From a virus (taxonomy: Duplodnaviria > Heunggongvirae > Uroviricota > Caudoviricetes): DNA of 64,000 nucleotides. The translations under genes and the position numbers were made by a program. The notes under the pieces are model-generated. The model saw nothing but the letters and a program-made list of their open reading frames with translations. It was not told where the DNA came from and did not search any database. The stretch is from IMG/VR virus record IMGVR_UViG_3300029904_000001, positions 1-64,000 of that record. One strand, given 5' to 3'. This document shows positions 1 through 64,000 of this stretch, piece after piece; the first letter of the stretch is position 1; each line of letters opens with the position of its first letter.

Positions 1-10321: not shown

Positions 10322-10828
10322 ATGCTACAGAACATCAACTTTTCTGCGGCTGCTGAACAGTTCAGTGGCTTGCAGCGCGTCGACAAGGCGAGACTTGCAC
10401 AAACTGGAAAATCTGCATCGTTTTCTTTTGCGAAAGGTGACAAGATTACCTTTCCCGCAGTAGAAGATATAGCAGCATATAATGACCCTTTCAAGCGTAA
10501 GGACGGTACTGAAATCGAGTGCGTTAAATTCTTGGCTGCTTTGAACGGTCGCATAAAACTCATTCCTTGCGGTGCTATTGATAAAATACCGTTCGGACAG
10601 ATTGAGCAATGGCTTATGGACCACGAACTTAATCGCGAGATTCACAATGCTGGTGACGCTTGGTCACGGCTTGAGATGCTCGCAGGCAAGACTATTATCG
10701 TTACTGAGATGGTCAAAGGTCCAAGAGCCGACTTCGATGCTGCTGGACAGTTACAATATAACGAGGACGGCACATACAAGACCAAAGATGGCCTATTCCC
10801 GGTATTCGACTGGTACGAGGAGAAATAA
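10322..10828 (+). CDS. hypothetical protein; paralog of 10974-11456
   Basis: ATG 10322 chosen over the track TTG start. Shares an ..I.FPA.EDI.. block with the next gene. Confidence 0.45.
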   Translation: MLQNINFSAAAEQFSGLQRVDKARLAQTGKSASFSFAKGDKITFPAVEDIAAYNDPFKRKDGTEIECVKFLAALNGRIKLIPCGAIDKIPFGQIEQWLMDHELNREIHNAGDAWSRLEMLAGKTIIVTEMVKGPRADFDAAGQLQYNEDGTYKTKDGLFPVFDWYEEK

Positions 10829-10838
10829 CAACAATAGT

Positions 10839-10875
10839 GATAGCGTGGAGAAATCTGCGCTATTGCTATTTTTCT
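10839..10875 (+). terminator. probable terminator
   Basis: GATAGCG..CGCTATT hairpin followed by a T-rich run. Confidence 0.4.
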
Positions 10876-10884
10876 CACCACCAA

Positions 10885-10915
10885 ACTAAGACACTTTCCA
10901 ATTCTTACTAAGACA
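10885..10915 (+). promoter_or_regulatory. conserved upstream motif, two tandem copies (ACTAAGACACTTTCCAAT x2)
   Basis: CTAAGACACTTTCCAAT repeated at 10886 and 10908, upstream of gene 10974. Confidence 0.35.
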
Positions 10916-10973
10916 CTTTCCAATATGTAGTAAGTTAACAATTAAAAAACTAATTTTCTAATTTATTTAAGTT

Positions 10974-11456
10974 ATGTTAAAAATTGATTTTAAAGACCTG
11001 CCTAGCCTTCCTCAGGCAGACAGAAGACCTGTAGTTAGAGTCGCTAAAGAGCAGATTAAGAATACAGGAGTATCGTTTAACACTTTCGGAATCCAGGTAG
11101 GTGACGTTATTGAGTTCCCTGCGTATGACGATATAATCGTTGTAGCACAGCCTGTACGTCAGAACTCTGAGATTATGCAGTATCTTGCTGGCGTAATCAA
11201 GAACGGAAAGCCGAATTATCTTGCTCTTGGTGCTCTTACGAGGCAGGATGTGAATCGTGAGTATACCTGTGAGTTTACCAAGCAGATGGGAGAACTCGGA
11301 GATAACGAGAAGAGGCTGATGTTCCTTCAGGGTAAGAAGATTACCGCTAAGGAGACCAAGGACATCAAGGTTCAGGCGTTTGACAATCTGACAGGAGTTC
11401 GTCTTGAGGGTCAGACTCGTGACACCAAAGCACCTATTATCACTTATGCAGAGTAG
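10974..11456 (+). CDS. hypothetical protein; paralog of 10322-10828
   Basis: 160-aa ORF; shares the VIEFPAYDDI motif. Confidence 0.45.
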   Translation: MLKIDFKDLPSLPQADRRPVVRVAKEQIKNTGVSFNTFGIQVGDVIEFPAYDDIIVVAQPVRQNSEIMQYLAGVIKNGKPNYLALGALTRQDVNREYTCEFTKQMGELGDNEKRLMFLQGKKITAKETKDIKVQAFDNLTGVRLEGQTRDTKAPIITYAE

Positions 11457-11990
11457 GTGATATGCCAAATGCGTATATGGTAAACTAGATAAAAACATAT
11501 TACATTCCAATTCTGGTGACTTGTTAATAGCAAATTATCAGAATTGGAAATGTATTCAAGGTTATTATGTAGTAGCACCGTACAGTGTTTTAAACAATCA
11601 TCAATATTGGTGCATTGTAGATATTATTACCCAATAGTAGTTAAGCTACCAAAGAGTTCATGACTCTAATTGGGTGCTAAGTCCAAGTAACATAAACATT
11701 CTGTAGCCATTGTGTTTTGTAAGTTTAACTGTTTGTTTGTTATCGATTTTAGAGTAATTTTTGATTTCATATAAAATTTTAAATTCCCTCGGACTATGTA
11801 GTGATACACTCCGTTGTTACTTGGACTTTCTTTTTATATAGACTGAAAATATCAGAAATTATTTATAAGCTGAGAGAAGGCCCTTCGGGCGTATATCTAA
11901 AGGAGAAATAGACTTTCAACTTAATTTTGAAAACTCATCAACTCGAAATAAAATTTTGTGTAGTATATTATTCACTCTTACCTATATAAA

Positions 11991-12020
11991 ACACGCGCAT
12001 ACACGCATACGCACGCGCGG
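11991..12020. repeat. alternating purine-pyrimidine GC-rich tract (ACACGCGCATACACGCATACGCACGCGCGG) inside a very AT-rich ORF-free region
   Basis: Directly visible; Z-DNA-prone (CA/CG)n composition, flanked by pure AT runs. Confidence 0.5.
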
Positions 12021-12314
12021 TATATATAAAGAGGAATAAATATTTATATAATATCCAAAATAAAAAATTAAAATTTATTTGGAAATTTAATTATATTATA
12101 TATAATATTATTATAATATACTATATATGCAAAATGAATTTGAAAATTCTCAGATAGCAAGTTGAGATTAGCCGCGCTCGTTAACTCGCTGGCAATCAAA
12201 CATTTAGCTATTTTGCGACTAATTTACGAATTTGCAATTATATATATTTCTATTTAAATAGAGATAATATCAGACGAATAATTTTAGGTTAAATATATAG
12301 CTAATTAAAAAGAT

Positions 12315-12461
12315 ATGTTGTCATTACTGTACATGAATGCAGATGGAGAGTTATATGCTCCCATTTCGATTGGAGTCGTTATATTTATAATTATTGCGAT
12401 TTTAATCATTCGCTGGCTGGATGGAGACAATCCAAATAGTATTTTTAAGAGTGAGGACTAA
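12315..12461 (+). CDS. small membrane protein (48 aa)
   Basis: MLSLLYMNADGELYAPISIGVVIFIIIAILIIRWLDGD.. with a single TM; terminator follows. Confidence 0.3.
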   Translation: MLSLLYMNADGELYAPISIGVVIFIIIAILIIRWLDGDNPNSIFKSED

Positions 12462-12467
12462 ACAAAA

Positions 12468-12500
12468 AAGAGCGGGAATTAATTTTCCTGCTCTTTTGTT
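12468..12500 (+). terminator. rho-independent terminator
   Basis: AAGAGCGGGAA..TTCCTGCTCTT hairpin followed by TTGTT. Confidence 0.55.
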
Positions 12501-12522
12501 AAATATTTTTCTATCTCTCATT

Positions 12523-12810
12523 CTATATAAGGCATTGAATATTTATCGTATAGGCTAATTTGTGGTAAATTAAATTCGTATAAAACTCATTTAGACATAT
12601 GATAGTATGCTGGTCCCACATCACATCACATGGTAAATATAGTCCGGTATCTATTAATATAGACTCATCGACAATCTTATTTAATTGTGTTCTAACTGTC
12701 CTTACATTCAGATTTGTTTTACTTTCTAAATCCCTAGGACAGGTAAGAACATACAATTTCCCATTAAAAATAAATGAGGATTCAAATAAAGCTTTAATTA
12801 TTTTCTCCAT
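12523..12810 (-). CDS. hypothetical protein
   Basis: 95-aa ORF on minus strand. Confidence 0.4.
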   Translation of the reverse strand: MEKIIKALFESSFIFNGKLYVLTCPRDLESKTNLNVRTVRTQLNKIVDESILIDTGLYLPCDVMWDQHTIICLNEFYTNLIYHKLAYTINIQCLI

Positions 12811-13324
12811 TTAATATTTCTCCTGTTTCATAATTAACATTTTCGAACTCTGAATTAGTATCATTTGTTTTATTAGGAACTTCTTCGATTTGATAGTTAA
12901 TAATAACTTGTTGTCTTTCTTTAATTGGACCTTTAAAGAAGAATGTAGGATTTAAAACATATCTGGCTCTTGATTTATATATCAACAATCCTTGATTTTT
13001 TAATGCAGTAATAGCATTGTTAATTGTTTTTAATCCACATCCAATCTCATTCATTCATCGTTCTTTATCTTCTTTTAAAGCTGTTACAACATTACCTTCA
13101 TTAGTTATAGGCATATTGTATTGACTATCTCTTCACATTAGAAACAACACTTTTAAATGTGTTCCATTATCTACTTTTAACATTCCACGCATATCTTCCA
13201 AATAAACTTGGATAAATTGCTCTGGATTTTTGACTGTTTTTAATATAGTTGAAGAATTACTTTCTAATTTAACCTTTCCGTCTTCAACTACCATAATTCT
13301 TTCGACTTTTTCTATTTTGGGCAT
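12794..13324 (-). CDS. HTH-containing regulator (repressor/anti-repressor-like), single gene with two in-frame TGA=Trp
   Basis: Track ORFs 13133-13324 and 12794-13054 share a frame and join through TGA at 13133-13135 and 13056-13058 (..VLFLM-W-RDSQYNMPITNEGNVVTALKEDKER-W-MNEIGCGLKTINNAITALKNQGLLIYKSR..). HTH in the C-terminal half. Confidence 0.5.
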
Positions 13325-13417
13325 AACTTTAATTTTTTACCTTACAAAGGTAAGTAAAATAATTTATAATTCCAAATAAATATGGTATTTTATTCCCAAA
13401 AATATTAGACATATAAA

Positions 13418-13559
13418 GGTAATCTGGTTGCACTAATGTCTAAAATTTTTAGATATAATTCCCTAAAATTTTGGGTAATTTTATATTTCGGGAATAATAG
13501 GGTAATCTGGTTTCCATTTAGTGTAACGGAGATTACCCTAAGATGTAACGGAGATTACC
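13418..13559. promoter_or_regulatory. operator-like repeat array in the divergent control region of the HTH regulator
   Basis: GGTAATCTGGTT at 13418 and 13501. GTAACGGAGATTACC at 13523 and 13545. GGGTAATCT..AGATTACCC form 9-bp inverted repeats. Confidence 0.45.
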
Positions 13560-14157
13560 TTAACAAACATCTAGTTTTGATACATCTGAGCTTCTAAAGA
13601 GTTCATTATTCCAATATATTTGGGTTAAGTACTACTTTTCCCTTTCTATTATTATTACATAAATTTTTAAACTGAACAAAAAATCACAAACATAAACATC
13701 ACACCAATGAAAACCACAAAACTCGCATCATTTAACACCAAGCGTAGACAGCGCCAGATTGTCAATGGTCAGGAACAGTTGATAAGTGTACCAGTAATTA
13801 TCCACTACAATTCAGCTGTACCTCCAAAACATAGGATGCTGAGGTAAGAGTTGAGAAGTTGAGGGAGAGGGGAGGAGACAAGATTGATATAAAATATTAA
13901 TAAGTCAGTTGAGGGAGAAGATATGGTCACTATCACCTTCCCGTACACCTATCTCATTTCTATTCATCCCTTCTCCCTCACCCGATTTTTCCGCTCTTAA
14001 TTAATACTCACCGCCTCATGAAAAAATCCAAAAAGAAATTTAAACACCACTCTAATTCTCACAAACAACCAATCTCTCCCTCCAAATTAAAAAAATCAGA
14101 CTTCCTGATAATTCCTAAGTGGGATTGGTAAATTCACACATTAAAACTCAAAAAATC

Positions 14158-14601
14158 ATGAAACAAGATCTTGTAGACATTCTTCTCAAAAATCTTCTCG
14201 ATGCTCTTGAAACTCCAGAAAAACCCGAAACTTCCAAAACTTCCGAAACTTCCGAAAAACCTAATATCTCCTACTCTGATGAATTAACAGATCTTCTCTC
14301 TCATCCCGGTTTCCAGCAGTTTATGGATGGAGACATAGAAGATCCAACCTTTATATCAACCTTTATCACCGGAGCAAATGTCTGTCTCCAAATCTTTGAC
14401 ATTGCAACAGACGAACAACTTCTGTATCTTCCTCCTGCACTCAAAGAGAAAGCAATCCCTTATCTGGAAAAACTCAAAATAGCATATACAAAGGCTGTGG
14501 ATAATGTCATCGCACGTATGACTGCACCTACTCCAGAGCGTTCTCTTGAAGATCTATCGAAAGAAGAACTTCTTGAGTATATCAAGTCACATATTCAGTA
14601 A
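14158..14601 (+). CDS. acidic protein with ETPEKPETSKTSETSEKP repeat
   Basis: ORF with ATG at 14158 (track start 14119 is upstream in the same frame). Confidence 0.4.
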   Translation: MKQDLVDILLKNLLDALETPEKPETSKTSETSEKPNISYSDELTDLLSHPGFQQFMDGDIEDPTFISTFITGANVCLQIFDIATDEQLLYLPPALKEKAIPYLEKLKIAYTKAVDNVIARMTAPTPERSLEDLSKEELLEYIKSHIQ

Positions 14602-15018
14602 TACTCTAAATATATAATAGCTGATATCTTGGTTAGTCATTTATTTCAACAGCTTCCTTATATATTACTACAAATAAAATGAAGTGAATGCAAAAAGATA
14701 CTTATAATTTTATTTATTTATTACTTATTGCGTTATTATAAATTATTAGTATCTTTATTTAAAGTCTGATACTAACTTAAAAGTATCCACTCCTATTAGC
14801 TATCGACAGGCTTCTTATAGGTGGTATTACAAATATGTCTAGTTTTAAAGATGGGTTTCAGAAAGTTTTAACCATCTAAGTTACTAAACTCTTAACTTTC
14901 ATTATTTTCATTCGTTTGACTATAGTTCCGAGGTAAGGAAATGTCCAAAATCTTATACAGACTATAGAGGTTTGAGAGGTCAAAACCATCAACTAACCAT
15001 TTTGGAAGTAATGATTTA

Positions 15019-15038
15019 TATATAATACGTATTATATA
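15019..15038. repeat. perfect 20-bp palindrome TATATAATACGTATTATATA
   Basis: Exact reverse-complement symmetry about ACGT, within an ORF-free region. Confidence 0.6.
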
Positions 15039-15478
15039 CAGTGCGCATTATATATAAATCAGCTACGTTGGTAACGTTACAACCAGTTATATTTTTTGGA
15101 AGATCTGGTGCTAAAGTCTGATTAAGTGATGATCAGAGCCTAGCTGTAGGGACGTAGGCATTATGTAACTAGCATTTTTGAGTTACTTAAACATACAGTC
15201 AGATCTTCCATTTTTATTTTTAGAAATATAGTCGAACGTTCCTCTGATGATTACTGGAAATTAATGTCCAGATTCACTATAGTTTAAATAAGATGATTTG
15301 GAGAATTCGTCAAACTCCTTAATCTGAAGACGATACAGATAATCTATAAACTTATTATAAAACATAAGTGGGCCTAAGACGACTTTAAATAAACGGCCGA
15401 ATCGTGAATTCCTAAATCAATCTCTCTGTGAAGTATAGTAACAGAGAGATTTTACTTGCAAATTCAAAATTTTTATAT

Positions 15479-15616
15479 TATGATAGTACAAGAATTAAAA
15501 GACTTCTTAGATTATTGTGATCCAAATGTATCTATAATTATAATCGATCATGAGAACGATAAATCTCATATGCTATCAGAAATAGATGTTGATTATTTAG
15601 TTTCCGAAAGCTTTTA
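15479..15616 (+). CDS. small protein (45 aa), paralog of 15633-15782
   Basis: MIVQELKDFLDYCDPNVSIIIIDHEND.. vs MTIKELKEFIEDLPDNTKVILLKV.. Confidence 0.3.
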
Positions 15617-15632
15617 AGAATCGATATTTAAG

Positions 15633-15782
15633 TATGACAATTAAAGAACTTAAAGAATTTATAGAAGATCTTCCAGATAACACTAAAGTAATATTATTAA
15701 AAGTTATTCCGGAAGAACCAAGATTTACATACAAAAAATACAAATATTTCGATAAAACAGTTGAAAAAGTGGTAATCGATTA
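15633..15782 (+). CDS. small protein (49 aa), paralog of 15479-15616
   Basis: Tandem small ORFs with the shared pattern M.I.ELK.F. Confidence 0.3.
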
Positions 15783-16169
15783 AAATAAAATGGCCCCATG
15801 ATGGAAATAGGTAAATGTTTGCCCACACATTAGGTGTGTAATTGCTTCAAATTCGGTAAGAGTTAAATAAGGAGACATGTTAAACTATTAATTGTGTACA
15901 AATTAGATAGATAAACCCTCACGAATCCGCTCTCTAAGAAAGTCTAAGGTCCAACCCGCATTAATAGTAAATCTATTAACATAACTGTAAATTCAGTGCT
16001 AAAGTTGGATAGCTGATAATACCGAGCCAAGCCTAATTTTAAATTTAGGAAGGTGTAGAGACTTGACGGAGCACATATTTTATGTATGATAGTAAAGTCC
16101 AGCTCACAAACAATTATTTTAATGTTATATGACATATGTTTTATAATTGGATATGAAAATATCAGTGAG

Positions 16170-16312
16170 ATTGAGACATAAGGGTCTTAAAAACCCTTGA
16201 GGAGTAATCCTCGTCCCGATTCGACTTCGGGTGGGGTCACAACAACCATATTCACTTTAACTTTTTAACTAATTCAATGGAGACTGCTGAGAAGTACTCT
16301 CCATTTTTTATT
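16170..16312 (+). ncRNA. candidate small structured RNA (three consecutive hairpins ending in a strong terminator)
   Basis: AAGGGT-cttaaaa-ACCCTT, GAGGA-gtaa-TCCTC, CCCGA-ttcgact-TCGGG, then AATGGAGA..TCTCCATT followed by T8. No ORF. Confidence 0.3.
16276..16312 (+). terminator. rho-independent terminator
   Basis: 8-bp stem AATGGAGA/TCTCCATT followed by TTTTTTATTTT. Confidence 0.6.
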
Positions 16313-16580
16313 TTGACTATACAAATCTTAGAATAGAATGCAGTCGTAAGACAAGAACAAGAGAAATTGCTTTTTTAATCACTTTTTAAGTCTATCCGCC
16401 ATTTGGTGTACTTTTAAGTTAATATTCTTCAAAAAATATCTTCTATTCAAGATTTAGAAATATATACAAACAAGTTATCTTCCTTTATATATAACGCAGT
16501 ATATTTAAAGTAGATAACATAATGTTTAATCAAATCCCAGTTAGTTTTCTAGCTAATTGGGATTCTTTATTTTAACTATT

Positions 16581-17039
16581 ATGTGTTTAGCCGTTGTTAA
16601 CGATTTTCAAATTAAAACAGTCGAATCTCCAATCACTGTATATAAAGAAGCTTTTTATGATGATTCTGATAAAATAGCTGTTTCTAAATATCAAGAGTTT
16701 GAATATCCACTTAACAAAATAGTAACATGTGAAAATCCATTTTTAACTGTCCGTCATAAGGATGTTTTCTCTTTTTATGTATATGATACAATAGAAACAG
16801 CAGTAGTTAATAAATATTTTGGAGAAAAAATTGCTGATGATGATGTTTCTAGAATACGTGCATTATGGTACATTCATCATTTTGAACTCATCCAAACAGG
16901 CTTCCATTTTTGTTTTGGAGATAAAAATCAACTTCGTGATATATCCAAAATGTGTAAATTTTTAATTCCAGCTGGTGCTCATATAGTAATTGGAATTGAC
17001 GATACTTTAGGCGTTACTGATCAAATAATGTTAGTATAA
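16581..17039 (+). CDS. hypothetical protein; intact member of a tandem paralog pair
   Basis: ATG 16581 (MCLAVVNDFQIKTVESPITVYK..); C-terminus ..IQTGFHFCFGDKNQLRDISKMCKFLIPAGAHIVIGIDDTLGVTDQIML. Confidence 0.45.
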   Translation: MCLAVVNDFQIKTVESPITVYKEAFYDDSDKIAVSKYQEFEYPLNKIVTCENPFLTVRHKDVFSFYVYDTIETAVVNKYFGEKIADDDVSRIRALWYIHHFELIQTGFHFCFGDKNQLRDISKMCKFLIPAGAHIVIGIDDTLGVTDQIMLV

Positions 17040-17040
17040 T

Positions 17041-17481
17041 ATGTGTTTAGCTGTATTTCCAGATTATTAAATCGAAACATTAAAACGACCTTTAATTGTA
17101 TACAAAAGATGTCGAATAGGAGATGGTACAGATGTTGTATCTGCCGTTAGATACAAAGTATATAAATCAGGTGAATTAGAAATCTGTCCGGAACCTTTTA
17201 AATTATGTACTAAGTTAGTAGAATGTGTATTCTCTGATCTCAACGAAGAAAGAGTTGTCCGAGAAACAATTGGATGTTCTTCAATCGCTTGGCATTCACA
17301 CAAATTACAAATGATTAAAACTGGTTTTCATTTTTATTTTACGATTGAAAGAGCTTTAAATTCATGGATATATTGTTATGGTTTAGATATAGTAATTCCA
17401 TTTCTAATTCCCACTGGTTCGCAAATTATCAGAGGTATAGATAAAGATCTGGGTGTTTGTAATCAAATAATGCGTTTATAA
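17041..17481 (+). pseudogene. paralog of 16581-17039 carrying an in-frame TAA at codon 10
   Basis: Same frame reads MCLAVFPDY-TAA-IETLKRPLIVYKRC...IKTGFHFYFTIERALNSW..GIDKDLGVCNQIMRL. The TAA aligns to CAA (Gln) in the intact paralog. Confidence 0.45.
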
Positions 17482-17482
17482 T

Positions 17483-17719
17483 ATGATTTTTTGTCTTATT
17501 TGTTTAGCAGGATTTTTTGCATGTGGAAATATAATTGGGCAATCTAAAGATGAGCCTAAATCGACTAAAATTTTATTATGGGCTCTTACTTTAACTATAT
17601 TTCTTTTAACTATACTTGCATTCAGTGCATATACGAATGTAGTTAAAGAACGAGCTGTTTTAGAATATCATCACATCCAAAAACGTGTAGAAACAACTAC
17701 AACTTATGAAATATTTTAA
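17483..17719 (+). CDS. small membrane protein
   Basis: 78 aa, 2 TM. Confidence 0.4.
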   Translation: MIFCLICLAGFFACGNIIGQSKDEPKSTKILLWALTLTIFLLTILAFSAYTNVVKERAVLEYHHIQKRVETTTTYEIF

Positions 17720-17920
17720 ATGAAAACAGCATTAATTTTTATTATTTGCATAATTAGTTTTGCTATTTTAATGGGCGTTTTATCAACAGTTGGAACTTTA
17801 CTTACAGTTCCATCTACAGTTGCAAATATAGTAGCAATACTAGTAATATGTGCTTTAGTTATTATTGGCTTTTATATATACAAACTAATTAAAAAATTAA
17901 GCAATGAAGATTATTTTTAA
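17720..17920 (+). CDS. small membrane protein
   Basis: 66 aa, 2 TM. Confidence 0.4.
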   Translation: MKTALIFIICIISFAILMGVLSTVGTLLTVPSTVANIVAILVICALVIIGFYIYKLIKKLSNEDYF

Positions 17921-18689
17921 ATTTATTATTCTTGCTATTCTTGCAATATCATCTATTTCATGTACACGCATCGATGCTGGTCATGAAGGTATAAAAGTAA
18001 ATCTTTACGGTGATAAGAAAGGCGTAGATGAAGTCTCCCTTGTCACTGGCTGGGTCATATTTAATCCCGTGACCACAAAAGTTTATGAATATCCAACTTT
18101 TGTGCAAACTGTCGATTATCCAGCATTTACAGTTAATGCAAAAGGAGGTCTAGCATTTACTATGGATCCAACTGTATCTATAAAGATAATAGATGGTAAA
18201 ACTCCAGATATATTTAAGAAGTATCGTCTTAAACTGGAAGATATAGTAAATACTACTCTTTATACCGTTGTAGTTAATGCTTGTCGTATCCAGATTAATA
18301 AGTTTACTCCAGATGAAATTACTTCTAATCGAGATTCAGTAGAAACTGCTATTGAGAATCAGCTTCGAATTGAATTGGAAAATGAGAATTTCTATTTAGA
18401 GAGACTTACAACTGGACTTACTTATCCTAATTCAATTCAAGAGGCAATTGCAGCTAAAGATAAAGCTACTCAAGATGCTCTTCGTGTAGAAAGAGAACTT
18501 GAAATAGTTAAAGCAGAAGCTGAAAAGAAAATTGTTGCAGCTCGTGCAGAGAAAGAAGCTAATGAACTTAGAACAAAAGCCCTTACTCCAGAGATTCTTC
18601 AGCAGCAGTGGATTGAGAAATGGGATGGGACCTTACCTCGCGTTGTCACCTCAGATGAAGCAAGTCTAATGTTAAACATATCTAAGTAA
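17904..18689 (+). CDS. SPFH/Band-7 (prohibitin/HflC-like) lipoprotein
   Basis: Lipoprotein signal MKIIFKFIILAILAISSISC. C-terminal ..IQEAIAAKDKATQDALRVERELEIVKAEAEKKIVAARAEKEANELR.. is a typical SPFH coiled-coil region. Confidence 0.45.
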   Translation: MKIIFKFIILAILAISSISCTRIDAGHEGIKVNLYGDKKGVDEVSLVTGWVIFNPVTTKVYEYPTFVQTVDYPAFTVNAKGGLAFTMDPTVSIKIIDGKTPDIFKKYRLKLEDIVNTTLYTVVVNACRIQINKFTPDEITSNRDSVETAIENQLRIELENENFYLERLTTGLTYPNSIQEAIAAKDKATQDALRVERELEIVKAEAEKKIVAARAEKEANELRTKALTPEILQQQWIEKWDGTLPRVVTSDEASLMLNISK

Positions 18690-18955
18690 TGTGGATAGCT
18701 TGGTTAATTGGGGTAGTTCTTAATGCGATTGTTCTTTTGATTTGGAATCTGTATCGTGTAAGTGAAGATTATCCTAATTTTCATAGAGTTCCAGTTAAGG
18801 TAATAGTTGCGATTCTTTATATCATACTTGCTCTTACTCCAATTTTAAATATCACATTTGCCTTTATATGGATTTTCATTTTCTTTAATGTTGCATACGA
18901 TTATCCATATACAAAATGTCGTTTTCCAAAATGGATGACTAAAAAGATACAATAA
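18689..18955 (+). CDS. small 2-TM membrane protein (tandem family, member 1)
   Basis: 88 aa; EDYPNFHRVPVK motif shared with 19251. Confidence 0.4.
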   Translation: MWIAWLIGVVLNAIVLLIWNLYRVSEDYPNFHRVPVKVIVAILYIILALTPILNITFAFIWIFIFFNVAYDYPYTKCRFPKWMTKKIQ

Positions 18956-19224
18956 TGTTTTATCTAATCACTATTATCATATCTTTAGTTCTCTGGATAT
19001 GGTTTTTCTATGTAAAAAGTACAAGAGAATTGTATGGTAAACCAATTAAAGGTCCCATGTGGTTTTATATAATTGGATTTGTCTTTTTATTTATACCATT
19101 TTTAAATTTTGGATTTCCATTTATATTTACTTTATGTATGATATTTGACAAAGATGTTAAATTAAAGAATGGAAAACAAAGTATTGGAGAAAAAATTAAG
19201 AATGTGTTAAATAAAGAATTCTAA
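18955..19224 (+). CDS. small 2-TM membrane protein (tandem family, member 2)
   Basis: 89 aa. Confidence 0.4.
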   Translation: MFYLITIIISLVLWIWFFYVKSTRELYGKPIKGPMWFYIIGFVFLFIPFLNFGFPFIFTLCMIFDKDVKLKNGKQSIGEKIKNVLNKEF

Positions 19225-19250
19225 TCCAGGATAACTAAAAAGACACAACA

Positions 19251-19529
19251 ATGTTTTGGATTTATTTTATAGCAGCCATAGAGTTGCTTTTATGTTATAT
19301 TGTTTGGAAATCTGTACTTGTTAAAGATTCTGAGAATGAAGATTGGCATAGAGTTCCAGTTCCTCGTTGGCAAGTTATATCAAGTATTATTCTATTCTGT
19401 ATTCCAGTTTTTAATTGGTTTTTAATTTTTAATTGGGCTATTACTGGATTTAGAACAGATCAATTTAATTATCAGAAAGATGTATTTCCAAAAATAGTTA
19501 AATGGTTTAATAAACCTATGTTTAAATAG
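19251..19529 (+). CDS. small 2-TM membrane protein (tandem family, member 3)
   Basis: 92 aa; SENEDWHRVPVPRW motif. Confidence 0.4.
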   Translation: MFWIYFIAAIELLLCYIVWKSVLVKDSENEDWHRVPVPRWQVISSIILFCIPVFNWFLIFNWAITGFRTDQFNYQKDVFPKIVKWFNKPMFK

Positions 19530-19559
19530 AATCGTTTTTATTATACTAGCAAGTCGCGA

Positions 19560-20200
19560 ATTGTCTAGAATAATATAATAAAACGGGTTTTAGGGTATTG
19601 TACCAGAAGCAATACTCAGTATCTACCACTAAAGAGTAGAGTTTACTAATAGAAACTGTCCTATTAGGGTATGAGTTGAACCTTAATGTGTACTCCGGTG
19701 ACTACTAGCGAGAAAACGTAGAGGAGAAGTTAAACTGCCAGAGTGTTTAAACAGTTTGTATGGTTAGCTATAAATCATACCGCCAAGCTGCGAGATAGCT
19801 TTCGTTTTTACTGGTTCGAATAAACTTAGAGGTTCCCGATTAGCCAAAAATCGGATTTGCTCGTGTCGTCTAGTGCTTCAGGACATCTTTAGTTCTCAAA
19901 GAAAACCAAAGTTGGAATCTTTGCACGAGTACTACATAAAGAGAGTAATATACATCCAGTAATACTGGTCCTGTATACCATTAGCATAGCTCTGCAAGCG
20001 CGTAAGCACCTATCAACTCTTAGGGAAGTCTAATAGAATTTTCTAGAAACTACTGATCATAGTTGGAAATAGATTCTTACTCTCTTTATTTAAATAGAAC
20101 TAATTGAAAAATTGTTATATATCTACTCAATGGCACTTATAATATTAGTTTAAATAATTTTGACTTTATTTTAAGTGCCATTTTTCTTTTGTAAAAATTA
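19560..20200. ncRNA. ORF-free ~640 bp region of locally elevated GC; candidate structured RNA or replication element
   Basis: No ORF >60 aa in any frame; GC visibly above flanking ~28%; many short helices possible; no family recognised. Confidence 0.2.
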
Positions 20201-20213
20201 AAAATTAAATATC

Positions 20214-20489
20214 ATGTATATAGTTAAAGAGAAACACTATCGTCCTACTTATAGAAAAGGCGATTTGGAAGCAGAAGAAGTTGTATCTGATGTACTTCCA
20301 TTTAAAACGAGAAAAGCTGCTAAAGATTTTATAGAATCTAAACTTATTGGCAGATCTTCTGTTTGGAGAAACTATCGTAGAAGTCCTCAAACTAGCTTTT
20401 GTGGTTATCGCACAGGTAAAACTTGGATTCATGAAAATACAGGTGAAACTTGTGAAGAGTTTTATTCTTATGAGTTATATAAACAGTAA
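20214..20489 (+). CDS. hypothetical protein
   Basis: 91 aa. Confidence 0.4.
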   Translation: MYIVKEKHYRPTYRKGDLEAEEVVSDVLPFKTRKAAKDFIESKLIGRSSVWRNYRRSPQTSFCGYRTGKTWIHENTGETCEEFYSYELYKQ

Positions 20490-20527
20490 TGATTATTTAA
20501 GCAATAAGAATCAAAAACAAAGAAAAT

Positions 20528-21049
20528 ATGAAAACTGTAAAAATAAGCAAAGATGATTTTAATTTTCTTGTAAATGAGATACGTTATGGTATATTACCAA
20601 AACATACTACTTATGATGAAATAACTAACGAAATATCCAACCTGTTCTCTGTGGATGATACAAAGCATTCCAATTCTGAAAAGATTGGAAAGAATCTCAA
20701 ACCCTTTTCCCTTGAAGCAGCTAAAGCAGGTAAGCCTGTCTGTACAAGGGACGGAAGAAAGGCAAGGATTATTTGCTTTGATAGAAAAGATATAAAGCCT
20801 ATTGTGGCTCTCGTAACTTCTATAAATGGTGATAATATTAATGAAAAAGCTTTTTATTACTTTGAAGACGGTCATCATCTTAGTAAGTATGATAATAATA
20901 TCATTGACCTCATGATGCTCCCAGAAAAGAAAGAGGGATGGATAGTTATACATAAAGAAGCCATATATGATAAAGAAACTGCTGAGAAAATTGCAAGAGA
21001 AACTACAGTTGATGTTATTAGAATACAAAAAATTGAATGGGAGGAATAG
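20528..21049 (+). CDS. hypothetical protein
   Basis: 173 aa. Confidence 0.45.
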   Translation: MKTVKISKDDFNFLVNEIRYGILPKHTTYDEITNEISNLFSVDDTKHSNSEKIGKNLKPFSLEAAKAGKPVCTRDGRKARIICFDRKDIKPIVALVTSINGDNINEKAFYYFEDGHHLSKYDNNIIDLMMLPEKKEGWIVIHKEAIYDKETAEKIARETTVDVIRIQKIEWEE

Positions 21050-21228
21050 TTATGTGGATAGCTAGAGATAAAAATGGTTTAGCATTTATCTACGTAAACA
21101 AACCACGCAAAGCAGAGAATAAAGGTTACTGGGATGGGCATGATTTTTATATAAATATACCTGATGAATGTTTCCCAGAAGTAAAATGGGAAGACCCTGA
21201 ACCAACAGAAATAATTTTAAAGAAATAA
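21037..21228 (+). CDS. small protein, tandem paralog family member 1 (MWIARDKNG..)
   Basis: ..NKGYW(tgg)DGHDFYINIPDECFPEVKWEDPEPTEIILKK. Confidence 0.45.
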   Translation: MGGIVMWIARDKNGLAFIYVNKPRKAENKGYWDGHDFYINIPDECFPEVKWEDPEPTEIILKK

Positions 21229-21232
21229 GACT

Positions 21233-21406
21233 ATGTGGATAGCACGAGATAAGAACAATAGTTTACATTTATTTTCATCTAAACCATTTAAAAATGAGTC
21301 ATATTGAATTTCAAGAGTATCAGATATGGACGTTTATATATTGCCAAGTTTGTATCCAGAAGTAAAATGGGAAGATGAAGAACCAAGAGAATTAATACTG
21401 AAGTAA
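21233..21406 (+). CDS. small protein, family member 2; contains TGA read as Trp
   Basis: MWIARDKNNSLHLFSSKPFKNESY-TGA-ISRVSDMDVYILPSLYPEVKWEDEEPRELILK. The TGA aligns with the TGG-encoded W of member 1. Confidence 0.45.
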
Positions 21407-21407
21407 T

Positions 21408-21617
21408 ATGGCATGGGTAGCAGTAGATAAAGATGCCACAGAAACAATATTCACAGACAAACCATGTAGAGTATTTGATGATGTTGAATATTGTTTTTAT
21501 TGGGATACATCTTCTGGGTCATTTATCCCTATTCCAAAAGGAACTATCAAGAAACTAATTGGTAGAAACCTTACATGGCAAGATGAACCTGTTGAATTAA
21601 AAGAAGAACAATTATGA
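21408..21617 (+). CDS. small protein, family member 3
   Basis: PKGTIKKLIGRNLTWQDEP shared with member 4. Confidence 0.45.
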   Translation: MAWVAVDKDATETIFTDKPCRVFDDVEYCFYWDTSSGSFIPIPKGTIKKLIGRNLTWQDEPVELKEEQL

Positions 21618-21805
21618 TATATGTAGCAATAAATAAAAATGGAGATGAACATATGTTTGATATCAGGCCAAAAAGAAATGTTAGACTTTCTACTTGGGAA
21701 ATCTATGATGGTTGGTCTCAGAATATCAAGCTTCCAAAAGGAACTATTAAAAAGTTGATAGGTAGAGATCTTACATGGGAAGACAATTATATTGAGATTA
21801 AATAG
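21614..21805 (+). CDS. small protein, family member 4
   Basis: PKGTIKKLIGRDLTWEDNY. Confidence 0.45.
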   Translation: MIYVAINKNGDEHMFDIRPKRNVRLSTWEIYDGWSQNIKLPKGTIKKLIGRDLTWEDNYIEIK

Positions 21806-21813
21806 GAATAATT

Positions 21814-22077
21814 ATGACAGAAAAACAACTTATAGAAGGTAAAAACCTTATTGACAAGATAAAAAAGCTGGAAAAGAGGATTGAAGTATGGAATAAAAGT
21901 ACAGGAATAGATTGTCTTGTCCTCTTATATCCGAAGGAGAACTATAGTTATCAAAGTGAAACTTGTGAAGACAACAATGTTTCTGGTTATATAGACTTTG
22001 ATATAATCAAAACTCTTGTTCTATCAAACATGAATAAGAGGCTGAATGAATTAAAAGAACAATTTCAAAATCTTTAG
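21814..22077 (+). CDS. hypothetical protein
   Basis: 87 aa. Confidence 0.4.
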   Translation: MTEKQLIEGKNLIDKIKKLEKRIEVWNKSTGIDCLVLLYPKENYSYQSETCEDNNVSGYIDFDIIKTLVLSNMNKRLNELKEQFQNL

Positions 22078-22742
22078 TGAGCATGATAGAACCTAAAATT
22101 GGCGAAATCTTCTCTTTACATGGAATAAAAGTTAAGACTTGTCCTATGAGAGATGATGAGCATTGTAGTGATTGTGCTTTTGCATATCTTGAATGTGATA
22201 ATGTTGCTTGTAATCCAATTAATAGAGAAGATGCAGCACAAGTTATATTTAAAGAAATAAAACAAATGGAAGTAAAGATTCAAATCCCAGATAATTGTGA
22301 ACTCGTCAAGGATGGGGATACATATATAGTTAAAGAAAAGAAACAAGAACCTCCGAGAAGTTGGGAGGAGTTTTGTGAGAATCATCCTGTTAGAAAAGGG
22401 GAATGTTTTATTGACCATGCAGATGGAGGCACTCCAATTACAGAGGCATCTTTCTCTATAGGTCAATATAGAAAAAGTGCATCTTGGTGTACCTCTGAAG
22501 AAGAAGCAAAGGCATTCCTCGCCCTTATGCAACTTAGACAACTTAGGAAAGCATGGGTTGGAGATTGGGAGCCTATAAAAGGAGAAACATATTTGGCTAT
22601 ATACAATGACATAGCAGAAGGAATATGTGATAGTCCTTTCTTAATGTCAAATACCACAATGTCTTTTCCAACCCCAAAAATGGCCGAGGATTTCCTCAGT
22701 TGTTTTAAGGACTTATGCGAAACCGCAAAAATCTTATTGTAA
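22077..22742 (+). CDS. hypothetical Cys-rich protein
   Basis: 221 aa; CPMRDDEHCSDCAF..C. Confidence 0.45.
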   Translation: MSMIEPKIGEIFSLHGIKVKTCPMRDDEHCSDCAFAYLECDNVACNPINREDAAQVIFKEIKQMEVKIQIPDNCELVKDGDTYIVKEKKQEPPRSWEEFCENHPVRKGECFIDHADGGTPITEASFSIGQYRKSASWCTSEEEAKAFLALMQLRQLRKAWVGDWEPIKGETYLAIYNDIAEGICDSPFLMSNTTMSFPTPKMAEDFLSCFKDLCETAKILL

Positions 22743-23116
22743 TGTGTTGGTTATCATATAACCCAAAATATTGGTCTCCAATAGAAGCAAAAACACCATT
22801 TACTGTTTTTAAAGTACTAAGAATAAAATCATCATTCTATGGTAAGACAAAATTATATTCTCCTTGTTATCCTATACGATATAAACGAAATAAATTATAT
22901 AAAGCAAACTTTGGTATAATTAAGTTGGATAGTTCTATGGAGATTAATGAAGGACTACATAGCGCTGCTTCTATTGAACTTGCTCAGGAAATTCTGTCCG
23001 ATTATCGTCTTTCTACTAGCGGTATAATTGTACAAGCATATATACCTGTTGGTGCTACATATTATCAGAATGAATATGGTGAAATAGTTTCAAATCAATT
23101 AAAAATCTTATTATAA
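22715..23116 (+). CDS. hypothetical protein; C-terminus paralogous to 24930-25322
   Basis: ..IPVGATYYQNEYGEIVSNQLKILL vs ..IPKGSMYFEGLYTEIFSNQIIIKEICL. Confidence 0.4.
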   Translation: MRNRKNLIVMCWLSYNPKYWSPIEAKTPFTVFKVLRIKSSFYGKTKLYSPCYPIRYKRNKLYKANFGIIKLDSSMEINEGLHSAASIELAQEILSDYRLSTSGIIVQAYIPVGATYYQNEYGEIVSNQLKILL

Positions 23117-23721
23117 TGAAACCAGATTTATCTAAATTAAAATATAGAATAGGTGATAAAGTTCTATATCGAGGAGAACCTACAGAAATTATTGCTTATA
23201 GTATAAAAGAAAATACTGATTATACAATTCGATTATTTTCACTGTATTCTCATACAGGTAACTTGTTTTCTGTAAATGAGTTTGGAAATTCACTTGAATT
23301 TGATGAGAATTCTGCACTTTATGTATTAGAAGAAGAGTTAACACTTATTAAAAGTAATATTATGACACTTAATGATTTAAAGAACTTTGATATATTAACA
23401 TTACGGAACGGTAAACAATTTTTTGTTTATAACGGATTATTCATTAATATAAAAGAGGACAATTATTTCTTATACAGAAATAGTTATAACTCAAAGCTTT
23501 TAAATGATAATTATGCTGAAAGAGACATAATAAAAGTAGAAAGAATGAACAATGAAACTTATGTACGAAATGTAGATCGTTTTATGTACAACTATCTAGA
23601 AAGAACAGCTGATATTATATATACAACTGTCTACGAACGTATAGAAACTACTGAACTTACAATGCAGCAGATTGCAGATAAGTTTGGAGTTCCAGTTGAG
23701 CAACTTAAGATTAAAAAGTAA
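23116..23721 (+). CDS. hypothetical protein
   Basis: 201 aa. Confidence 0.45.
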   Translation: MKPDLSKLKYRIGDKVLYRGEPTEIIAYSIKENTDYTIRLFSLYSHTGNLFSVNEFGNSLEFDENSALYVLEEELTLIKSNIMTLNDLKNFDILTLRNGKQFFVYNGLFINIKEDNYFLYRNSYNSKLLNDNYAERDIIKVERMNNETYVRNVDRFMYNYLERTADIIYTTVYERIETTELTMQQIADKFGVPVEQLKIKK

Positions 23722-23872
23722 TGGATTACAAAATTATATTTAAAGAAGTGGGTAGGAAGGAAAGAACTACCCACTTTTATAATGCAACATCTGAATCTCA
23801 AGTAATTGAACACTTTGGATTAAATGATCCAGAGATTGAATATTATAAACTGGAAAAAGTAAAAGGCTAGTT

Positions 23873-24247
23873 ATGAAAATAGGTGATATCGCTTATCTCG
23901 CCCAACCAGTCGAATGGCGTAAAACTCCAGATGGAGATTGGGATGAATATGTTTATCCAATTAATACTCCAGTAAAAATTATTGGAGATTCTGGTTATCG
24001 TGGTTGGGATATTGAGTTTATAGAAACTGGTATAAAAATGTGTGAATGTGCTGGTATAAAGCTCTCTTCTACACCTTTAAACAATTGTGCAAAAGAAAAA
24101 CTTATACGAGTTGATAATTCTCACTTTGATGAATTAGATAATTATCTATCAAATAAATGGACTATTAAGTCTATTTCTGCATGTGCTGCAATTGGAGATT
24201 GTAGTGCAACAAAATCATATTGTTATGTTCATTTAATTATTAAATAG
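23873..24247 (+). CDS. hypothetical protein
   Basis: 124 aa. Confidence 0.4.
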   Translation: MKIGDIAYLAQPVEWRKTPDGDWDEYVYPINTPVKIIGDSGYRGWDIEFIETGIKMCECAGIKLSSTPLNNCAKEKLIRVDNSHFDELDNYLSNKWTIKSISACAAIGDCSATKSYCYVHLIIK

Positions 24248-24248
24248 T

Positions 24249-24899
24249 ATGAAAATAGAAAACCAAGTTATCTTTAACGGTATTACTAATTCTCTTTGTT
24301 TGATTATAGTTTCTATATTAACTGTTTTTGTAGTTATGTGGGCTACTTCAGACAAAGAAAATGAAAATATCGGATATGATACAGCTACTGAATATATAAG
24401 AGAACTACAAACCTCTTATCAAGGTGTTAAATCTGATCTTGTTGATCTTACTCAACATTATATAGATTCAGTTGCTCCTAATTCTGGATTACGTGCTCTT
24501 ATTCTTGTAGAAAATTGTGAAAAATATGGAATTCCAATCTCATTTACACTTGCTCAAGGAGAAATTGAAAGTCATTTTGGCACAACTGGGCTGGCTTATC
24601 GTACCAACTCTATCTGGAATGTTGGTGCTTTTGATGGTTATAATATTAAGGATATCCAACATAAATTCAATAATCCTAACGATTCTGTTCTCCCTTATTT
24701 GGAGTTGTTGGTTAATAATTATCTACCGTCTAAAACAGTAGAAGATCTTCTTGAATCTTTTGTAGACATTAATGGAAATCGATATGCGTCTGATAAACAT
24801 TATGAGGCGAAACTCTCTGATAAGTATAAATATATAACAGACAATTATCGAATTGATGAACTACAAGAAAGGTTGAATTATTATAAAGTAAGATTGTAA
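24249..24899 (+). CDS. membrane-anchored peptidoglycan hydrolase, glucosaminidase (FlgJ/LytD-like) family; endolysin candidate
   Basis: N-terminal TM (ITNSLCLIIVSILTVFVVMW), then ..GIPISFTLAQGEIESHFGTTGLAYRTNSIWNVGAFDG.. resembling the AQxxLESGWG glucosaminidase signature. Confidence 0.45.
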   Translation: MKIENQVIFNGITNSLCLIIVSILTVFVVMWATSDKENENIGYDTATEYIRELQTSYQGVKSDLVDLTQHYIDSVAPNSGLRALILVENCEKYGIPISFTLAQGEIESHFGTTGLAYRTNSIWNVGAFDGYNIKDIQHKFNNPNDSVLPYLELLVNNYLPSKTVEDLLESFVDINGNRYASDKHYEAKLSDKYKYITDNYRIDELQERLNYYKVRL

Positions 24900-24929
24900 T
24901 GAATATTATCCAACTAAAAAATACGAATA

Positions 24930-25322
24930 ATGTGTCTATTTAAACGAGGTTCTTATAAAATAGCTAAAGAAGATCTTATTACATATAAAGTTGTCACTAA
25001 AGAATTAAGATCTCAGTATTATCAATTTCCATATGAATTAGATAAAACTTATTCTAAGAATTGGAATGATGATTTTCTTGCTTTTTGTAAAAATCAAGAA
25101 ACAATAGGAGGAAATGGTTTTCATTCTAATTTAAATAAAGATACTTGCACTCGCTTATATGGAGATATTATCGTTGAAAATACAGATGAAACATTGAAAG
25201 GCCAATTATCGGACAATCAATTTCTTGTCAAATGTATAATTCCTAAAGGTTCTATGTACTTTGAAGGATTATACACTGAAATATTTTCAAATCAAATTAT
25301 AATTAAAGAGATATGTCTTTAG
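24930..25322 (+). CDS. hypothetical protein (paralog of 22715-23116 C-terminus)
   Basis: 130 aa. Confidence 0.4.
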   Translation: MCLFKRGSYKIAKEDLITYKVVTKELRSQYYQFPYELDKTYSKNWNDDFLAFCKNQETIGGNGFHSNLNKDTCTRLYGDIIVENTDETLKGQLSDNQFLVKCIIPKGSMYFEGLYTEIFSNQIIIKEICL

Positions 25323-25801
25323 ATATATACATTATTAGTCCAGAACCAGTAAAAAGAAAATCTACTGGAATATGGGTAAGAGATAACGGTCAAACACGTG
25401 AATTAACTCGTGAAGAAGCCATTGAACGTTTTCCTGATGCAGATCCTGAGTCTATTCAAGAAATTGAAATAGAAACTAATGAATTTTGGCATGAAAATAT
25501 AACTCATAATCTTGCTGAGATGGCTCAGGAATGTAAAATAGAATGTGATCCTCAACATGAAGGTCTATCGTTATATGATTTGTTATGGAGAGATGAATAT
25601 CCTTGGGAAATGAGCCATTTGGAATATACGCAATGTCTACTAGCGTGTTTGGTGAGTTTAACGGATGAACCAGAAAGATATAAACAGTACAATCCATCTA
25701 ATGGTTGGGGAACTTATGAACAGCTTGTGGAGTTTGTAAGATCTTTTATTCACGCTCTTGTAGATGAACCGTATGAAATGGAAATTAAATATTCTAAGTA
25801 A
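25313..25801 (+). CDS. hypothetical protein
   Basis: 162 aa. Confidence 0.45.
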   Translation: MSLDIYIISPEPVKRKSTGIWVRDNGQTRELTREEAIERFPDADPESIQEIEIETNEFWHENITHNLAEMAQECKIECDPQHEGLSLYDLLWRDEYPWEMSHLEYTQCLLACLVSLTDEPERYKQYNPSNGWGTYEQLVEFVRSFIHALVDEPYEMEIKYSK

Positions 25802-26001
25802 TGGGACGTAATGATATCTTTTTTGAAATCGCAGATCTTTTGAATTCTTTAGGAAGAGAGTGGATTGATGAAAAAGAACTTGAATATCGACTTGGAGAAT
25901 TCTTAGATGATATGCAAGCAGATAATAAGTTAGATGGCTGGGACGCAGGAAATATTCTGGAATTAACAAGTGCTTTAATTGAATTTATTCAAAACTATTA
26001 A
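25801..26001 (+). CDS. small acidic protein
   Basis: 66 aa. Confidence 0.35.
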   Translation: MGRNDIFFEIADLLNSLGREWIDEKELEYRLGEFLDDMQADNKLDGWDAGNILELTSALIEFIQNY

Positions 26002-26003
26002 TA

Positions 26004-26237
26004 ATGATAAACGCTGATTACTTTAAGGAGAATTTTACTCGAACAGTTGCTGATTCTCTTGATAAATATGGTAGAGGTTGGCAAGATGCTACTGTTGTAC
26101 GTGGTGACATCATTGATAGTTTGGAGTTGTTTGAAGTAGATGCTGATATGATAACTCCAGAACAGTCTGATAGAATTCTTGAAACATTTGCCAATTTTAT
26201 TAGAACTCTAGATAACGTTTATAATGAAATTAAATAA
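26004..26237 (+). CDS. small acidic protein
   Basis: 77 aa. Confidence 0.35.
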   Translation: MINADYFKENFTRTVADSLDKYGRGWQDATVVRGDIIDSLELFEVDADMITPEQSDRILETFANFIRTLDNVYNEIK

Positions 26238-26604
26238 ATATAAACTAAAAGATTCTGATCAAGAATTACTTATCTATACTTTGCAAGAAGATCTTTCTAT
26301 GCCTTTAGATGATTTAAATCTCGAATTAATTGAGGAACATCCAAATTTGGAAGAAAATAAATTTATTCCAATTCTAAAAGCAGAAGATCTTCTTACTCGT
26401 ATTATCGGAAAACAAAGACGAACTAGAGATGTAATTCTATCTGAAGAATCTATTGACTCTTGGAATAATCTTAAAGCTTCTTATTATGCTATGAGAAATC
26501 GTATTTTGTATTTTTCTAAAAGAGTACGAGAGATGATTACGGATAAGTATTCTGAGATAGTCAATAATTATGATAATATAGAAAGTCATGGAACCGAAGT
26601 ATAA
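26224..26604 (+). CDS. hypothetical protein
   Basis: 126 aa. Confidence 0.4.
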   Translation: MKLNKYKLKDSDQELLIYTLQEDLSMPLDDLNLELIEEHPNLEENKFIPILKAEDLLTRIIGKQRRTRDVILSEESIDSWNNLKASYYAMRNRILYFSKRVREMITDKYSEIVNNYDNIESHGTEV

Positions 26605-27388
26605 AGTTGGAGATGAAGTTATTATAAGATCTTGGGAAGAAATTAAAAAAACTTTAGATGGTGAAGACTATTATATAAACGATAGTATAGTTTTTGCCCC
26701 TTTAATGCATGGGGATGTAGGAAAAACTTATAAAATTACGAAGATTATTAGCGCATCTAAATATCCTAGATATCTATTAAACGATTGGTGGTATGTGGAG
26801 GATTGGATTAAACCCAAAGAAATAAAATCTAGGTTTTCTGATAAACATCTAATCTTTTATATGTGTCTTCAACTTTTAAGTGGCAATAAACCAAATTATC
26901 GTATATTAAAAGATCGTGTTCCGTTTAAGGATCAAGGAGGTTTTAATTGGCATGAATTTTCTGATAAATTATCTATGGATTTTGCTACTCAACCTTGTCC
27001 TAATTGGCCTATTTTAACATTAGATATAGAGTTTGCGGAATTGCTTTTGACTAGAATGTATAAATATCCATGTTCTAGTCTTATTGATATTGATTATTTT
27101 AAAAAGCCCATAAGTCACTTAATAGACGATATTATCTGGAGTGAAACCCCAGAAGGATTTGGATTTTGGAAAGAAAAATATCAATACTACAAGTCTAAAT
27201 CAAATTCAGAAATATTAGAAAATCAAAAACAACCTAATAAAATAGAAAATCATGAAATTAAATTACAAAGAAAGAAAAGCACTGTCATCAGAGGAACAGT
27301 CCCAGAAGGAAGTATTACGCGCGGTAGAAAACGCAAAATTACAATTACAGTCGGATATCTTAGCAACTCAGTCTGCATTGGAGGATAA
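26588..27388 (+). CDS. hypothetical protein; 3' end overlaps next ORF in another frame (true end may be earlier or frameshifted)
   Basis: 266-aa ORF; last ~45 aa are basic, low-complexity and overlap ORF 27252. Confidence 0.35.
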   Translation: MEPKYKVGDEVIIRSWEEIKKTLDGEDYYINDSIVFAPLMHGDVGKTYKITKIISASKYPRYLLNDWWYVEDWIKPKEIKSRFSDKHLIFYMCLQLLSGNKPNYRILKDRVPFKDQGGFNWHEFSDKLSMDFATQPCPNWPILTLDIEFAELLLTRMYKYPCSSLIDIDYFKKPISHLIDDIIWSETPEGFGFWKEKYQYYKSKSNSEILENQKQPNKIENHEIKLQRKKSTVIRGTVPEGSITRGRKRKITITVGYLSNSVCIGG

Positions 27389-27524
27389 GAAACAGGAATT
27401 GGAAGACATCAAGTCTGAGTATCCTCTATGTGCAATAGATATTATCAATCTAGAAGTTGAGGTTGAAAGTCTAGAAGATGGATTGCGTAGACTGAAGTGT
27501 CTAAAAGATGAATTGGGACTCTAA
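27252..27524 (+). CDS. coiled-coil protein
   Basis: 90 aa; heptad-rich (..QLQSDILATQSALEDKKQELEDIKSEY..). Confidence 0.35.
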   Translation: MKLNYKERKALSSEEQSQKEVLRAVENAKLQLQSDILATQSALEDKKQELEDIKSEYPLCAIDIINLEVEVESLEDGLRRLKCLKDELGL

Positions 27525-27715
27525 TGCATAATAAAATATTGTTTCTTGGGTATGATAAGCATGATAATTTGCTTTTCAAACTCAAGAAACATCATGCTCT
27601 TTTTGTTATAGATTTTAGAGCCAATTCTGTTCGTTTGATTAAAGGATATTTACCAAAATCTAAGAAAAAGAAATTACGTAAATATCTTTCTGATCATTAT
27701 GATTTAAAATTTTAA
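27524..27715 (+). CDS. small basic protein
   Basis: 63 aa. Confidence 0.35.
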   Translation: MHNKILFLGYDKHDNLLFKLKKHHALFVIDFRANSVRLIKGYLPKSKKKKLRKYLSDHYDLKF

Positions 27716-27718
27716 TAT

Positions 27719-28387
27719 ATGGAAATACTTACAATACCAGATGTACATGCTAAAGACTTCTGGAAACTCGGAAAAGCTTGAGATGGCCAAATTATATTTC
27801 TAGGAGACTATGTAGATCCATATCCATTCGATTTTCCTAATAAACAACCGGATGTTATTCAAACTCTAATTGACATTATGCAGTTTGCAGATGAAAATAG
27901 GGATAGAGTAACACTGTTGATAGGCAATCACGACGAATCTTATCTTCGTGACTTGGATGCAAGTAGACATGATTATCAATTAGCAGGCAAAATTCGAGAA
28001 ATATATAGCGATTATCTTGATCTATTATATATCGCGAAACAAGTGGATGACACTTTATTTACACACGCTGGAGTAGCTAAAGGATGGTTGCAATATAATA
28101 ACTTTGAACTACCAGATAAGGAAGCAGATAAAGTATTAAACGAATTGTATAATGCTAGTTGATCTCCATTTTGGCAAATTGGATATATAAGAGGTGGTAT
28201 GGATCCTATAGGTTCTCCAATCTGGAGAGATATAAGAGAAGGTGATTTGGATGAAAGATTCTTCCAGGTTTACAGTCATACAAGACTTGATCAACCTTAT
28301 GTAACTAATTCAGAGGCTTGTTTGGATACAGGAAAAGCATGTTTTGTAGTTAATACTATTACACATGAGATTGAAGAATTTTGTTAA
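27719..28387 (+). CDS. calcineurin-like metallophosphoesterase (Ser/Thr phosphatase / ApaH-like); two in-frame TGA=Trp
   Basis: IPDVHAK (DxH), FLGDYVDP (GDxxD), LLIGNHDES (GNHD/E). The ORF is continuous only if the TGAs at 27779 and 28160 are read as W. Confidence 0.55.
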
Positions 28388-28526
28388 AAGATTATTTTGT
28401 AAACACGAATATGTTGAAGTAGGAGTTGCTGATTATCACGAGTATGATAGCTCCAAAACCTCTCGTACTTTTGTAAAGTCGTTTCGAATTCGACAATGTA
28501 GCAAATATAAAAAATTTAAATAAATT

Positions 28527-28958
28527 ATGGGAAAAATCAATTTTACTAAAGAACATCAGATCAAGCTGTATAACGCAGCTATGTTAGCATTGTTTAACAA
28601 CACTTCGTTTCAGACTACTATGGGAGGAACGTGTGGTATTTCTGAGCTTCTTCATCAGATTACTATAAATTCTCTTATCCAGATGAAACAGAATCTAGAT
28701 AAGAAGATTTCAGCTAAAGAGTCAGCAGATGAATGGTCAATGACTGATGAAGAGCAGAAGAAGCTAGATGAACTGAAATCAAAGTCTGAGCTTATCAATC
28801 TTGTAATAGGTTGGAAGAAGTATATTGCTTATCAAAATGAGCTTGCTAATAAAAAGGCAGAGCTCGATAAGATGATTAACGATCTTGAGGAGTCCCAGAA
28901 GACACCTGAAGAAAAGATTAATGAACTTAAAGCTCAAAGAGCAGCTCTCGATGAATAA
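28527..28958 (+). CDS. coiled-coil protein
   Basis: 143 aa, Lys/Glu heptads. Confidence 0.4.
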   Translation: MGKINFTKEHQIKLYNAAMLALFNNTSFQTTMGGTCGISELLHQITINSLIQMKQNLDKKISAKESADEWSMTDEEQKKLDELKSKSELINLVIGWKKYIAYQNELANKKAELDKMINDLEESQKTPEEKINELKAQRAALDE

Positions 28959-29092
28959 GTCTAAAACATCCCGTACTAGCAGAAACGCATTTCATTGCTG
29001 GTGCGGGTATTATAATAAGAAATATTCTCATACTCAACCTACTGAAAAACAAATTGTTTGGGAAATAAGCAAGTTATGTAAAAAACTGGATA

Positions 29093-29305
29093 ATGAATAA
29101 TCCCATTGTCAATAATCGTATAGTAAGCGATTATACGTTTGCATTAAGACTATTATCCTTTATAGAAAATGTAGAAGTCAGTGATTTGCCAGGTGAAGAA
29201 GAAAAAGAATATCTAATAAGTATAGCTAATAATCTCATTCGATGGCAAAAAATGACAGCTTATACAAAAACAGAAATTGAATATTTAAAAAGAAATAAAG
29301 TATAG
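29093..29305 (+). CDS. hypothetical protein
   Basis: 70 aa. Confidence 0.35.
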   Translation: MNNPIVNNRIVSDYTFALRLLSFIENVEVSDLPGEEEKEYLISIANNLIRWQKMTAYTKTEIEYLKRNKV

Positions 29306-29307
29306 TT

Positions 29308-31128
29308 ATGCAAGTAGTAGAATTTAATCAGAAAAATGAGAATCCGTTTTATGGACTTAAAGCGTGTTTAACGATTTATCAGCGTAATCAGTTTTTAATA
29401 GTACAGGATTTTGAAAACGCTTTTCAGGAAGTAAGAAACGATCCCGAGAAACTTAAGATGTTTTATTCGTTGTGTTTCTCAATCGGAGATATAACGAATA
29501 GACAACACAACATCTTTCACGGTAAGAAGAAAGATTCTGGTGGAATGTCTCAAAGAGAATCGTTTTACAACTTTGTTATTTGGCTTTGGGAAAATCAAAG
29601 AGAACAGTTTATAGAGTTTCTTTATAAAGGTCTCTTTAACGAATATAATTGCTTTGATACTCTGCTTCGAAATAGAGTTCGATCGAATAAGCAAGGTGCG
29701 ATTATATCTAAATTCACAATGTTGACGGATGCTAATTATCGAAAGGTTCTTGCTGAATATTTCTATAAGGTTATTAACGGAAACAACCCATTTAATAAAC
29801 AGCTGATCGCTAAGTTTCTTACACTTCCAAGATTGGGTAAACGTTCAAAACATCAAAAGATGTTAACTGAAACATTTACTTTAATGAAAGCTAAAGCAGA
29901 TTTCTTAAAGGAACTTAGCGATTTAATGGGTTGGGAATATGTTTACAAAGGTAACTTCGCCAACTTTGTCGGATTTCGTAAATGGAGACGCGATTATAAT
30001 GGAGAGAACGAATCGGTATTGTTTTCAACTGGAAAGATAAACGATTTTGATCGAGATGAATTTATTACCTGGTTAGATAAACAACCAGCTGGTGCAAGAT
30101 TTAGAGTTAGAAATCGAGTAATGTTTCCTGAATCTGATGGTTCTTTCAAATGGCCTAAGCTTAAGACCTGGTTTGAAGAATGGGAACAGTATAAAGAATC
30201 TAAGCAACAGGAGCAGCGTGTTCTTGAGGAAAAAGTTAGACAAGGTACAGCAACTTCTGAAGATGTTGAGAAACTAAAGAAAGTTCAAAAAGAAGCTAAA
30301 GTTACTGTCGGAGCAACTACATTTAAAGATATATGGAACGGTATACTTAATAATAATGTGGATAAACTCAAGTTTGAAACATTTACTAATAAAGTAAATC
30401 TTCCATATAATGCACTTGTTATTGTAGATGATTCTGGCAGTATGTCTGGTGCTCCTTTCAATTTTGCTACTTTCTTGGCATCCATTTGTCTCATTAAGAA
30501 TCCAGATGATGAAGGTAGAAATCTTATCGGTATGTTTAATAATACAGCTCGTTTGTATCAGTTTATCGATAAGAAAGCTACTAATGTACCGAATTCACTT
30601 TGGAGAAGAGCAAATACTATCAGTATAGTTCCAGAAGCATTTGTAGACCCTCATCGAAGCGTGTACGAGAATTATAAACGTATTGATAATTTCATGCGAG
30701 CTGTATATCAGAGTGGTGGAACTAATATCTCGTCGATTCCCGAGGGTTTCAAGGAGATGGCAGATCAAAATCCAGAGATAATGGATGCTCTAAAGAATTA
30801 TCCTGTGTGGTGTATTGCAAGCGATTGCGAATGGAACAATTTATATAGTCCTGAGGCTTCGATGAATGATTTCATGCGTAAGTGTGAAGACTATTTTGGC
30901 TATAGACCATTTATCATTGCGATAGATGTTAGTTATAGTCATTATTCACAAGTCAACGTAGAGCAATTTAGTGGAATTGACAATTTCCTATATGTTCCCG
31001 GTAATCCTGAGATAATCGAGCAGATCTTAATTAACTTTAAGGATATGGATCGATTTGATGTTTATACTCCTCTTCAGAGTGTATATAGATCTAATCGTTA
31101 TGAAATTGTTAGAGCTAATGTAATCTAA
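29308..31128 (+). CDS. large protein with C-terminal von Willebrand factor A domain (MIDAS DxSGS...GGT); Ro60/TROVE-like candidate
   Basis: ..LVIVDDSGSMSGAPF.. (MIDAS DxSxS) then ..QSGGTNISSIP.. (GGT/N element) then ..IIAIDVSY..; ~360-aa alpha-rich N-terminal region; followed by tRNA-like RNA elements. Confidence 0.45.
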   Translation: MQVVEFNQKNENPFYGLKACLTIYQRNQFLIVQDFENAFQEVRNDPEKLKMFYSLCFSIGDITNRQHNIFHGKKKDSGGMSQRESFYNFVIWLWENQREQFIEFLYKGLFNEYNCFDTLLRNRVRSNKQGAIISKFTMLTDANYRKVLAEYFYKVINGNNPFNKQLIAKFLTLPRLGKRSKHQKMLTETFTLMKAKADFLKELSDLMGWEYVYKGNFANFVGFRKWRRDYNGENESVLFSTGKINDFDRDEFITWLDKQPAGARFRVRNRVMFPESDGSFKWPKLKTWFEEWEQYKESKQQEQRVLEEKVRQGTATSEDVEKLKKVQKEAKVTVGATTFKDIWNGILNNNVDKLKFETFTNKVNLPYNALVIVDDSGSMSGAPFNFATFLASICLIKNPDDEGRNLIGMFNNTARLYQFIDKKATNVPNSLWRRANTISIVPEAFVDPHRSVYENYKRIDNFMRAVYQSGGTNISSIPEGFKEMADQNPEIMDALKNYPVWCIASDCEWNNLYSPEASMNDFMRKCEDYFGYRPFIIAIDVSYSHYSQVNVEQFSGIDNFLYVPGNPEIIEQILINFKDMDRFDVYTPLQSVYRSNRYEIVRANVI

Positions 31129-31457
31129 TGAGAGACGAAGCATATATAAAGAGAATGGAGGACTGGTATGAAAAAGGACCAGTTCCATTCTCTTTTGATG
31201 AAGGAGAATTCATTGAAGTTTTTGATGCAAATCAGATATTTAATGATACTGATTTAACTGGTCAACCTTTTCCAGAATTTATAAAAGAAGCAGCAAAACA
31301 TTTTGGAGAAGATGTAGAAGTAGAAACTAATACTGGTACTTTAGTTGGTATTGCATATAGTTATAGAGATTGGTACTATATTGTAGATTATACTGAAGAT
31401 TGGTTATATGTAACTTGTGCATCCAAAATAAAATTTCTGGAAAATTTGGATAATTAA
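31128..31457 (+). CDS. hypothetical acidic protein
   Basis: 109 aa. Confidence 0.4.
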   Translation: MRDEAYIKRMEDWYEKGPVPFSFDEGEFIEVFDANQIFNDTDLTGQPFPEFIKEAAKHFGEDVEVETNTGTLVGIAYSYRDWYYIVDYTEDWLYVTCASKIKFLENLDN

Positions 31458-31558
31458 AAAAATTGTTCTATATTTGCAATGGTGTTAATGGTGTAAGTAG
31501 CTAGCATATTTCACTGTGACTGAAAAGGTATAATTTCGACTATTATTTAACACCCAAT

Positions 31559-31674
31559 ACGATACTTACAATAATTGATTAAAGGGAACTTACTGTCGCT
31601 GGTTCAATTCCAGCATTCTTCGCCATTTTATTGAAGAGTTAGCTCAGTTGGTAGAGCATAAGTTAAAAAGTATC
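31559..31674 (+). ncRNA. tRNA-like element with circularly permuted order (3' half then 5' half) enclosed by an 8-bp flanking helix; Y-RNA/YrlA-like candidate
   Basis: 31587-31624: ACTTA-CTGTC-GCTGG-TTCAATT-CCAGC-ATTCTTC-G-CCA (anticodon-stem 3' strand, T-arm, acceptor 3' strand, CCA). 7-nt spacer. 31632-31662: GAAGAGT-TA-GCTC-AGTTGGTA-GAGC-A-TAAGT (acceptor 5' strand, D-arm, anticodon-stem 5' strand). Acceptor 7/7 and anticodon stem 5/5 are complementary. Flanks CGATACTT (31559) and AAGTATCG (31667) pair. Confidence 0.35.
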
Positions 31675-31779
31675 GTTTTAAGAGATTTTTGTTTACAAAT
31701 TAAAACAATTAAGATTTTATGAAACTAATTAAAATTGGGGGGGGGCAAATAAGTAAATCCCCTAAAAAGGGGGTCATTT

Positions 31780-32379
31780 ATGATAGAAAATAAATGTCCT
31801 TCTGTTACAATCATTGATGCCTTTTTTGGTACAGTAAAAGACGGAGAGGTATATGATATATCACAACATTCGCTTCCTGAAGAATTTGGTATATATGAAC
31901 CTAGTACTGGATCTTCTGATAGTGGTTCTTTTGCTTTAATATATCCATCTGTTTCCAATTATATATCAAACGGATATATAAAAGAAGGAATTCTAATTAA
32001 CAAAAATGGGGTTTTTCGTTATTCGGCAACATCACGTCTTAATAATTCTGAGATGGAGTTAACTAGATTAAGTCGTAAAACGGTTACTCTTACAGATAGT
32101 TCAATCGGATCTACTTCGGTAAGTATTTCAATAAACCGTGATACTAAGGATGAGGTTTTAAACGCAGATGAAACTATAATTGATAATGGTAAACCAGGAT
32201 CACTGTACAACACAATGTGGATTGGAAAATTTGTACAGACTGTAAAACCAACTTCTGTTGGCGCATCAACTATATATTCAGCATTAGCGTTTGATCATAA
32301 TTATGTGTATCGCGCAAAATTAGCTGTTCCAGCCACAGTAACTTCGAGTTCTACTTTAACTTTTGTAAAAATTAGTTAA
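31780..32379 (+). CDS. Ser/Thr-rich structural-like protein embedded in tRNA island
   Basis: 199-aa ORF, no TGA. Confidence 0.4.
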   Translation: MIENKCPSVTIIDAFFGTVKDGEVYDISQHSLPEEFGIYEPSTGSSDSGSFALIYPSVSNYISNGYIKEGILINKNGVFRYSATSRLNNSEMELTRLSRKTVTLTDSSIGSTSVSISINRDTKDEVLNADETIIDNGKPGSLYNTMWIGKFVQTVKPTSVGASTIYSALAFDHNYVYRAKLAVPATVTSSSTLTFVKIS

Positions 32380-32414
32380 AATTATAGTATGACACTTATA
32401 AAATCAAATTTTAG

Positions 32415-32578
32415 ATTGATAATCTCGTGGTCAAGGGTTCAAGTCCCTTCTGGTGCTTCTTATGAAGTGTTAGTAGCTCAGCCGGTTAGAGCACGTATTA
32501 AGTGTCATTAAAACTTATATTAATTATGTTACTTACAAAAACAATTATAATTTTGGGTTCGAGTCCCAATTTTTCCAA
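32415..32578 (+). pseudogene. tRNA fragments / degenerate tRNA-like element (3' T-arm piece followed by 5' GAAGTGT..TAGCTCAG piece and a distal T-arm)
   Basis: AAGGG-TTCAAGT-CCCTT-CTGGTGC, then GAAGTGTTAGTAGCTCAGCCGGTTAGAGCAC..TAAGT..ACTTA..TTGGG-TTCGAGT-CCCAA. The halves do not form a consistent cloverleaf. Confidence 0.25.
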
Positions 32579-32684
32579 GTATGGGAGAAAAGGCGGAATT
32601 GGTTTACGCGCTTGTTTGCAGTACAAGTTTATTTAAAAGTAACATTTTTATATTTTAAATTAAGTTATATTAAAAATAACACAT

Positions 32685-32759
32685 TGATCCGTAGTTCAAT
32701 TTGGTTAGAACATCCGGCTTTGACCCGGAAGGTTGCTGAATCATACTCAGCCGGATCAA
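32685..32759 (+). tRNA. tRNA-Gln (anticodon TTG)
   Basis: TGATCCG/CGGATCA acceptor; D-stem GTTC/GAAC; anticodon stem TCCGG/CCGGA with loop CTTTGAC; T-stem GCTGA/TCAGC. Confidence 0.65.
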
Positions 32760-32876
32760 CTACGTTAATGTTTGACATTTTAATGTTACTTATAATCAAA
32801 TTATCGTTTTGGTTAATGTTTATTTAGGGTATATAAACTAAGTGGTTCAAATCCACATCAAGTAACATTTTTTATT

Positions 32877-32951
32877 GGTCCAGTAGTGTAACTGCGTAAC
32901 ACACCTCGCTTTCAATGAGGAGATTGTTGGGTTGGAGTCCCACTTGGATCA
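32877..32951 (+). tRNA. tRNA, probably Glu (anticodon TTC) with a non-canonical T-loop; alternative register would give TCA
   Basis: GGTCCAG..TTGGATC acceptor (2 GU); D-stem GTGT/ACAC; anticodon stem CCTCG/TGAGG with loop CTTTCAA; T-loop TTGGAGT. Confidence 0.4.
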
Positions 32952-33054
32952 CGATTTTTGGTTAGGATTTTAAACATGTTAACGATTATGATACTTATAA
33001 TAATATATTATAACGTGATCATTGGGATCTGGTATTAGTATAGTATCATTTTAA

Positions 33055-33137
33055 CCCTCTGTGGAGGAATTAGGCAGACTCGCTTGTCTTAGAAACAAGT
33101 GTCGAAAGACGTATCGGTTCAAGTCCGGTCAGAGGGA
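33055..33137 (+). tRNA. tRNA-Leu (anticodon TAG), type II with long variable arm
   Basis: CCCTCTG/CAGAGGG acceptor; anticodon stem CTTGT/ACAAG with loop CTTAGAA; variable arm; T-arm ATCGG-TTCAAGT-CCGGT; 83 nt. Confidence 0.65.
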
Positions 33138-33253
33138 CTAAAAAGTCACTTATAATAAAATTAATTTATTAAATTGAGGATCTATAGGTAAATTATTTTA
33201 TTATAATATGACTTATATTTAAAAGATTAATTAATATTTTTACAATAACTTAT

Positions 33254-33949
33254 ATGGGAAAAATTTTAACATATGAAGATATTGAAGCGGAAGGTGGTAC
33301 GATTAATCGTCGAACAACAAATCCTCCTGGTGAACCGGGCCTAAAATTTTATGAAGGTGATGCTCACTGTCCTGCTTCATCGGATTGATGGCGTATAACA
33401 AATGTAGCATGTCCTTATTCGGCAGCTAATAAACGTTGTACCGATACAACAACTATTGCGTTAAGTAGTCCAGCTTATTTTGGATATGCGTGATCTAATA
33501 GTACATCTAGCACAACCAAACAGTCTGAGAATTGTACTGTTACGTTTCCAGATGGTATTAATTATCAGATTAACTTTCCAGTCATGTCTAGCGTGCAATT
33601 TAGAGTAAATACTACTGGTTATAACGATATTATTATACAGTGAGGTAATCAGAATTTAAACTTAATTGCGCCACATAATTCTGATGGAGCATATTCGATT
33701 AACGAAATTTCAATCACATTTGATCAAAAGACCACTGGTACTTTTCAAGCATTTTATGGTTATTACTATCGGACTGTTTCAAATCAACTTTATATTGATG
33801 GGTTTACATCAATAGGATTTGCAAAAACAGTAAGTACTCCCACTGACACAATTTCTTTCCGTGGTATAACAATTCCAAAAATGCCGACAAATAAGAGTTA
33901 TGATGGAATTGTTTTAGTGATTGGTAATCCAAGTGAATTGAAATCTTAA
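33254..33949 (+). CDS. Thr/Ser-rich structural-like protein with three in-frame TGA=Trp, inside the tRNA island
   Basis: Continuous 231-aa frame ATG..TAA containing ..SSD-W-W-RITNVACPYSAANKRC.., ..YFGYA-W-SNS.., ..IIQ-W-GNQNLNL.. Confidence 0.5.
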
Positions 33950-34044
33950 TGTAAATAATTTAACAATTTTTAATATAAAAAGATACCTACAATCAATATT
34001 TTTTATGATTATTATGAAATAACTTAAATTTGGTATCTTAAGAT

Positions 34045-34203
34045 GATCCCATAGCTTAGTTGGTAAAGCACAGCGCTTTCTGGATGTAGTTCAGTTGGTA
34101 GAATGCAAATTTTGGGAATTTGTGGTCGCTGGATCGTGCCCAGCCATCCAGACTTTACTTGAAATTAACGCTGGGAGCGTGAGTTCGAGTCTCACTGGGA
34201 TCA
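34045..34203 (+). tRNA. split (nested) tRNA whose anticodon loop contains a complete tRNA-Pro; anticodon undetermined (TTT if the outer exons are joined at CTTT|TAA)
   Basis: 5' half GATCCCA-TA-GCTT-AGTTGGTA-AAGC-A-CAGCG-CTTT (34045-34079). 3' half ..TTAA-CGCTG-GGAGC-GTGAG-TTCGAGT-CTCAC-TGGGATC-A (34165-34203). Acceptor 7/7, D-stem 4/4, anticodon stem 5/5 and T-stem 5/5 are all complementary across the 73-nt insert. Confidence 0.45.
34080..34152 (+). tRNA. tRNA-Pro (anticodon TGG), located inside the anticodon loop of the outer tRNA
   Basis: CTGGATG/CATCCAG acceptor; TA; D-arm GTTC-AGTTGGTA-GAAT; anticodon stem CAAAT/ATTTG with loop TTTGGGA; T-stem GCTGG/CCAGC; T-loop ATCGTGC (A54/T58 swap); discriminator A. 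Confidence 0.6.
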
Positions 34204-34272
34204 CAACATAAAAATATAACACTGCAGGATGTCAGAAGTTGATATTTAACGTTGCGTTAAAATAATTTTAAG

Positions 34273-34342
34273 TGTGGGTAGAATTGGTATTCAAAAAGGT
34301 CTCATAAGCCTTTCTCCGCAGGTCCGATTCCTGCACCCGCAT
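34273..34342 (+). tRNA. compact tRNA with CAT anticodon (Met or Ile2-lysidine type), 4-nt D-loop
   Basis: TGTGGGT/ACCCGCA acceptor (1 GU); D-arm GAAT-TGGT-ATTC; anticodon arm AAAGGT-CTCATAA-GCCTTT; T-arm GCAGG-TCCGATT-CCTGC. Confidence 0.45.
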
Positions 34343-34353
34343 CAAATATTAAC

Positions 34354-34425
34354 GGGAAGGTCGTATAATGGTTATTACGGGTGGCTGTTAACCACTTTAT
34401 AGGTGTTCAATTCACCTCTTTCCCG
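34354..34425 (+). tRNA. tRNA-Asn (anticodon GTT)
   Basis: GGGAAGG/CTTTCCC acceptor (1 GU); anticodon stem GGTGG/CCACT with loop CTGTTAA; T-arm AGGTG-TTCAATT-CACCT. Confidence 0.6.
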
Positions 34426-34433
34426 CTCTAAAC

Positions 34434-34506
34434 AACTCTATAATTCAAGTGAATAGAATTTCACACTTCTAATATGAGTATACAGGCTTGAATCCTGTTG
34501 GAGTCA
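34434..34506 (+). tRNA. atypical tRNA-like gene with 4-nt D-loop and 8-nt anticodon loop TTTCACAC (TCA at its centre); identity unresolved
   Basis: AACTCTA..TGGAGTC acceptor (6/7); TA; D-arm ATTC-AAGT-GAAT; stem TAGAA/TTCTA closing loop TTTCACAC; T-arm ACAGG-CTTGAAT-CCTGT. Confidence 0.3.
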
Positions 34507-34519
34507 CAATTAAACAACT

Positions 34520-34838
34520 AGGGGTGTAGTGTAATAGTAGCACAGCGGTCTTTAGCTGATTAGCAATAATCAAATTGGAGCCTTATAGTAGAAATATTAT
34601 AAGTGAACACGATGATAACGTTGAAGCCTTAACAGATGAAGCTGATGGTAACGACGTCGGAATAGATTAAAAATCTAGCCGCGAGAGAGTAGATAATCGT
34701 GTACCTAAGTCGAAAGATATGGTAGTGACGTACTCCAGACTACAAACTTTTTAAGGTAGCGAAAGCTATAGTAGTAAAGCAAAACCGTAGACGGCACGTC
34801 CAAAGTGCCTAGTGAGGGGGCAGAACCTTCCACCCCTG
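34520..34838 (+). tRNA. intron-containing tRNA (type II, long variable arm); predicted spliced anticodon UCA if splice sites are CTT|...G|CAAA
   Basis: 5' exon AGGGGTG-TA-GTGT-AATAGTA-GCAC-A-GCGGT-CTT (34520-34552). 3' exon CAAA-ACCGT-[25-nt arm GGCAC-GTCCAAA-GTGCC]-GAGGG-GGCAGAA-CCTTC-CACCCCT-G (34780-34838). Acceptor 7/7 and anticodon stem GCGGT/ACCGT pair. 5' exon resembles cyanobacterial tRNA-Leu(UAA) exon 1. Confidence 0.35.
34553..34779 (+). other. candidate group I intron in tRNA anticodon loop (between positions 34 and 35)
   Basis: 227 nt. Begins after exon U and ends in G. Contains ..AAATTGGAGCCTTATAG.. and ..TAAGGTAGCGAAAGCTATAG.. resembling conserved elements of tRNA-Leu group I introns (..AATTGAGCCTTAAAG.., ..GTAGCGAAAGC..). 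P7-like AGACTAC/GTAGT. Confidence 0.3.
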
Positions 34839-34941
34839 CTATAAGACAATAAAGATGTCACAATCGCTATAAATTAATGTTGAGAGATTTTATTTAAAGA
34901 AGATTTCAGTGTGAGAGATTAATTAACTTAATGTTTTTATA

Positions 34942-35529
34942 GTGTTAAAAGATCAAATCTTAGAATTAAGAGCACAAGGAAAATCTTATAAAGAGATTTC
35001 TGAGATTCTTCATTGTTCTAAATCTACAGTTAATTATTGATGTAGTCCAGATGGAAAACAGAAAGTAAAAGAGCGTAAAGCAAGACAGCCTCGATGATGG
35101 ATTACATTGCAAAAGAAAGTAGATGATTTTAAGAGAAGAGAAAAATCTCCAAATCCTCGTACTCAAAGTCAGAAAGACTGACAAGGAAGATTTTTAATTA
35201 AAATAAAGTATTTTAAAGAACTTGCTTCAGTAAAAGTGAAAAATTTTACAGCTAAATCATTATTAGATAGTATAGAAGATCCAACTAAAATGAAATGTTA
35301 TTTAACTGGGAGAAATATTGATATAACTAAAGATGACTACCATCTTGATCATATTATGCCAGTTTCTAAAGGTGGATCTAGTTCTCTAGATAATTTGGGT
35401 ATCACTTGTCCACAAGCAAATATGTCAAAAAGTGATATGACAGTTGATGAATATTTATCTTTATGTAAAGAAGTGTTAGAGAATTTTGGATATACTGTAA
35501 CTAAAAAAAATAACACACCTCCTCATTAA
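34942..35529 (+). CDS. HNH homing endonuclease with N-terminal HTH; four in-frame TGA=Trp; free-standing next to intron-containing tRNA
   Basis: GTG start; ..ILELRAQGKSYKEISEILHCSKSTVNY-W-CSPDGK..RQPR-W-W-ITLQ.. then HNH core DDYHLDHIMPVSKGGSSSLDNLGITCPQANMSKSD. Confidence 0.5.
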
Positions 35530-35716
35530 TATTTATACATGATGTTTTAATTAAATGACCACATGTTACTTACAATGATTTATTATTACTAATATTTTTA
35601 TTAATCGGTCATTACTAATTGGCATCCCGAGATGCAGAGATTCCTATATCTCTTAAAAAAGATTTCTATATCTTACTAAAATAGGACTGCTGGTCACAGT
35701 ATTAAGTAACATATCT

Positions 35717-35795
35717 GCCTTCTTAGCTCAACTGGTTAGAGTGTATCACTTTCTGGATGTAGTTCAGTTGGTAGAACATCTGGTTTAGGCGATAA
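35717..35795 (+). pseudogene. degenerate duplicate of the nested-tRNA unit (outer 5' half + CTTT + start of inner CTGGATG.. tRNA), lacking 3' partners
   Basis: GCCTTCT-TA-GCTC-AACTGGTTA-GAGT-G-TATCA-CTTT-CTGGATGTAGTTCAGTTGGTAGAAC.. The shared segment CTTTCTGGATGTAGTTCAGTTGGTAGAA matches 34076-34103 at 28/28 nt. Confidence 0.3.
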
Positions 35796-35965
35796 ACTAA
35801 TTTTTTGTTCTTATTTATTTTAAACAAAATAAAAAGGTGGCTCAGTTCTATAATCTTACTAGAAAAATTCTTCAGAGAATCAGAAAGAGATCATAATCAG
35901 GGGGTCACTACTTCAAGCCCAGCTAGGTCCACAATATTTATTTTTTTATTTATTATTTTTAAAAT

Positions 35966-36427
35966 ATGAAAAAGATCATTCTATTTCTTTTAGTAATATT
36001 GAGTTCTAATACTATTTTTGCGCAACTTAATATTACATCTAGAAGCACACAACCTAAGAAAGTAATGTCTGTTCGTCCAACGTATAGTCAGTTATGGTAT
36101 CAGATTGAAGAATCTGATACTTTATACTTTTTTAGTATCAATACTGACAATCAGTTTGACGATCCTATTTATTTTGCAATAGGTTACAGAAAAAATTCTG
36201 CTATTCAGTCAGTCGAAGATCTCATAGAAATTGCAGAAAAAGGAAATAAAAATAATGAAACTATAAGTGTTCCAGGTATGTACACAGATGATAGAATTTA
36301 TATTAGTTCTGGTGCTATTTTTGGAATAAAAGGTTTAATTCTAACTCAGAGAGGTCATGCAGGAGTTTCTAATCTCAATTTAGGAGAGCTTAGAAGAGTT
36401 TCTGAAAAACTTAAGAGTCAAGAATAA
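35966..36427 (+). CDS. secreted protein (signal peptide)
   Basis: MKKIILFLLVILSSNTIFAQ signal peptide; 153 aa. Confidence 0.45.
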   Translation: MKKIILFLLVILSSNTIFAQLNITSRSTQPKKVMSVRPTYSQLWYQIEESDTLYFFSINTDNQFDDPIYFAIGYRKNSAIQSVEDLIEIAEKGNKNNETISVPGMYTDDRIYISSGAIFGIKGLILTQRGHAGVSNLNLGELRRVSEKLKSQE

Positions 36428-36474
36428 GTTTAATTTGGATTGCTCGGATAGTGGAGAAGATGGTTTCATTATTA

Positions 36475-36546
36475 GCAGCATTAGTATAACGGTTATTATG
36501 TCAGACTTCCAATCTGAATATGGGTGTTCGATTCACCTATGCTGCT
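36475..36546 (+). tRNA. tRNA-Gly (anticodon TCC)
   Basis: GCAGCAT/ATGCTGC acceptor; anticodon stem TCAGA/TCTGA with loop CTTCCAA; T-arm GGGTG-TTCGATT-CACCT. Confidence 0.65.
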
Positions 36547-36835
36547 CTCTTGATACTTACAATACTATAAATGGAATTTAATAATTCGTATGTAGCGGCA
36601 TTCAGTATCAATCTTAATGTTTAATTTAAATGTTAATGTTATGAAAAGAGTAATTAAAATTTTGAAGAAAGCATTTGATAAATGGTCTAACAGCCAATCA
36701 ATGCTTATCACAGGATCTATTCCTGTTAAGGGATAATCCTTTTACTCTTTTTATATAATATCGCTTAATTATTTATGATGCTTACAATAATATTAAATCA
36801 ATGAACTTTTAATTCATCCAGATAAAGCATCATTA

Positions 36836-37027
36836 TTGTTTAACCTTAAATATATTTATTTCCAAAAACAAATGGGAAAATATCGAGTTGATTGGCTTGA
36901 AGAAGACGATTATTATGAGCCAACAGTTCAAAAAATTAAAAAACACAATTTAAATCCAAACAAAAAACACAAAAAAGATGAATCTCGTAGAAAAAATAAA
37001 AAGTATATTTACGAGGAAACAGAATAA
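36836..37027 (+). CDS. small basic protein
   Basis: 63 aa, Lys-rich. Confidence 0.3.
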   Translation: MFNLKYIYFQKQMGKYRVDWLEEDDYYEPTVQKIKKHNLNPNKKHKKDESRRKNKKYIYEETE

Positions 37028-37265
37028 AGAACAATTAATAAAAGAACTTAAAACACTAGAAAGTATTGAACTTTATGATGATGTTATTCTTGTTATAGAT
37101 AATAAACGTTATAAAGGTTGGATTTCTGATTTATCTAAGAATCAATTAGTAATATGTTATGACGAAGAAGATAATCCATTTAAGGAGATTATAATTCCAT
37201 ATTCACGTCCCTATAATAGAAGTATGATTGAATTTAATAATAAAAAAGTATATTTAAATGAGTAA
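36978..37265 (+). CDS. hypothetical protein
   Basis: 95 aa. Confidence 0.35.
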   Translation: MNLVEKIKSIFTRKQNKEQLIKELKTLESIELYDDVILVIDNKRYKGWISDLSKNQLVICYDEEDNPFKEIIIPYSRPYNRSMIEFNNKKVYLNE

Positions 37266-37833
37266 TATGAAAATACTAGTTTTAGTGGATGTTCAAAACG
37301 ATGTGGTGACAGGTCCACTTGGAGGAGTTAATCAGAAATTTATTATTCCCAGAATACTTCGTTTAATTGATCGATTTAAACAAAACGATGATTTAATTAT
37401 TGCTACTTTAGATAGTCATGTAGAAGCAACTTATGATAAATGTAGAGAAGGTAAACATTTTCCAACTAAACATTGTATTATTAGTTTACCTGGACATCAA
37501 TTAATTCCAGAAATTAAAACAACGTTAAACGATTATCCAAATTTCTCTACAATTGCTAAAATTGATTCATTTGGATTAAGAGATATGTATGCAGTATTAG
37601 AAAATCTTCATTATCAACACGATTATCTATATTTAACTGCATCAGATGAAGTAGAATTTCATATATGTGGTTTAATGACTAATACTTCAGTTCTTTCTGT
37701 TGCTGTTTCTTTACAAAATTGGTTTTCTAATGCAGAAATTTACATACATTGTGATGCTTGTGCTTCCTATGATTACAATTTACATGAAAAAGCACTTGAT
37801 ATAATGAAAAGTTTACAAATGAATATTGTATAA
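37258..37833 (+). CDS. isochorismatase-family cysteine hydrolase (nicotinamidase/PncA-like)
   Basis: ILVLVDVQNDVV (cf. ALLVIDMQNDF), conserved K (..GKHFPTKH..), catalytic Cys in ..HICGLMTNTSV.. Confidence 0.5.
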   Translation: MSNMKILVLVDVQNDVVTGPLGGVNQKFIIPRILRLIDRFKQNDDLIIATLDSHVEATYDKCREGKHFPTKHCIISLPGHQLIPEIKTTLNDYPNFSTIAKIDSFGLRDMYAVLENLHYQHDYLYLTASDEVEFHICGLMTNTSVLSVAVSLQNWFSNAEIYIHCDACASYDYNLHEKALDIMKSLQMNIV

Positions 37834-38117
37834 TGCGAGGAATTAGATTTATAAACTATATATGTAAGACATTTAATCTAAAAGTTACATATGCTTTTGA
37901 AGGACGTTCTACTGTTTTTAATGATCATACTTATCGTTGTTGTAATGTAGCGTGTTATGAATTAAATCGTCATTTCTTTACTCTTTGAATCGCTAAACAT
38001 AAAATTGCAATAACTTGGCCTAGTAGTATAGATGTAATATATCGGTTTTCTATTTCTGAAAAATATAAAGTATTACAATTAATACATGAATGTTTATGCG
38101 AGGAATTAGATTCATAA
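37833..38117 (+). CDS. MRGIRFIN-family small protein, tandem copy 1 (contains TGA=Trp)
   Basis: MRGIRFINYICKTFNLKVTYAFEG..FFTL-W-IAKHKI..SISEKYKVLQLIHECL. Confidence 0.35.
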
Positions 38118-38380
38118 ATCAATTATGTAAAGAGTTTGATTTGAAAATTAATATCAGTTATGAAGGATATTCTAATGTTTTTCGTATAACACGTAGTCAG
38201 AATCATATCTGTTCGTATAATTTAAGTGGTTTGTATACTTTATGGATATCTAGACGAAAAATAGCACTTTTAATAAGATCTACTGGTCCTATAAGATATT
38301 TTCTAATTTCTGAAAAATATAAAATCTTTCAGTTAATTTATGCTGATTTATGCGTGGAGAAAGACTTATCAAAGAAATAA
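38090..38380 (+). CDS. MRGIRFIN-family small protein, tandem copy 2
   Basis: MFMRGIRFINQLCKEFDLKINISYEG..ISEKYKIFQLIYADL. Confidence 0.4.
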   Translation: MFMRGIRFINQLCKEFDLKINISYEGYSNVFRITRSQNHICSYNLSGLYTLWISRRKIALLIRSTGPIRYFLISEKYKIFQLIYADLCVEKDLSKK

Positions 38381-38616
38381 AATCTATAGCGCCATTTCAA
38401 TTTAAAATTAAAGACTCAAGTAAAAACATGTATATAGGTATACATGGAGAAGTATACATTTGTCTGACAGTTAGTCCATCTTATATATATGATTTTATGA
38501 TTTTCGATTGGTATGGACATGGAGACTGGATTAAAGTAAAAGCATCCGAAAAGTATAAAATATTTCAAATGATAGATAATTTTTATGCGTGGAATAAGAT
38601 TTATAAATCAAATTAG
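38350..38616 (+). CDS. MRGERLI-family small protein, tandem copy 3 (a truncated 4th copy follows at 38587)
   Basis: MRGERLIKEIK..ASEKYKIFQMIDNFY. Confidence 0.4.
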   Translation: MRGERLIKEIKSIAPFQFKIKDSSKNMYIGIHGEVYICLTVSPSYIYDFMIFDWYGHGDWIKVKASEKYKIFQMIDNFYAWNKIYKSN

Positions 38617-38617
38617 T

Positions 38618-38665
38618 TTAAGATTTAATCTTGAAAATATTACAATTAATATCAGAAGCTCTCAG
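38618..38665 (+). terminator. probable terminator
   Basis: AGCTCTCAG..CTGGGAGCT hairpin followed by TTATTTTTTAT. Confidence 0.4.
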
Positions 38666-39082
38666 TAAATAAACTGGGAGCTTTATTTTTTATATTCGTA
38701 TGAAAGCTAAAGTAAAATTAAAAATAAAATATGAAGGATCGATATTCATTAATAATGAAATTTTAATAGATTATAATACATTTTCTAATGATAAGGCGAT
38801 ACGTCAGTATAATATTCCTTGTATAATATTAGATTTTTTAGATCATGTTAAATTACTGAATTATAATGAACAAAGATAAAGTAAAATTAAAGATAAAATA
38901 TGAAGGGCCAATAACATTTTCTAAAGAAGAATTATTTGATTATAATTAAAAAGTTTTTGTAGCTGCTGCAGGGATAAATTGTGTATTACAAAATTTATTA
39001 AATAATATAAGTGCTTTAAATAAATGTATTAATTATTGGGATGTTGCTGATTATCAAATAACTATATAAATGTATCAACATA

Positions 39083-39388
39083 TTGATGAATATTCCAAAA
39101 AATTTTGGACTTAAAAGAGCTAAACAACTCTTTAAAGCGTTTAATGGAGAAGGTAAAATGGGTAAAAGATATTATCAAAAATCAGTTATGTATGTCTTTA
39201 AACCTAAGAACTCTGATTTTTTCGTTAAAGTTTATTTTGGCAAATATAAAGTAGTTTGTATTATGAGTGTGGCTATTACTTCTATTTCTACATCTCCAAA
39301 AGAAATATATAAGGTTTATCAATATATTAACGAATGTATAATAAAAGAAAAAGCGTATGATAGTCGAAATAATAACCAAGAAGAATAA
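39083..39388 (+). CDS. hypothetical protein
   Basis: 101 aa. Confidence 0.4.
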   Translation: MMNIPKNFGLKRAKQLFKAFNGEGKMGKRYYQKSVMYVFKPKNSDFFVKVYFGKYKVVCIMSVAITSISTSPKEIYKVYQYINECIIKEKAYDSRNNNQEE

Positions 39389-39507
39389 ACGTTATAATAA
39401 GAAAGATGGTAAAACTATTTCTATTAAATGGTCTAATTGGTATGGATGTTTTCTAATTAATAATTACATTCGTATTTATATGGATGATATAAAAAGTTTA
39501 ACTTGCG

Positions 39508-39768
39508 ATGAGAATATATAAATATAATAAAAATGGAATTAAAATAACTGTTAATGTTAATATTCCAGAAGAAATAATGACATCTGGCTTAGTTGATCCA
39601 AATTTTCATGAAACTTTAGACTTTGAATATCTTGGGACTCCAGATAAATTATATTATGATGATTCTCGATATTGTTATCCATCTCTTTTAACGTATTTAA
39701 ATTATGATTTGCATGATCTTAGTTTAACATATGATATGCTTCAATGTTATAAACCAATAAAATTTTAA
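39508..39768 (+). CDS. hypothetical protein
   Basis: 86 aa. Confidence 0.4.
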   Translation: MRIYKYNKNGIKITVNVNIPEEIMTSGLVDPNFHETLDFEYLGTPDKLYYDDSRYCYPSLLTYLNYDLHDLSLTYDMLQCYKPIKF

Positions 39769-39770
39769 TT

Positions 39771-40778
39771 ATGTTACTATCATTTAATGATATATGTATT
39801 GTTCCTTCTATTATATCTAATATAGAAAGTAGAAGTGAATGTTATCCTTATAGAAATAGTATGCTTCCATTAATAACAGCTCCAATGAGTTCAGTTATAG
39901 ATGAAAACAATTGGGAGATATTTAAAAATAATAAAATAAATACTATTATTCCAAGAACAGTAGATTGGGAAATTAGAACTAAATTGGCTTCTGAAACATT
40001 TATTGCTGTATCTTTAGTAGAATTTGAAAGAATTATAAATTACTGGCATATTTCAGAATCAGAATTTATACATATTTGTGTAGATATAGCAAATGGTCAT
40101 ATGAAAAAACTCTTAGATCTTTGCAAACAAGCTAAAGAAAAGTTTGGAAAGTCTATTCAAATAATGACAGGTAATATAGCTAATCCTAAAACTTACCTAG
40201 AATATGCTCAAGCTGGAATAGATTATGTTAGATGTTCAATTGGCTCGGGTAATAACTGTATTACCGCATCTAATACTGGAGTTTTTTACCCTATGGTTTC
40301 TCTACTTCAAGATATAGCTTGGGAAAGACAAGAAGTTCATAATGCTAGAGAGTATGGTAATACTTATTATAAATCTGAACCAAAAGTAATTGCCGATGGA
40401 GGTTTCTCAAATTTTGATCAGATAATAAAAGCTCTAGCACTTGGAGCAGATTATGTGATGCTTGGTAAAATATTTGCAATGTCAGAAGAAGCTTGTGGAG
40501 AAATAGTACATATATCTCCAGATAGGCAAATGCGTAAATATTATGGAATGTCCACAAAGAAAGCTCAATCTGAATTTGGAAATACAGAACTTAAAACCGC
40601 AGAAGGAATAGAAACTCTAGTTCCTATTAAATATACTCTTGTTGGATGGTGTGATAACTTTATTAGTTATTTACGTTCAGCTATGTCTTATTGTAATAGC
40701 AAAAATCTTGATGAATTTAAGAAAAATGCTACTATAAAACAAATATCTAATAACTCATTTAACTCTTATTTTAAATAG
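39771..40778 (+). CDS. IMP dehydrogenase/GMP reductase-family TIM-barrel oxidoreductase (GuaC-like)
   Basis: ..QIMTGNIANPKTYLEYAQAGIDYVRCSIGSGNNCIT..KVIADGGFSNFDQIIKALALGADYVMLGKIFA.. matches the IMPDH/GuaC catalytic-loop and phosphate-binding motifs; 335 aa. Confidence 0.5.
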   Translation: MLLSFNDICIVPSIISNIESRSECYPYRNSMLPLITAPMSSVIDENNWEIFKNNKINTIIPRTVDWEIRTKLASETFIAVSLVEFERIINYWHISESEFIHICVDIANGHMKKLLDLCKQAKEKFGKSIQIMTGNIANPKTYLEYAQAGIDYVRCSIGSGNNCITASNTGVFYPMVSLLQDIAWERQEVHNAREYGNTYYKSEPKVIADGGFSNFDQIIKALALGADYVMLGKIFAMSEEACGEIVHISPDRQMRKYYGMSTKKAQSEFGNTELKTAEGIETLVPIKYTLVGWCDNFISYLRSAMSYCNSKNLDEFKKNATIKQISNNSFNSYFK

Positions 40779-40780
40779 AT

Positions 40781-41080
40781 ATGTACGGAGCATTTTTATA
40801 TCAAGAAGATAATGAAGGATGTATTACTCCATTTTTAATGGGAGTTTACGATTCAATTGAGAGTTTTAAAAATGATTTACCTGAACTAGAAGCCATATAC
40901 GCTGAAAGACAAGATGGGAGAACAGGTAAAATTTATAAACATGCAACTCATATCACATATCCTGGAACTACGAGTCAAATTAGAGTTGGACTTGCCGAAG
41001 TCATCTTTAGTTTAGAACAATTACCGTTAAATGGAATACATCATTATCAGCATTATAACGATACAGCGTATGATGGATAA
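40781..41080 (+). CDS. hypothetical protein
   Basis: 99 aa. Confidence 0.4.
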   Translation: MYGAFLYQEDNEGCITPFLMGVYDSIESFKNDLPELEAIYAERQDGRTGKIYKHATHITYPGTTSQIRVGLAEVIFSLEQLPLNGIHHYQHYNDTAYDG

Positions 41081-41149
41081 GATTGTATAGTTAATTAGGA
41101 AATTTTTAAAATTTTTCATAAATTTGTAATTTATAAATCTCTTAAAAAT

Positions 41150-41332
41150 ATGATTTTATTTTGTTTGTTTTATTGCATTCCGTGTTTATTTAATTGTTGG
41201 TATGTAAATAAGTTATACTCTAATGATGAAATAGATTACCAAAGAGCGACTTTCCATATGGTTTTTAGTATTATTCCGTTAATAAATTTGTGTCTTACAT
41301 TCGTATTTTTAAGAGATTTATTTAAAATATAA
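41150..41332 (+). CDS. small membrane protein
   Basis: 60 aa, hydrophobic. Confidence 0.3.
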   Translation: MILFCLFYCIPCLFNCWYVNKLYSNDEIDYQRATFHMVFSIIPLINLCLTFVFLRDLFKI

Positions 41333-41336
41333 TTAA

Positions 41337-41645
41337 ATGAAAGTAGTAATAGAAGTATCTCCAGAAGAGAATAATAAGATACTTGAAACTTTTGAATCTA
41401 GTATTTTAAAAACAGAAATAGAAGATGTTTCGGATGTTGAAACAATTATAGCAACTATTTTTAAATCATTTGTTGTTAATGTTTCAAGATCATTAGCTGA
41501 AATGTCTATTTCTTGTTTAAAAAATATTATTGAAACAAGTTCGATCTATCAAGGATTAGCTTCCAAATTCGATTTATCTGAATTATGGGAGTTCAATAAT
41601 GTTGAATCAGAGGAAGAATATGAAAATAAGATACTTGATGAATGA
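41337..41645 (+). CDS. hypothetical acidic protein
   Basis: 102 aa. Confidence 0.4.
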   Translation: MKVVIEVSPEENNKILETFESSILKTEIEDVSDVETIIATIFKSFVVNVSRSLAEMSISCLKNIIETSSIYQGLASKFDLSELWEFNNVESEEEYENKILDE

Positions 41646-41707
41646 AACGCAAAAGTAGAGGCTGGAGAATATTTACTTATGGATTATAAGTACAAATCTT
41701 AACTAAT

Positions 41708-43342
41708 ATGTTAAATAAAGAAGTAAAGTTTTATAATGAAGCAAGAGAAGGAATGCTCAAAGGTATAAATCTCTTAGCAGATGCAGTTAAAGTAACTCTT
41801 GGTCCAAAAGGTCGAAGTGTTATTATAACTGAACCCAATGAGATTCCACATGTTACAAAAGATGGAGTTACTGTTGCTAAAGCTATTAAACTTGCGGATC
41901 AATATCAAGATGCAGGAGCTCAGTTGATTAAAGAAGCAGCTGTTCGCACAGTTCGTGAAGTTGGAGATGCCACGTCAAGTGCCACAGTTCTCGCTCAAGC
42001 TTTTATCAATAATCTTTATAAAGAAATACAAGCAGGAGCAAATCCAATTAAACTTAAAAAGGGATTTGATTATGCTATTGATGAAGTTATATATTATATA
42101 AAAGAACACGCTCGTCCAATTTCTGATTCTGATATTAAATATGTTGCAACTATATCTGCAAATAATGATGAAGAGATTGGAGAATTACTATCAGATGCAT
42201 TTTCTAAAGTTGGAAGACAAGGTGTAATTACCGTTGAAGAATCTTCTAATTCTAAAACTTCTGTAAATGTAGTAATGGGAATGCAGTTTGATAGAGGATA
42301 CGAAGCTCCTCATTTTGTAACCGATGAAGAGAAAGATCAGTGTGTATTGGAAGATCCTTACATATTTATTACCGATCACAAGATTCAATTGACTAGAGAT
42401 CTTTTAAATATTCTCGAACCTTTAGCTAGAGAGCATAAGAGTCTTTTAATTATAGCACAAGAATATGATTCTGAAGTTATTGAGAATTTAAAACTTAATA
42501 AACTTCAAGGAACTCTAAAATGTTGTGCTATTAAATGTCCGTCTATGGGAGAATATAGAAAAGAAGTTCTTCAAGATATAGCAATTGTAACTGATGGTAC
42601 TTATCTAAGTTATGATTCCGGACTTGAGGTTTCCGATTGTTCTCTCGATATGCTTGGACAGGCTAAAAGAATTATCGTAACTAAAGATACTACTACGATT
42701 GTTGGAGGCGTTGGTAGTCAATCAATAGTTGATTCTAGAGTTAGAGAGATTGAGAATAAGTTAGAGACTATAAAAGATTCTCAAATGGATGGTGAATTCT
42801 ATCGAGATTTCTTAAAGAGACGAATTGCTGCACTTACAGGCGGAATATGTCAAATTAAAGTAGGTGGAAAGACTGAAATAGAAATGAAAGAAACTAAGGA
42901 TAGAATTGATGATGCTGTAGCAGCTTGTTATGCAGCTATTGAAGAAGGCATTATTGCTGGTGGAGGATTGGATTTCTATAAATGTGGATATGAGATAGTT
43001 TCTGATCCTGATAGTAAATGTATATTTAATGATGAAGTGGAAATTTGGTCTGGATTTAAAGCATGTATAGAAAGTCTTCCGATTATCATGCAAACCATTT
43101 GTGATAATGCTGGTATAGATTCAAAAGAAGTATTTGAAAAACTTCCAAAAGATGCAGATAAATGGATTGGATTTGATGCTAATCAAGAAGACTATGTTGA
43201 TATGTATCAAACTGGTATAGTTAATCCAGCTAAAGCTGATAGACTTGCAATTGAACATGCAGCTTCCATAACAGATTTATTTTTAACTACGGATTGTATA
43301 ATTGTCCCATTACAGATCATGGACATTAATATTGGAAACTAA
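41708..43342 (+). CDS. groL: chaperonin GroEL (Cpn60)
   Basis: 544 aa with GroEL-type motifs (..GPKGRSVII.., ..AAVEEGIIAGGGL..) and a typical domain order. Confidence 0.7.
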   Translation: MLNKEVKFYNEAREGMLKGINLLADAVKVTLGPKGRSVIITEPNEIPHVTKDGVTVAKAIKLADQYQDAGAQLIKEAAVRTVREVGDATSSATVLAQAFINNLYKEIQAGANPIKLKKGFDYAIDEVIYYIKEHARPISDSDIKYVATISANNDEEIGELLSDAFSKVGRQGVITVEESSNSKTSVNVVMGMQFDRGYEAPHFVTDEEKDQCVLEDPYIFITDHKIQLTRDLLNILEPLAREHKSLLIIAQEYDSEVIENLKLNKLQGTLKCCAIKCPSMGEYRKEVLQDIAIVTDGTYLSYDSGLEVSDCSLDMLGQAKRIIVTKDTTTIVGGVGSQSIVDSRVREIENKLETIKDSQMDGEFYRDFLKRRIAALTGGICQIKVGGKTEIEMKETKDRIDDAVAACYAAIEEGIIAGGGLDFYKCGYEIVSDPDSKCIFNDEVEIWSGFKACIESLPIIMQTICDNAGIDSKEVFEKLPKDADKWIGFDANQEDYVDMYQTGIVNPAKADRLAIEHAASITDLFLTTDCIIVPLQIMDINIGN

Positions 43343-44055
43343 TGATAACAATTGCAGCTAGTTCAGACTTTCATGGAAATTTACCAGAAGTAACCAAACC
43401 ATTTGATTTAATGCTTTTAGCTGGAGATCTTGAACCTGCTCATGATCATACTTGGGGTTATCAGCGTAAATGGTATAAAGAACAATTTTTACCATGGGTT
43501 ATGGAACTTCCCTTTAAAAATATATGGTCTAAAGTAATATTTATAGCAGGAAATCACTCGTGTTATTTATCCCAAGAAGGTCATTCATTTAGAGTAAAAG
43601 AATTAGAAATTGAATCAAATGGAAGACTGCAATATCTCCATCATGAATGGTGTTTCTTTGATTATCTAGATGAAGAAACTAATGAAATTGAAAATATTTA
43701 TATATTTGGAACTCCATATTGTAAAATATTTGGAAACTGGTGGAATATGTTGAGTGATAAAGCACTTATAGAAAAATACTCTGAAATTCCAAATAATATA
43801 GAGATTTTAGTTTCACATGATTCCCCATCTTTACTTGGTTTAGGTGAGATAAAACAAAAAGATCCTGTTATAGACGCGGGAAATAGAATTCTAAGTGATG
43901 TTATTGAAGATATAAAACCTAGTTATTTTTTCTCAGGACACATCCATTCTGGAGAGCACTCTCTTCAAGATAATGGTTTTACAAAAATGGCAAATGTCAG
44001 TTTATTAAACGAACATTATGAGATAGCTTATCCAATATTGTATCTTACAATATAA
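43342..44055 (+). CDS. calcineurin-like metallophosphoesterase
   Basis: SDFHGN (DxH), LLAGDL (GD), FIAGNHS (GNH), ..SHDSP.., ..GHIHSGEH.. Confidence 0.55.
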   Translation: MITIAASSDFHGNLPEVTKPFDLMLLAGDLEPAHDHTWGYQRKWYKEQFLPWVMELPFKNIWSKVIFIAGNHSCYLSQEGHSFRVKELEIESNGRLQYLHHEWCFFDYLDEETNEIENIYIFGTPYCKIFGNWWNMLSDKALIEKYSEIPNNIEILVSHDSPSLLGLGEIKQKDPVIDAGNRILSDVIEDIKPSYFFSGHIHSGEHSLQDNGFTKMANVSLLNEHYEIAYPILYLTI

Positions 44056-44122
44056 AAATTTGGAATTGTGATATTTTTTATGTATATTGCATAAATAAAT
44101 TAAATCACTAAAAATTAATTTT

Positions 44123-45100
44123 ATGTCAACGCAATTACATCAATTAGAAAAAGACTATATTTTGGAAAATTATTCTACGTTTGGTCCAAGAATAGTATCA
44201 CAAAAATTACAAAGATCAGAAAGTACTATTATTTCTTTTGCAAAACGAAATAAATTGAATCTAAAAAAAGATCCTAACTTAACTTTTGAAGATGCTCCAG
44301 ATTTTAAATATTGTTTAGATTTTGAAAAATGTTTTGATCAGCTTACTCCAGAATTAACCTATTGATTGGGATTTTTTTGAGCAGATGGTATAAACAATAA
44401 AGGTTGTTTGTCTATCGAAATAGTTAGAGAAGATGGAGAAAATTTACAAGATTTATTTTTAAATATTTTTCCGTTTAAAATAACATATAGAGAATCACCA
44501 AATCGAAAACCACAAATGCGTTTTTATGTATATAATACAAATATATCTCAAAAATTGGTAGATTTAGGAAAATATCCACATTCTTTTGAATCTCATAAAA
44601 AAATATTAAATTTTTTACAAACAGATGAATTAATTAAATATTTCTTACGAGGTTTAATCGATGGAGATGGTAATTTTTATTTAAATAATTCTGATAAATA
44701 CGGACAATTTACACTGGCATCTAATGTAAATCAAGATTGATCCACATTAATGAATCTATTAAAAGATTTTAATCCGTTTGTAACTATTTCGAAAAGAAAA
44801 ACTGGAAACAGTTCTGTTTTAAGAATTACTGGAAAAGAAAATCTTTGTAATTTTATTAAATATTTAGAATACGATACAATAAATATTGGATTACATCGAA
44901 AACAACAAAAAGCGTTAGAAATTGTTAAAATGTACAACGAACCAAAGCCACATCGGACAATTTATCAATATTCCAAAAGTAAAGAACTATTGAATACATT
45001 TGATTCAATAAAAGATGCAGCAGAATCACTAAATGTAAAAAAATCAGCAATTTCTAATTGTTTATGTAAAATATCAAAAACCGCTTTTGGATACATTTGA
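44123..45100 (+). CDS. LAGLIDADG homing endonuclease (double-motif) with HTH; three in-frame TGA=Trp
   Basis: One frame 44123-45100. Motif 1 ..ELTY-W-LGFF-W-ADGINNKG.. (W from TGA). Motif 2 ..KYFLRGLIDGDGNFYL... Track ORFs 44123/44408/44750 are joined by TGAs. Confidence 0.55.
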
Positions 45101-45146
45101 TCATATACACCATTGTAATGAAATTAAATCCTATAACTTATTTTAA

Positions 45147-45338
45147 ATGGAACGAAGAATCGGTTGTAGTGGATGGGGATTAGCTATTATTCTAACTCTC
45201 ATATTTATTGTATTATATATAACTAATATAATAAGTTGGAGTTGGATTTGGCTGTTATCTCCTTTATGGATTATGTTAATTATTAACATTCTTTTTATTA
45301 TAATTATATTTATTTATATTTATTTTAAACTTATTTAA
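45147..45338 (+). CDS. small membrane protein
   Basis: 63 aa, 2 TM. Confidence 0.4.
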   Translation: MERRIGCSGWGLAIILTLIFIVLYITNIISWSWIWLLSPLWIMLIINILFIIIIFIYIYFKLI

Positions 45339-45339
45339 T

Positions 45340-45693
45340 ATGAATCCGAAGTATGTTTATAGTAACGCTATTTATAAGGTTACTAAAGATGTTTATGTTG
45401 ATGCTAATGGTAATGTAGTAGCTTATGGTGCTAACAAGTCTCGTTTTACACCTATACCTCGCTATACAGTATGTAGTGTTTATAATAAAGAAGACAATAC
45501 ACTTGCATTTGGTGTAGCAAGATGCTCTCATAAAGATGCATTTAAAAGAAGTATCGGTAGAGAGATTAGTCTAAAGAGAGCACTTGAGAATCCTATTACA
45601 ACAATTACAGTTCCAACTGGTCTTCGTATTTCTAGAATGACAAGAGATATAGCTTTTCAGCTTATAGAACAGTTAGAATCAGCACGTAATTAA
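45340..45693 (+). CDS. hypothetical protein
   Basis: 117 aa. Confidence 0.45.
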   Translation: MNPKYVYSNAIYKVTKDVYVDANGNVVAYGANKSRFTPIPRYTVCSVYNKEDNTLAFGVARCSHKDAFKRSIGREISLKRALENPITTITVPTGLRISRMTRDIAFQLIEQLESARN

Positions 45694-45917
45694 TGGATGC
45701 AATAATATTTAACGGAAGATTTGAAACTGAGAATCTACAAGTATTTATAGATAAGCTAAAAGAGATTTTAAGCGAAACAGATACTACATTTTATGGTCAT
45801 ATTAACTCATACGAAATGCCAAAATATGTAGATTACGAGGAAGTAAAATCAGATGGAGAATCTACAAGTCAATCAGAAGAAACTCAAGATAAATCCGATT
45901 CAGATCCCACTGTATAA
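45693..45917 (+). CDS. small acidic protein
   Basis: 74 aa. Confidence 0.4.
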   Translation: MDAIIFNGRFETENLQVFIDKLKEILSETDTTFYGHINSYEMPKYVDYEEVKSDGESTSQSEETQDKSDSDPTV

Positions 45918-46215
45918 TTGAACAGTTGTTCAGTTAATTGGAGATCAAGACGAAGCAGAAGAATTTATATCAGACATAGAACATGTTGCGATTCCAAGAC
46001 AAGAATTTGGAATTAGCGATGCAGCTTGTTACCAATACACTTCTACTATATATATTTGACACCAAGAAGATGCACCTATTCATATTATAGGTCATGAAGT
46101 TGCACATGCGACGTTTTATTTAATGGATACGGTACATTTAAATGTAATGGATCAAGAAGCGTTTTGCTATTTATTTGAATTTATACTGGAACAATGTCTA
46201 AAGAAAAATGAATAG
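45853..46215 (+). CDS. small HExxH zinc-metallopeptidase-motif protein (two TGA=Trp)
   Basis: ..APIHIIGHEVAHATFYLMD..; overlaps neighbours at both ends. Confidence 0.35.
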
Positions 46216-46676
46216 TTTATACTGATGGATCTGCACAACCAAGTCGAAATACAGGTGGATTTTCAGCTGTATTTTGTAAAAATGGTAAATGTGTAGATAA
46301 AATATATCGAGGATATACGAATACTACAAATAATCGTATGGAATTACGTGCAGTTGTAGAAGCATTAAAATGATTCAAAGATCCAACAGAAGTAACTATT
46401 GTCTCAGATTCGCAATATGTTGTAAATAGTGTTAATGGGAAGTATTGCTTTAAATGAATTAAAGAAAATGATTTATCTAAAAAGAATCTTGATTTGTGAT
46501 TCGAACTTATCAATCTACTAGAATATCATACTGTAACTTTTAAGTGGGTAAAAGGACATAATAATCACTCTATGAACGAATATGCCGATAGACTAGCTTG
46601 TCATAGTAGTCAGTGTATGAACTTAAAAGATGATATTATTCAAGATGTATCTTTATTAAAAAATAAATGTGATTAG
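46194..46676 (+). CDS. rnhA: ribonuclease HI; five in-frame TGA=Trp
   Basis: MSKEK-W-IVYTDGSA..TNNRMELRAVVEALK-W-..VTIVSDSQYV..NLDL-W-FELI..VTFKWVKGHNNHSMNEYADRLA. TGA occupies the conserved DLW tryptophan. Confidence 0.65.
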
Positions 46677-47479
46677 TTTACGTACATATTTCACCTTCAA
46701 ATAAAGTTTACGTTGGAATTACTTCCAAAACTGCTAAACAGCGTTGAAGGAATGGTAAAGGATATAAACGACACCAACCTTTATTTTATAACGCAATTCT
46801 TAAGTACGGTTGAGATAATTTTATACATAAAGTTTTATTTAATAATATAACCGAGAAAGATGCAAAATTAATAGAAATAGATTTAATCTATTATTATAAA
46901 AAGATTGGAAAAAGTTACAATATTACCGATGGAGGTGATGGTACGCGTGGACGTCCTAATTCTGAACATGCGAGACGATTAATTAGCGAGGCTCAAAAGA
47001 AACGTCCGATAGAACAATATACTTTAGATGGTACATATGTTCAAACGTTTGAATCCGTTGTTGCAGCTAGTAAAGCAATTGGAAAAGCGATTTATCAAAA
47101 TAATCATTGATATGCAGCAAGAGGTTTAAGTAGGTCTTGTAACGAAGGAACTGTAGCTTACGGTTTTCGATGAAAATATGTAGATCAAAAAGAGTTAAAA
47201 ATTGCGTTAAATAAGTCTACAAAACCTATTGTACAACTTAGTTTAGAGGGAGAATTTATTAACAAATTTGATTCTGGTGTTCATGCTGAATGTCAAACAG
47301 GTATTGACCATAAACTAATCTCTGCTTGTTGCACAGGTAAACGTAAAACAACAAAAGGATACCGATGAATGTTTTATAATGATTATCTTAATACAATGTC
47401 GCAATGTCTTAATTTACCCGAAGATCCAATTAATATTAAATGAAATGATACAATCAATAAAAATTCTCAAAGTGGGTAA
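46667..47479 (+). CDS. GIY-YIG homing endonuclease with NUMOD-like DNA-binding region; six in-frame TGA=Trp
   Basis: ATG overlaps the RNase H stop. M-W-LVYVHISPSNKVYVGITSKTAKQR-W-RNGKGYKRHQPLFYNAILKYG-W-DNF.. (GIY..YIG) then ..RRLISEAQKKRPIEQYTLDGTYVQTFESVVAASKAIGKAIYQ.. Confidence 0.55.
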
Positions 47480-47801
47480 TCATTTATATCCAGATATTAA
47501 TCACTCTGAAGCATATGAAATACAATTATCTGAAAAAGTAGAACGTATACTAAATAAATGTATACATCCAACAGAATGTGTAGTTATTTTTTATGAACAG
47601 TATGATATTATTGCAGATAAAGGTGTTTTACAATTTAAAGAAGAAGATATAGTTAGATATTTAACAACTAACGATGATTTTGATCTTACTTTTTATGTCG
47701 ATAATCATGAATTTACAATATCTTCTGATTTGTATAACTTGCTAGAACAACAATTTAATTTCAATTTCCATAAAACACTTTATAGAATTGAGATTTGGTA
47801 A
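47445..47801 (+). CDS. hypothetical protein
   Basis: ATG 47445 within track ORF 47379-47801. Confidence 0.4.
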   Translation: MIQSIKILKVGNHLYPDINHSEAYEIQLSEKVERILNKCIHPTECVVIFYEQYDIIADKGVLQFKEEDIVRYLTTNDDFDLTFYVDNHEFTISSDLYNLLEQQFNFNFHKTLYRIEIW

Positions 47802-47960
47802 TGTATTGGTATTTAATAGAAGTCTTTGAATGAGTAACCAACAATAATCCCAAATATTATCATTTAGTAGATTCAAAGGTTTTTCATTCAAAGAAGAATT
47901 TAAAAGAACAAACTTATTCTAAAAATAATAAGTTTTACACTTTATCTAAAATAAGCCCAA

Positions 47961-48578
47961 ATGAAGCTTAAAGAAAAGGAACAAACTTTTGATAGTCCAA
48001 AACCTAATCAGGACATAGCTCCTGGTACAAATGCAAAAAATGAAGGTCTTAAAAGAAGAATATGCGCTTTATCTGATAAGATAGTTGAACTTCTTCTAAG
48101 ACAACTACAACACGAATTATATAATCATAATCTCTATCGCTCTTTCGCTAATTATTATGGTATTAATGGATTGGCAGTTCTTGAGTCTTATTATATAAAA
48201 AGAGCTGAAGAAGAAAAGCTTCATCACGATTGGATAATTAATTATCTTAATTATAATGATGCTGCTGTTATATATCCAGAGATTCCAGAAATCAAAGAGG
48301 ATTGGGATGATCCTGTTACTCCATTTAAACTAACTGTTGATAAAGAGATTGAAACAACTAATCTTATTAAAGAGATTGTTAATGCGTCTTTAGCTGAAAA
48401 GGATTGGTTTACTTTTGCTTGGCTTATGGGAAATAGCCCAATAGAGGGTAAGCTACTTCCGGAACAGGTAGAAGAGGAAAGTATAAGCAGAACAGCGCTC
48501 GATATAGCAGAAGGAGAAGGATCGTGGTTGCGTAAAGAGAAATCGATACTCAATGCATACGAGGGAGATGACGATTAG
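47961..48578 (+). CDS. ferritin-like protein (Ftn/Dps superfamily)
   Basis: ..LLRQLQHELYNHNLYRSFANYYGINGLAVLESYYIKRAEEEKLHHDWIINYL.. matches the ferritin helix A/B di-iron motifs. Confidence 0.5.
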   Translation: MKLKEKEQTFDSPKPNQDIAPGTNAKNEGLKRRICALSDKIVELLLRQLQHELYNHNLYRSFANYYGINGLAVLESYYIKRAEEEKLHHDWIINYLNYNDAAVIYPEIPEIKEDWDDPVTPFKLTVDKEIETTNLIKEIVNASLAEKDWFTFAWLMGNSPIEGKLLPEQVEEESISRTALDIAEGEGSWLRKEKSILNAYEGDDD

Positions 48579-48580
48579 AC

Positions 48581-48892
48581 GTGCAGAAGACTTTACACGT
48601 AAAATTAAAAGTTAAACAAGAGGGACAATACACACTCTATGTGTTTGAAGACTTAGAACAGCCATTGGATAGTATAGATAAATATCTGATGGTTGTTCGT
48701 CTTCCAAATTGAAATGGAAGATTTCCAGAAATTGAAGAAAAAGGTTATTTACAATTTGATATAGTTAATGGAGGAGAGCAATATTATCGTAGAGATACTG
48801 GAGAAATGTGTACATATAACTATACTTGCAATTATTTCCTTCATTTTGTCCCTGAAACGGAAAAGATTAATATTAAAGAATTTAAATTTTAA
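48581..48892 (+). CDS. hypothetical protein (GTG start; one TGA=Trp)
   Basis: ..MVVRLPN-W-NGRFPEIEEKGYLQFDIVNGGEQYY.. Confidence 0.3.
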
Positions 48893-48898
48893 ATATAT

Positions 48899-49749
48899 AT
48901 GACAGATTTTGGCGATACCTTAGCAAAAGCAATAGAACTAGGAAAGGAGAATGCAAAGACAGATATTAATAGACTTGTATGAAAGTTTAAAAATGGTGTA
49001 GAAAAGCGTCTTATGGATATGACAGAGGAAGAGCTACAAAAAGCTTATAATCATTGTTACAGTATGCTTTATAATACATCAAGATCTGTACCTGGTAAGT
49101 ATACAGTTAAGAAAATTATAGAGAGAACTTACGATAATATCAATGCAGAACTTTTCTTACGTTATATATTATGTGAATGCAATATTGATATCTTAAAGAC
49201 AAATAAGGACGTTTTTGATTTTGTTGTTAAGAATAGAGCTGTTATGGGTGTAAAAGATAGTGATTCTGTTACATCTATGTTTAGTAATGTTCCAACCATT
49301 TTTGAAAAGGTGACTATTGATAGGCTTTTGTCTGCATGTTTTGATAAACTAGATGCTCTAAATCGTAAAATTATATCTGATAAGTTTATTATTGCTCAGG
49401 GTATCTGACTGACCAAAGAAGAGAAAGAAGATCTCACGGAGTATGATTCTAATGGAAAGCTTCGTGATAGAATGGATGTGATTAGAGAAAGACTTATTCT
49501 TAATAATGTTAAACTTCGTATAGATAGAAAGGGTTTAAGTTATTCAGAATTTAGAAGTCTTGTTAAATTAGATCAATATCCAAAAATATCTAGTCTTCCA
49601 ACAGCAACACTTAAGCTTCTGCGAGATAAGATACTATTGCTACTTGATTATGATTTAAATTATCATATAAATAAGTGGGAAACTCTTATGCAGAATCTAG
49701 TTAAAGTAGCTGAGAAGAAAGGATATAAATTAACACAACCTGATGCCTA
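48899..49749 (+). CDS. hypothetical protein (283 aa) joined across two TGA=Trp
   Basis: Track ORFs 49013 and 49472 share a frame with ATG 48899 (..INRLV-W-KFKNG.. and ..AQGI-W-LTKEEKED..). Confidence 0.45.
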
Positions 49750-51762
49750 ATGATTTATTTAGTAACTAATAACCAATTATTATTTCCTAACGAATTATAT
49801 AAAATAATAACTGTTGAGGAAAGTTTGGAATTATTAAATCCCCTTAGTGAAGTTGGAACCGATACTGAAACTGAAGGGATGGATCCACATACTAAAAAAT
49901 TGTTATTAGTTCAGTTAGGAGATTATAATAATCAAGTTGTAATTGATTGTAGAACTGTTGATATACGTAAATATAAAGAGTTTTTAGAAAGTGATCGACT
50001 GTTTTTACTTTGGAACGCGAAGTTTGATTTAAAGTTTTTTCTTAAACATGAAATTGTAATTAGGAATGTATATGATGGATTTCTTGCAGAAAAATTACTA
50101 TGATTGGGTTATCCTGCAGGAATTCACTCAATGTCATTAAAAGCAGCTGGAGAAAAATATTGTGGAGTTGAATTAGATAAATCTATTCGAGGTAAAATCA
50201 TATGGTCTAAAACTCTAACAGATGATATTATTGAATATGGAGCTAATGATGTCAAATATCTAGCTAAAATTAAAGAAAAACAACATCAAGAATTGCAAAA
50301 TAAAGGACTTCTTAAAGCAATTGCATATGAAAATAAATTTTGTCCTGTTTTGGCTTATACTGAATTTTGTGGAGTTAAATTAGATGAAACAAAATGGAAA
50401 GAAAAAATGGCTAAAGATAGAATAAAATTTGATACTGCTTTAAATAGTCTAAATAATTGGGTAATTGAGAATTATCCAGAATATTCTTACGTTAATCCTC
50501 AAGGAGATTTGTTTTCAGGATTTGATGATACTCCTAAATGTACAATTAATTGGGCTAGTCCAAAGCAAGTTATTCCACTTCTAGAGAAAATTGGATTTAA
50601 ACTTGATACTTTTGATAAGAAAACAAAAGCCAAAAAGAAATCTGTAGGAGCTGATATTATAGAACCGCAAAAAAATCTAAGTCCTATTGCTCCTATATAC
50701 TTAGAATACAAAGCAGCAGAGAAACTAATAGGAACTTATGGTCAAAATGTGCTAGATCAGATTAATCCAGAGACTGGGAGAATTCACACTAACTTTAATC
50801 AACTGGGAACAGACACCGGGAGGTTAAGTTCAGGTGGGAAGGATAAAGAAAATGAAATAGAGTATATAAACTTCCAAAACTTTCCTAGAGATACAGAGAC
50901 AAGAGCGTGTTTTGTAGCAGAATCTGGTAATAAATGAATTAGCTGCGATTACTCAGCTCAAGAATCTAGAATTATTGGAGAATTATCTTCAGATAAAGCA
51001 ATCCTCGATCTATTTAATTATGGTTGTGGAGATATGCATTCTCTAGTTGCAAAAATGGCTTACCCAGATATAATTGGAGATTGTCCTATTGAAGAAATAA
51101 AGCATAAGTTTAAACATTGGCGTCAAGAAGCTAAAGGAATTGAATTTGCTATAAACTATGGTGGAGATGCTAATACCATCAAATCAAATAAGAATATTCC
51201 AATGGAAGAAGCTCAAAAAATCTACGATGATTATATGAAAGGTTTTTCTGGAGTAAAGACTTATCAAGATAGACAAAGAAAATTTGTAATGGATCATGGG
51301 TATATTTTATTAAATCCCAAAACTGGACATAAAGCTTTTATTTATGATTATGAAGAACTATCAGCAATAAAAGCAAGATTTAATGGACAATTCTGAGAAA
51401 CATATAGAGAATATAAGAAATCTAATCCAGATTCAGCTATAGTTTCTGAAGTAAGACACTATTTTAAACGAAAATCAGCGTCTGAGAAGCAATCTATAAA
51501 CTATCCTTGTCAGGCCACTGGCGCACTTTGCTTTAAATTAGCCTCTATTTATATATATCAATATTTACTTGATAATAATTTATTATTTAAAGTAAAATTA
51601 TGTATTCCTGCTCATGATGAATGAAATGTTGAAGCTCCAGAAGAAATTTGTGATCAAATATCTGAAATGGTTCAAGATAGCATGAAAAAAGCAGGGGCAT
51701 GATTTTGCAGACAAGTAGAGTTACCTGCAGAAGCAGAAGTTGATACTTGTTGAAGACATTAA
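49750..51762 (+). CDS. polA: DNA polymerase I family A (3'-5' exonuclease + polymerase domains); multiple in-frame TGA=Trp
   Basis: Exo I GTDTETEGMD; Exo III YGANDVKYL; motif A ..RIHTNFNQLGTDTGRLSSGG..; motif B RQEAKGIEFAINYGG; ..SINYPCQATGA..; motif C ..CIPAHDE... All in one frame (49750, 50104, 51034 plus tail to 51762), joined by TGAs. Confidence 0.7.
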
Positions 51763-51772
51763 CATATACTTA

Positions 51773-52660
51773 ATGAAAGATTTAATACTATTAAAGAAAC
51801 TCTATTTAATAGAGCGTAGATTTAGAGAAGAATATAAGGTCATTTCTTTTATCTTAAACTATTGTCATAAAGAATTATCTAACTGTAATCTTAAATATGA
51901 AGTAGATTATTATGGTAATTTGTTTATAACTAAAAACACAACAAATCCAAAATCTTATGCTTGTATAGTTGCACATATGGATTGTGTTCAACGTTATACA
52001 ATGTCTAGAAAGATTACTATTGGTGGAGATATAATAAGTGCTGTATATGCGGATGGAAATAGTGCTGGATTATCCAGTGATGATTCAAATGGCATTTGGG
52101 TTGCTCTTAAATTACTTAAAGATATAGATAATCTTAAAGTTGTATTTACCTGTGAAGAAGAAAGTGGTGGACAAGGAGCTAATGCAGCAAGTGAAAATAT
52201 TGATTTCTTCTTGGATGTTATGTTTTTAATTCAAGCTGACAGAAGAGGAAATTCTGACCTTATTACTTATACTAACGGATTTGAAACAGCAAGTCCTAAA
52301 TTTGTAGAACGTATCAAACCAATTTCTGATAAATATCAATATAAACCAAATATTGGAACTTTTACTGATATTGGTATTTTAGCTGGAGAATTGGAAATAA
52401 GTGGTGTAAATATATCGTGTGGTTATTATAATGAGCATACAGATAGAGAATATACTAACTTTTTAGAGTTACAGAATTGTTATGAATATATAAGAGAGAT
52501 AATTATGTCTCTTAAAGATGAGAACGAGATTTATACAATTACTGTTCCTAAACAAATACTATATTCATCTGCTTATGTTCCTGCTCCAATTGAATATGAT
52601 CATGAAATGCCTTGTGATACTTGTACAACTTGGGATTGTTTAAGATGTCCATATAAATAA
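51773..52660 (+). CDS. M20/M28/M42-family zinc metallopeptidase-like protein
   Basis: ..IVAHMDCVQ.., ..DDSNGIWVALKLL.., ..CEEESGGQGA.. resemble metal-binding motifs of aminopeptidase-type Zn peptidases. Confidence 0.4.
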   Translation: MKDLILLKKLYLIERRFREEYKVISFILNYCHKELSNCNLKYEVDYYGNLFITKNTTNPKSYACIVAHMDCVQRYTMSRKITIGGDIISAVYADGNSAGLSSDDSNGIWVALKLLKDIDNLKVVFTCEEESGGQGANAASENIDFFLDVMFLIQADRRGNSDLITYTNGFETASPKFVERIKPISDKYQYKPNIGTFTDIGILAGELEISGVNISCGYYNEHTDREYTNFLELQNCYEYIREIIMSLKDENEIYTITVPKQILYSSAYVPAPIEYDHEMPCDTCTTWDCLRCPYK

Positions 52661-52666
52661 TATTTA

Positions 52667-53896
52667 ATGATATCTCGAACTGAGAGACAAAAAGAGGGGG
52701 TTAAAAAATGGATAAAAGCTGGTTGTAAGGGCACATGATGTTACGGTACTGGAGTGGGAAAAAGCTTTTCAGCTACTATGGCTATCATGAAGGTTTTAAA
52801 AGTAAAACCAGACGCTAGAATATTAATTAGTGTTCCAACTGAGTTTTTACAAAAGCAATGAATGGATAATTATATTATTAAATATAATCTTATTAAAAAC
52901 TGTGAAGTAAGAATAGTTAATAGTATAATTAAATCATCTTGTGAAGTTGATCTCTTAGTAATTGACGAAGCGCATCTTGTAGTAAGTGATCAATTCCGAC
53001 AAATCTTTGAATGTGTAGACTACGATATGGTATTGTGTTTGACAGCTACACTTGAAAGATTGGATGGAAAAGAGATTTTGATCAAACAACTTGCTCCAGT
53101 ATGTGACCAAATTACTATAGAAGAAGCTACATCTAACGGATGACTATCTCCATATAAAGAATATGTTGTTTTATTAGATGTAGATATGACTGAGTACAAT
53201 AAATGGAATCAAGAATTTATTGGATTTTTCTCTCAATTAGGTTTTGATTTTTCTAGAGGTATGACTTTATCCACAAATATTATAGAAAGGAGAAAGTATG
53301 CCAAAAAAATGGGAATAGATCATAAACAAATGGATGCTATTTGTTTTGGATGAATGGATAGACTAAGAAAAAGAAGACAATTTGTTCAGTCTCATCCACA
53401 TAAATTAGAAATAGCTAGAAAAATTCTTGATGCTAGAAAGGATAAGAAGTGCATAACTTTTTGTTCAACAATTAAAGATTCAGAAAAACTTGCTCAGAAA
53501 GGAGAATTTGTTTTACATTCACAAAAAAGTAAAAAAGATAATTCTTCTACAATAGATGCTTTTAATCAAGCTTCTACCGGAGTAATTCATTCTTCTAAGG
53601 CCGCTAGAACTGGAGTAGATTTAAAAGGATTATCTGTAGAAATTATATTAAATACAGATTCTTCTAAAATTACTAAAGTTCAAACAGTAGGTAGAACAAT
53701 TCGTTTTGAACCAGGCAAGCAAGCTGAAATATTTACTTTAATTATTAAAGGAACTGTTGAAGAAAAATGATTTGCAAATTCTTCTACTTCAAACTATATA
53801 GTTATTACAGAACAAGAATTAGATAAAATCCTTAATTATGAACCTCTTGATGTTCGAAATAGAATATTCTTTAAAGATATAAAAAATAGATTTTAA
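52667..53896 (+). CDS. superfamily-2 DEAH-box helicase; several in-frame TGA=Trp
   Basis: Walker A ..GTGVGKS..; DEAH ..LLVIDEAH..; TAT (..CLTATL..); motif VI ..QTVGRTIR... Continuous frame 52667-53896 across TGAs. Confidence 0.6.
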
Positions 53897-53897
53897 G

Positions 53898-54242
53898 ATG
53901 AATAAACTTCCAGAATTATATAAAAAATATGATTGCTATGATGATGGTAAAATAACAGAATCTCGTAAATATCAAGTTCTTATAACAGATATTATTCCAT
54001 TTGACAAAGCAGATAAGGAATTGATTGATGAATGGCGCACTCAAATTTTAGAATGTCATTGGCTTTTTGCTCAGGAAACAGATTATTTTATATTTGCTGT
54101 ATCTTATGAACAATGGTGTCCTAAAGTTGAAATCTTTGTTCGTGCTAAAGATGGGGGATGATTTGGTTTAGGAGAATGGAATGATTATGACGATTATTTT
54201 AATATAAATTATTGTTCTGGAAGATTAATTATACCAGAATAG
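53898..54242 (+). CDS. hypothetical protein (one TGA=Trp)
   Basis: Track ORF 53898-54161 continues through TGA to a TAG at 54240. Confidence 0.4.
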
Positions 54243-54390
54243 CTATTTAAATATTTATTACAGTCGATAAACCGACATTAAACAAATATTGCTATGTGAA
54301 TGTTTGAATTTGATTTAAGTGGAATTAAATACTATTTTAAATATTTGTATAGCATATAACCTTACATTTGATGAATTTTTCCTTATATAT

Positions 54391-54906
54391 ATGACTTTCT
54401 TAGCTAGAGATGAAGAAGAACATGAAGAATATCTAAACAAATGATTCTCTAACGGAGGAAAAGAACGATTAAGAGAACTATTTAATTCTCTTAAAGCAAA
54501 AGGAATAATTCATAAAACTTATAATGCAGAAAGTTATATACCAAACGAGATAGAATTTAATAAGAATTTTATTAAAGGTTGGTTAAAACAATCTGGAGAA
54601 ATGGGACAGGAGCTTTTTAACGAGTATCCATCCTACGTTGAAATTAAAGGGCGTTTATATTCCCTTAAGAACATATCTAAGAAATTTTATTCCTTAGATG
54701 AATTTTATTTCTATTATTCTGCGTCTATAGGACACAATCCAGAAAAGCATAAAGAAGTAATGGAAATTCTTAGATGGGCAAAAGAGAAAAATCTGATTAA
54801 CTTTGGAATTCTTGAGTTTTGTGCATCTCAGAAGTGAACTCAGCTTAAAGAAATGCGAGACAATGGTCTAGATAATAAGGTTGTTGAGTCAATTTATATA
54901 GATTAA
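54391..54906 (+). CDS. hypothetical protein (two TGA=Trp)
   Basis: ATG 54391 in the same frame as track ORF 54601-54837; ..EEYLNK-W-FSNGG.. and ..ASQK-W-TQLKEM.. Confidence 0.4.
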
Positions 54907-54907
54907 T

Positions 54908-56050
54908 ATGAATGGAGTTGATATATTATTTAGACAAATCGATAATGGTAGAGCAGGCAAAAATATTGGTTTAAAAACAGGTATATCTAAGATGGATAAG
55001 TATACTGGAGGTCTCCAAAAAGGTGTTTATACACTTATTTTCGGCACATCGGGTGCGGGAAAAAGTAGTTATGCTTTATATACCCATATTTATCGTCCGT
55101 TAAAAGATTATCCCGATAAAAACATTAAACTGATCTACTACTCCCTAGAGATGAGCCAATCATTACTTCTTGCTAAATTGCTTTGTCTTTATATATATGA
55201 AGAATATCATTATGTAATCTCTTATACCGAGCTTATGTCTTGGCAAGATATTCTTGATGATGAGTCTTATGAATATGTAAAACAGGGAAGAGCATGACTT
55301 AATTCGATTATGGATAAGTTAATTATCTATGATAAGACTTTAAATTCTAAATTCTTTTATAAAAGTATGATGGAAAACTTAGAAGAATGAGGTACTTTTG
55401 AAGAAACAGAAGATGGTAGAAGAACAATTTATATTAAAAACGATCCAGAACAATATGTAGAAGCAATTGTCGATCATATTGGATTGGTTCGTCCATCTGC
55501 TGGAAATACCAAAAAAGCAGAAATCGACGAAGTATCAGCTTATGCTGTCTCTTTTAAAGAGAAATGTCAATGTTCTTTCTGTATATTAATGCAGGAAAAT
55601 AGAAATTCAGCTGATATGGATAGACGAAAAGCAGATTTAACCGAATGCAGCGCTGAAGACATTAAAGATAGCGGTAATCCTTATAATGATTCCGAAATCT
55701 GTATTGGAATTTACTATCCATTGAAGTATAAAATCAAAAATCATCGTGGTTATCCGATTATAGTAGAGAATAGTCAGCAAGGAGCATTTATTGGTCTTCG
55801 AGACAGATATCGTTCAGCAATTTTAATCAAAAATCGACTAGGAGTAAGTGATCGATTAGTTCCATTAAACTTTTTTGGAGAAATCGGTTATTTCGTAGAG
55901 CTCCCTAAAGCCGATACAGTGACAAATTGAAAAGATTATTGCTACTTAAAAGATAACCAAAGATTTAAAGCCACACAAGAAGAAGATTTAAACATAAAAG
56001 ATGAAACTCAGAATAAATCTGAGAAGAAAGAAATAATATTTAAATTCTAA
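54908..56050 (+). CDS. DnaB-like replicative helicase (RecA-fold C-terminal domain type); three in-frame TGA=Trp
   Basis: ..GLKTGISKMDKYTGGLQKGVYTLIFGTSGAGKSSYAL.. (DnaB H1 / Walker A), ..ILMQENRNSADMD... 54908 and 55484 ORFs share a frame. Confidence 0.55.
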
Positions 56051-56051
56051 T

Positions 56052-56627
56052 ATGTCAATAGAATTACCTACTAGTAAAATACCCGCGAAAACACAAGATC
56101 CGAAGAATCTAATCATATTTGGCCTCCCGAAATGTGGAAAAACAACTATTTTGAGCACTTTAGAGAATAATCTTTTGCTCGATATGGAAGAAGGGAGTGA
56201 TTATGTCGACGCATTAAAGTATAAGATTCATTCTCTTAAAGAACTTAAAGAAGTTTGTAAAGCTATCAAAGAGGCCGGTAAACCATATAAATTTATAACA
56301 ATCGATACTGTTACAGCAATAGAAGAAATGGCTAAACCTGTAGCTATAACTCTTTATCAACAGTCTCCACAATATTCTGATAAATATGCAGATGTTAAAG
56401 ACCCTGCTTTGCTTCCAAATGGTATTGGCTGGAATCTATGGAGAACTGCTGTTGAATCAATTATTAATTTGGTTGCTTCTTGTGCTGATAATCTTATTAT
56501 ATGTGGTCATGTAAAAGATTCTAAGCTTGATGAAAACGCTAGTGGTGCACTTAAAACACTTGATCTAATGGGTAAACTCTCAAGAATACTCTCTGCTAAA
56601 TCAGATGCCATTGGGTTGACATTATAA
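56052..56627 (+). CDS. P-loop ATPase (RecA-like / Sak4-like recombination ATPase candidate)
   Basis: Walker A ..LIIFGLPKCGKTT..; Walker B-like ..KFITIDTV..; 191 aa. Confidence 0.45.
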   Translation: MSIELPTSKIPAKTQDPKNLIIFGLPKCGKTTILSTLENNLLLDMEEGSDYVDALKYKIHSLKELKEVCKAIKEAGKPYKFITIDTVTAIEEMAKPVAITLYQQSPQYSDKYADVKDPALLPNGIGWNLWRTAVESIINLVASCADNLIICGHVKDSKLDENASGALKTLDLMGKLSRILSAKSDAIGLTL

Positions 56628-56783
56628 GCCCCTTTATATAGTAATATATATCGAAAATCTCGAATATGCTGGAAACTCCTAAAGCTTCTCTTACCAAAGT
56701 GTAAAAATAGAGAAGATGTTACAATGGACAATCAGCAGGGATGTAGCAATACGCCCTCAACGACTACCAAGAGATATCCATAA

Positions 56784-57557
56784 TTGGATAATTGTATAGT
56801 CTATTCTCAAACCATTATGAAGAAAAAAAATTATTATAAACAACACGTTTGTCAACATTGCGGAAGAATTTTCTATGGAAGAGGCAATTATTGTAGAAAA
56901 CACGCAGAACAAAAAAGAAAATACGGATATTTTTTAGATTGTAATCCAAGAACTCCAAAAGATCCAAATGAAATTATTTGGAAAGACGGATGTACTTGTG
57001 TTGTTACTTACGATAAAGATTGTAATCCTAATTATTATTTTAAAGTAGATATTGAAGATCTTCCATTAATTACAAAACATAAATGGCACGCCGCTATCGC
57101 TAAAAAGAAAAACGGATTGATCTATATGTGTAGCAATGACGTAGGTTTATACCATATTTTATTAATGCAGCCAAAGAAAGGAGAAACTGTTGATCATATA
57201 AACAGAAATACATTCGATAACAGAAAATGTAATTTACGAATTGTTTCTCAAACTGAACAAAATCATAATCAAAAAGTAAGAAATAATACTAGATTTGATA
57301 TTAAAGGAATTGATCAACATAAAGATCCAAATAGAGAAAAACGATATATGGCGCGATTTTCAATGAATAAAACAACATATAGAAGTCCTTGGTATAAAAC
57401 ATACGAAGAGGCTGTATTTGCTCGTTATTTATTACAACAATTAGCAAAAGTAGAAGTAATTAATAATGATATGCAAAAATATATTGACAAACTAACAGAA
57501 GAACAAAAATTACCAATTGTTAAATGGTTTTCAAATAGGTTTAAAGACCGAGTATAA
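56784..57557 (+). CDS. HNH homing endonuclease with Cys-rich N-terminus
   Basis: ..GETVDHINRNTFDNRKCNLRIVSQTEQNHN.. is the HNH core; N-terminal CQHCGRIFYGRGNYCRKH zinc ribbon. Confidence 0.5.
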   Translation: MDNCIVYSQTIMKKKNYYKQHVCQHCGRIFYGRGNYCRKHAEQKRKYGYFLDCNPRTPKDPNEIIWKDGCTCVVTYDKDCNPNYYFKVDIEDLPLITKHKWHAAIAKKKNGLIYMCSNDVGLYHILLMQPKKGETVDHINRNTFDNRKCNLRIVSQTEQNHNQKVRNNTRFDIKGIDQHKDPNREKRYMARFSMNKTTYRSPWYKTYEEAVFARYLLQQLAKVEVINNDMQKYIDKLTEEQKLPIVKWFSNRFKDRV

Positions 57558-57745
57558 AAGTTGTGCATCGTGATGAAGATTCAAATCTCTGTATTAAATT
57601 TGGTCAAGACGGAGAGGTTTTAACTGGTGCTAGACCAGCACATTTAGCTAATAAGGACGTGATTGTTGCAGAATGGAATGGAGATGGAACATTTACACCT
57701 CATTGGGAACGTATTTATCCGTCTCTGGCTAAAAAAGACTAGTAT

Positions 57746-58258
57746 ATGTTTAATATCTCATTTGATTTTGATGAAGTAACTCAAAAGGTGACAAACCTTA
57801 AAGTTACTTCTTTATCTAAAGTAAATTTAGATGATGGAGAAGCTATGGTTCAACTTATGGATAATAAACTTAAGCTGACGCCAAAAGCTATTGAAATGAT
57901 TGATGCTCAGGTTGGTGATAGAATTCAAGTTAATTACTGGACTGAGGACAATCATAACACATTCCCGTTAATAGGAAAAAGTGAAGTATTTACTGATCCA
58001 GAGGAAGGGTCGAAGCTCACGAAGAGCAATACAGTTTCGTTTAGAGGGAATAAAAATACTACACTTAAAATTTATGGAAATTTATTCAAGCTTGAGCCAT
58101 TTAAAGATGGTATGTTTAAACTCGTTAAAGTAGAAGAAGAAAATGAATCTACTGAGATTGAACAAAATGAGCTTGACAATCTCAATTCATCAGAAATAGA
58201 TGAAGAGATTAATAATCTTATTGATAATTCGGAAGACGATGATGCTCTTCCATTTTAA
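57746..58258 (+). CDS. acidic protein with SSB-like C-terminal tip (..SEDDDALPF)
   Basis: C-terminus mimics the bacterial SSB tail DDDIPF. Confidence 0.4.
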   Translation: MFNISFDFDEVTQKVTNLKVTSLSKVNLDDGEAMVQLMDNKLKLTPKAIEMIDAQVGDRIQVNYWTEDNHNTFPLIGKSEVFTDPEEGSKLTKSNTVSFRGNKNTTLKIYGNLFKLEPFKDGMFKLVKVEEENESTEIEQNELDNLNSSEIDEEINNLIDNSEDDDALPF

Positions 58259-58293
58259 TTTTATTTTAAACGTTTAAAAATTAATTTTAAAGT

Positions 58294-58950
58294 ATGAATT
58301 TTTCTTTTAGTACAACAAAGGGAGCCACAGAAGGTGGTAAATTTCTTGGAGCAGGTATTCACAATGCTAAATTTCTTGGAGTAGATTATGATACTCAGAA
58401 CACTCAGGAAGGAGAGAAGAACGTAATGGTTCTTAAACTTGATGTAGTAGGTTATGGAGAATATACTCAGAAATTCTTCGAGCCAGAGAGTAGTGAGAGA
58501 GTAGAAATGCAGTGGGGACCCACTCCTTCGCAGGTAGATCATTTTCTCATTGCTGTTAGAGAGATTCTTGAAGCACTGGATCCTCAGCTTATTACTGATT
58601 TGGATGAAGGTAAGATTTCTCTCGATGGTTCTTTTGCTAAGTTAGTAAAGTCTCTTAAGAAGTATACCGATCCTTACGTTGGTAATGAAGTAGAGATTAA
58701 ACTGCTTCCTGGTAGTAAGGGTTATAATAACATTCCTACCTTTGTAGCCGGTCTCTCTAAGAATGGAAATCTGACTATTAGAACTCGTTTTATTGGTCAT
58801 AATCTAACTCTTACTGATCGTGAATTGAAGATGATCGAAGCAGCTAAGAATGCAACTCCTACTAATATGAAAGAGGAGAAATCAACTGCAGATAAGCTTC
58901 GTGATGAACTCGATGTTAACGATGAACTAGGAGAGGATCTTCCGTTCTAA
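58294..58950 (+). CDS. ssDNA-binding-type protein candidate with SSB-like C-terminal tip (..LGEDLPF)
   Basis: 218 aa; acidic C-terminus ending DLPF. Confidence 0.4.
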   Translation: MNFSFSTTKGATEGGKFLGAGIHNAKFLGVDYDTQNTQEGEKNVMVLKLDVVGYGEYTQKFFEPESSERVEMQWGPTPSQVDHFLIAVREILEALDPQLITDLDEGKISLDGSFAKLVKSLKKYTDPYVGNEVEIKLLPGSKGYNNIPTFVAGLSKNGNLTIRTRFIGHNLTLTDRELKMIEAAKNATPTNMKEEKSTADKLRDELDVNDELGEDLPF

Positions 58951-58952
58951 TT

Positions 58953-59960
58953 ATGGATATTACGTTTGAACCGATAGCCATCACTAAAGAATTAATCTTA
59001 TCAAGAATTCCAGAAGAACGAATCCTAACACATTATTTAGGTATTCCAGTTAGAAAAGGTTTATATAAATCACCACTTCGGCGAGATGAAAGGCCAACGT
59101 GCTCATTTTATCGGTCTAAGACTAACGGTCGAATAATGTTTAAGGATTTTGGTAATGGATTTTGTGGCGATTTCGTTTCAGTCGTAATGTGTAAATTTAA
59201 TTGCTCATATTATAAAGCACTTCAAATAATTGCTAATGATTTTGGTATAATCCATCGTAAGGATATGACAGTCAATAAAGCTAGAATGTCCTACGATGGA
59301 TCTACTTTTGAAGATACTGGTTCTGCAGTAATTCAAGTAGAAATCAGAAATTGGCAACAGTATGAACTAGACTGATGAGCAAAATATGGTATAACGGAAA
59401 ATACCTTAAAAAAGTTTAAAGTGTTTTCATGTAAAAATGTCTTTTTAAATGGAAATCTCTTTTATCTAGAACAGCCGAATCAATTAGTTTTTGGATATTA
59501 TGGTGGAATAAAACAAGATATTGAACAATGGAGGATCTATTTCCCACGTAAAAATAAGTACAGATTTATTGCCAATTGAAAATCTACTCAAATTCAAGGA
59601 GCACATCGTTTAAATAAGAATGGAGGGGATACCCTTGTAATTACAAAATCCCTTAAAGACGTAATGGCATTATATGAATATGGAATTCAAGCAATAGCAC
59701 CTTGTTCTGAAAATGTATTTGTAACAGATAGTCAATATCAACGTTTAAAAGCAAAATATAAACACATATTCTTACTTTACGATAATGATAGACCGGGACA
59801 AAGAGCATCTATACGTATTCATAAGCAATATCCTGATTTAAAAATATTATTTATTCCAAAAAAATCTGGATGTAAAGATTTTTCAGATTTTAGAAAAGTA
59901 CATGGAGACAAGAAAACACGAGAATTAATACAACAAGCCAAAGATTATTATAAATTATAA
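58953..59960 (+). CDS. DnaG-type primase (zinc-binding domain + TOPRIM); in-frame TGA=Trp
   Basis: ..SPLRRDERPTCSFY.. zinc-ribbon; TOPRIM ..IFLLYDNDRPGQRA..; 58953 and 59664 ORFs share a frame across TGAs. Confidence 0.55.
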
Positions 59961-60005
59961 ATCTATTATCTATCTCTCAAGATTTATTAATTATAATACT
60001 TTTAT

Positions 60006-60419
60006 ATGGCTAAGAAAACAAAAACACAGTCAGATAAACCTAAAAAACGATCCTCATCATATTCTCGTAATAAAGGACACGCGTATGAAACCCAAATAGC
60101 TAAAGAGTTACGAGATTTAGGATTTACTGGTGTTGTAACTTCACGTTCTGAGTCAAGACGAGCAGATGATAATAAAGTTGATTTAATTGATACTGAAGGT
60201 AAACTTAAATGAGCAATTCAATTAAAGAAAACTCAAAATACACCATCTTATTTTGATATTCGTGAAGAATCAACAATAGATAATAAAGATTTTGTATTGT
60301 TTTGGGCTAAACAGAAGAAAAAAGAAGTTAATATCTGTACTGTTGGAGAAGTCGTAATGATAGATAAACAACTATTTTACGAATTAATTAAACCTTATGC
60401 ACAGGGTGAGAAGAATTAA
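60006..60419 (+). CDS. Hjc-type Holliday junction resolvase (PD-(D/E)xK nuclease); one TGA=Trp
   Basis: ..RNKGHAYETQIAKELRDLGFTGVVTSRSESRRADDNKVDLIDTEGKLK-W-AIQLKKTQN.. resembles archaeal/phage Hjc (KGSxxERELxxxLxxxGFxxxR..D..IE.K). Confidence 0.5.
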
Positions 60420-60443
60420 ATCTTTTCGCCCTTTTTATTTTAT

Positions 60444-60689
60444 ATGGAAAAAGCGATTGTAACATTTCTAAATCCTGATACTGGAGATAAGGTTATATTT
60501 AACTTTAAGTTTGATAAAGATAAAGATATTTTGGATTTTGATCCTATATTTAAAGTAAAAAATCCAGATAACCAATCTAACAATTTAATAAAAACACTAT
60601 CTTCAGTTTTTATAGATACATTAAATGGAGAAAATACTATTACAGACGATAGTGGGGAGTCAAGCATACGGAACAGCAACTCCAAATAG
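60444..60689 (+). CDS. small protein overlapping the start of the nucleotidyltransferase gene
   Basis: 81 aa, different frame from 60625; overlap 65 nt. Confidence 0.3.
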   Translation: MEKAIVTFLNPDTGDKVIFNFKFDKDKDILDFDPIFKVKNPDNQSNNLIKTLSSVFIDTLNGENTITDDSGESSIRNSNSK

Positions 60690-61695
60690 TGATATAGATA
60701 TTAAAGGAATTTATATCCAAAATATTTTTGATGTAGCATCTTTTAATTATGAACAACAAATAATGCCAGATAAAGATACTACATATTATGAAATTAAACG
60801 ATTTCTTGAATTAGCCATGTCTGCTAATCCAACTATTCTGGAACTAATGTGGATGCCAGATAGATGTATTCAAATTAAAGATCCACTTTTCATTAAATAT
60901 ATTGAGTCTAATCGAGATATATTTCTAACTAAGCAGTGTGCAAATTCTTTTATGGGTTATGCTTATCAACAAATAGTTAAAGCTCGTGGTTTAGATAAAA
61001 AGATGAACTGGGAGAAAGATAGAATAACTCGTAAAACTCCAATTGATTTTTGTAAGTTTATTTGGTTACCAGATTGGAAGTATAAGAAAGATATTAGATT
61101 ATCTAATAAGATTGATTTAATAACTCCAAGTTGGTATAATCATGATTTTTATGCATTAACTAAAATAGATAACACTAAACAATTATATAAATTCTGGAAT
61201 ATAGAAATGCCAGCACAAGAATGGACTAGACCCTTGTGCAACGATGATGATTTAATTATGACCGCTATTCCAGAAGATGTTGATGCTCAATTACTCGCAA
61301 TTGTTCAATATGATTTAGATGGATTTCAAGCACATTGTCGTGAATATAATGCATATCAAACTTGGCTTAAGGAACGTAACGAACAAAGATATGTCGATGT
61401 AGAAAATCATGGTCAGAAAATAGATGGTAAAAATCTTATGCATTGCTATCGTTTACTTCAAATGGCACGTGAAATTGCTACTGAACATAAATTAATCATC
61501 GAACGTCCAAATAGACAAGAATTACTTGATATTAGACATGGAAAATACGATTTACAGTCTTTATTAACTAAAGCAGAAGATCAAATCGAAGAAATTAAAG
61601 AGTTATTTAAACATTCTGATCTTCCAGATAATGTTAATAAAGATATTGTTAATAATATATTAATAGATATACGTAAGGAAGATTTATATGGATAA
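60625..61695 (+). CDS. Pol-beta-superfamily nucleotidyltransferase (GS..DxD NTase; CD-NTase/MNT/CCA-class-I-like)
   Basis: N-terminal ..IVGSQAYGTATPNSDIDIKGIY.. (G[S/G]x9-13DxD); 356 aa. Confidence 0.45.
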   Translation: MEKILLQTIVGSQAYGTATPNSDIDIKGIYIQNIFDVASFNYEQQIMPDKDTTYYEIKRFLELAMSANPTILELMWMPDRCIQIKDPLFIKYIESNRDIFLTKQCANSFMGYAYQQIVKARGLDKKMNWEKDRITRKTPIDFCKFIWLPDWKYKKDIRLSNKIDLITPSWYNHDFYALTKIDNTKQLYKFWNIEMPAQEWTRPLCNDDDLIMTAIPEDVDAQLLAIVQYDLDGFQAHCREYNAYQTWLKERNEQRYVDVENHGQKIDGKNLMHCYRLLQMAREIATEHKLIIERPNRQELLDIRHGKYDLQSLLTKAEDQIEEIKELFKHSDLPDNVNKDIVNNILIDIRKEDLYG

Positions 61696-61780
61696 AGAAT
61701 TAGTTTTACTTTCAGATTCTCTTTATGGTTTTTTAAAAGATGTATGAAACGAAACCAATAATCAGATTATTTTTGAATTA

Positions 61781-62935
61781 TTGTATTCACAAGATTTAAT
61801 AAACGAGTATAATAGCACAAAGGACGAAATTTTACAGACGAAACTAAAAACTAGTATCAATGATCATTTAACTGATTATGCTCGTATGTTAAGTTTTCGC
61901 AATAATGAGTTTGTAATATCGTTTTTACCAAAAGGAAAAGAACCAAAATATTCTGGAGAAAAAATATGAAGTAGAGAGAATCGTCAATCAGGTAAACCAA
62001 CTAAAATTCTTCAAAAAATAGTAAAAAGAAAGTTTACCAATCGTGACTATGAGCTACTAAACAATCTCTTAAAGAGTAAAATATTAAATCAAAAAGAGTT
62101 TGAAGTAGTAGAAGGAAAAGATATTCAATATTGGTACAATGAAGTAAATAATGATGAAGGTGCAACATTGTCAAACTCTTGTATGAGATATGCAGATTGT
62201 TCACAATATTTAGAATTATATGCTGATGTGTGTAAAATGCTTGTCTTATTTAATGAAGATAAAAGTTTAATATGCGGACGTGCTCTTCTCTGGGAAATTG
62301 ATGATAAGATTTATATGGATAGAGTTTATTATTCTAGAGATTGGTATTACGATTTGTTTATTGATTATGCACAAGAACACAAATTTGCATATCGAGCAAA
62401 TAATTCTTTACTTTCAACTGGTAGTAATCAATATTGGTATTCTCCACAAAACAATTATAAATCACCTATATTTTTAAGTTTACATGTTGAATTACCCAAA
62501 AGCTATGATAGGCTTCCCTATATAGATTCTTTTAGATATTTATTTGATGATATCTTATATGATCATCTTCCTACTTCCGATGAATTAAATTATTTAGAGG
62601 AAATTGATGCGTGCGATTGTGCAGATGGTGAAACTAGTAAACTTCTATATATTACATGTTATTCTTGTGGTAAATCAGCATGGAATGTAGAAGGAGAGGA
62701 AAATTCTTTATATTGGTCTGATCACGATGGGCGTTATTATTGTGATGATTGTTGTAGTTGGGTAGAGGTGCTTGAAGATTATATACACAATGACGATATA
62801 GTTGATTGTGTTGATGAAGATGACTATTCATTTATAGACGCACGTTGGGATATTGAACGAGACTCTAATTATATCAAACACGAAGGAACATATTATCACA
62901 TTAATAGCGAATACGCACAAGAAAATTTAGTATAA
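61781..62935 (+). CDS. Cys-rich protein (385 aa) joined across one TGA=Trp
   Basis: Track ORFs 61781-61969 and 62168-62935 are in the same frame, separated only by TGA at 61967. C-terminal CDCADGE..CYSCG..CDDCC cluster. Confidence 0.45.
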
Positions 62936-62937
62936 AG

Positions 62938-63702
62938 ATGAATAAAATTAGATATGATTTACTTCCAAATTTAGGATTGGAAGAAGTACACAAATTATTT
63001 ACATCTAAATTAAATAAATATCAAAAAAATCAATGGACTCAAGGACTATCTTGGAGTGATGTTTTAAATTCTCTTGAATATCATTTAAGCGAATTTAAGA
63101 AAGGTAACGACTTTAATAAAGAAGGTTTACTTAATATTGGAGAAGTTGCCATGAATGCATTAATACTCTGTCAATATTATCATACATTCCCTCAAGGTGA
63201 CGACAGAGTAATAAAACAAGTTAATTCACCTATTATCGTAAGCGATCTTGATGATGTTATTTTTGATTTCGTAGGAGCATATGAAAAACGTTTTGGTAAA
63301 ATGTCCAGTTATTGGAAAGGTGATTATAATATGTCTGAAAATCTAAAAGAATTACAAAAAGATAAAGATTTTTGGGTAAATATGCCAGTTAAAACTATAG
63401 TTCCACTAGAAATTGATTATTATGTAACAGCAAGATCTATTCCTATTGAATGGACACAAGAAGCTATTCAAAAGAACAATCTTCCAAAAGCTCCAATTTA
63501 TAGTCTTCCTTGGAATGAGTCAAAAATCGAGACTTTAAAAGAACTCGAAGCTGATATAATGGTAGACGATAAATTCGAGACATATAAGGAGTGTAAACAA
63601 AACGGAATATTTTGTTATTTAGTTACTACTGAGGCTAATAAGAGATATGACGTTGGACATCATCGTATTAAATCATTAGCCGATCTTAAAAATTTAAAGT
63701 AA
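62938..63702 (+). CDS. HAD-superfamily 5'(3')-deoxyribonucleotidase (NT5C-like) with N-terminal extension
   Basis: ..IIVSDLDDVIFDF.. (DxDx[TV] motif I) and ..ADIMVDDK.. (motif IV). Confidence 0.5.
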   Translation: MNKIRYDLLPNLGLEEVHKLFTSKLNKYQKNQWTQGLSWSDVLNSLEYHLSEFKKGNDFNKEGLLNIGEVAMNALILCQYYHTFPQGDDRVIKQVNSPIIVSDLDDVIFDFVGAYEKRFGKMSSYWKGDYNMSENLKELQKDKDFWVNMPVKTIVPLEIDYYVTARSIPIEWTQEAIQKNNLPKAPIYSLPWNESKIETLKELEADIMVDDKFETYKECKQNGIFCYLVTTEANKRYDVGHHRIKSLADLKNLK

Positions 63703-63704
63703 TG

Positions 63705-64000
63705 ACATATAAAGAATTTATAGAAGGATATGCTAATATCTCTGAAGAAAACTTTAACTTATTAGTAAAGTTTTACGATGGAAAAGTGCCATTTTATATG
63801 GAGTATTTTTGAGAAACAGCTAATAAGTCTGAAATTTTTAGTTATATGCTAGTGGCTAAAATAAAGCAATATCGTATTCTATCTCTTGCAGATGAAGTAT
63901 CACTTTTAAACGTAACTTTTCCTTTGTGTAATTTTCCAGAGATTTGCTCAAATGTTTGAACTGAGTGCTCAGAAGATTATGATTTTTATTTAACTTGGTA
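63705..64000 (+). CDS. hypothetical protein, 3'-partial at window end (contains TGA=Trp)
   Basis: ATG 63705; frame open to end of window. Confidence 0.3.

What the first reader, a model, noticed from the sequence alone, without database searches (positions are those of the whole stretch)
34045..34203. A complete tRNA-Pro(TGG) nested inside the anticodon loop of another tRNA
An outer cloverleaf is split by a 73-nt insert. Its 5' half (34045-34079) and 3' half (34165-34203) pair perfectly in the acceptor stem (GATCCCA/TGGGATC), D-stem, anticodon stem (CAGCG/CGCTG) and T-arm (GTGAG-TTCGAGT-CTCAC). The insert (34080-34152) is itself a full tRNA-Pro with 7/7 acceptor, 5/5 anticodon and 5/5 T-stems. 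Excision of the inner tRNA by RNase P/Z would leave two outer halves that must be trimmed and ligated (RtcB- or Rnl-type) or act as a split tRNA. Either route is undescribed for a phage. The same unit (outer 5' half + CTTT + CTGGATGTAGTTCAGTTGGTAGAA) recurs in degenerate form at 35717-35795, so the composite duplicates as a unit.
Basis: seen in the sequence. Interest (0 to 1): 0.85.

Follow-up and report, generated by a model that had tools for sequence, protein, structure and literature searches.

The report
A tRNA nested inside another tRNA
In a clade of large gut crAss-like phages, the gene for tRNA-Lys is split in its anticodon loop by a complete tRNA-Pro gene, and both keep their folds in evolution, so a tRNA seems to serve as the intron of another tRNA, an arrangement I could not find described.

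Summary
At 34045-34203, two halves of a tRNA-Lys(UUU) gene flank a complete tRNA-Pro(UGG) (34080-34152) and a 12-nt tail.

It is not chance, an artefact or a dead gene:
- The same layout occurs in eight independently assembled, TGA-recoded crAss-like phage genomes.
- The inner tRNA-Pro comes in four clearly different sequence versions.
- 24 of 42 base pairs show compensatory changes, nine of them in the outer tRNA.
- Removing everything between CUU and UUAA restores the loop CUUUUAA, and ARAGORN then calls tRNA-Lys in 8 of 8.
- Some relatives have an uninterrupted tRNA-Lys in the same place.
- A second nested pair, tRNA-Asn(GUU) around tRNA-Arg(UCU), sits at the same 34/35 position in four relatives.

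The insert is neither a group I intron nor a bulge-helix-bulge intron.

The most likely mechanism is inferred, not shown. RNase P and the 3' end nuclease release the inner tRNA. The outer 3' half is trimmed to UUAA, and an RNA ligase joins the two halves, which stay base-paired.

No ligase gene is recognisable in the 64-kb window.

The second copy at 35717-35801 is a truncated mosaic remnant, not a duplicated unit.

I found no published description.

The parts
33980..34044 (+). Leader hairpin just upstream of the composite (AAGATACCT ... GGTATCTT). Its 5' arm carries the recurrent motif GATACYTAYAAT.
   Evidence: Read from the sequence. An equivalent hairpin with changed but still complementary arms (AAGATACTT/AAGTATCTT) precedes the composite in L041 and L056, and the intact tRNA-Lys in L052 and L058. 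Its function was not tested.
34045..34078 (+). Outer tRNA-Lys(UUU) 5' exon: acceptor 5' strand, D arm, anticodon-stem 5' strand, and loop C32 U33 U34.
   Evidence: in-silico splice gives tRNA-Lys(ttt); covariation.
34079..34079 (+). One U between the outer CUU and base +1 of the inner tRNA. It is either U35 of the outer tRNA or a 1-nt leader, and it can pair with A73 of the inner tRNA.
   Evidence: Present in window, L051 and L041, absent in the other five composites. RNAalifold pairs the base before inner +1 with A73 in 7 of 7.
34080..34152 (+). Inner tRNA-Pro(UGG), complete, forming the main body of the 'intron'.
   Evidence: ARAGORN; Rfam RF00005 at 57.8 bits; 15 of its 21 pairs show compensatory changes across relatives.
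34153..34164 (+). Intron tail CTTTACTTGAAA. Its 5' part is variable and its end is the conserved, purine-rich YTGAAA(N).
   Evidence: Alignment A2. The tails are 10-12 nt in Lys[Pro] and 19-21 nt in Asn[Arg].
34165..34203 (+). Outer tRNA-Lys 3' exon: loop U35 U36 A37 A38 (TTAA), anticodon-stem 3' strand, variable loop, T arm, acceptor 3' strand, and discriminator A73.
   Evidence: TTAA is invariant in all 12 composites of both families.
35717..35801 (+). It consists of a tRNA-Thr-type acceptor strand, a Lys-like 5' half ending CTTT, 37 nt of tRNA-Pro 5' half, and then CGATAAACTAAT.
   Evidence: No matching 3' halves follow. L051 has an intact tRNA-Thr at this spot.

Best explanation
This is a working, nested pair of tRNA genes. 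A tRNA-Lys(UUU) gene is interrupted between anticodon positions 34 and 35 by an 85-88-nt insert, which consists of a complete tRNA-Pro(UGG) and a short tail. The whole is transcribed as one RNA that folds as a cloverleaf within a cloverleaf.

Shown:
- the arrangement itself;
- its conservation in eight crAss-like phage genomes;
- selection on all eight helices;
- the outer tRNA's identity as tRNA-Lys;
- the precise way the loop could be restored.

Inferred:
1. RNase P cuts at the 5' end of tRNA-Pro. This releases the inner tRNA and also creates the 3'-OH end of the outer 5' exon at U34 (U35 in three genomes).
2. The 3' end nuclease (RNase Z type) cuts after A73 of tRNA-Pro.
3. The tail left on the outer 3' half is removed up to UUAA by an unidentified nuclease.
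4. The two outer halves, held together by the acceptor, D, anticodon and T helices, are sealed by an RNA ligase that joins 3'-OH to 5'-phosphate. This yields tRNA-Lys with the loop CUUUUAA.

One gene would thus yield the tRNAs for the phage's commonest codon (AAA) and its commonest proline codon (CCA).
For: - The layout is present in 8 independent assemblies from IMG/VR, ENA and Logan.
- Pair counts on 7 of them: 98.3% of cells paired. 24 of 42 pairs changed on both sides, against 2-5 when partners are slid by 1-3 columns. The outer tRNA's share is 4 of 7 acceptor, 2 of 5 anticodon-stem, 2 of 5 T and 1 of 4 D pairs.
- RNAalifold predicts the same double cloverleaf on its own.
- CTT on the 5' side and TTAA on the 3' side are invariant while the neighbouring stem pairs vary. 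Joining them gives tRNA-Lys(ttt) by ARAGORN in 8 of 8.
- Intact tRNA-Lys(TTT) sits at the same place, after the same leader hairpin, in L052-54 and L058. L058 shares the acceptor GACTCCT/AGGAGTC with the L041 outer tRNA.
- The L041 exons are identical, from U8 to the variable loop, to ordinary tRNA-Lys genes of 7 unrelated phages.
- No other tRNA-Lys lies in the 64-kb window, and AAA is the most used codon, 715 of 10,980.
- An independent second family, Asn(GUU) around Arg(UCU), has its insert at the same 34/35 site with the same TTAA start of the 3' exon.
- In 9 of 12 composites, inner base +1 directly abuts outer position 34, whereas the 3' side always carries a 10-21-nt tail. That asymmetry is expected if RNase P makes the 5' cut.
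Against: - There is no RNA data. Release of the inner tRNA, trimming and ligation are all inferred.
- RNase P and RNase Z cuts alone would leave a 10-12-nt extension on the 3' exon, and no nuclease is known that would cut before UUAA.
- No RNA ligase, RtcB, polynucleotide kinase or splicing endonuclease was recognisable among the window's ORFs. The unknown gene next to the RlaP-type nucleotidyltransferase has a GNAT-like fold, not a ligase fold. About two thirds of the genome was not available.
- The 5' exon ends CUU in five genomes and CUUU in three, so a single fixed pair of cut sites does not fit an RNase P cut in all of them.
- Some outer tRNAs are imperfect. L041 has a 1-nt bulge in the T stem and L061 has a C-A mismatch in the acceptor. 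Three of four outer Asn have odd T loops and fail ARAGORN after splicing.
Confidence: 0.5

Rival explanations
1. The inner tRNA-Pro is released, but the outer halves are never rejoined. The outer cloverleaf then serves as a folded handle, like the engineered 'tRNA scaffold'. It could stabilise the precursor or recruit tRNA-processing enzymes. Alternatively it persists as a two-piece, non-decoding tRNA-like RNA, for example a decoy for nucleases or sensors that target tRNA-Lys and tRNA-Asn.
For: - No ligase or 3' splice-site nuclease was found.
- The same region holds other tRNA-like RNAs that cannot decode: permuted, YrlA-like units.
- Imperfect outer tRNAs occur in L041 and L061, and three outer Asn have odd T loops.
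- From general knowledge, tRNA-Lys and tRNA-Asn are classic targets of anticodon nucleases.
Against: - It does not explain why CUU and UUAA, the exact residues that rebuild a Lys (or Asn) anticodon loop, are invariant while the adjacent stems vary.
- It does not explain why the D arm and anticodon stem of the outer tRNA are kept by compensatory change.
- It does not explain why relatives have a normal tRNA-Lys at the same spot.
- These AAA-rich phages would then lack their own tRNA-Lys in the sequence available.
Confidence: 0.25
2. Splicing occurs, but by a dedicated endonuclease that measures from the body of the outer tRNA. It would cut both strands at 34/35 and leave 2',3'-cyclic phosphate and 5'-OH ends, which an RtcB-type ligase seals, as in archaeal and eukaryal tRNA splicing. 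RNase P and RNase Z would then only mature the excised pre-tRNA-Pro.
For: - A single rule, cut after position 34 and before U35, fits all 12 composites of both families, whatever the insert.
- The 3' exon always starts 4 nt before the stem.
Against: - No bulge-helix-bulge motif is conserved. The possible 4-bp helix UUUC/GAAA exists only in some genomes and is lost in L065 and L068, where inner +1 is A.
- No EndA/Sen-type domain was found in the window.
- From general knowledge, such enzymes are not known in bacteria or phages.
- It does not explain why there is no 5' spacer.
Confidence: 0.12
3. The insert is a selfish or protective DNA insertion. A tRNA-Pro cassette landed in, or was captured at, a break in the anticodon-loop DNA of tRNA-Lys, in genomes full of homing endonucleases. 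The outer tRNA would be a dead or dying gene that looks intact only because of recent origin or gene conversion.
For: - Homing-endonuclease genes sit next to the locus in several genomes: HNH after the composite in L001/L041, an HTH-ending ORF before it in L051, and a PDDEXK_5 ORF inside tRNA-Pro in L052 and L058.
- Interrupted and uninterrupted alleles alternate among relatives.
- L061 looks recombinant between its two halves.
- The remnant at 35717-35801 shows that such junctions do decay.
Against: - Nine outer pairs carry compensatory changes, and 98-100% of outer cells are paired, across genomes whose neighbouring proteins are only 40-90% identical.
- The loop residues are invariant.
- This account may explain the origin of the arrangement, but not its maintenance.
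Confidence: 0.08
4. Chance resemblance or an assembly artefact.
For: None beyond the fact that these are metagenomic assemblies.
Against: - Eight assemblies from different studies and assemblers have the arrangement.
- All 42 pairs are standard in the window.
- The deletion-scan control singles out the Pro and Arg flanks.
Confidence: 0.01

Closest known systems
Self-splicing group I introns in bacterial, phage and plastid tRNA anticodon loops (for example cyanobacterial tRNA-Leu(UAA))
   Same: - It interrupts the anticodon loop of a bacterial-type tRNA gene.
- From memory, 34/35 is also where the tRNA-Leu(UAA) intron sits. The one review I read places most bacterial tRNA introns at 37/38.
- Interrupted and uninterrupted alleles coexist among relatives, and homing-endonuclease genes lie nearby.
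- The same window carries what is probably a real example: a 227-nt intron in the UGA-suppressor tRNA after CTT, 34553-34779.
   Different: - The insert is only 85-88 nt, and all of it is accounted for by a tRNA plus a 10-12-nt tail, so there is no room for a catalytic core.
- There is no conserved terminal G: the last base is A, G or U.
- Rfam finds only tRNA there.
- It cannot splice itself.
Protein-spliced tRNA introns of Archaea and Eukarya (bulge-helix-bulge motif, EndA/Sen endonuclease, RtcB or Trl1 ligase)
   Same: It is a short (<100 nt), non-catalytic insert in the anticodon loop, and its removal would need protein nucleases and a ligase. The exon halves would stay paired during the reaction.
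   Different: - The position is 34/35, not the canonical 37/38.
- No conserved bulge-helix-bulge motif is present.
- The host domain is bacterial.
- No splicing endonuclease was detected in the window.
- The intron is itself a full tRNA whose ends are ordinary RNase P and RNase Z sites.
Disrupted tRNA genes: split tRNAs (Nanoarchaeum), permuted tRNAs (Cyanidioschyzon merolae)
   Same: The information for one tRNA is stored in pieces that must be brought together through base-pairing of the halves. In permuted tRNAs, RNase P and RNase Z cuts are part of the maturation.
   Different: - Here the halves are colinear and lie on one transcript.
- They are separated by another functional tRNA, not by a spacer and not at different loci.
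- Reviews of disrupted tRNA genes list no nested type and describe bacterial tRNA genes as uniform (PMC4033280).
Engineered 'tRNA scaffold' RNAs, in which a foreign RNA is inserted in place of the anticodon loop of tRNA-Lys or tRNA-Met (recalled from memory, not tested)
   Same: The topology is identical: an outer tRNA body, here also tRNA-Lys, carrying a folded RNA on its anticodon stem.
   Different: The scaffold is man-made, and its insert is not meant to be cut out. Here the insert is a substrate for the tRNA end-processing enzymes.
Multi-tRNA precursors of phages such as T4 (dimeric precursors cut apart by RNase P)
   Same: Two tRNAs come from one transcript and are separated by RNase P and 3' processing. 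Some relatives have the same two genes in plain tandem: Pro-Lys in L066, and Asn-Arg in the window itself.
   Different: The order is nested, not tandem, so releasing one tRNA breaks the other.

Membership tests
tRNA (Rfam RF00005), inner element | Cloverleaf with D, anticodon and T arms that scores above the family's gathering score | tested here: met
   57.8 bits against a gathering score of 29. ARAGORN calls tRNA-Pro(tgg). 15 of 21 pairs covary.
tRNA-Lys(UUU), outer element | After removal of the insert: a complete cloverleaf with a 7-nt loop CUUUUAA, discriminator A73, and orthology to intact tRNA-Lys genes | tested here: met
   ARAGORN calls tRNA-Lys(ttt) for 8 of 8 in-silico spliced sequences. 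Intact tRNA-Lys lies at the same position in L052 and L058. The L041 exons are identical to ordinary phage tRNA-Lys over U8 to the variable loop. Whether the spliced RNA exists was not testable.
Group I intron | Catalytic core (P3-P9), roughly 100 nt or more for the core | tested here: not met
   The insert is 85-88 nt, made of a 73-79-nt tRNA and a 10-12-nt tail. Rfam gives no group I match.
Group I intron | 5' splice site after U and a terminal guanosine at the intron's 3' end | tested here: not met
   The 5' side follows U, but the last intron base is A, G or U depending on the genome.
Bulge-helix-bulge (archaeal/eukaryal) tRNA intron | Two 3-nt bulges separated by a 4-bp helix, each bulge containing a splice site | tested here: not met
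   A UUUC/GAAA helix is possible in some genomes only and is lost in L065 and L068. The 5' splice site lies at the base of the inner acceptor stem, not in a bulge. RNAalifold predicts no such helix.
Bulge-helix-bulge (archaeal/eukaryal) tRNA intron | A splicing endonuclease (EndA/Sen) and an RtcB or Trl1 ligase encoded by the phage or host | tested here: inconclusive
   None was found among about 50 window ORFs by Pfam or PHROGs. About two thirds of the phage genome, and the host, were not available.
tRNA pseudogene or decayed relic | Broken helices and no compensatory substitutions among relatives | tested here: not met
   Outer helices are 98-100% paired, with 9 compensatory pairs. This holds for 34045-34203. 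The separate element at 35717-35801 does meet the definition of a relic.
Split or permuted tRNA gene | Halves at separate loci or in 3'-5' order | tested here: not met
   The halves are colinear, 5' then 3', and 90 nt apart on one strand. Permuted tRNA-like units do occur nearby at 31559-32869.

The most novel reading that the evidence does not exclude
A third kind of tRNA splicing, found in phages of bacteria: the intron is itself a tRNA. The ordinary tRNA end-processing enzymes (RNase P and RNase Z) act as the splicing nucleases, and a ligase that joins 3'-OH to 5'-phosphate reseals the anticodon loop at 34/35. One nested gene would then yield two working tRNAs (Lys+Pro, Asn+Arg). The same lineage also carries permuted tRNA-like genes. 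Together these point to a ligase-based pathway for reassembling tRNAs that has not been seen in the bacterial world.
Probability: 0.4. Interest if true: 0.95.

Novelty: new variant of a known kind. Interest (0 to 1): 0.85.

Why it matters
Textbook knowledge and the reviews I read hold that bacterial-type tRNA genes are uniform and that their only introns are self-splicing (PMC4033280). Here a non-catalytic insert, itself a complete tRNA, sits in the anticodon loop of two different tRNAs, and comparative evidence shows that both partners are kept functional.

If the outer tRNA is rejoined, three things follow:
- It would be the first protein-dependent tRNA splicing in a bacterial virus.
- It would be a new route by which disrupted tRNA genes arise and survive, from tandem genes to nested genes.
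- It would be a natural counterpart of the engineered tRNA scaffold.

There is also a practical consequence. Standard tRNA finders miss the outer gene, so tRNA-Lys and tRNA-Asn, and intron-bearing suppressor tRNAs, are under-counted in crAss-like phages. That bears on the reported mismatch between stop-codon recoding and detectable suppressor tRNAs (PMC7886860).

The question is directly testable by tRNA sequencing of gut samples or of a cultured relative.

Tried and rejected
- ARAGORN with introns allowed does not report the outer tRNA. I had to splice it in silico.
- Short junction patterns in IMG/VR gave 10 and 28 coding-sequence hits by chance, and only one true relative.
- Two scans of JGI metagenome contigs and one of genome contigs found nothing.
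- A further exon pattern found nothing in IMG/VR.
- blastn against GenBank phages matched only the tRNA-Pro of Lak megaphages. tblastn with the 606-aa neighbour protein found nothing there.
- Relatives were finally reached through that protein's homologues and their contigs.
- Group I intron rejected: too short, no core, no terminal G, no Rfam hit.
- Bulge-helix-bulge intron rejected: the motif is not conserved.
- Small self-cleaving ribozymes (hammerhead-like CUGA...GAAA) were considered by eye and rejected. The bases needed lie in the inner acceptor stem and change between genomes, and Rfam found nothing at E up to 1.
- A promoter inside the tail, an external-guide type RNase P cut at the 3' splice site, and a splint helix between the exon end and the tail were each considered. 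None fits all 12 sequences.
- Ligase search: Pfam and PHROGs on about 50 window ORFs found only an RlaP-type nucleotidyltransferase (60625-61695). Its 415-aa neighbour modelled well (pLDDT 91.5) but resembles GNAT acetyltransferases only weakly.
- The other deletion-scan hits (tRNA-His flanks, L062 Lys, L066 Arg) were tandem or junction-independent calls that I judged spurious and did not follow further.
Full report
**1. What is in the sequence**

At 34045-34203 on the + strand the window reads, in order:
- acceptor strand GATCCCA;
- D arm (TA GCTT AGTTGGTA AAGC);
- anticodon-stem strand CAGCG, then CTTT;
- a complete tRNA-Pro(TGG) at 34080-34152;
- a tail, CTTTACTTGAAA;
- TTAA, then CGCTG;
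- variable loop GGAGC;
- T arm GTGAG-TTCGAGT-CTCAC;
- acceptor strand TGGGATC and discriminator A.

ARAGORN calls the inner tRNA. Rfam scores it at 57.8 bits, against a gathering score of 29. The outer halves make 21 standard pairs. ARAGORN with introns allowed does not report the outer gene. When CTT is joined to TTAA, it becomes tRNA-Lys(ttt) with the canonical loop CTTTTAA.

**2. Where it comes from**

- ORFs are much longer when TGA is read as a sense codon: 19,862 against 13,387 residues in ORFs of at least 80 aa. TGA occurs 48 times in frame.
- The 606-aa protein encoded 3 kb upstream has hundreds of homologues on 95-178-kb contigs, one of them named Crassvirales.
- The window holds several homing-endonuclease genes.
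- This fits the large, intron-rich, recoded crAss-like phages that Yutin et al. 2021 described, probably their Zeta group (PMC7886860).

**3. Relatives**

DNA pattern scans gave one relative in IMG/VR (L001/L041). The contigs that encode homologues of the 606-aa protein gave the rest.

The nested layout is present in eight genomes:

| Source | Coordinates |
|---|---|
| window | 34045-34203 |
| L051 | 8573-8731 |
| L041 | 8252-8410 |
| L061 | 11888-12046 |
| L056 (same as L057) | 15211-15370 |
| L064 | 8917-9077 |
| L065 | 17676-17836 |
| L068 | 8722-8882 |

- Their neighbouring proteins are 40-90% identical to the window's.
- The inner gene is always tRNA-Pro(TGG), but in four clearly different versions. 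Their acceptor strands are CTGGATG, CGAGTAG, CGAGATG and AGGGTAG.
- The outer acceptor also varies: GATCCCA, GACTCCT, GACTCCA, GATTCTG and GATTCCA, each with a matching 3' strand.

**4. Is the structure selected?**

- On the 7-sequence alignment A2, 98.3% of cells are standard pairs. 24 of 42 pairs have changes on both sides. No shuffle reached these values, and sliding the partners by 1-3 columns gave only 2-5 such pairs.
- The outer tRNA contributes four compensatory pairs in the acceptor stem, two in the anticodon stem, two in the T stem and one in the D stem.
- RNAalifold, with no guidance, predicts the same cloverleaf within a cloverleaf. It adds a pair between the base before inner +1 and A73 of the inner tRNA.
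- As a control, I deleted each of 119 tRNAs in 14 loci and re-ran ARAGORN. A junction-dependent, normal-size outer tRNA appeared only around tRNA-Pro (8 loci) and around one tRNA-Arg. The few other hits were tandem or junction-independent calls that I judged spurious.
- The outer gene is thus neither a chance match nor a decayed relic.

**5. Identity of the outer tRNA and the splice rule**

- CTT after the 5' stem strand and TTAA before the 3' stem strand are invariant, while three of the five adjacent stem pairs vary.
- Removing what lies between them (85-88 nt) gives tRNA-Lys(ttt) in 8 of 8.
- L052-54 and L058 have an uninterrupted tRNA-Lys(TTT) at the same position, after the same leader hairpin. 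L058 has the same acceptor pair as the L041 outer tRNA.
- The L041 exons are identical, from U8 to the variable loop, to ordinary tRNA-Lys genes of seven unrelated phages.
- The window has no other tRNA-Lys, and AAA is its commonest codon.
- The insert therefore sits between positions 34 and 35 of a gene that its relatives use as a normal tRNA-Lys.

**6. A second nested pair**

The deletion scan flagged a tRNA-Arg(TCT) in L065. Inspection showed a tRNA-Asn(GUU) interrupted by tRNA-Arg(UCU) at four places:

| Source | Coordinates |
|---|---|
| L061 | 12176-12340 |
| L064 | 9207-9371 |
| L065 | 18027-18188 |
| L068 | 9094-9255 |

- The 5' exon ends CTG, that is, at G34. The inner tRNA starts at the very next base.
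- A 19-21-nt tail follows the inner tRNA, and the 3' exon again starts TTAA. CTG joined to TTAA gives CTGTTAA.
- 97% of cells pair, and two outer acceptor pairs show compensatory changes, although only two lineages are sampled.
- Only the L065 form passes ARAGORN after splicing. The others have unusual T loops.
- The window itself carries Asn (34354-34426) and Arg (34434-34506) in plain tandem.
- Likewise, L066 has Pro and Lys in tandem. L052 and L058 have Lys followed by a tRNA-Pro that is itself split by an ORF-bearing intron.
- Nesting therefore seems to arise from neighbouring genes, and it arose at the same loop position twice.

**7. What it is not**

- Group I intron: there is no room for a core, no conserved terminal G, and no Rfam match.
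- Bulge-helix-bulge intron: no such motif is conserved.
- Known small ribozymes: considered by eye and rejected, and Rfam found none at E up to 1.

**8. How it most likely works**

Shown: the arrangement, its conservation, the selection on both cloverleaves, and the exact restorability of the Lys loop.

Inferred:
- The inner tRNA carries normal RNase P and 3'-processing determinants. These are a U before +1, A73, and a C after the discriminator, as in the window's other tRNAs. It should therefore be cut out.
- In 9 of 12 composites, inner +1 abuts outer position 34 with no spacer. The 3' side always has a 10-21-nt tail ending in a purine-rich stretch (YUGAAA(N) or GAGAAGNAAN) before UUAA.
- That asymmetry is what one expects if the RNase P cut itself creates the 3'-OH end of the outer 5' exon, and a separate activity defines the 5' end of the 3' exon.
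- The halves would stay together through four helices; co-folding keeps the cloverleaf. They would present a nick or gap in the anticodon loop, which is the kind of substrate that ATP-dependent RNA ligases of the T4 Rnl1 type seal (general knowledge).
- I put this pathway at about 0.5.

Weak points:
- The nuclease for the 3' splice site is unknown.
- Three genomes have CUUU rather than CUU before the inner tRNA.
- No ligase is recognisable in the 64 kb available.
- There is no RNA evidence.

Rivals:
- no rejoining, with the outer tRNA acting as a scaffold or decoy: 0.25;
- a measuring endonuclease plus RtcB: 0.12;
- a selfish or protective insertion into a dying gene: 0.08;
- artefact or chance: 0.01.

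**9. The 'second copy'**

- The 30 nt across the junction recur exactly at 35747-35776.
- The closest relative, L051, has an intact tRNA-Thr at that spot. The window keeps only its acceptor strand (GCCTTCT).
- That strand is joined to a Lys-like 5' half and 37 nt of tRNA-Pro. The element then continues into CGATAAACTAAT.
- CGATAAACTAAT is the start of the PDDEXK-ORF intron that splits tRNA-Pro in L058. L052 has a diverged form.
- No 3' halves follow.
- It is a recombination remnant. It shows that these junctions do move and decay, but it is not a working duplicate.

**10. Novelty**

Seven full-text searches found no description of a tRNA nested in a tRNA. A review of tRNA gene diversity calls bacterial tRNA genes uniform, with only group I and group II introns, and does not use the word 'nested' (PMC4033280).

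I class the finding as a new variant of a known kind, namely disrupted or intron-containing tRNA genes. If RNase P/Z-dependent splicing is confirmed, it would be a new kind.

Noticed in passing
window 34521-34839 (5' exon 34521-34552, intron 34553-34779, 3' exon from 34780): The phage's UGA-suppressor tRNA (anticodon UCA) is interrupted after CTT (position 34/35) by a 227-nt intron that ends in G. Intron-less homologues exist in L061 (12364-12455) and L041 (15281-15373), and L051 has the intron too. ARAGORN and Rfam miss the gene entirely. This may explain why recoded crAss-like phages are reported to lack detectable suppressor tRNAs. In the window the T arm looks degenerate (GGGGGCAGAACCTTCC).
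   Followed up: partly
window 31559-31676, 32389-32508, 32526-32645, 32782-32869; L041 2960-3330 and 3690-3830: These are circularly permuted tRNA-like units: T arm, acceptor 3' strand, a closing loop (once with GCCA), acceptor 5' strand, D arm. Each is enclosed by a 9-10-bp leader/trailer stem that shows compensatory changes between phages. Two of them give sub-threshold Rfam YrlA (Y RNA-like) matches of 29.8 and 35.5 bits. The unit at 32526-32645 has a complete anticodon arm (loop TTGCAGT), and its ends lie where a long variable arm would be.
   Followed up: partly
relatives L061 12176-12340, L064 9207-9371, L065 18027-18188, L068 9094-9255: A second nested pair occurs here: tRNA-Asn(GUU) interrupted at 34/35 by tRNA-Arg(UCU) plus a 19-21-nt tail. 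The window has the same two genes in plain tandem (34354-34506).
   Followed up: yes
L058 13923-14797; L052 14457-15331: In the relatives with an intact tRNA-Lys, the neighbouring tRNA-Pro is itself split after TTTGGG(T), at or near position 37/38, by an intron of about 0.8 kb that carries a PDDEXK_5 ORF. ARAGORN therefore reports no tRNA-Pro in those loci.
   Followed up: partly
window, e.g. 31560-31571, 32390-32401, 32527-32538, 32786-32797, 32984-32995, 33147-33158, 33982-33993, 36553-36564: The motif G(A/T/C)(T/C)AC(T/C)TA(C/T)AA(T/A) recurs in front of almost every tRNA or tRNA-like unit. It usually has an inverted partner (AAGT..C) after the unit, or before the tRNA. It could be a phage promoter (-10-like TAYAAT) or one strand of a processing stem.
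   Followed up: no
window 60625-62935: An RlaP-type 'RNA repair pathway' nucleotidyltransferase (PF10127, E 5e-20; phrog_388, E 3e-57) is followed by a 415-aa protein found only in relatives of this phage. Its confident model (pLDDT 91.5) resembles GNAT acyltransferases only weakly and ends in cysteine-rich zinc-ribbon-like repeats.
   Followed up: partly
window 34942-35529, 44123-45118, 46667-47479, 56817-57557: Four free-standing homing-endonuclease-type genes (HNH with in-frame TGA, LAGLIDADG+NUMOD, GIY-YIG-like, HNH) lie in 23 kb. One of them sits between the suppressor tRNA and the remnant at 35717.
   Followed up: partly
window 29308-31128: A 606-aa protein conserved across crAss-like phages has a vWA/MIDAS-like motif (VIVDDSGSMSG) and lies directly upstream of the Y RNA-like units. 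It has no Pfam or PHROG match, and one source names a homologue 'cobalamin biosynthesis protein'. A Ro60/TROVE-like role was considered but not tested.
   Followed up: no
L061 11888-12046: The outer tRNA-Lys has a 5' half like that of L064 (GACTCCA) and a 3' half like the window's (TGGGATC). This gives a C3-A70 mismatch and suggests recombination inside the composite.
   Followed up: no
window 1-4000: G+C is 38-45% in the first 4 kb, against about 30% in the rest of the window. ORFs in the first 16 kb are less clearly on one strand.
   Followed up: no

Follow-up and report, generated by a model that had tools for sequence, protein, structure and literature searches.

How does a phage that reads UGA as a sense codon come by the tRNA that decodes it? 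Surveys of recoded phages have described many genomes with a clear TGA or TAG reassignment in which the suppressor tRNA went undetected: Yutin 2021 described this for the large Zeta group of crAss-like phages, Borges 2021 recovered suppressors in only 35–40% of recoded phages, and a 2025 study of the Zeta group noted the missing suppressors again. The same question is raised by the 64-kb stretch of viral DNA analyzed here (the window), in which many long ORFs stay open only if TGA is a sense codon and the PolA is crAss-like. Apart from the candidate described below, which both tools miss, searches with ARAGORN and Rfam uncovered no tRNA(UCA) in the window, which contains the phage tRNA cluster. 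We propose with good confidence, from comparative sequence analysis, that this candidate is a split suppressor tRNA gene of a large crAss-like gut phage that reads UGA as Trp, with an intron lying between its two pieces. An intron-split suppressor of this kind, missed by both ARAGORN and Rfam, would provide a concrete answer to at least part of the missing-suppressor gap.

The locus and its flanking gene are organized as follows:

34520-34838, + strand: split tRNA gene, interrupted between anticodon positions 34 and 35
34520..34552, + strand: tRNA exon 1, AGGGGTG-TA-GTGT-AATAGTA-GCAC-A-GCGGT-CTT; the 5′ half of the acceptor stem (AGGGGTG) is followed by U8-A9, the D arm (GTGT-AATAGTA-GCAC), A26, the 5′ half of the anticodon stem (GCGGT) and the loop nucleotides C32, U33 and U34
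34553..34779, + strand: intron of 227 nt, ORF-less, preceded by a U and with a terminal G at 34779
34780..34838, + strand: tRNA exon 2, CAAA-ACCGT ... GAGGG-GGCAGAA-CCTTC-CACCCCT-G73, in which C35, A36, A37 and A38 are followed by the 3′ half of the anticodon stem (ACCGT), an extra arm, the T arm at 34814-34830 (GAGGG-GGCAGAA-CCTTC), the 3′ half of the acceptor stem (CACCCCT) and G73
34793..34809, + strand: second anticodon-like arm GGCAC-GUCCAAA-GUGCC in the variable region, with a loop U33-C-C-A-A37-A38 as in tRNA-Trp(CCA)
34942..35529, + strand: gene for a free-standing HNH endonuclease, helix-turn-helix at the N terminus; 195 aa with TGA as Trp; start codon tentative

An earlier sequence-only reading had described exon 1, an intervening sequence that follows a U and ends in a G, exon 2 and the downstream ORF, all of which are in place. 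An identical copy of the entire 319-nt locus lies on a 174-kb contig of an ENA assembly that goes by an independent name. When the exons are joined, the cloverleaf is the minimum free energy (MFE) fold (−35 kcal/mol, z=−2.96) and has the geometry of an elongator tRNA: the acceptor, D, anticodon and T stems measure 7, 4, 5 and 5 bp, the anticodon loop (with U33) and the T loop are both of 7 nt, and one extra arm is added. The CCA end is not encoded in exon 2. At the level of sequence, both the tRNA locus and the resemblance of its insert to an intron lie far beyond chance.

Joining the exons in silico generates the loop CUUCAAA with the anticodon UCA (predicted junction GCGGUCUUCAAAACCGUAGAC; ligated exons ...GCGGUCUU and CAAAACCGU...). 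The same junction between the intron 3′ end and exon 2 was found at 45 viral loci, in 37 of which exon 1 could also be located, with the form AGGRGCT-TA-GTGT-AAYGGTA-GCAC-A-GCGGT-CTT; all but three of these in-silico spliced products (34/37) were called tRNA(tca) by ARAGORN. Moreover, one of them, spliced L140, matches an intronless gene at 93 of 94 positions, which fixes the junction. These observations, along with the joint change of P10 and exon 2 described below, bear out the earlier prediction of a UCA anticodon. The split gene is also seen in about ten contigs from genome bins. Scans of JGI metagenomes recovered no window-type exon 2, and the only window-type relatives are thus L153, L462 and the identical ENA copies; among GenBank phages no megablast match to 25 kb of the window was found. 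In close phage relatives, whose neighboring proteins are 87–92% identical, the cassette is missing at the equivalent site, which instead bears a gene for a free-standing PD-(D/E)XK protein and a tRNA-Ile; the cassette is therefore either accessory here or placed elsewhere in those genomes. The window additionally features a second split tRNA, a Leu(UAA) at about 15792-16240, which looks partly degenerate.

What, then, interrupts the anticodon loop? A profile built from 13 related tRNA introns, with the window excluded, matches positions 34546-34787 with E=8.8e-36 (nhmmer), and a profile restricted to tRNA-Leu and tRNA-Asn introns, again excluding the window, still recovers it with E=2.2e-15. 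Judged by these matches, the insert is a member of a family of phage group I introns that also resides in tRNA-Leu(UAA) and tRNA-Asn genes, and it would be of the IC3-like type of bacterial and phage tRNA introns. Its predicted elements are the following:

34578..34582, + strand: internal guide sequence GAGCC, forming P1 with exon 1 GG(U)CUU (34547-34552); a U.G wobble marks the 5′ splice site
34575-34577 with 34780-34782, + strand: P10, TTG with exon 2 CAA; UCA tRNAs have G-C as the first pair, Leu tRNAs U-A
34557..34572, + strand: extra hairpin TGATTA-GCAA-TAATCA in the P1 loop, an insertion relative to the other members of alignment A1; paired in the MFE fold
34583..34602, + strand: P2 hairpin TTATAGTA-GAAA-TATTATAA; 7/8 pairs change on both sides, 91% of cells paired
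34608-34613 with 34696-34701, + strand: P3, enclosing P4, P5 and P6/P6a (region 34608..34701)
34618-34623 with 34652-34657, + strand: P4
34626-34628 with 34647-34649, + strand: P5
34658-34681, + strand: P6/P6a
34687-34691 (GAGTA) with 34731-34735 (TACTC), + strand: P7 pseudoknot, enclosing the P3 3′ strand and P8 (region 34687..34735)
34702-34705 with 34721-34724, + strand: P8
34739..34775, + strand: 3′ domain, with a helix ACTAC/GTAGT (34739-34743 with 34771-34775)
34757-34768, + strand: GAAA-capped hairpin TAGC-GAAA-GCTA inside the 3′-domain helix

In alignment A1, with P7 treated as a pseudoknot, this 50-pair structure has 90.6% of its cells paired against 72.3% in shuffled alignments (none of 500 reaches the observed value) and at most 43% in slid controls, and 34 of the 50 pairs show changes on both sides. 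The MFE fold of the precursor recovers P2, P3, P4, P5, P6, P8 and P9. Covariation thus supports the whole set from P1 to P10, and with it the pseudoknot of P3 and P7, the U.G pair that marks the 5′ splice site and the terminal G. The individual helices add the following details: P3 occurs in compensatory variants (CACGAT/ATCGTG in the window, CATGAT/ATCATG in L159 and TTCCGT/ACGGAA in L005), and its pairing of only 64% is lower because of the alignment register; P4–P6 are 92–98% paired, with compensatory changes; P7 is 97% paired and has switched a C-G to a G-C pair relative to the Leu introns (GACTA/TAGTC); and both helices of the 3′ domain are 100% paired, with the compensatory variants ACCAC/GTGGT and TAAC/GTTA. 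At the splice sites, the U.G pair is found in 13/13 aligned family members and two adjacent P1 pairs covary, although P1 in the UCA tRNAs requires a bulged or mismatched U at −4; the P10 guide and exon 2 change together, from TTT/AAA in Leu tRNAs to TTG/CAA in the UCA tRNAs, with the remaining two P10 pairs being weak; and the terminal G (34779) is invariant throughout A1. The sequence-only reading had placed a group I intron at the 34/35 position, with which the profile matches, the covariation and the related loci agree. It had further likened parts of the insert to conserved blocks of the tRNA-Leu(UAA) intron, a resemblance upheld by the match of the Leu/Asn-only profile and by a 3′-domain block that is 88.6% identical to that of the tRNA-Leu intron of the huge phage LR756501 (L001).

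The tRNA-Leu(UAA) intron of cyanobacteria and plastids, with phage copies such as that in LR756501, is indeed inserted at the same U34/35 point and is likewise small and ORF-less, with a U.G splice pair, a terminal G and a P10 fitted to its exon 2. The window copy differs in its host gene, a Trp-type UCA suppressor rather than a tRNA-Leu, in its P7 (GAGUA/UACUC against GACUA/UAGUC) and in possessing a P5 insertion and the GCAA-capped P1-loop hairpin, the latter being peculiar to it. A lineage of tRNA-Leu(UAA) introns would in this manner have colonized a code-switching tRNA, and the intron would therefore sit upstream of late-gene translation. The IC3 introns of Azoarcus tRNA-Ile(CAU) and Agrobacterium tRNA-Arg are also compact anticodon-loop introns of ~200 nt, and the family profile scores 43 bits against the Azoarcus P3–P8 core, a lead obtained with an approximate Azoarcus sequence. 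However, they differ in host tRNA, peripheral elements and 3′ domain, and their self-splicing has been demonstrated, whereas the window intron is known from its sequence. In the Synechocystis tRNA-fMet intron the encoded enzyme, I-Ssp6803I, belongs to the same PD-(D/E)XK family as the ORFs found inside the introns of the relatives L140, L141, L143, L148, L156, L161 and L163 (PF11645, 2e-17; PDB 2OST, 1e-3); the window copy, in contrast, has no internal ORF and is accompanied by an unrelated HNH gene outside the tRNA.

A parallel to the phenomenon as a whole comes from the Patescibacteria, where tRNA-Asn and tRNA-Asp genes hidden by group I introns in the anticodon loop explain seemingly missing tRNAs (PMC13011429, 2026). 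The L010 and L015 tRNA-Asn introns of the family described here are inserted at 35/36, as are those of the Patescibacteria. Those cases concern cellular genomes and sense-codon tRNAs; the terms “suppressor”, “UCA” and “Trp” are absent from the text of that study, and “phage” occurs once, in its reference list. Its authors employed a dedicated bacterial tRNA-intron model in addition to RF00028. In our data, an Rfam search over 34400-35000, the check that the sequence-only reading had proposed, returned neither an Intron_gpI (RF00028) nor a tRNA match at the locus, whether run with the gathering cut-off or relaxed to E≤10. Since the canonical tRNA-Leu(UAA) intron of L001 escapes this search as well, the blank is uninformative, a technical rather than a biological failure. 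ARAGORN, in its default, intron and relaxed modes and on the spliced sequence, likewise gave no correct call for the window locus, a failure that can be attributed to the T-loop GGCAGAA.

With which amino acid would the spliced tRNA be charged? Its arms support a Trp-like rather than a Leu/Ser-like identity. The identity elements of bacterial tRNA-Trp (E. coli, B. subtilis) are the discriminator G73, A1-U72 and a Trp-type anticodon arm; like E. coli tRNA-Trp, which has A1-U72, G73 and a comparable anticodon arm, the window tRNA displays A1-U72, G73 and the arm GCGGU-CUUCAAA-ACCGU. Further, the phage tRNA-Trp(CCA) genes L187 and L189 have the same type of D arm, GTGT-AATAGYA-GCAC, and of T loop, GGCAGYA. 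The anticodon C34-C35-A36 is a major TrpRS determinant of bacterial tRNA-Trp; the decoding arm here has U34-C35-A36 in its place, as a UGA reader needs, and a CCA triplet in a proper loop context is present in the extra arm only. The earlier judgment that the tRNA is Leu/Ser-like does not hold: its acceptor, D and anticodon arms are tRNA-Trp-like instead, and the element at 34793-34809 that had been taken for a long variable arm proves to be a hairpin of 5 bp closing a 7-nt loop, GUCCAAA. That reading also held the inserted amino acid to be uncertain, which it now is to a much smaller degree, given the Trp-type features of the tRNA and the alignment of TGA with W: six TGA codons in PolA align with W in 86–117 of 117 homologues, some of which might themselves be translated with code 4. 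The PDB homologues of PolA are too distant to assign a meaning to TGA. In an E. coli extract, 13/13 phage tRNA(UCA)s inserted Trp (PMC12636597), and we infer that this tRNA too is charged with Trp and decodes UGA.

The suppressor tRNA(UCA)s described from TGA-recoded phages (crAss-like, Agate and Jade; Yutin 2021, Borges 2021/22, PMC12636597) are likewise phage-encoded UGA readers in genomes with TGA-containing genes; for them as for the window tRNA, Trp is the inferred meaning and charging is presumably by TrpRS. They are, however, uninterrupted and were found by tRNAscan-type tools, whereas the window tRNA is intron-split and invisible to ARAGORN and Rfam. The elbow of the window tRNA is unorthodox, the T-loop GGCAGAA lacking U54, U55 and A58 and the D-loop AAUAGUA having AG instead of GG18-19, such that only G19 and C56 of the canonical nucleotides are kept. 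The T-loop had rightly been flagged as atypical; yet L153, L462 and phage tRNA-Trp(CCA) genes of the ordinary kind have it too, and it is therefore a lineage trait, a conservation that suggests that such an elbow is compatible with function.

The extra arm is a distinctive feature in its own right: it is conserved, it covaries and it is absent from ordinary phage tRNA-Trp genes. Its stem is 94.5% paired against 56% in shuffles, with 5/5 pairs changing on both sides, and in its loop, NUCCAAA, the UCCA is invariant. The arm is borne by 16 of the 21 distinct intron-bearing UCA tRNAs, and by none of 17 ordinary tRNA-Trp(CCA) genes that phages in this data set encode, which are 74–76 nt long. We found no published description of a CCA-loop extra arm. 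The arm is possibly a synthetase decoy. More broadly, we tentatively suggest, as an idea with somewhat less than an even chance, that in many phage opal-suppressor tRNAs, this one included, tandem anticodon-type arms split identity from decoding: the 5′ UCA arm would read UGA, while the 3′ CCA arm would serve as a decoy for the host TrpRS, which normally demands C34, so that no phage synthetase would be needed; the RNA may flip between two stacking conformers. A precedent of sorts is offered by elements that recruit synthetases by mimicking an anticodon arm, among them the operator of E. coli thrS (review: PMC9976931). Like the extra arm, they are stem-loops that copy a cognate anticodon loop outside the decoding position and could be read by an anticodon-dependent synthetase. 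The known mimics reside in mRNAs or viral tRNA-like structures and are regulatory, whereas the one in the window lies inside a translating tRNA, beside a different, real anticodon. A phage TrpRS was found near arm-less or arm-bearing tRNA(UCA) genes at one locus only (L375), where it accompanies a short tRNA, a suggestive case with n=1. If true, tandem arms together with the intron would explain both the apparent lack of suppressors in many TGA-recoded phages and the hijack of an unmodified host synthetase, and the decoy would represent a new route to tRNA identity and a ready design principle for engineered suppressor tRNAs.

Taken as a whole, the locus is probably a phage opal suppressor: a Trp-type tRNA(UCA) that carries, between U34 and C35, a small group I intron of the tRNA-Leu(UAA) lineage with no ORF, and that would be charged with Trp and read UGA as Trp. 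The precursor would be transcribed with the tRNA cluster, and the intron would fold into P1–P9 with the P3/P7 pseudoknot; in what would be a self-splicing reaction, guanosine would attack after the U.G pair of P1, exon 2 would be aligned by P10, and the terminal G would be released as CUU is joined to CAAA. After end processing and CCA addition, the tRNA would be charged by the host tryptophanyl-tRNA synthetase, with the CCA-loop arm possibly restoring the anticodon determinant that was lost from the decoding arm when C34 became U, and it would read UGA as Trp in the recoded genes, the neighboring HNH gene included.

Other readings of the locus have to be weighed against this opal suppressor. 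It could be a decaying tRNA pseudogene with a dead intron, the true suppressor being encoded elsewhere in the genome or supplied by the host, as might be suspected from the rejection of the spliced sequence by ARAGORN, the loss of canonical elbow nucleotides from both loops, the missing cassette in the close relatives and the degenerate look of the second split tRNA. However, the five tRNA helices and every intron helix are intact, with the cloverleaf as the MFE fold; the T-loop type is kept in L153 and L462, whose acceptor and arm-2 stems differ, as well as in several tRNA-Trp(CCA) genes of phages that are intact; the window intron retains the compensatory pairs of P3 and P7 and the invariant core blocks; and the 64-kb window with its tRNA cluster holds no other tRNA(UCA). 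We accordingly rejected decay on the intact helices of both tRNA and intron and regard it as very unlikely. Alternatively, a functional tRNA might insert something other than Trp: Ser, with the long arm and G73 recruiting SerRS; selenocysteine, given the UCA anticodon, the long arm and the “SeC” labels; or Gly, as in code 25. The long extra arm, G73 and the anticodon, as well as the earlier Leu/Ser-like judgment, point this way, but the “SeC” label that ARAGORN gives to the relatives merely follows the tca anticodon. Bacterial tRNA-Sec has an 8/5 acceptor/T-stem and a 6-bp D stem with a 4-nt loop, against the 7/5 arrangement, 4-bp D stem and 7-nt D loop of the MFE fold here, and on this geometry and the short D stem tRNA-Sec was rejected. 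The variable arms of class II tRNAs (Ser/Leu/Tyr) have a 3–5-nt loop and 0–2 unpaired bases at their base, unlike the extra arm with its conserved 7-nt loop and typically 2–7 unpaired bases on each side (59 distinct sequences), for which reason a Ser/Leu tRNA was also rejected. A tmRNA-like reading was considered and likewise rejected. Moreover, in its acceptor, D and T arms the tRNA corresponds to phage tRNA-Trp(CCA) genes, the six PolA TGA sites align with W rather than S, G or C, and the published phage tRNA(UCA)s all inserted Trp (PMC12636597); we consider insertion of another amino acid highly improbable.

Given its tRNA-Trp-like loop, the CCA-loop arm (34793-34809) might itself be the working anticodon arm of an ordinary, UGG-reading tRNA-Trp, with the UCA arm and its intron being an insertion tolerated at position 26, or, in a variant of this reading, the RNA might adopt two conformers in which either arm reads. 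In its favor, this arm is followed by a canonical 4-nt variable loop leading to the T stem (NGGU in most relatives), and its stem and loop often reproduce the GGU-CUCCAAA-ACC of genuine tRNA-Trp. Against it, a single nucleotide, A26, links the UCA arm to the D stem, as is canonical, and the sequence of this arm, GCGGU-CUUCAAA-ACCGU, is the most conserved; a reader of UGA is required by the phage, and no other is detectable in the window; and an ordinary tRNA-Trp(CCA) never has a second arm among the 17 phage genes examined. Decoding through the CCA arm strikes us as quite unlikely, and we retain the UCA arm of the opal suppressor as the decoding arm.

There remains the HNH gene, which the sequence-only reading had regarded as intron-associated. 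It is real, free-standing and adjoins the locus: its ORF, with in-frame TGAs at 35038, 35095 and 35179, displays both HNH and helix-turn-helix domains (Pfam HNH_4, 5e-7; HNH, 3e-6; HTH_23, 8e-7), exceeds the Pfam cut-offs for the catalytic domain (PF13395, 30.0 bits against 22; PF01844, 27.6 bits against 21.4) and preserves the motif DHIMPVSKGG...LDNL...QANMSK. Its specific tie to the intron did not stand, as the family goes with tRNA(UCA) genes with and without an intron: homologues with 41–50% identity directly adjoin tRNA(UCA) genes in other phages, and in L273 and L314 they lie immediately upstream of intron-less ones. The enzyme would be a selfish homing endonuclease, free-standing and moving together with tRNA(UCA) genes. 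Whether it has anything to do with the intron is a matter of balance: the notion that it is unrelated, merely targeting or hitch-hiking with tRNA(UCA) or tRNA-cluster DNA, has a substantial though less than even chance. It accords with the homologues beside intron-less genes, with the ORF-less window intron and the different, PD-(D/E)XK, family encoded by the introns of its relatives, and with the free-standing PD-(D/E)XK gene and tRNA-Ile at the equivalent site in close relatives. On the other side, three independent lineages that bear the intron, namely the window, the L139 group and L168, have the HNH homologue downstream of exon 2, at a distance of ~25–100 nt. In “collaborative homing”, free-standing endonucleases lie beside intron-containing genes, and by analogy the present arrangement would fit such a system. 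In one further relative, L339, an HNH enzyme is encoded within the intron itself.

The split gene consists of two exons separated by an insert of 227 nt, which is preceded by a U and itself ends in G. It and the further features considered here, all on the plus strand, are:

34520-34552, +, exon 1 of the split tRNA(UCA), AGGGGTG-TA-GTGT-AATAGTA-GCAC-A-GCGGT-CTT: acceptor 5′ strand, D arm, position 26, anticodon-stem 5′ strand and first three loop bases
34780-34838, +, exon 2, CAAA-ACCGT-AGAC-GGCAC-GTCCAAA-GTGCC-TAGT-GAGGG-GGCAGAA-CCTTC-CACCCCT-G
34793-34809, +, extra arm in the variable region, GGCAC-GUCCAAA-GUGCC, with a 7-nt loop
34942-35529, +, HNH ORF, 195 aa with TGA read as W; N-terminal helix-turn-helix and HNH domains, both above Pfam cut-offs
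15792-16240, +, second split tRNA, Leu(UAA)

The minimum free energy structure of the 92-nt joined exons is a cloverleaf with one extra arm (-35 kcal/mol, 46% of the ensemble, z=-2.96), and the fold of the 319-nt precursor retains every tRNA arm, with nested helices inside the insert. One ENA assembly has an identical 319-nt copy on a 174-kb contig; a second assembly contains part of it. ARAGORN calls eight other tRNAs in the cluster 31482-36547 and passes over the split gene, where Rfam likewise reports neither tRNA nor Intron_gpI down to E<=10. Just 13 nt upstream lies a tRNA with the anticodon UCU (Arg; 34434-34506, plus strand), called by Rfam at 39.7 bits and absent from the ARAGORN output at default settings.

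The nature of the insert emerges from its relatives. A BLAST search of GenBank phages matches window positions 34734-34777, at 88.6% identity, to the 735-kb huge phage LR756501, whose corresponding locus (L001:1308-1600) is a textbook tRNA-Leu(UAA) with an insert of ~207 nt between U34 and A35. This gene also escapes both Rfam (E<=1) and ARAGORN; hence, the check with the Rfam tRNA and Intron_gpI models that had been proposed from the sequence alone, while blank at the split gene, carries no weight against the intron. Intron-split phage tRNAs are probably under-annotated in general. A study of Patescibacteria used a dedicated bacterial-tRNA-intron model beside RF00028 (PMC13011429). When IMG/VR was scanned for the conserved 3′ block of these introns, members turned up in tRNA-Leu(UAA), tRNA-Asn(GUU), a CAU-anticodon tRNA and protein genes; a scan requiring CAAAAC directly after the block returned 45 loci, mostly on contigs of 100-177 kb.

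We aligned the window intron with six other UCA-tRNA introns, five Leu introns and two Asn introns, and scored a structure comprising P1-P8 (P7 as a pseudoknot), a 3′ helix with a GAAA-capped hairpin, and P10. Standard pairs occupy 90.6% of the cells versus 72.3% upon shuffling (0/500 shuffles equal the observed value) and at most 43% with slid partners, and two-sided changes are seen in 34 of the 50 pairs. These are exemplified by P3 (CACGAT/ATCGTG in the window, CATGAT/ATCATG and TTCCGT/ACGGAA in the related sequences L159 and L005), P7 (GAGTA/TACTC in the window versus GACTA/TAGTC in the Leu introns), the 3′ helix (ACTAC/GTAGT versus ACCAC/GTGGT) and the 3′-domain hairpin (TAGC/GCTA versus TAAC/GTTA). 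All 13 sequences that have letters at the 5′ splice site keep its U.G pair, and the terminal intron base is G throughout. An nhmmer profile built without the window matches it at 34546-34787 (E=8.8e-36), and one of Leu and Asn introns only does so at E=2.2e-15; the 43 bits that the family profile scores against the Azoarcus ribozyme core are a lead only. Given this covariation, the U.G splice pair, the terminal G and the profile matches, the insert has the defining structural features of a group I intron, and is predicted to be catalytic. In several relatives the intron contains an ORF (PF11645, 2e-17; PDB 2OST, 1e-3) of the PD-(D/E)XK family, to which the homing endonuclease I-Ssp6803I from the tRNA-fMet intron of Synechocystis also belongs; other members, such as L339, have an HNH ORF inside the intron.

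Exon 1 was identified at 37 of the 45 loci, and for 34 of these 37 ARAGORN calls a tRNA with the anticodon tca once CTT is joined in silico to CAAA. The spliced tRNA of one relative (L140) is identical at 93 of 94 positions to an uninterrupted gene in another (L319), which fixes the junction for the family and establishes the existence of intron-plus and intron-minus alleles, a hallmark of a mobile intron. Further, the bases 5′ of the guide are TTG in UCA tRNAs, pairing with the CAA of exon 2, and TTT in Leu tRNAs, pairing with AAA. The family junction and the guide pairing thus give the window tRNA the loop CUUCAAA and the anticodon UCA. The sequence-only reading had proposed this anticodon, which the tca relatives, the L319 allele and the TTG/CAA pairing bear out; its split tRNA and main interpretation likewise stand, upheld by the family intron profile, the covariation and the spliced relatives. 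The locus combines two known kinds of element, an anticodon-loop group I intron and a phage suppressor tRNA.

The amino acid inserted had been left uncertain, with a Leu/Ser-like look suggested for the tRNA. By its sequence features, the tRNA is instead Trp-like, with A1-U72 as its first pair, the discriminator G73, the anticodon arm GCGGU-CUUCAAA-ACCGU, and D and T arms as in phage tRNA-Trp(CCA). E. coli tRNA-Trp has A1-U72, G73 and the anticodon arm CCGGU-CUCCAAA-ACCGG. The geometry (acceptor/T stems of 7/5 and a D stem of 4 bp) rules out tRNA-Sec. The T loop, GGCAGAA, is atypical as first noted; a T-arm scan found ordinary phage tRNA-Trp(CCA) genes (L187, L189, L196, L197 and L226) with the loop GGCAGYA, devoid of T54, Psi55 and A58, and two split relatives, L153 (GGCAGTA) and L462 (GGCGGCA), have a loop of this type too. 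Its presence in phage tRNA-Trp(CCA) genes marks it as a lineage trait rather than decay. The D loop type AATAGYA, in which AG replaces GG18-19, is also seen in L187 and L189, the latter sharing the D stem GTGT/GCAC too. An unorthodox elbow is thus recurrent among the Trp tRNAs of these five phage sequences. Many long ORFs of the phage contain in-frame TGA. At each of the six TGAs of the family-A DNA polymerase (49729-51762), 86-117 of 117 aligned homologues have W; some of these homologues could have been translated with code 4. The Trp-like tRNA and these alignments sharpen the assignment to Trp. In a 2025 preprint, mass spectrometry showed Trp insertion in E. coli extract for 13/13 of the phage tRNA(UCA)s analysed (PMC12636597).

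The newest element of the window tRNA is its tandem anticodon-type arm. This is not a variable arm of the Ser/Leu type, as its 7-nt loop copies the tRNA-Trp anticodon loop, with U33, CCA and A37-A38 in the corresponding places. Among intron-bearing tRNAs, collected with a pattern blind to this region, such a hairpin occurs in 16 of 21 distinct exon 2 types. With intron-less genes added, 59 of 61 distinct tRNA(UCA)s have a hairpin with an NUCCAAA loop, a count biased by the TCCAA required in the second scan; the loops are CUCCAAA in 29 and GUCCAAA in 23, and the distinct stems number 50 (loci besides the window: L019, L137-L180, L232-L328). The stem is 94.5% paired versus 56% when shuffled, with two-sided changes at all five pairs, and in many cases GGU-CUCCAAA-ACC exactly matches a genuine phage tRNA-Trp(CCA). 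The arm is absent from all 17 distinct phage tRNA-Trp(CCA) genes in the same data, each of 74-76 nt. In an unbiased 14-mer scan, six or more short tRNA(UCA)s lack it; the arm is common among phage tRNA(UCA)s, not universal.

In bacterial TrpRS recognition, C34-C35-A36 is a main determinant. The suppressor no longer has C34, and the duplicated arm may serve as a handle offering TrpRS a CCA loop while the UCA arm decodes. One of the arm-less, short tRNA(UCA)s from the 14-mer scan, with A73 (L375:4401-5530), lies directly upstream of a phage class I W/Y synthetase (PF00579, 6e-65), a kind of enzyme found in none of the other 452 of the 453 sequences searched, window included; this single case is consistent with the arm being dispensable where the phage supplies its own TrpRS. 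Both arms have canonical junctions, the extra arm to the T stem (a 4-nt variable loop, NGGU) and the UCA arm to the D stem (A26), so either could in principle stack as the anticodon arm. In the literature outside subscription journals, we found no paper on the extra arm or an intron-split suppressor.

The adjacent HNH gene had been read as an intron-associated homing enzyme. The gene is real by its Pfam matches; its linkage is to tRNA(UCA), with or without an intron. In two other lineages, the L139 group and L168, homologues of 41-50% identity follow the split tRNA(UCA) gene at a distance of ~25 nt; in L273 and L314 they immediately precede an intron-less one, tying the family to tRNA(UCA) on either side. 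It might cut intron-less alleles ('collaborative homing') or might simply hitch-hike. Its three TGA codons mean that its own translation needs the suppressor. In close relatives, the cassette site has different contents: a free-standing PD-(D/E)XK gene and tRNA-Ile(GAT) in L336-L338:3118-4001 (neighbouring 153-aa protein 92% identical), and in L339-L341:4480-5330 (87% relatives) a tRNA-Leu(UAA) just downstream of the 153-aa gene, with an intron encoding a TGA-containing HNH ORF. Such variability of the cassette fits mobile DNA. Of two further homing-endonuclease-like ORFs near the replication genes, 44099-45118 (plus strand; LAGLIDADG and NUMOD1) has four in-frame TGAs and 46667-47479 (plus strand; NUMOD1, GIY-YIG-like N-terminus by eye) seven; selfish endonucleases are among the most heavily recoded genes of this phage.

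The second split tRNA begins with GGCCCCA-TG-ATG; in its 3′ part the anticodon arm (AGGGT-CTTAAAA-ACCCT) is intact and is followed by a long variable arm, a T arm, the acceptor strand TGGGGTC and A73. Its insert of ~355-365 nt lies in the D-arm/D-loop region, outside the anticodon loop. Positions 15960-16131, in mid-insert, match P4-P7 of the tRNA-intron profile (E 1e-10 to 1e-14), and the conserved 3′ block is absent. Joining 15802-15816 to 16165-16175 yields an ARAGORN call of tRNA-Leu(taa). The insert is a group I intron that either occupies a non-canonical tRNA position or has decayed. About 10 further intron-split tRNA(UCA) genes occur on contigs (L453-L473) assigned to genome bins of Bacillota, Bacillales, Bacteroidaceae, Ezakiella, Lactobacillus johnsonii and Peptococcaceae MAGs; the contigs are probably phage or prophage, and L462, with its window-type T loop, is from the Bacteroidaceae bin.

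The polymerase is 54-58% identical to those of the crAss-like phages cr106_1, IAS virus and PhiCrAssBcn, and neighbouring proteins occur on contigs of 168-177 kb. The phage fits the large 'Zeta' crAss-like group, described by Yutin et al. as intron-rich and often recoded, with recoding and detectable suppressor tRNAs not fully coinciding (PMC7886860). An intron-split suppressor offers a practical explanation for such 'missing' suppressors. The window also encodes a full-length GroEL-like chaperonin (41690-43342, plus strand), identified by eye from its translation and free of TGA codons.
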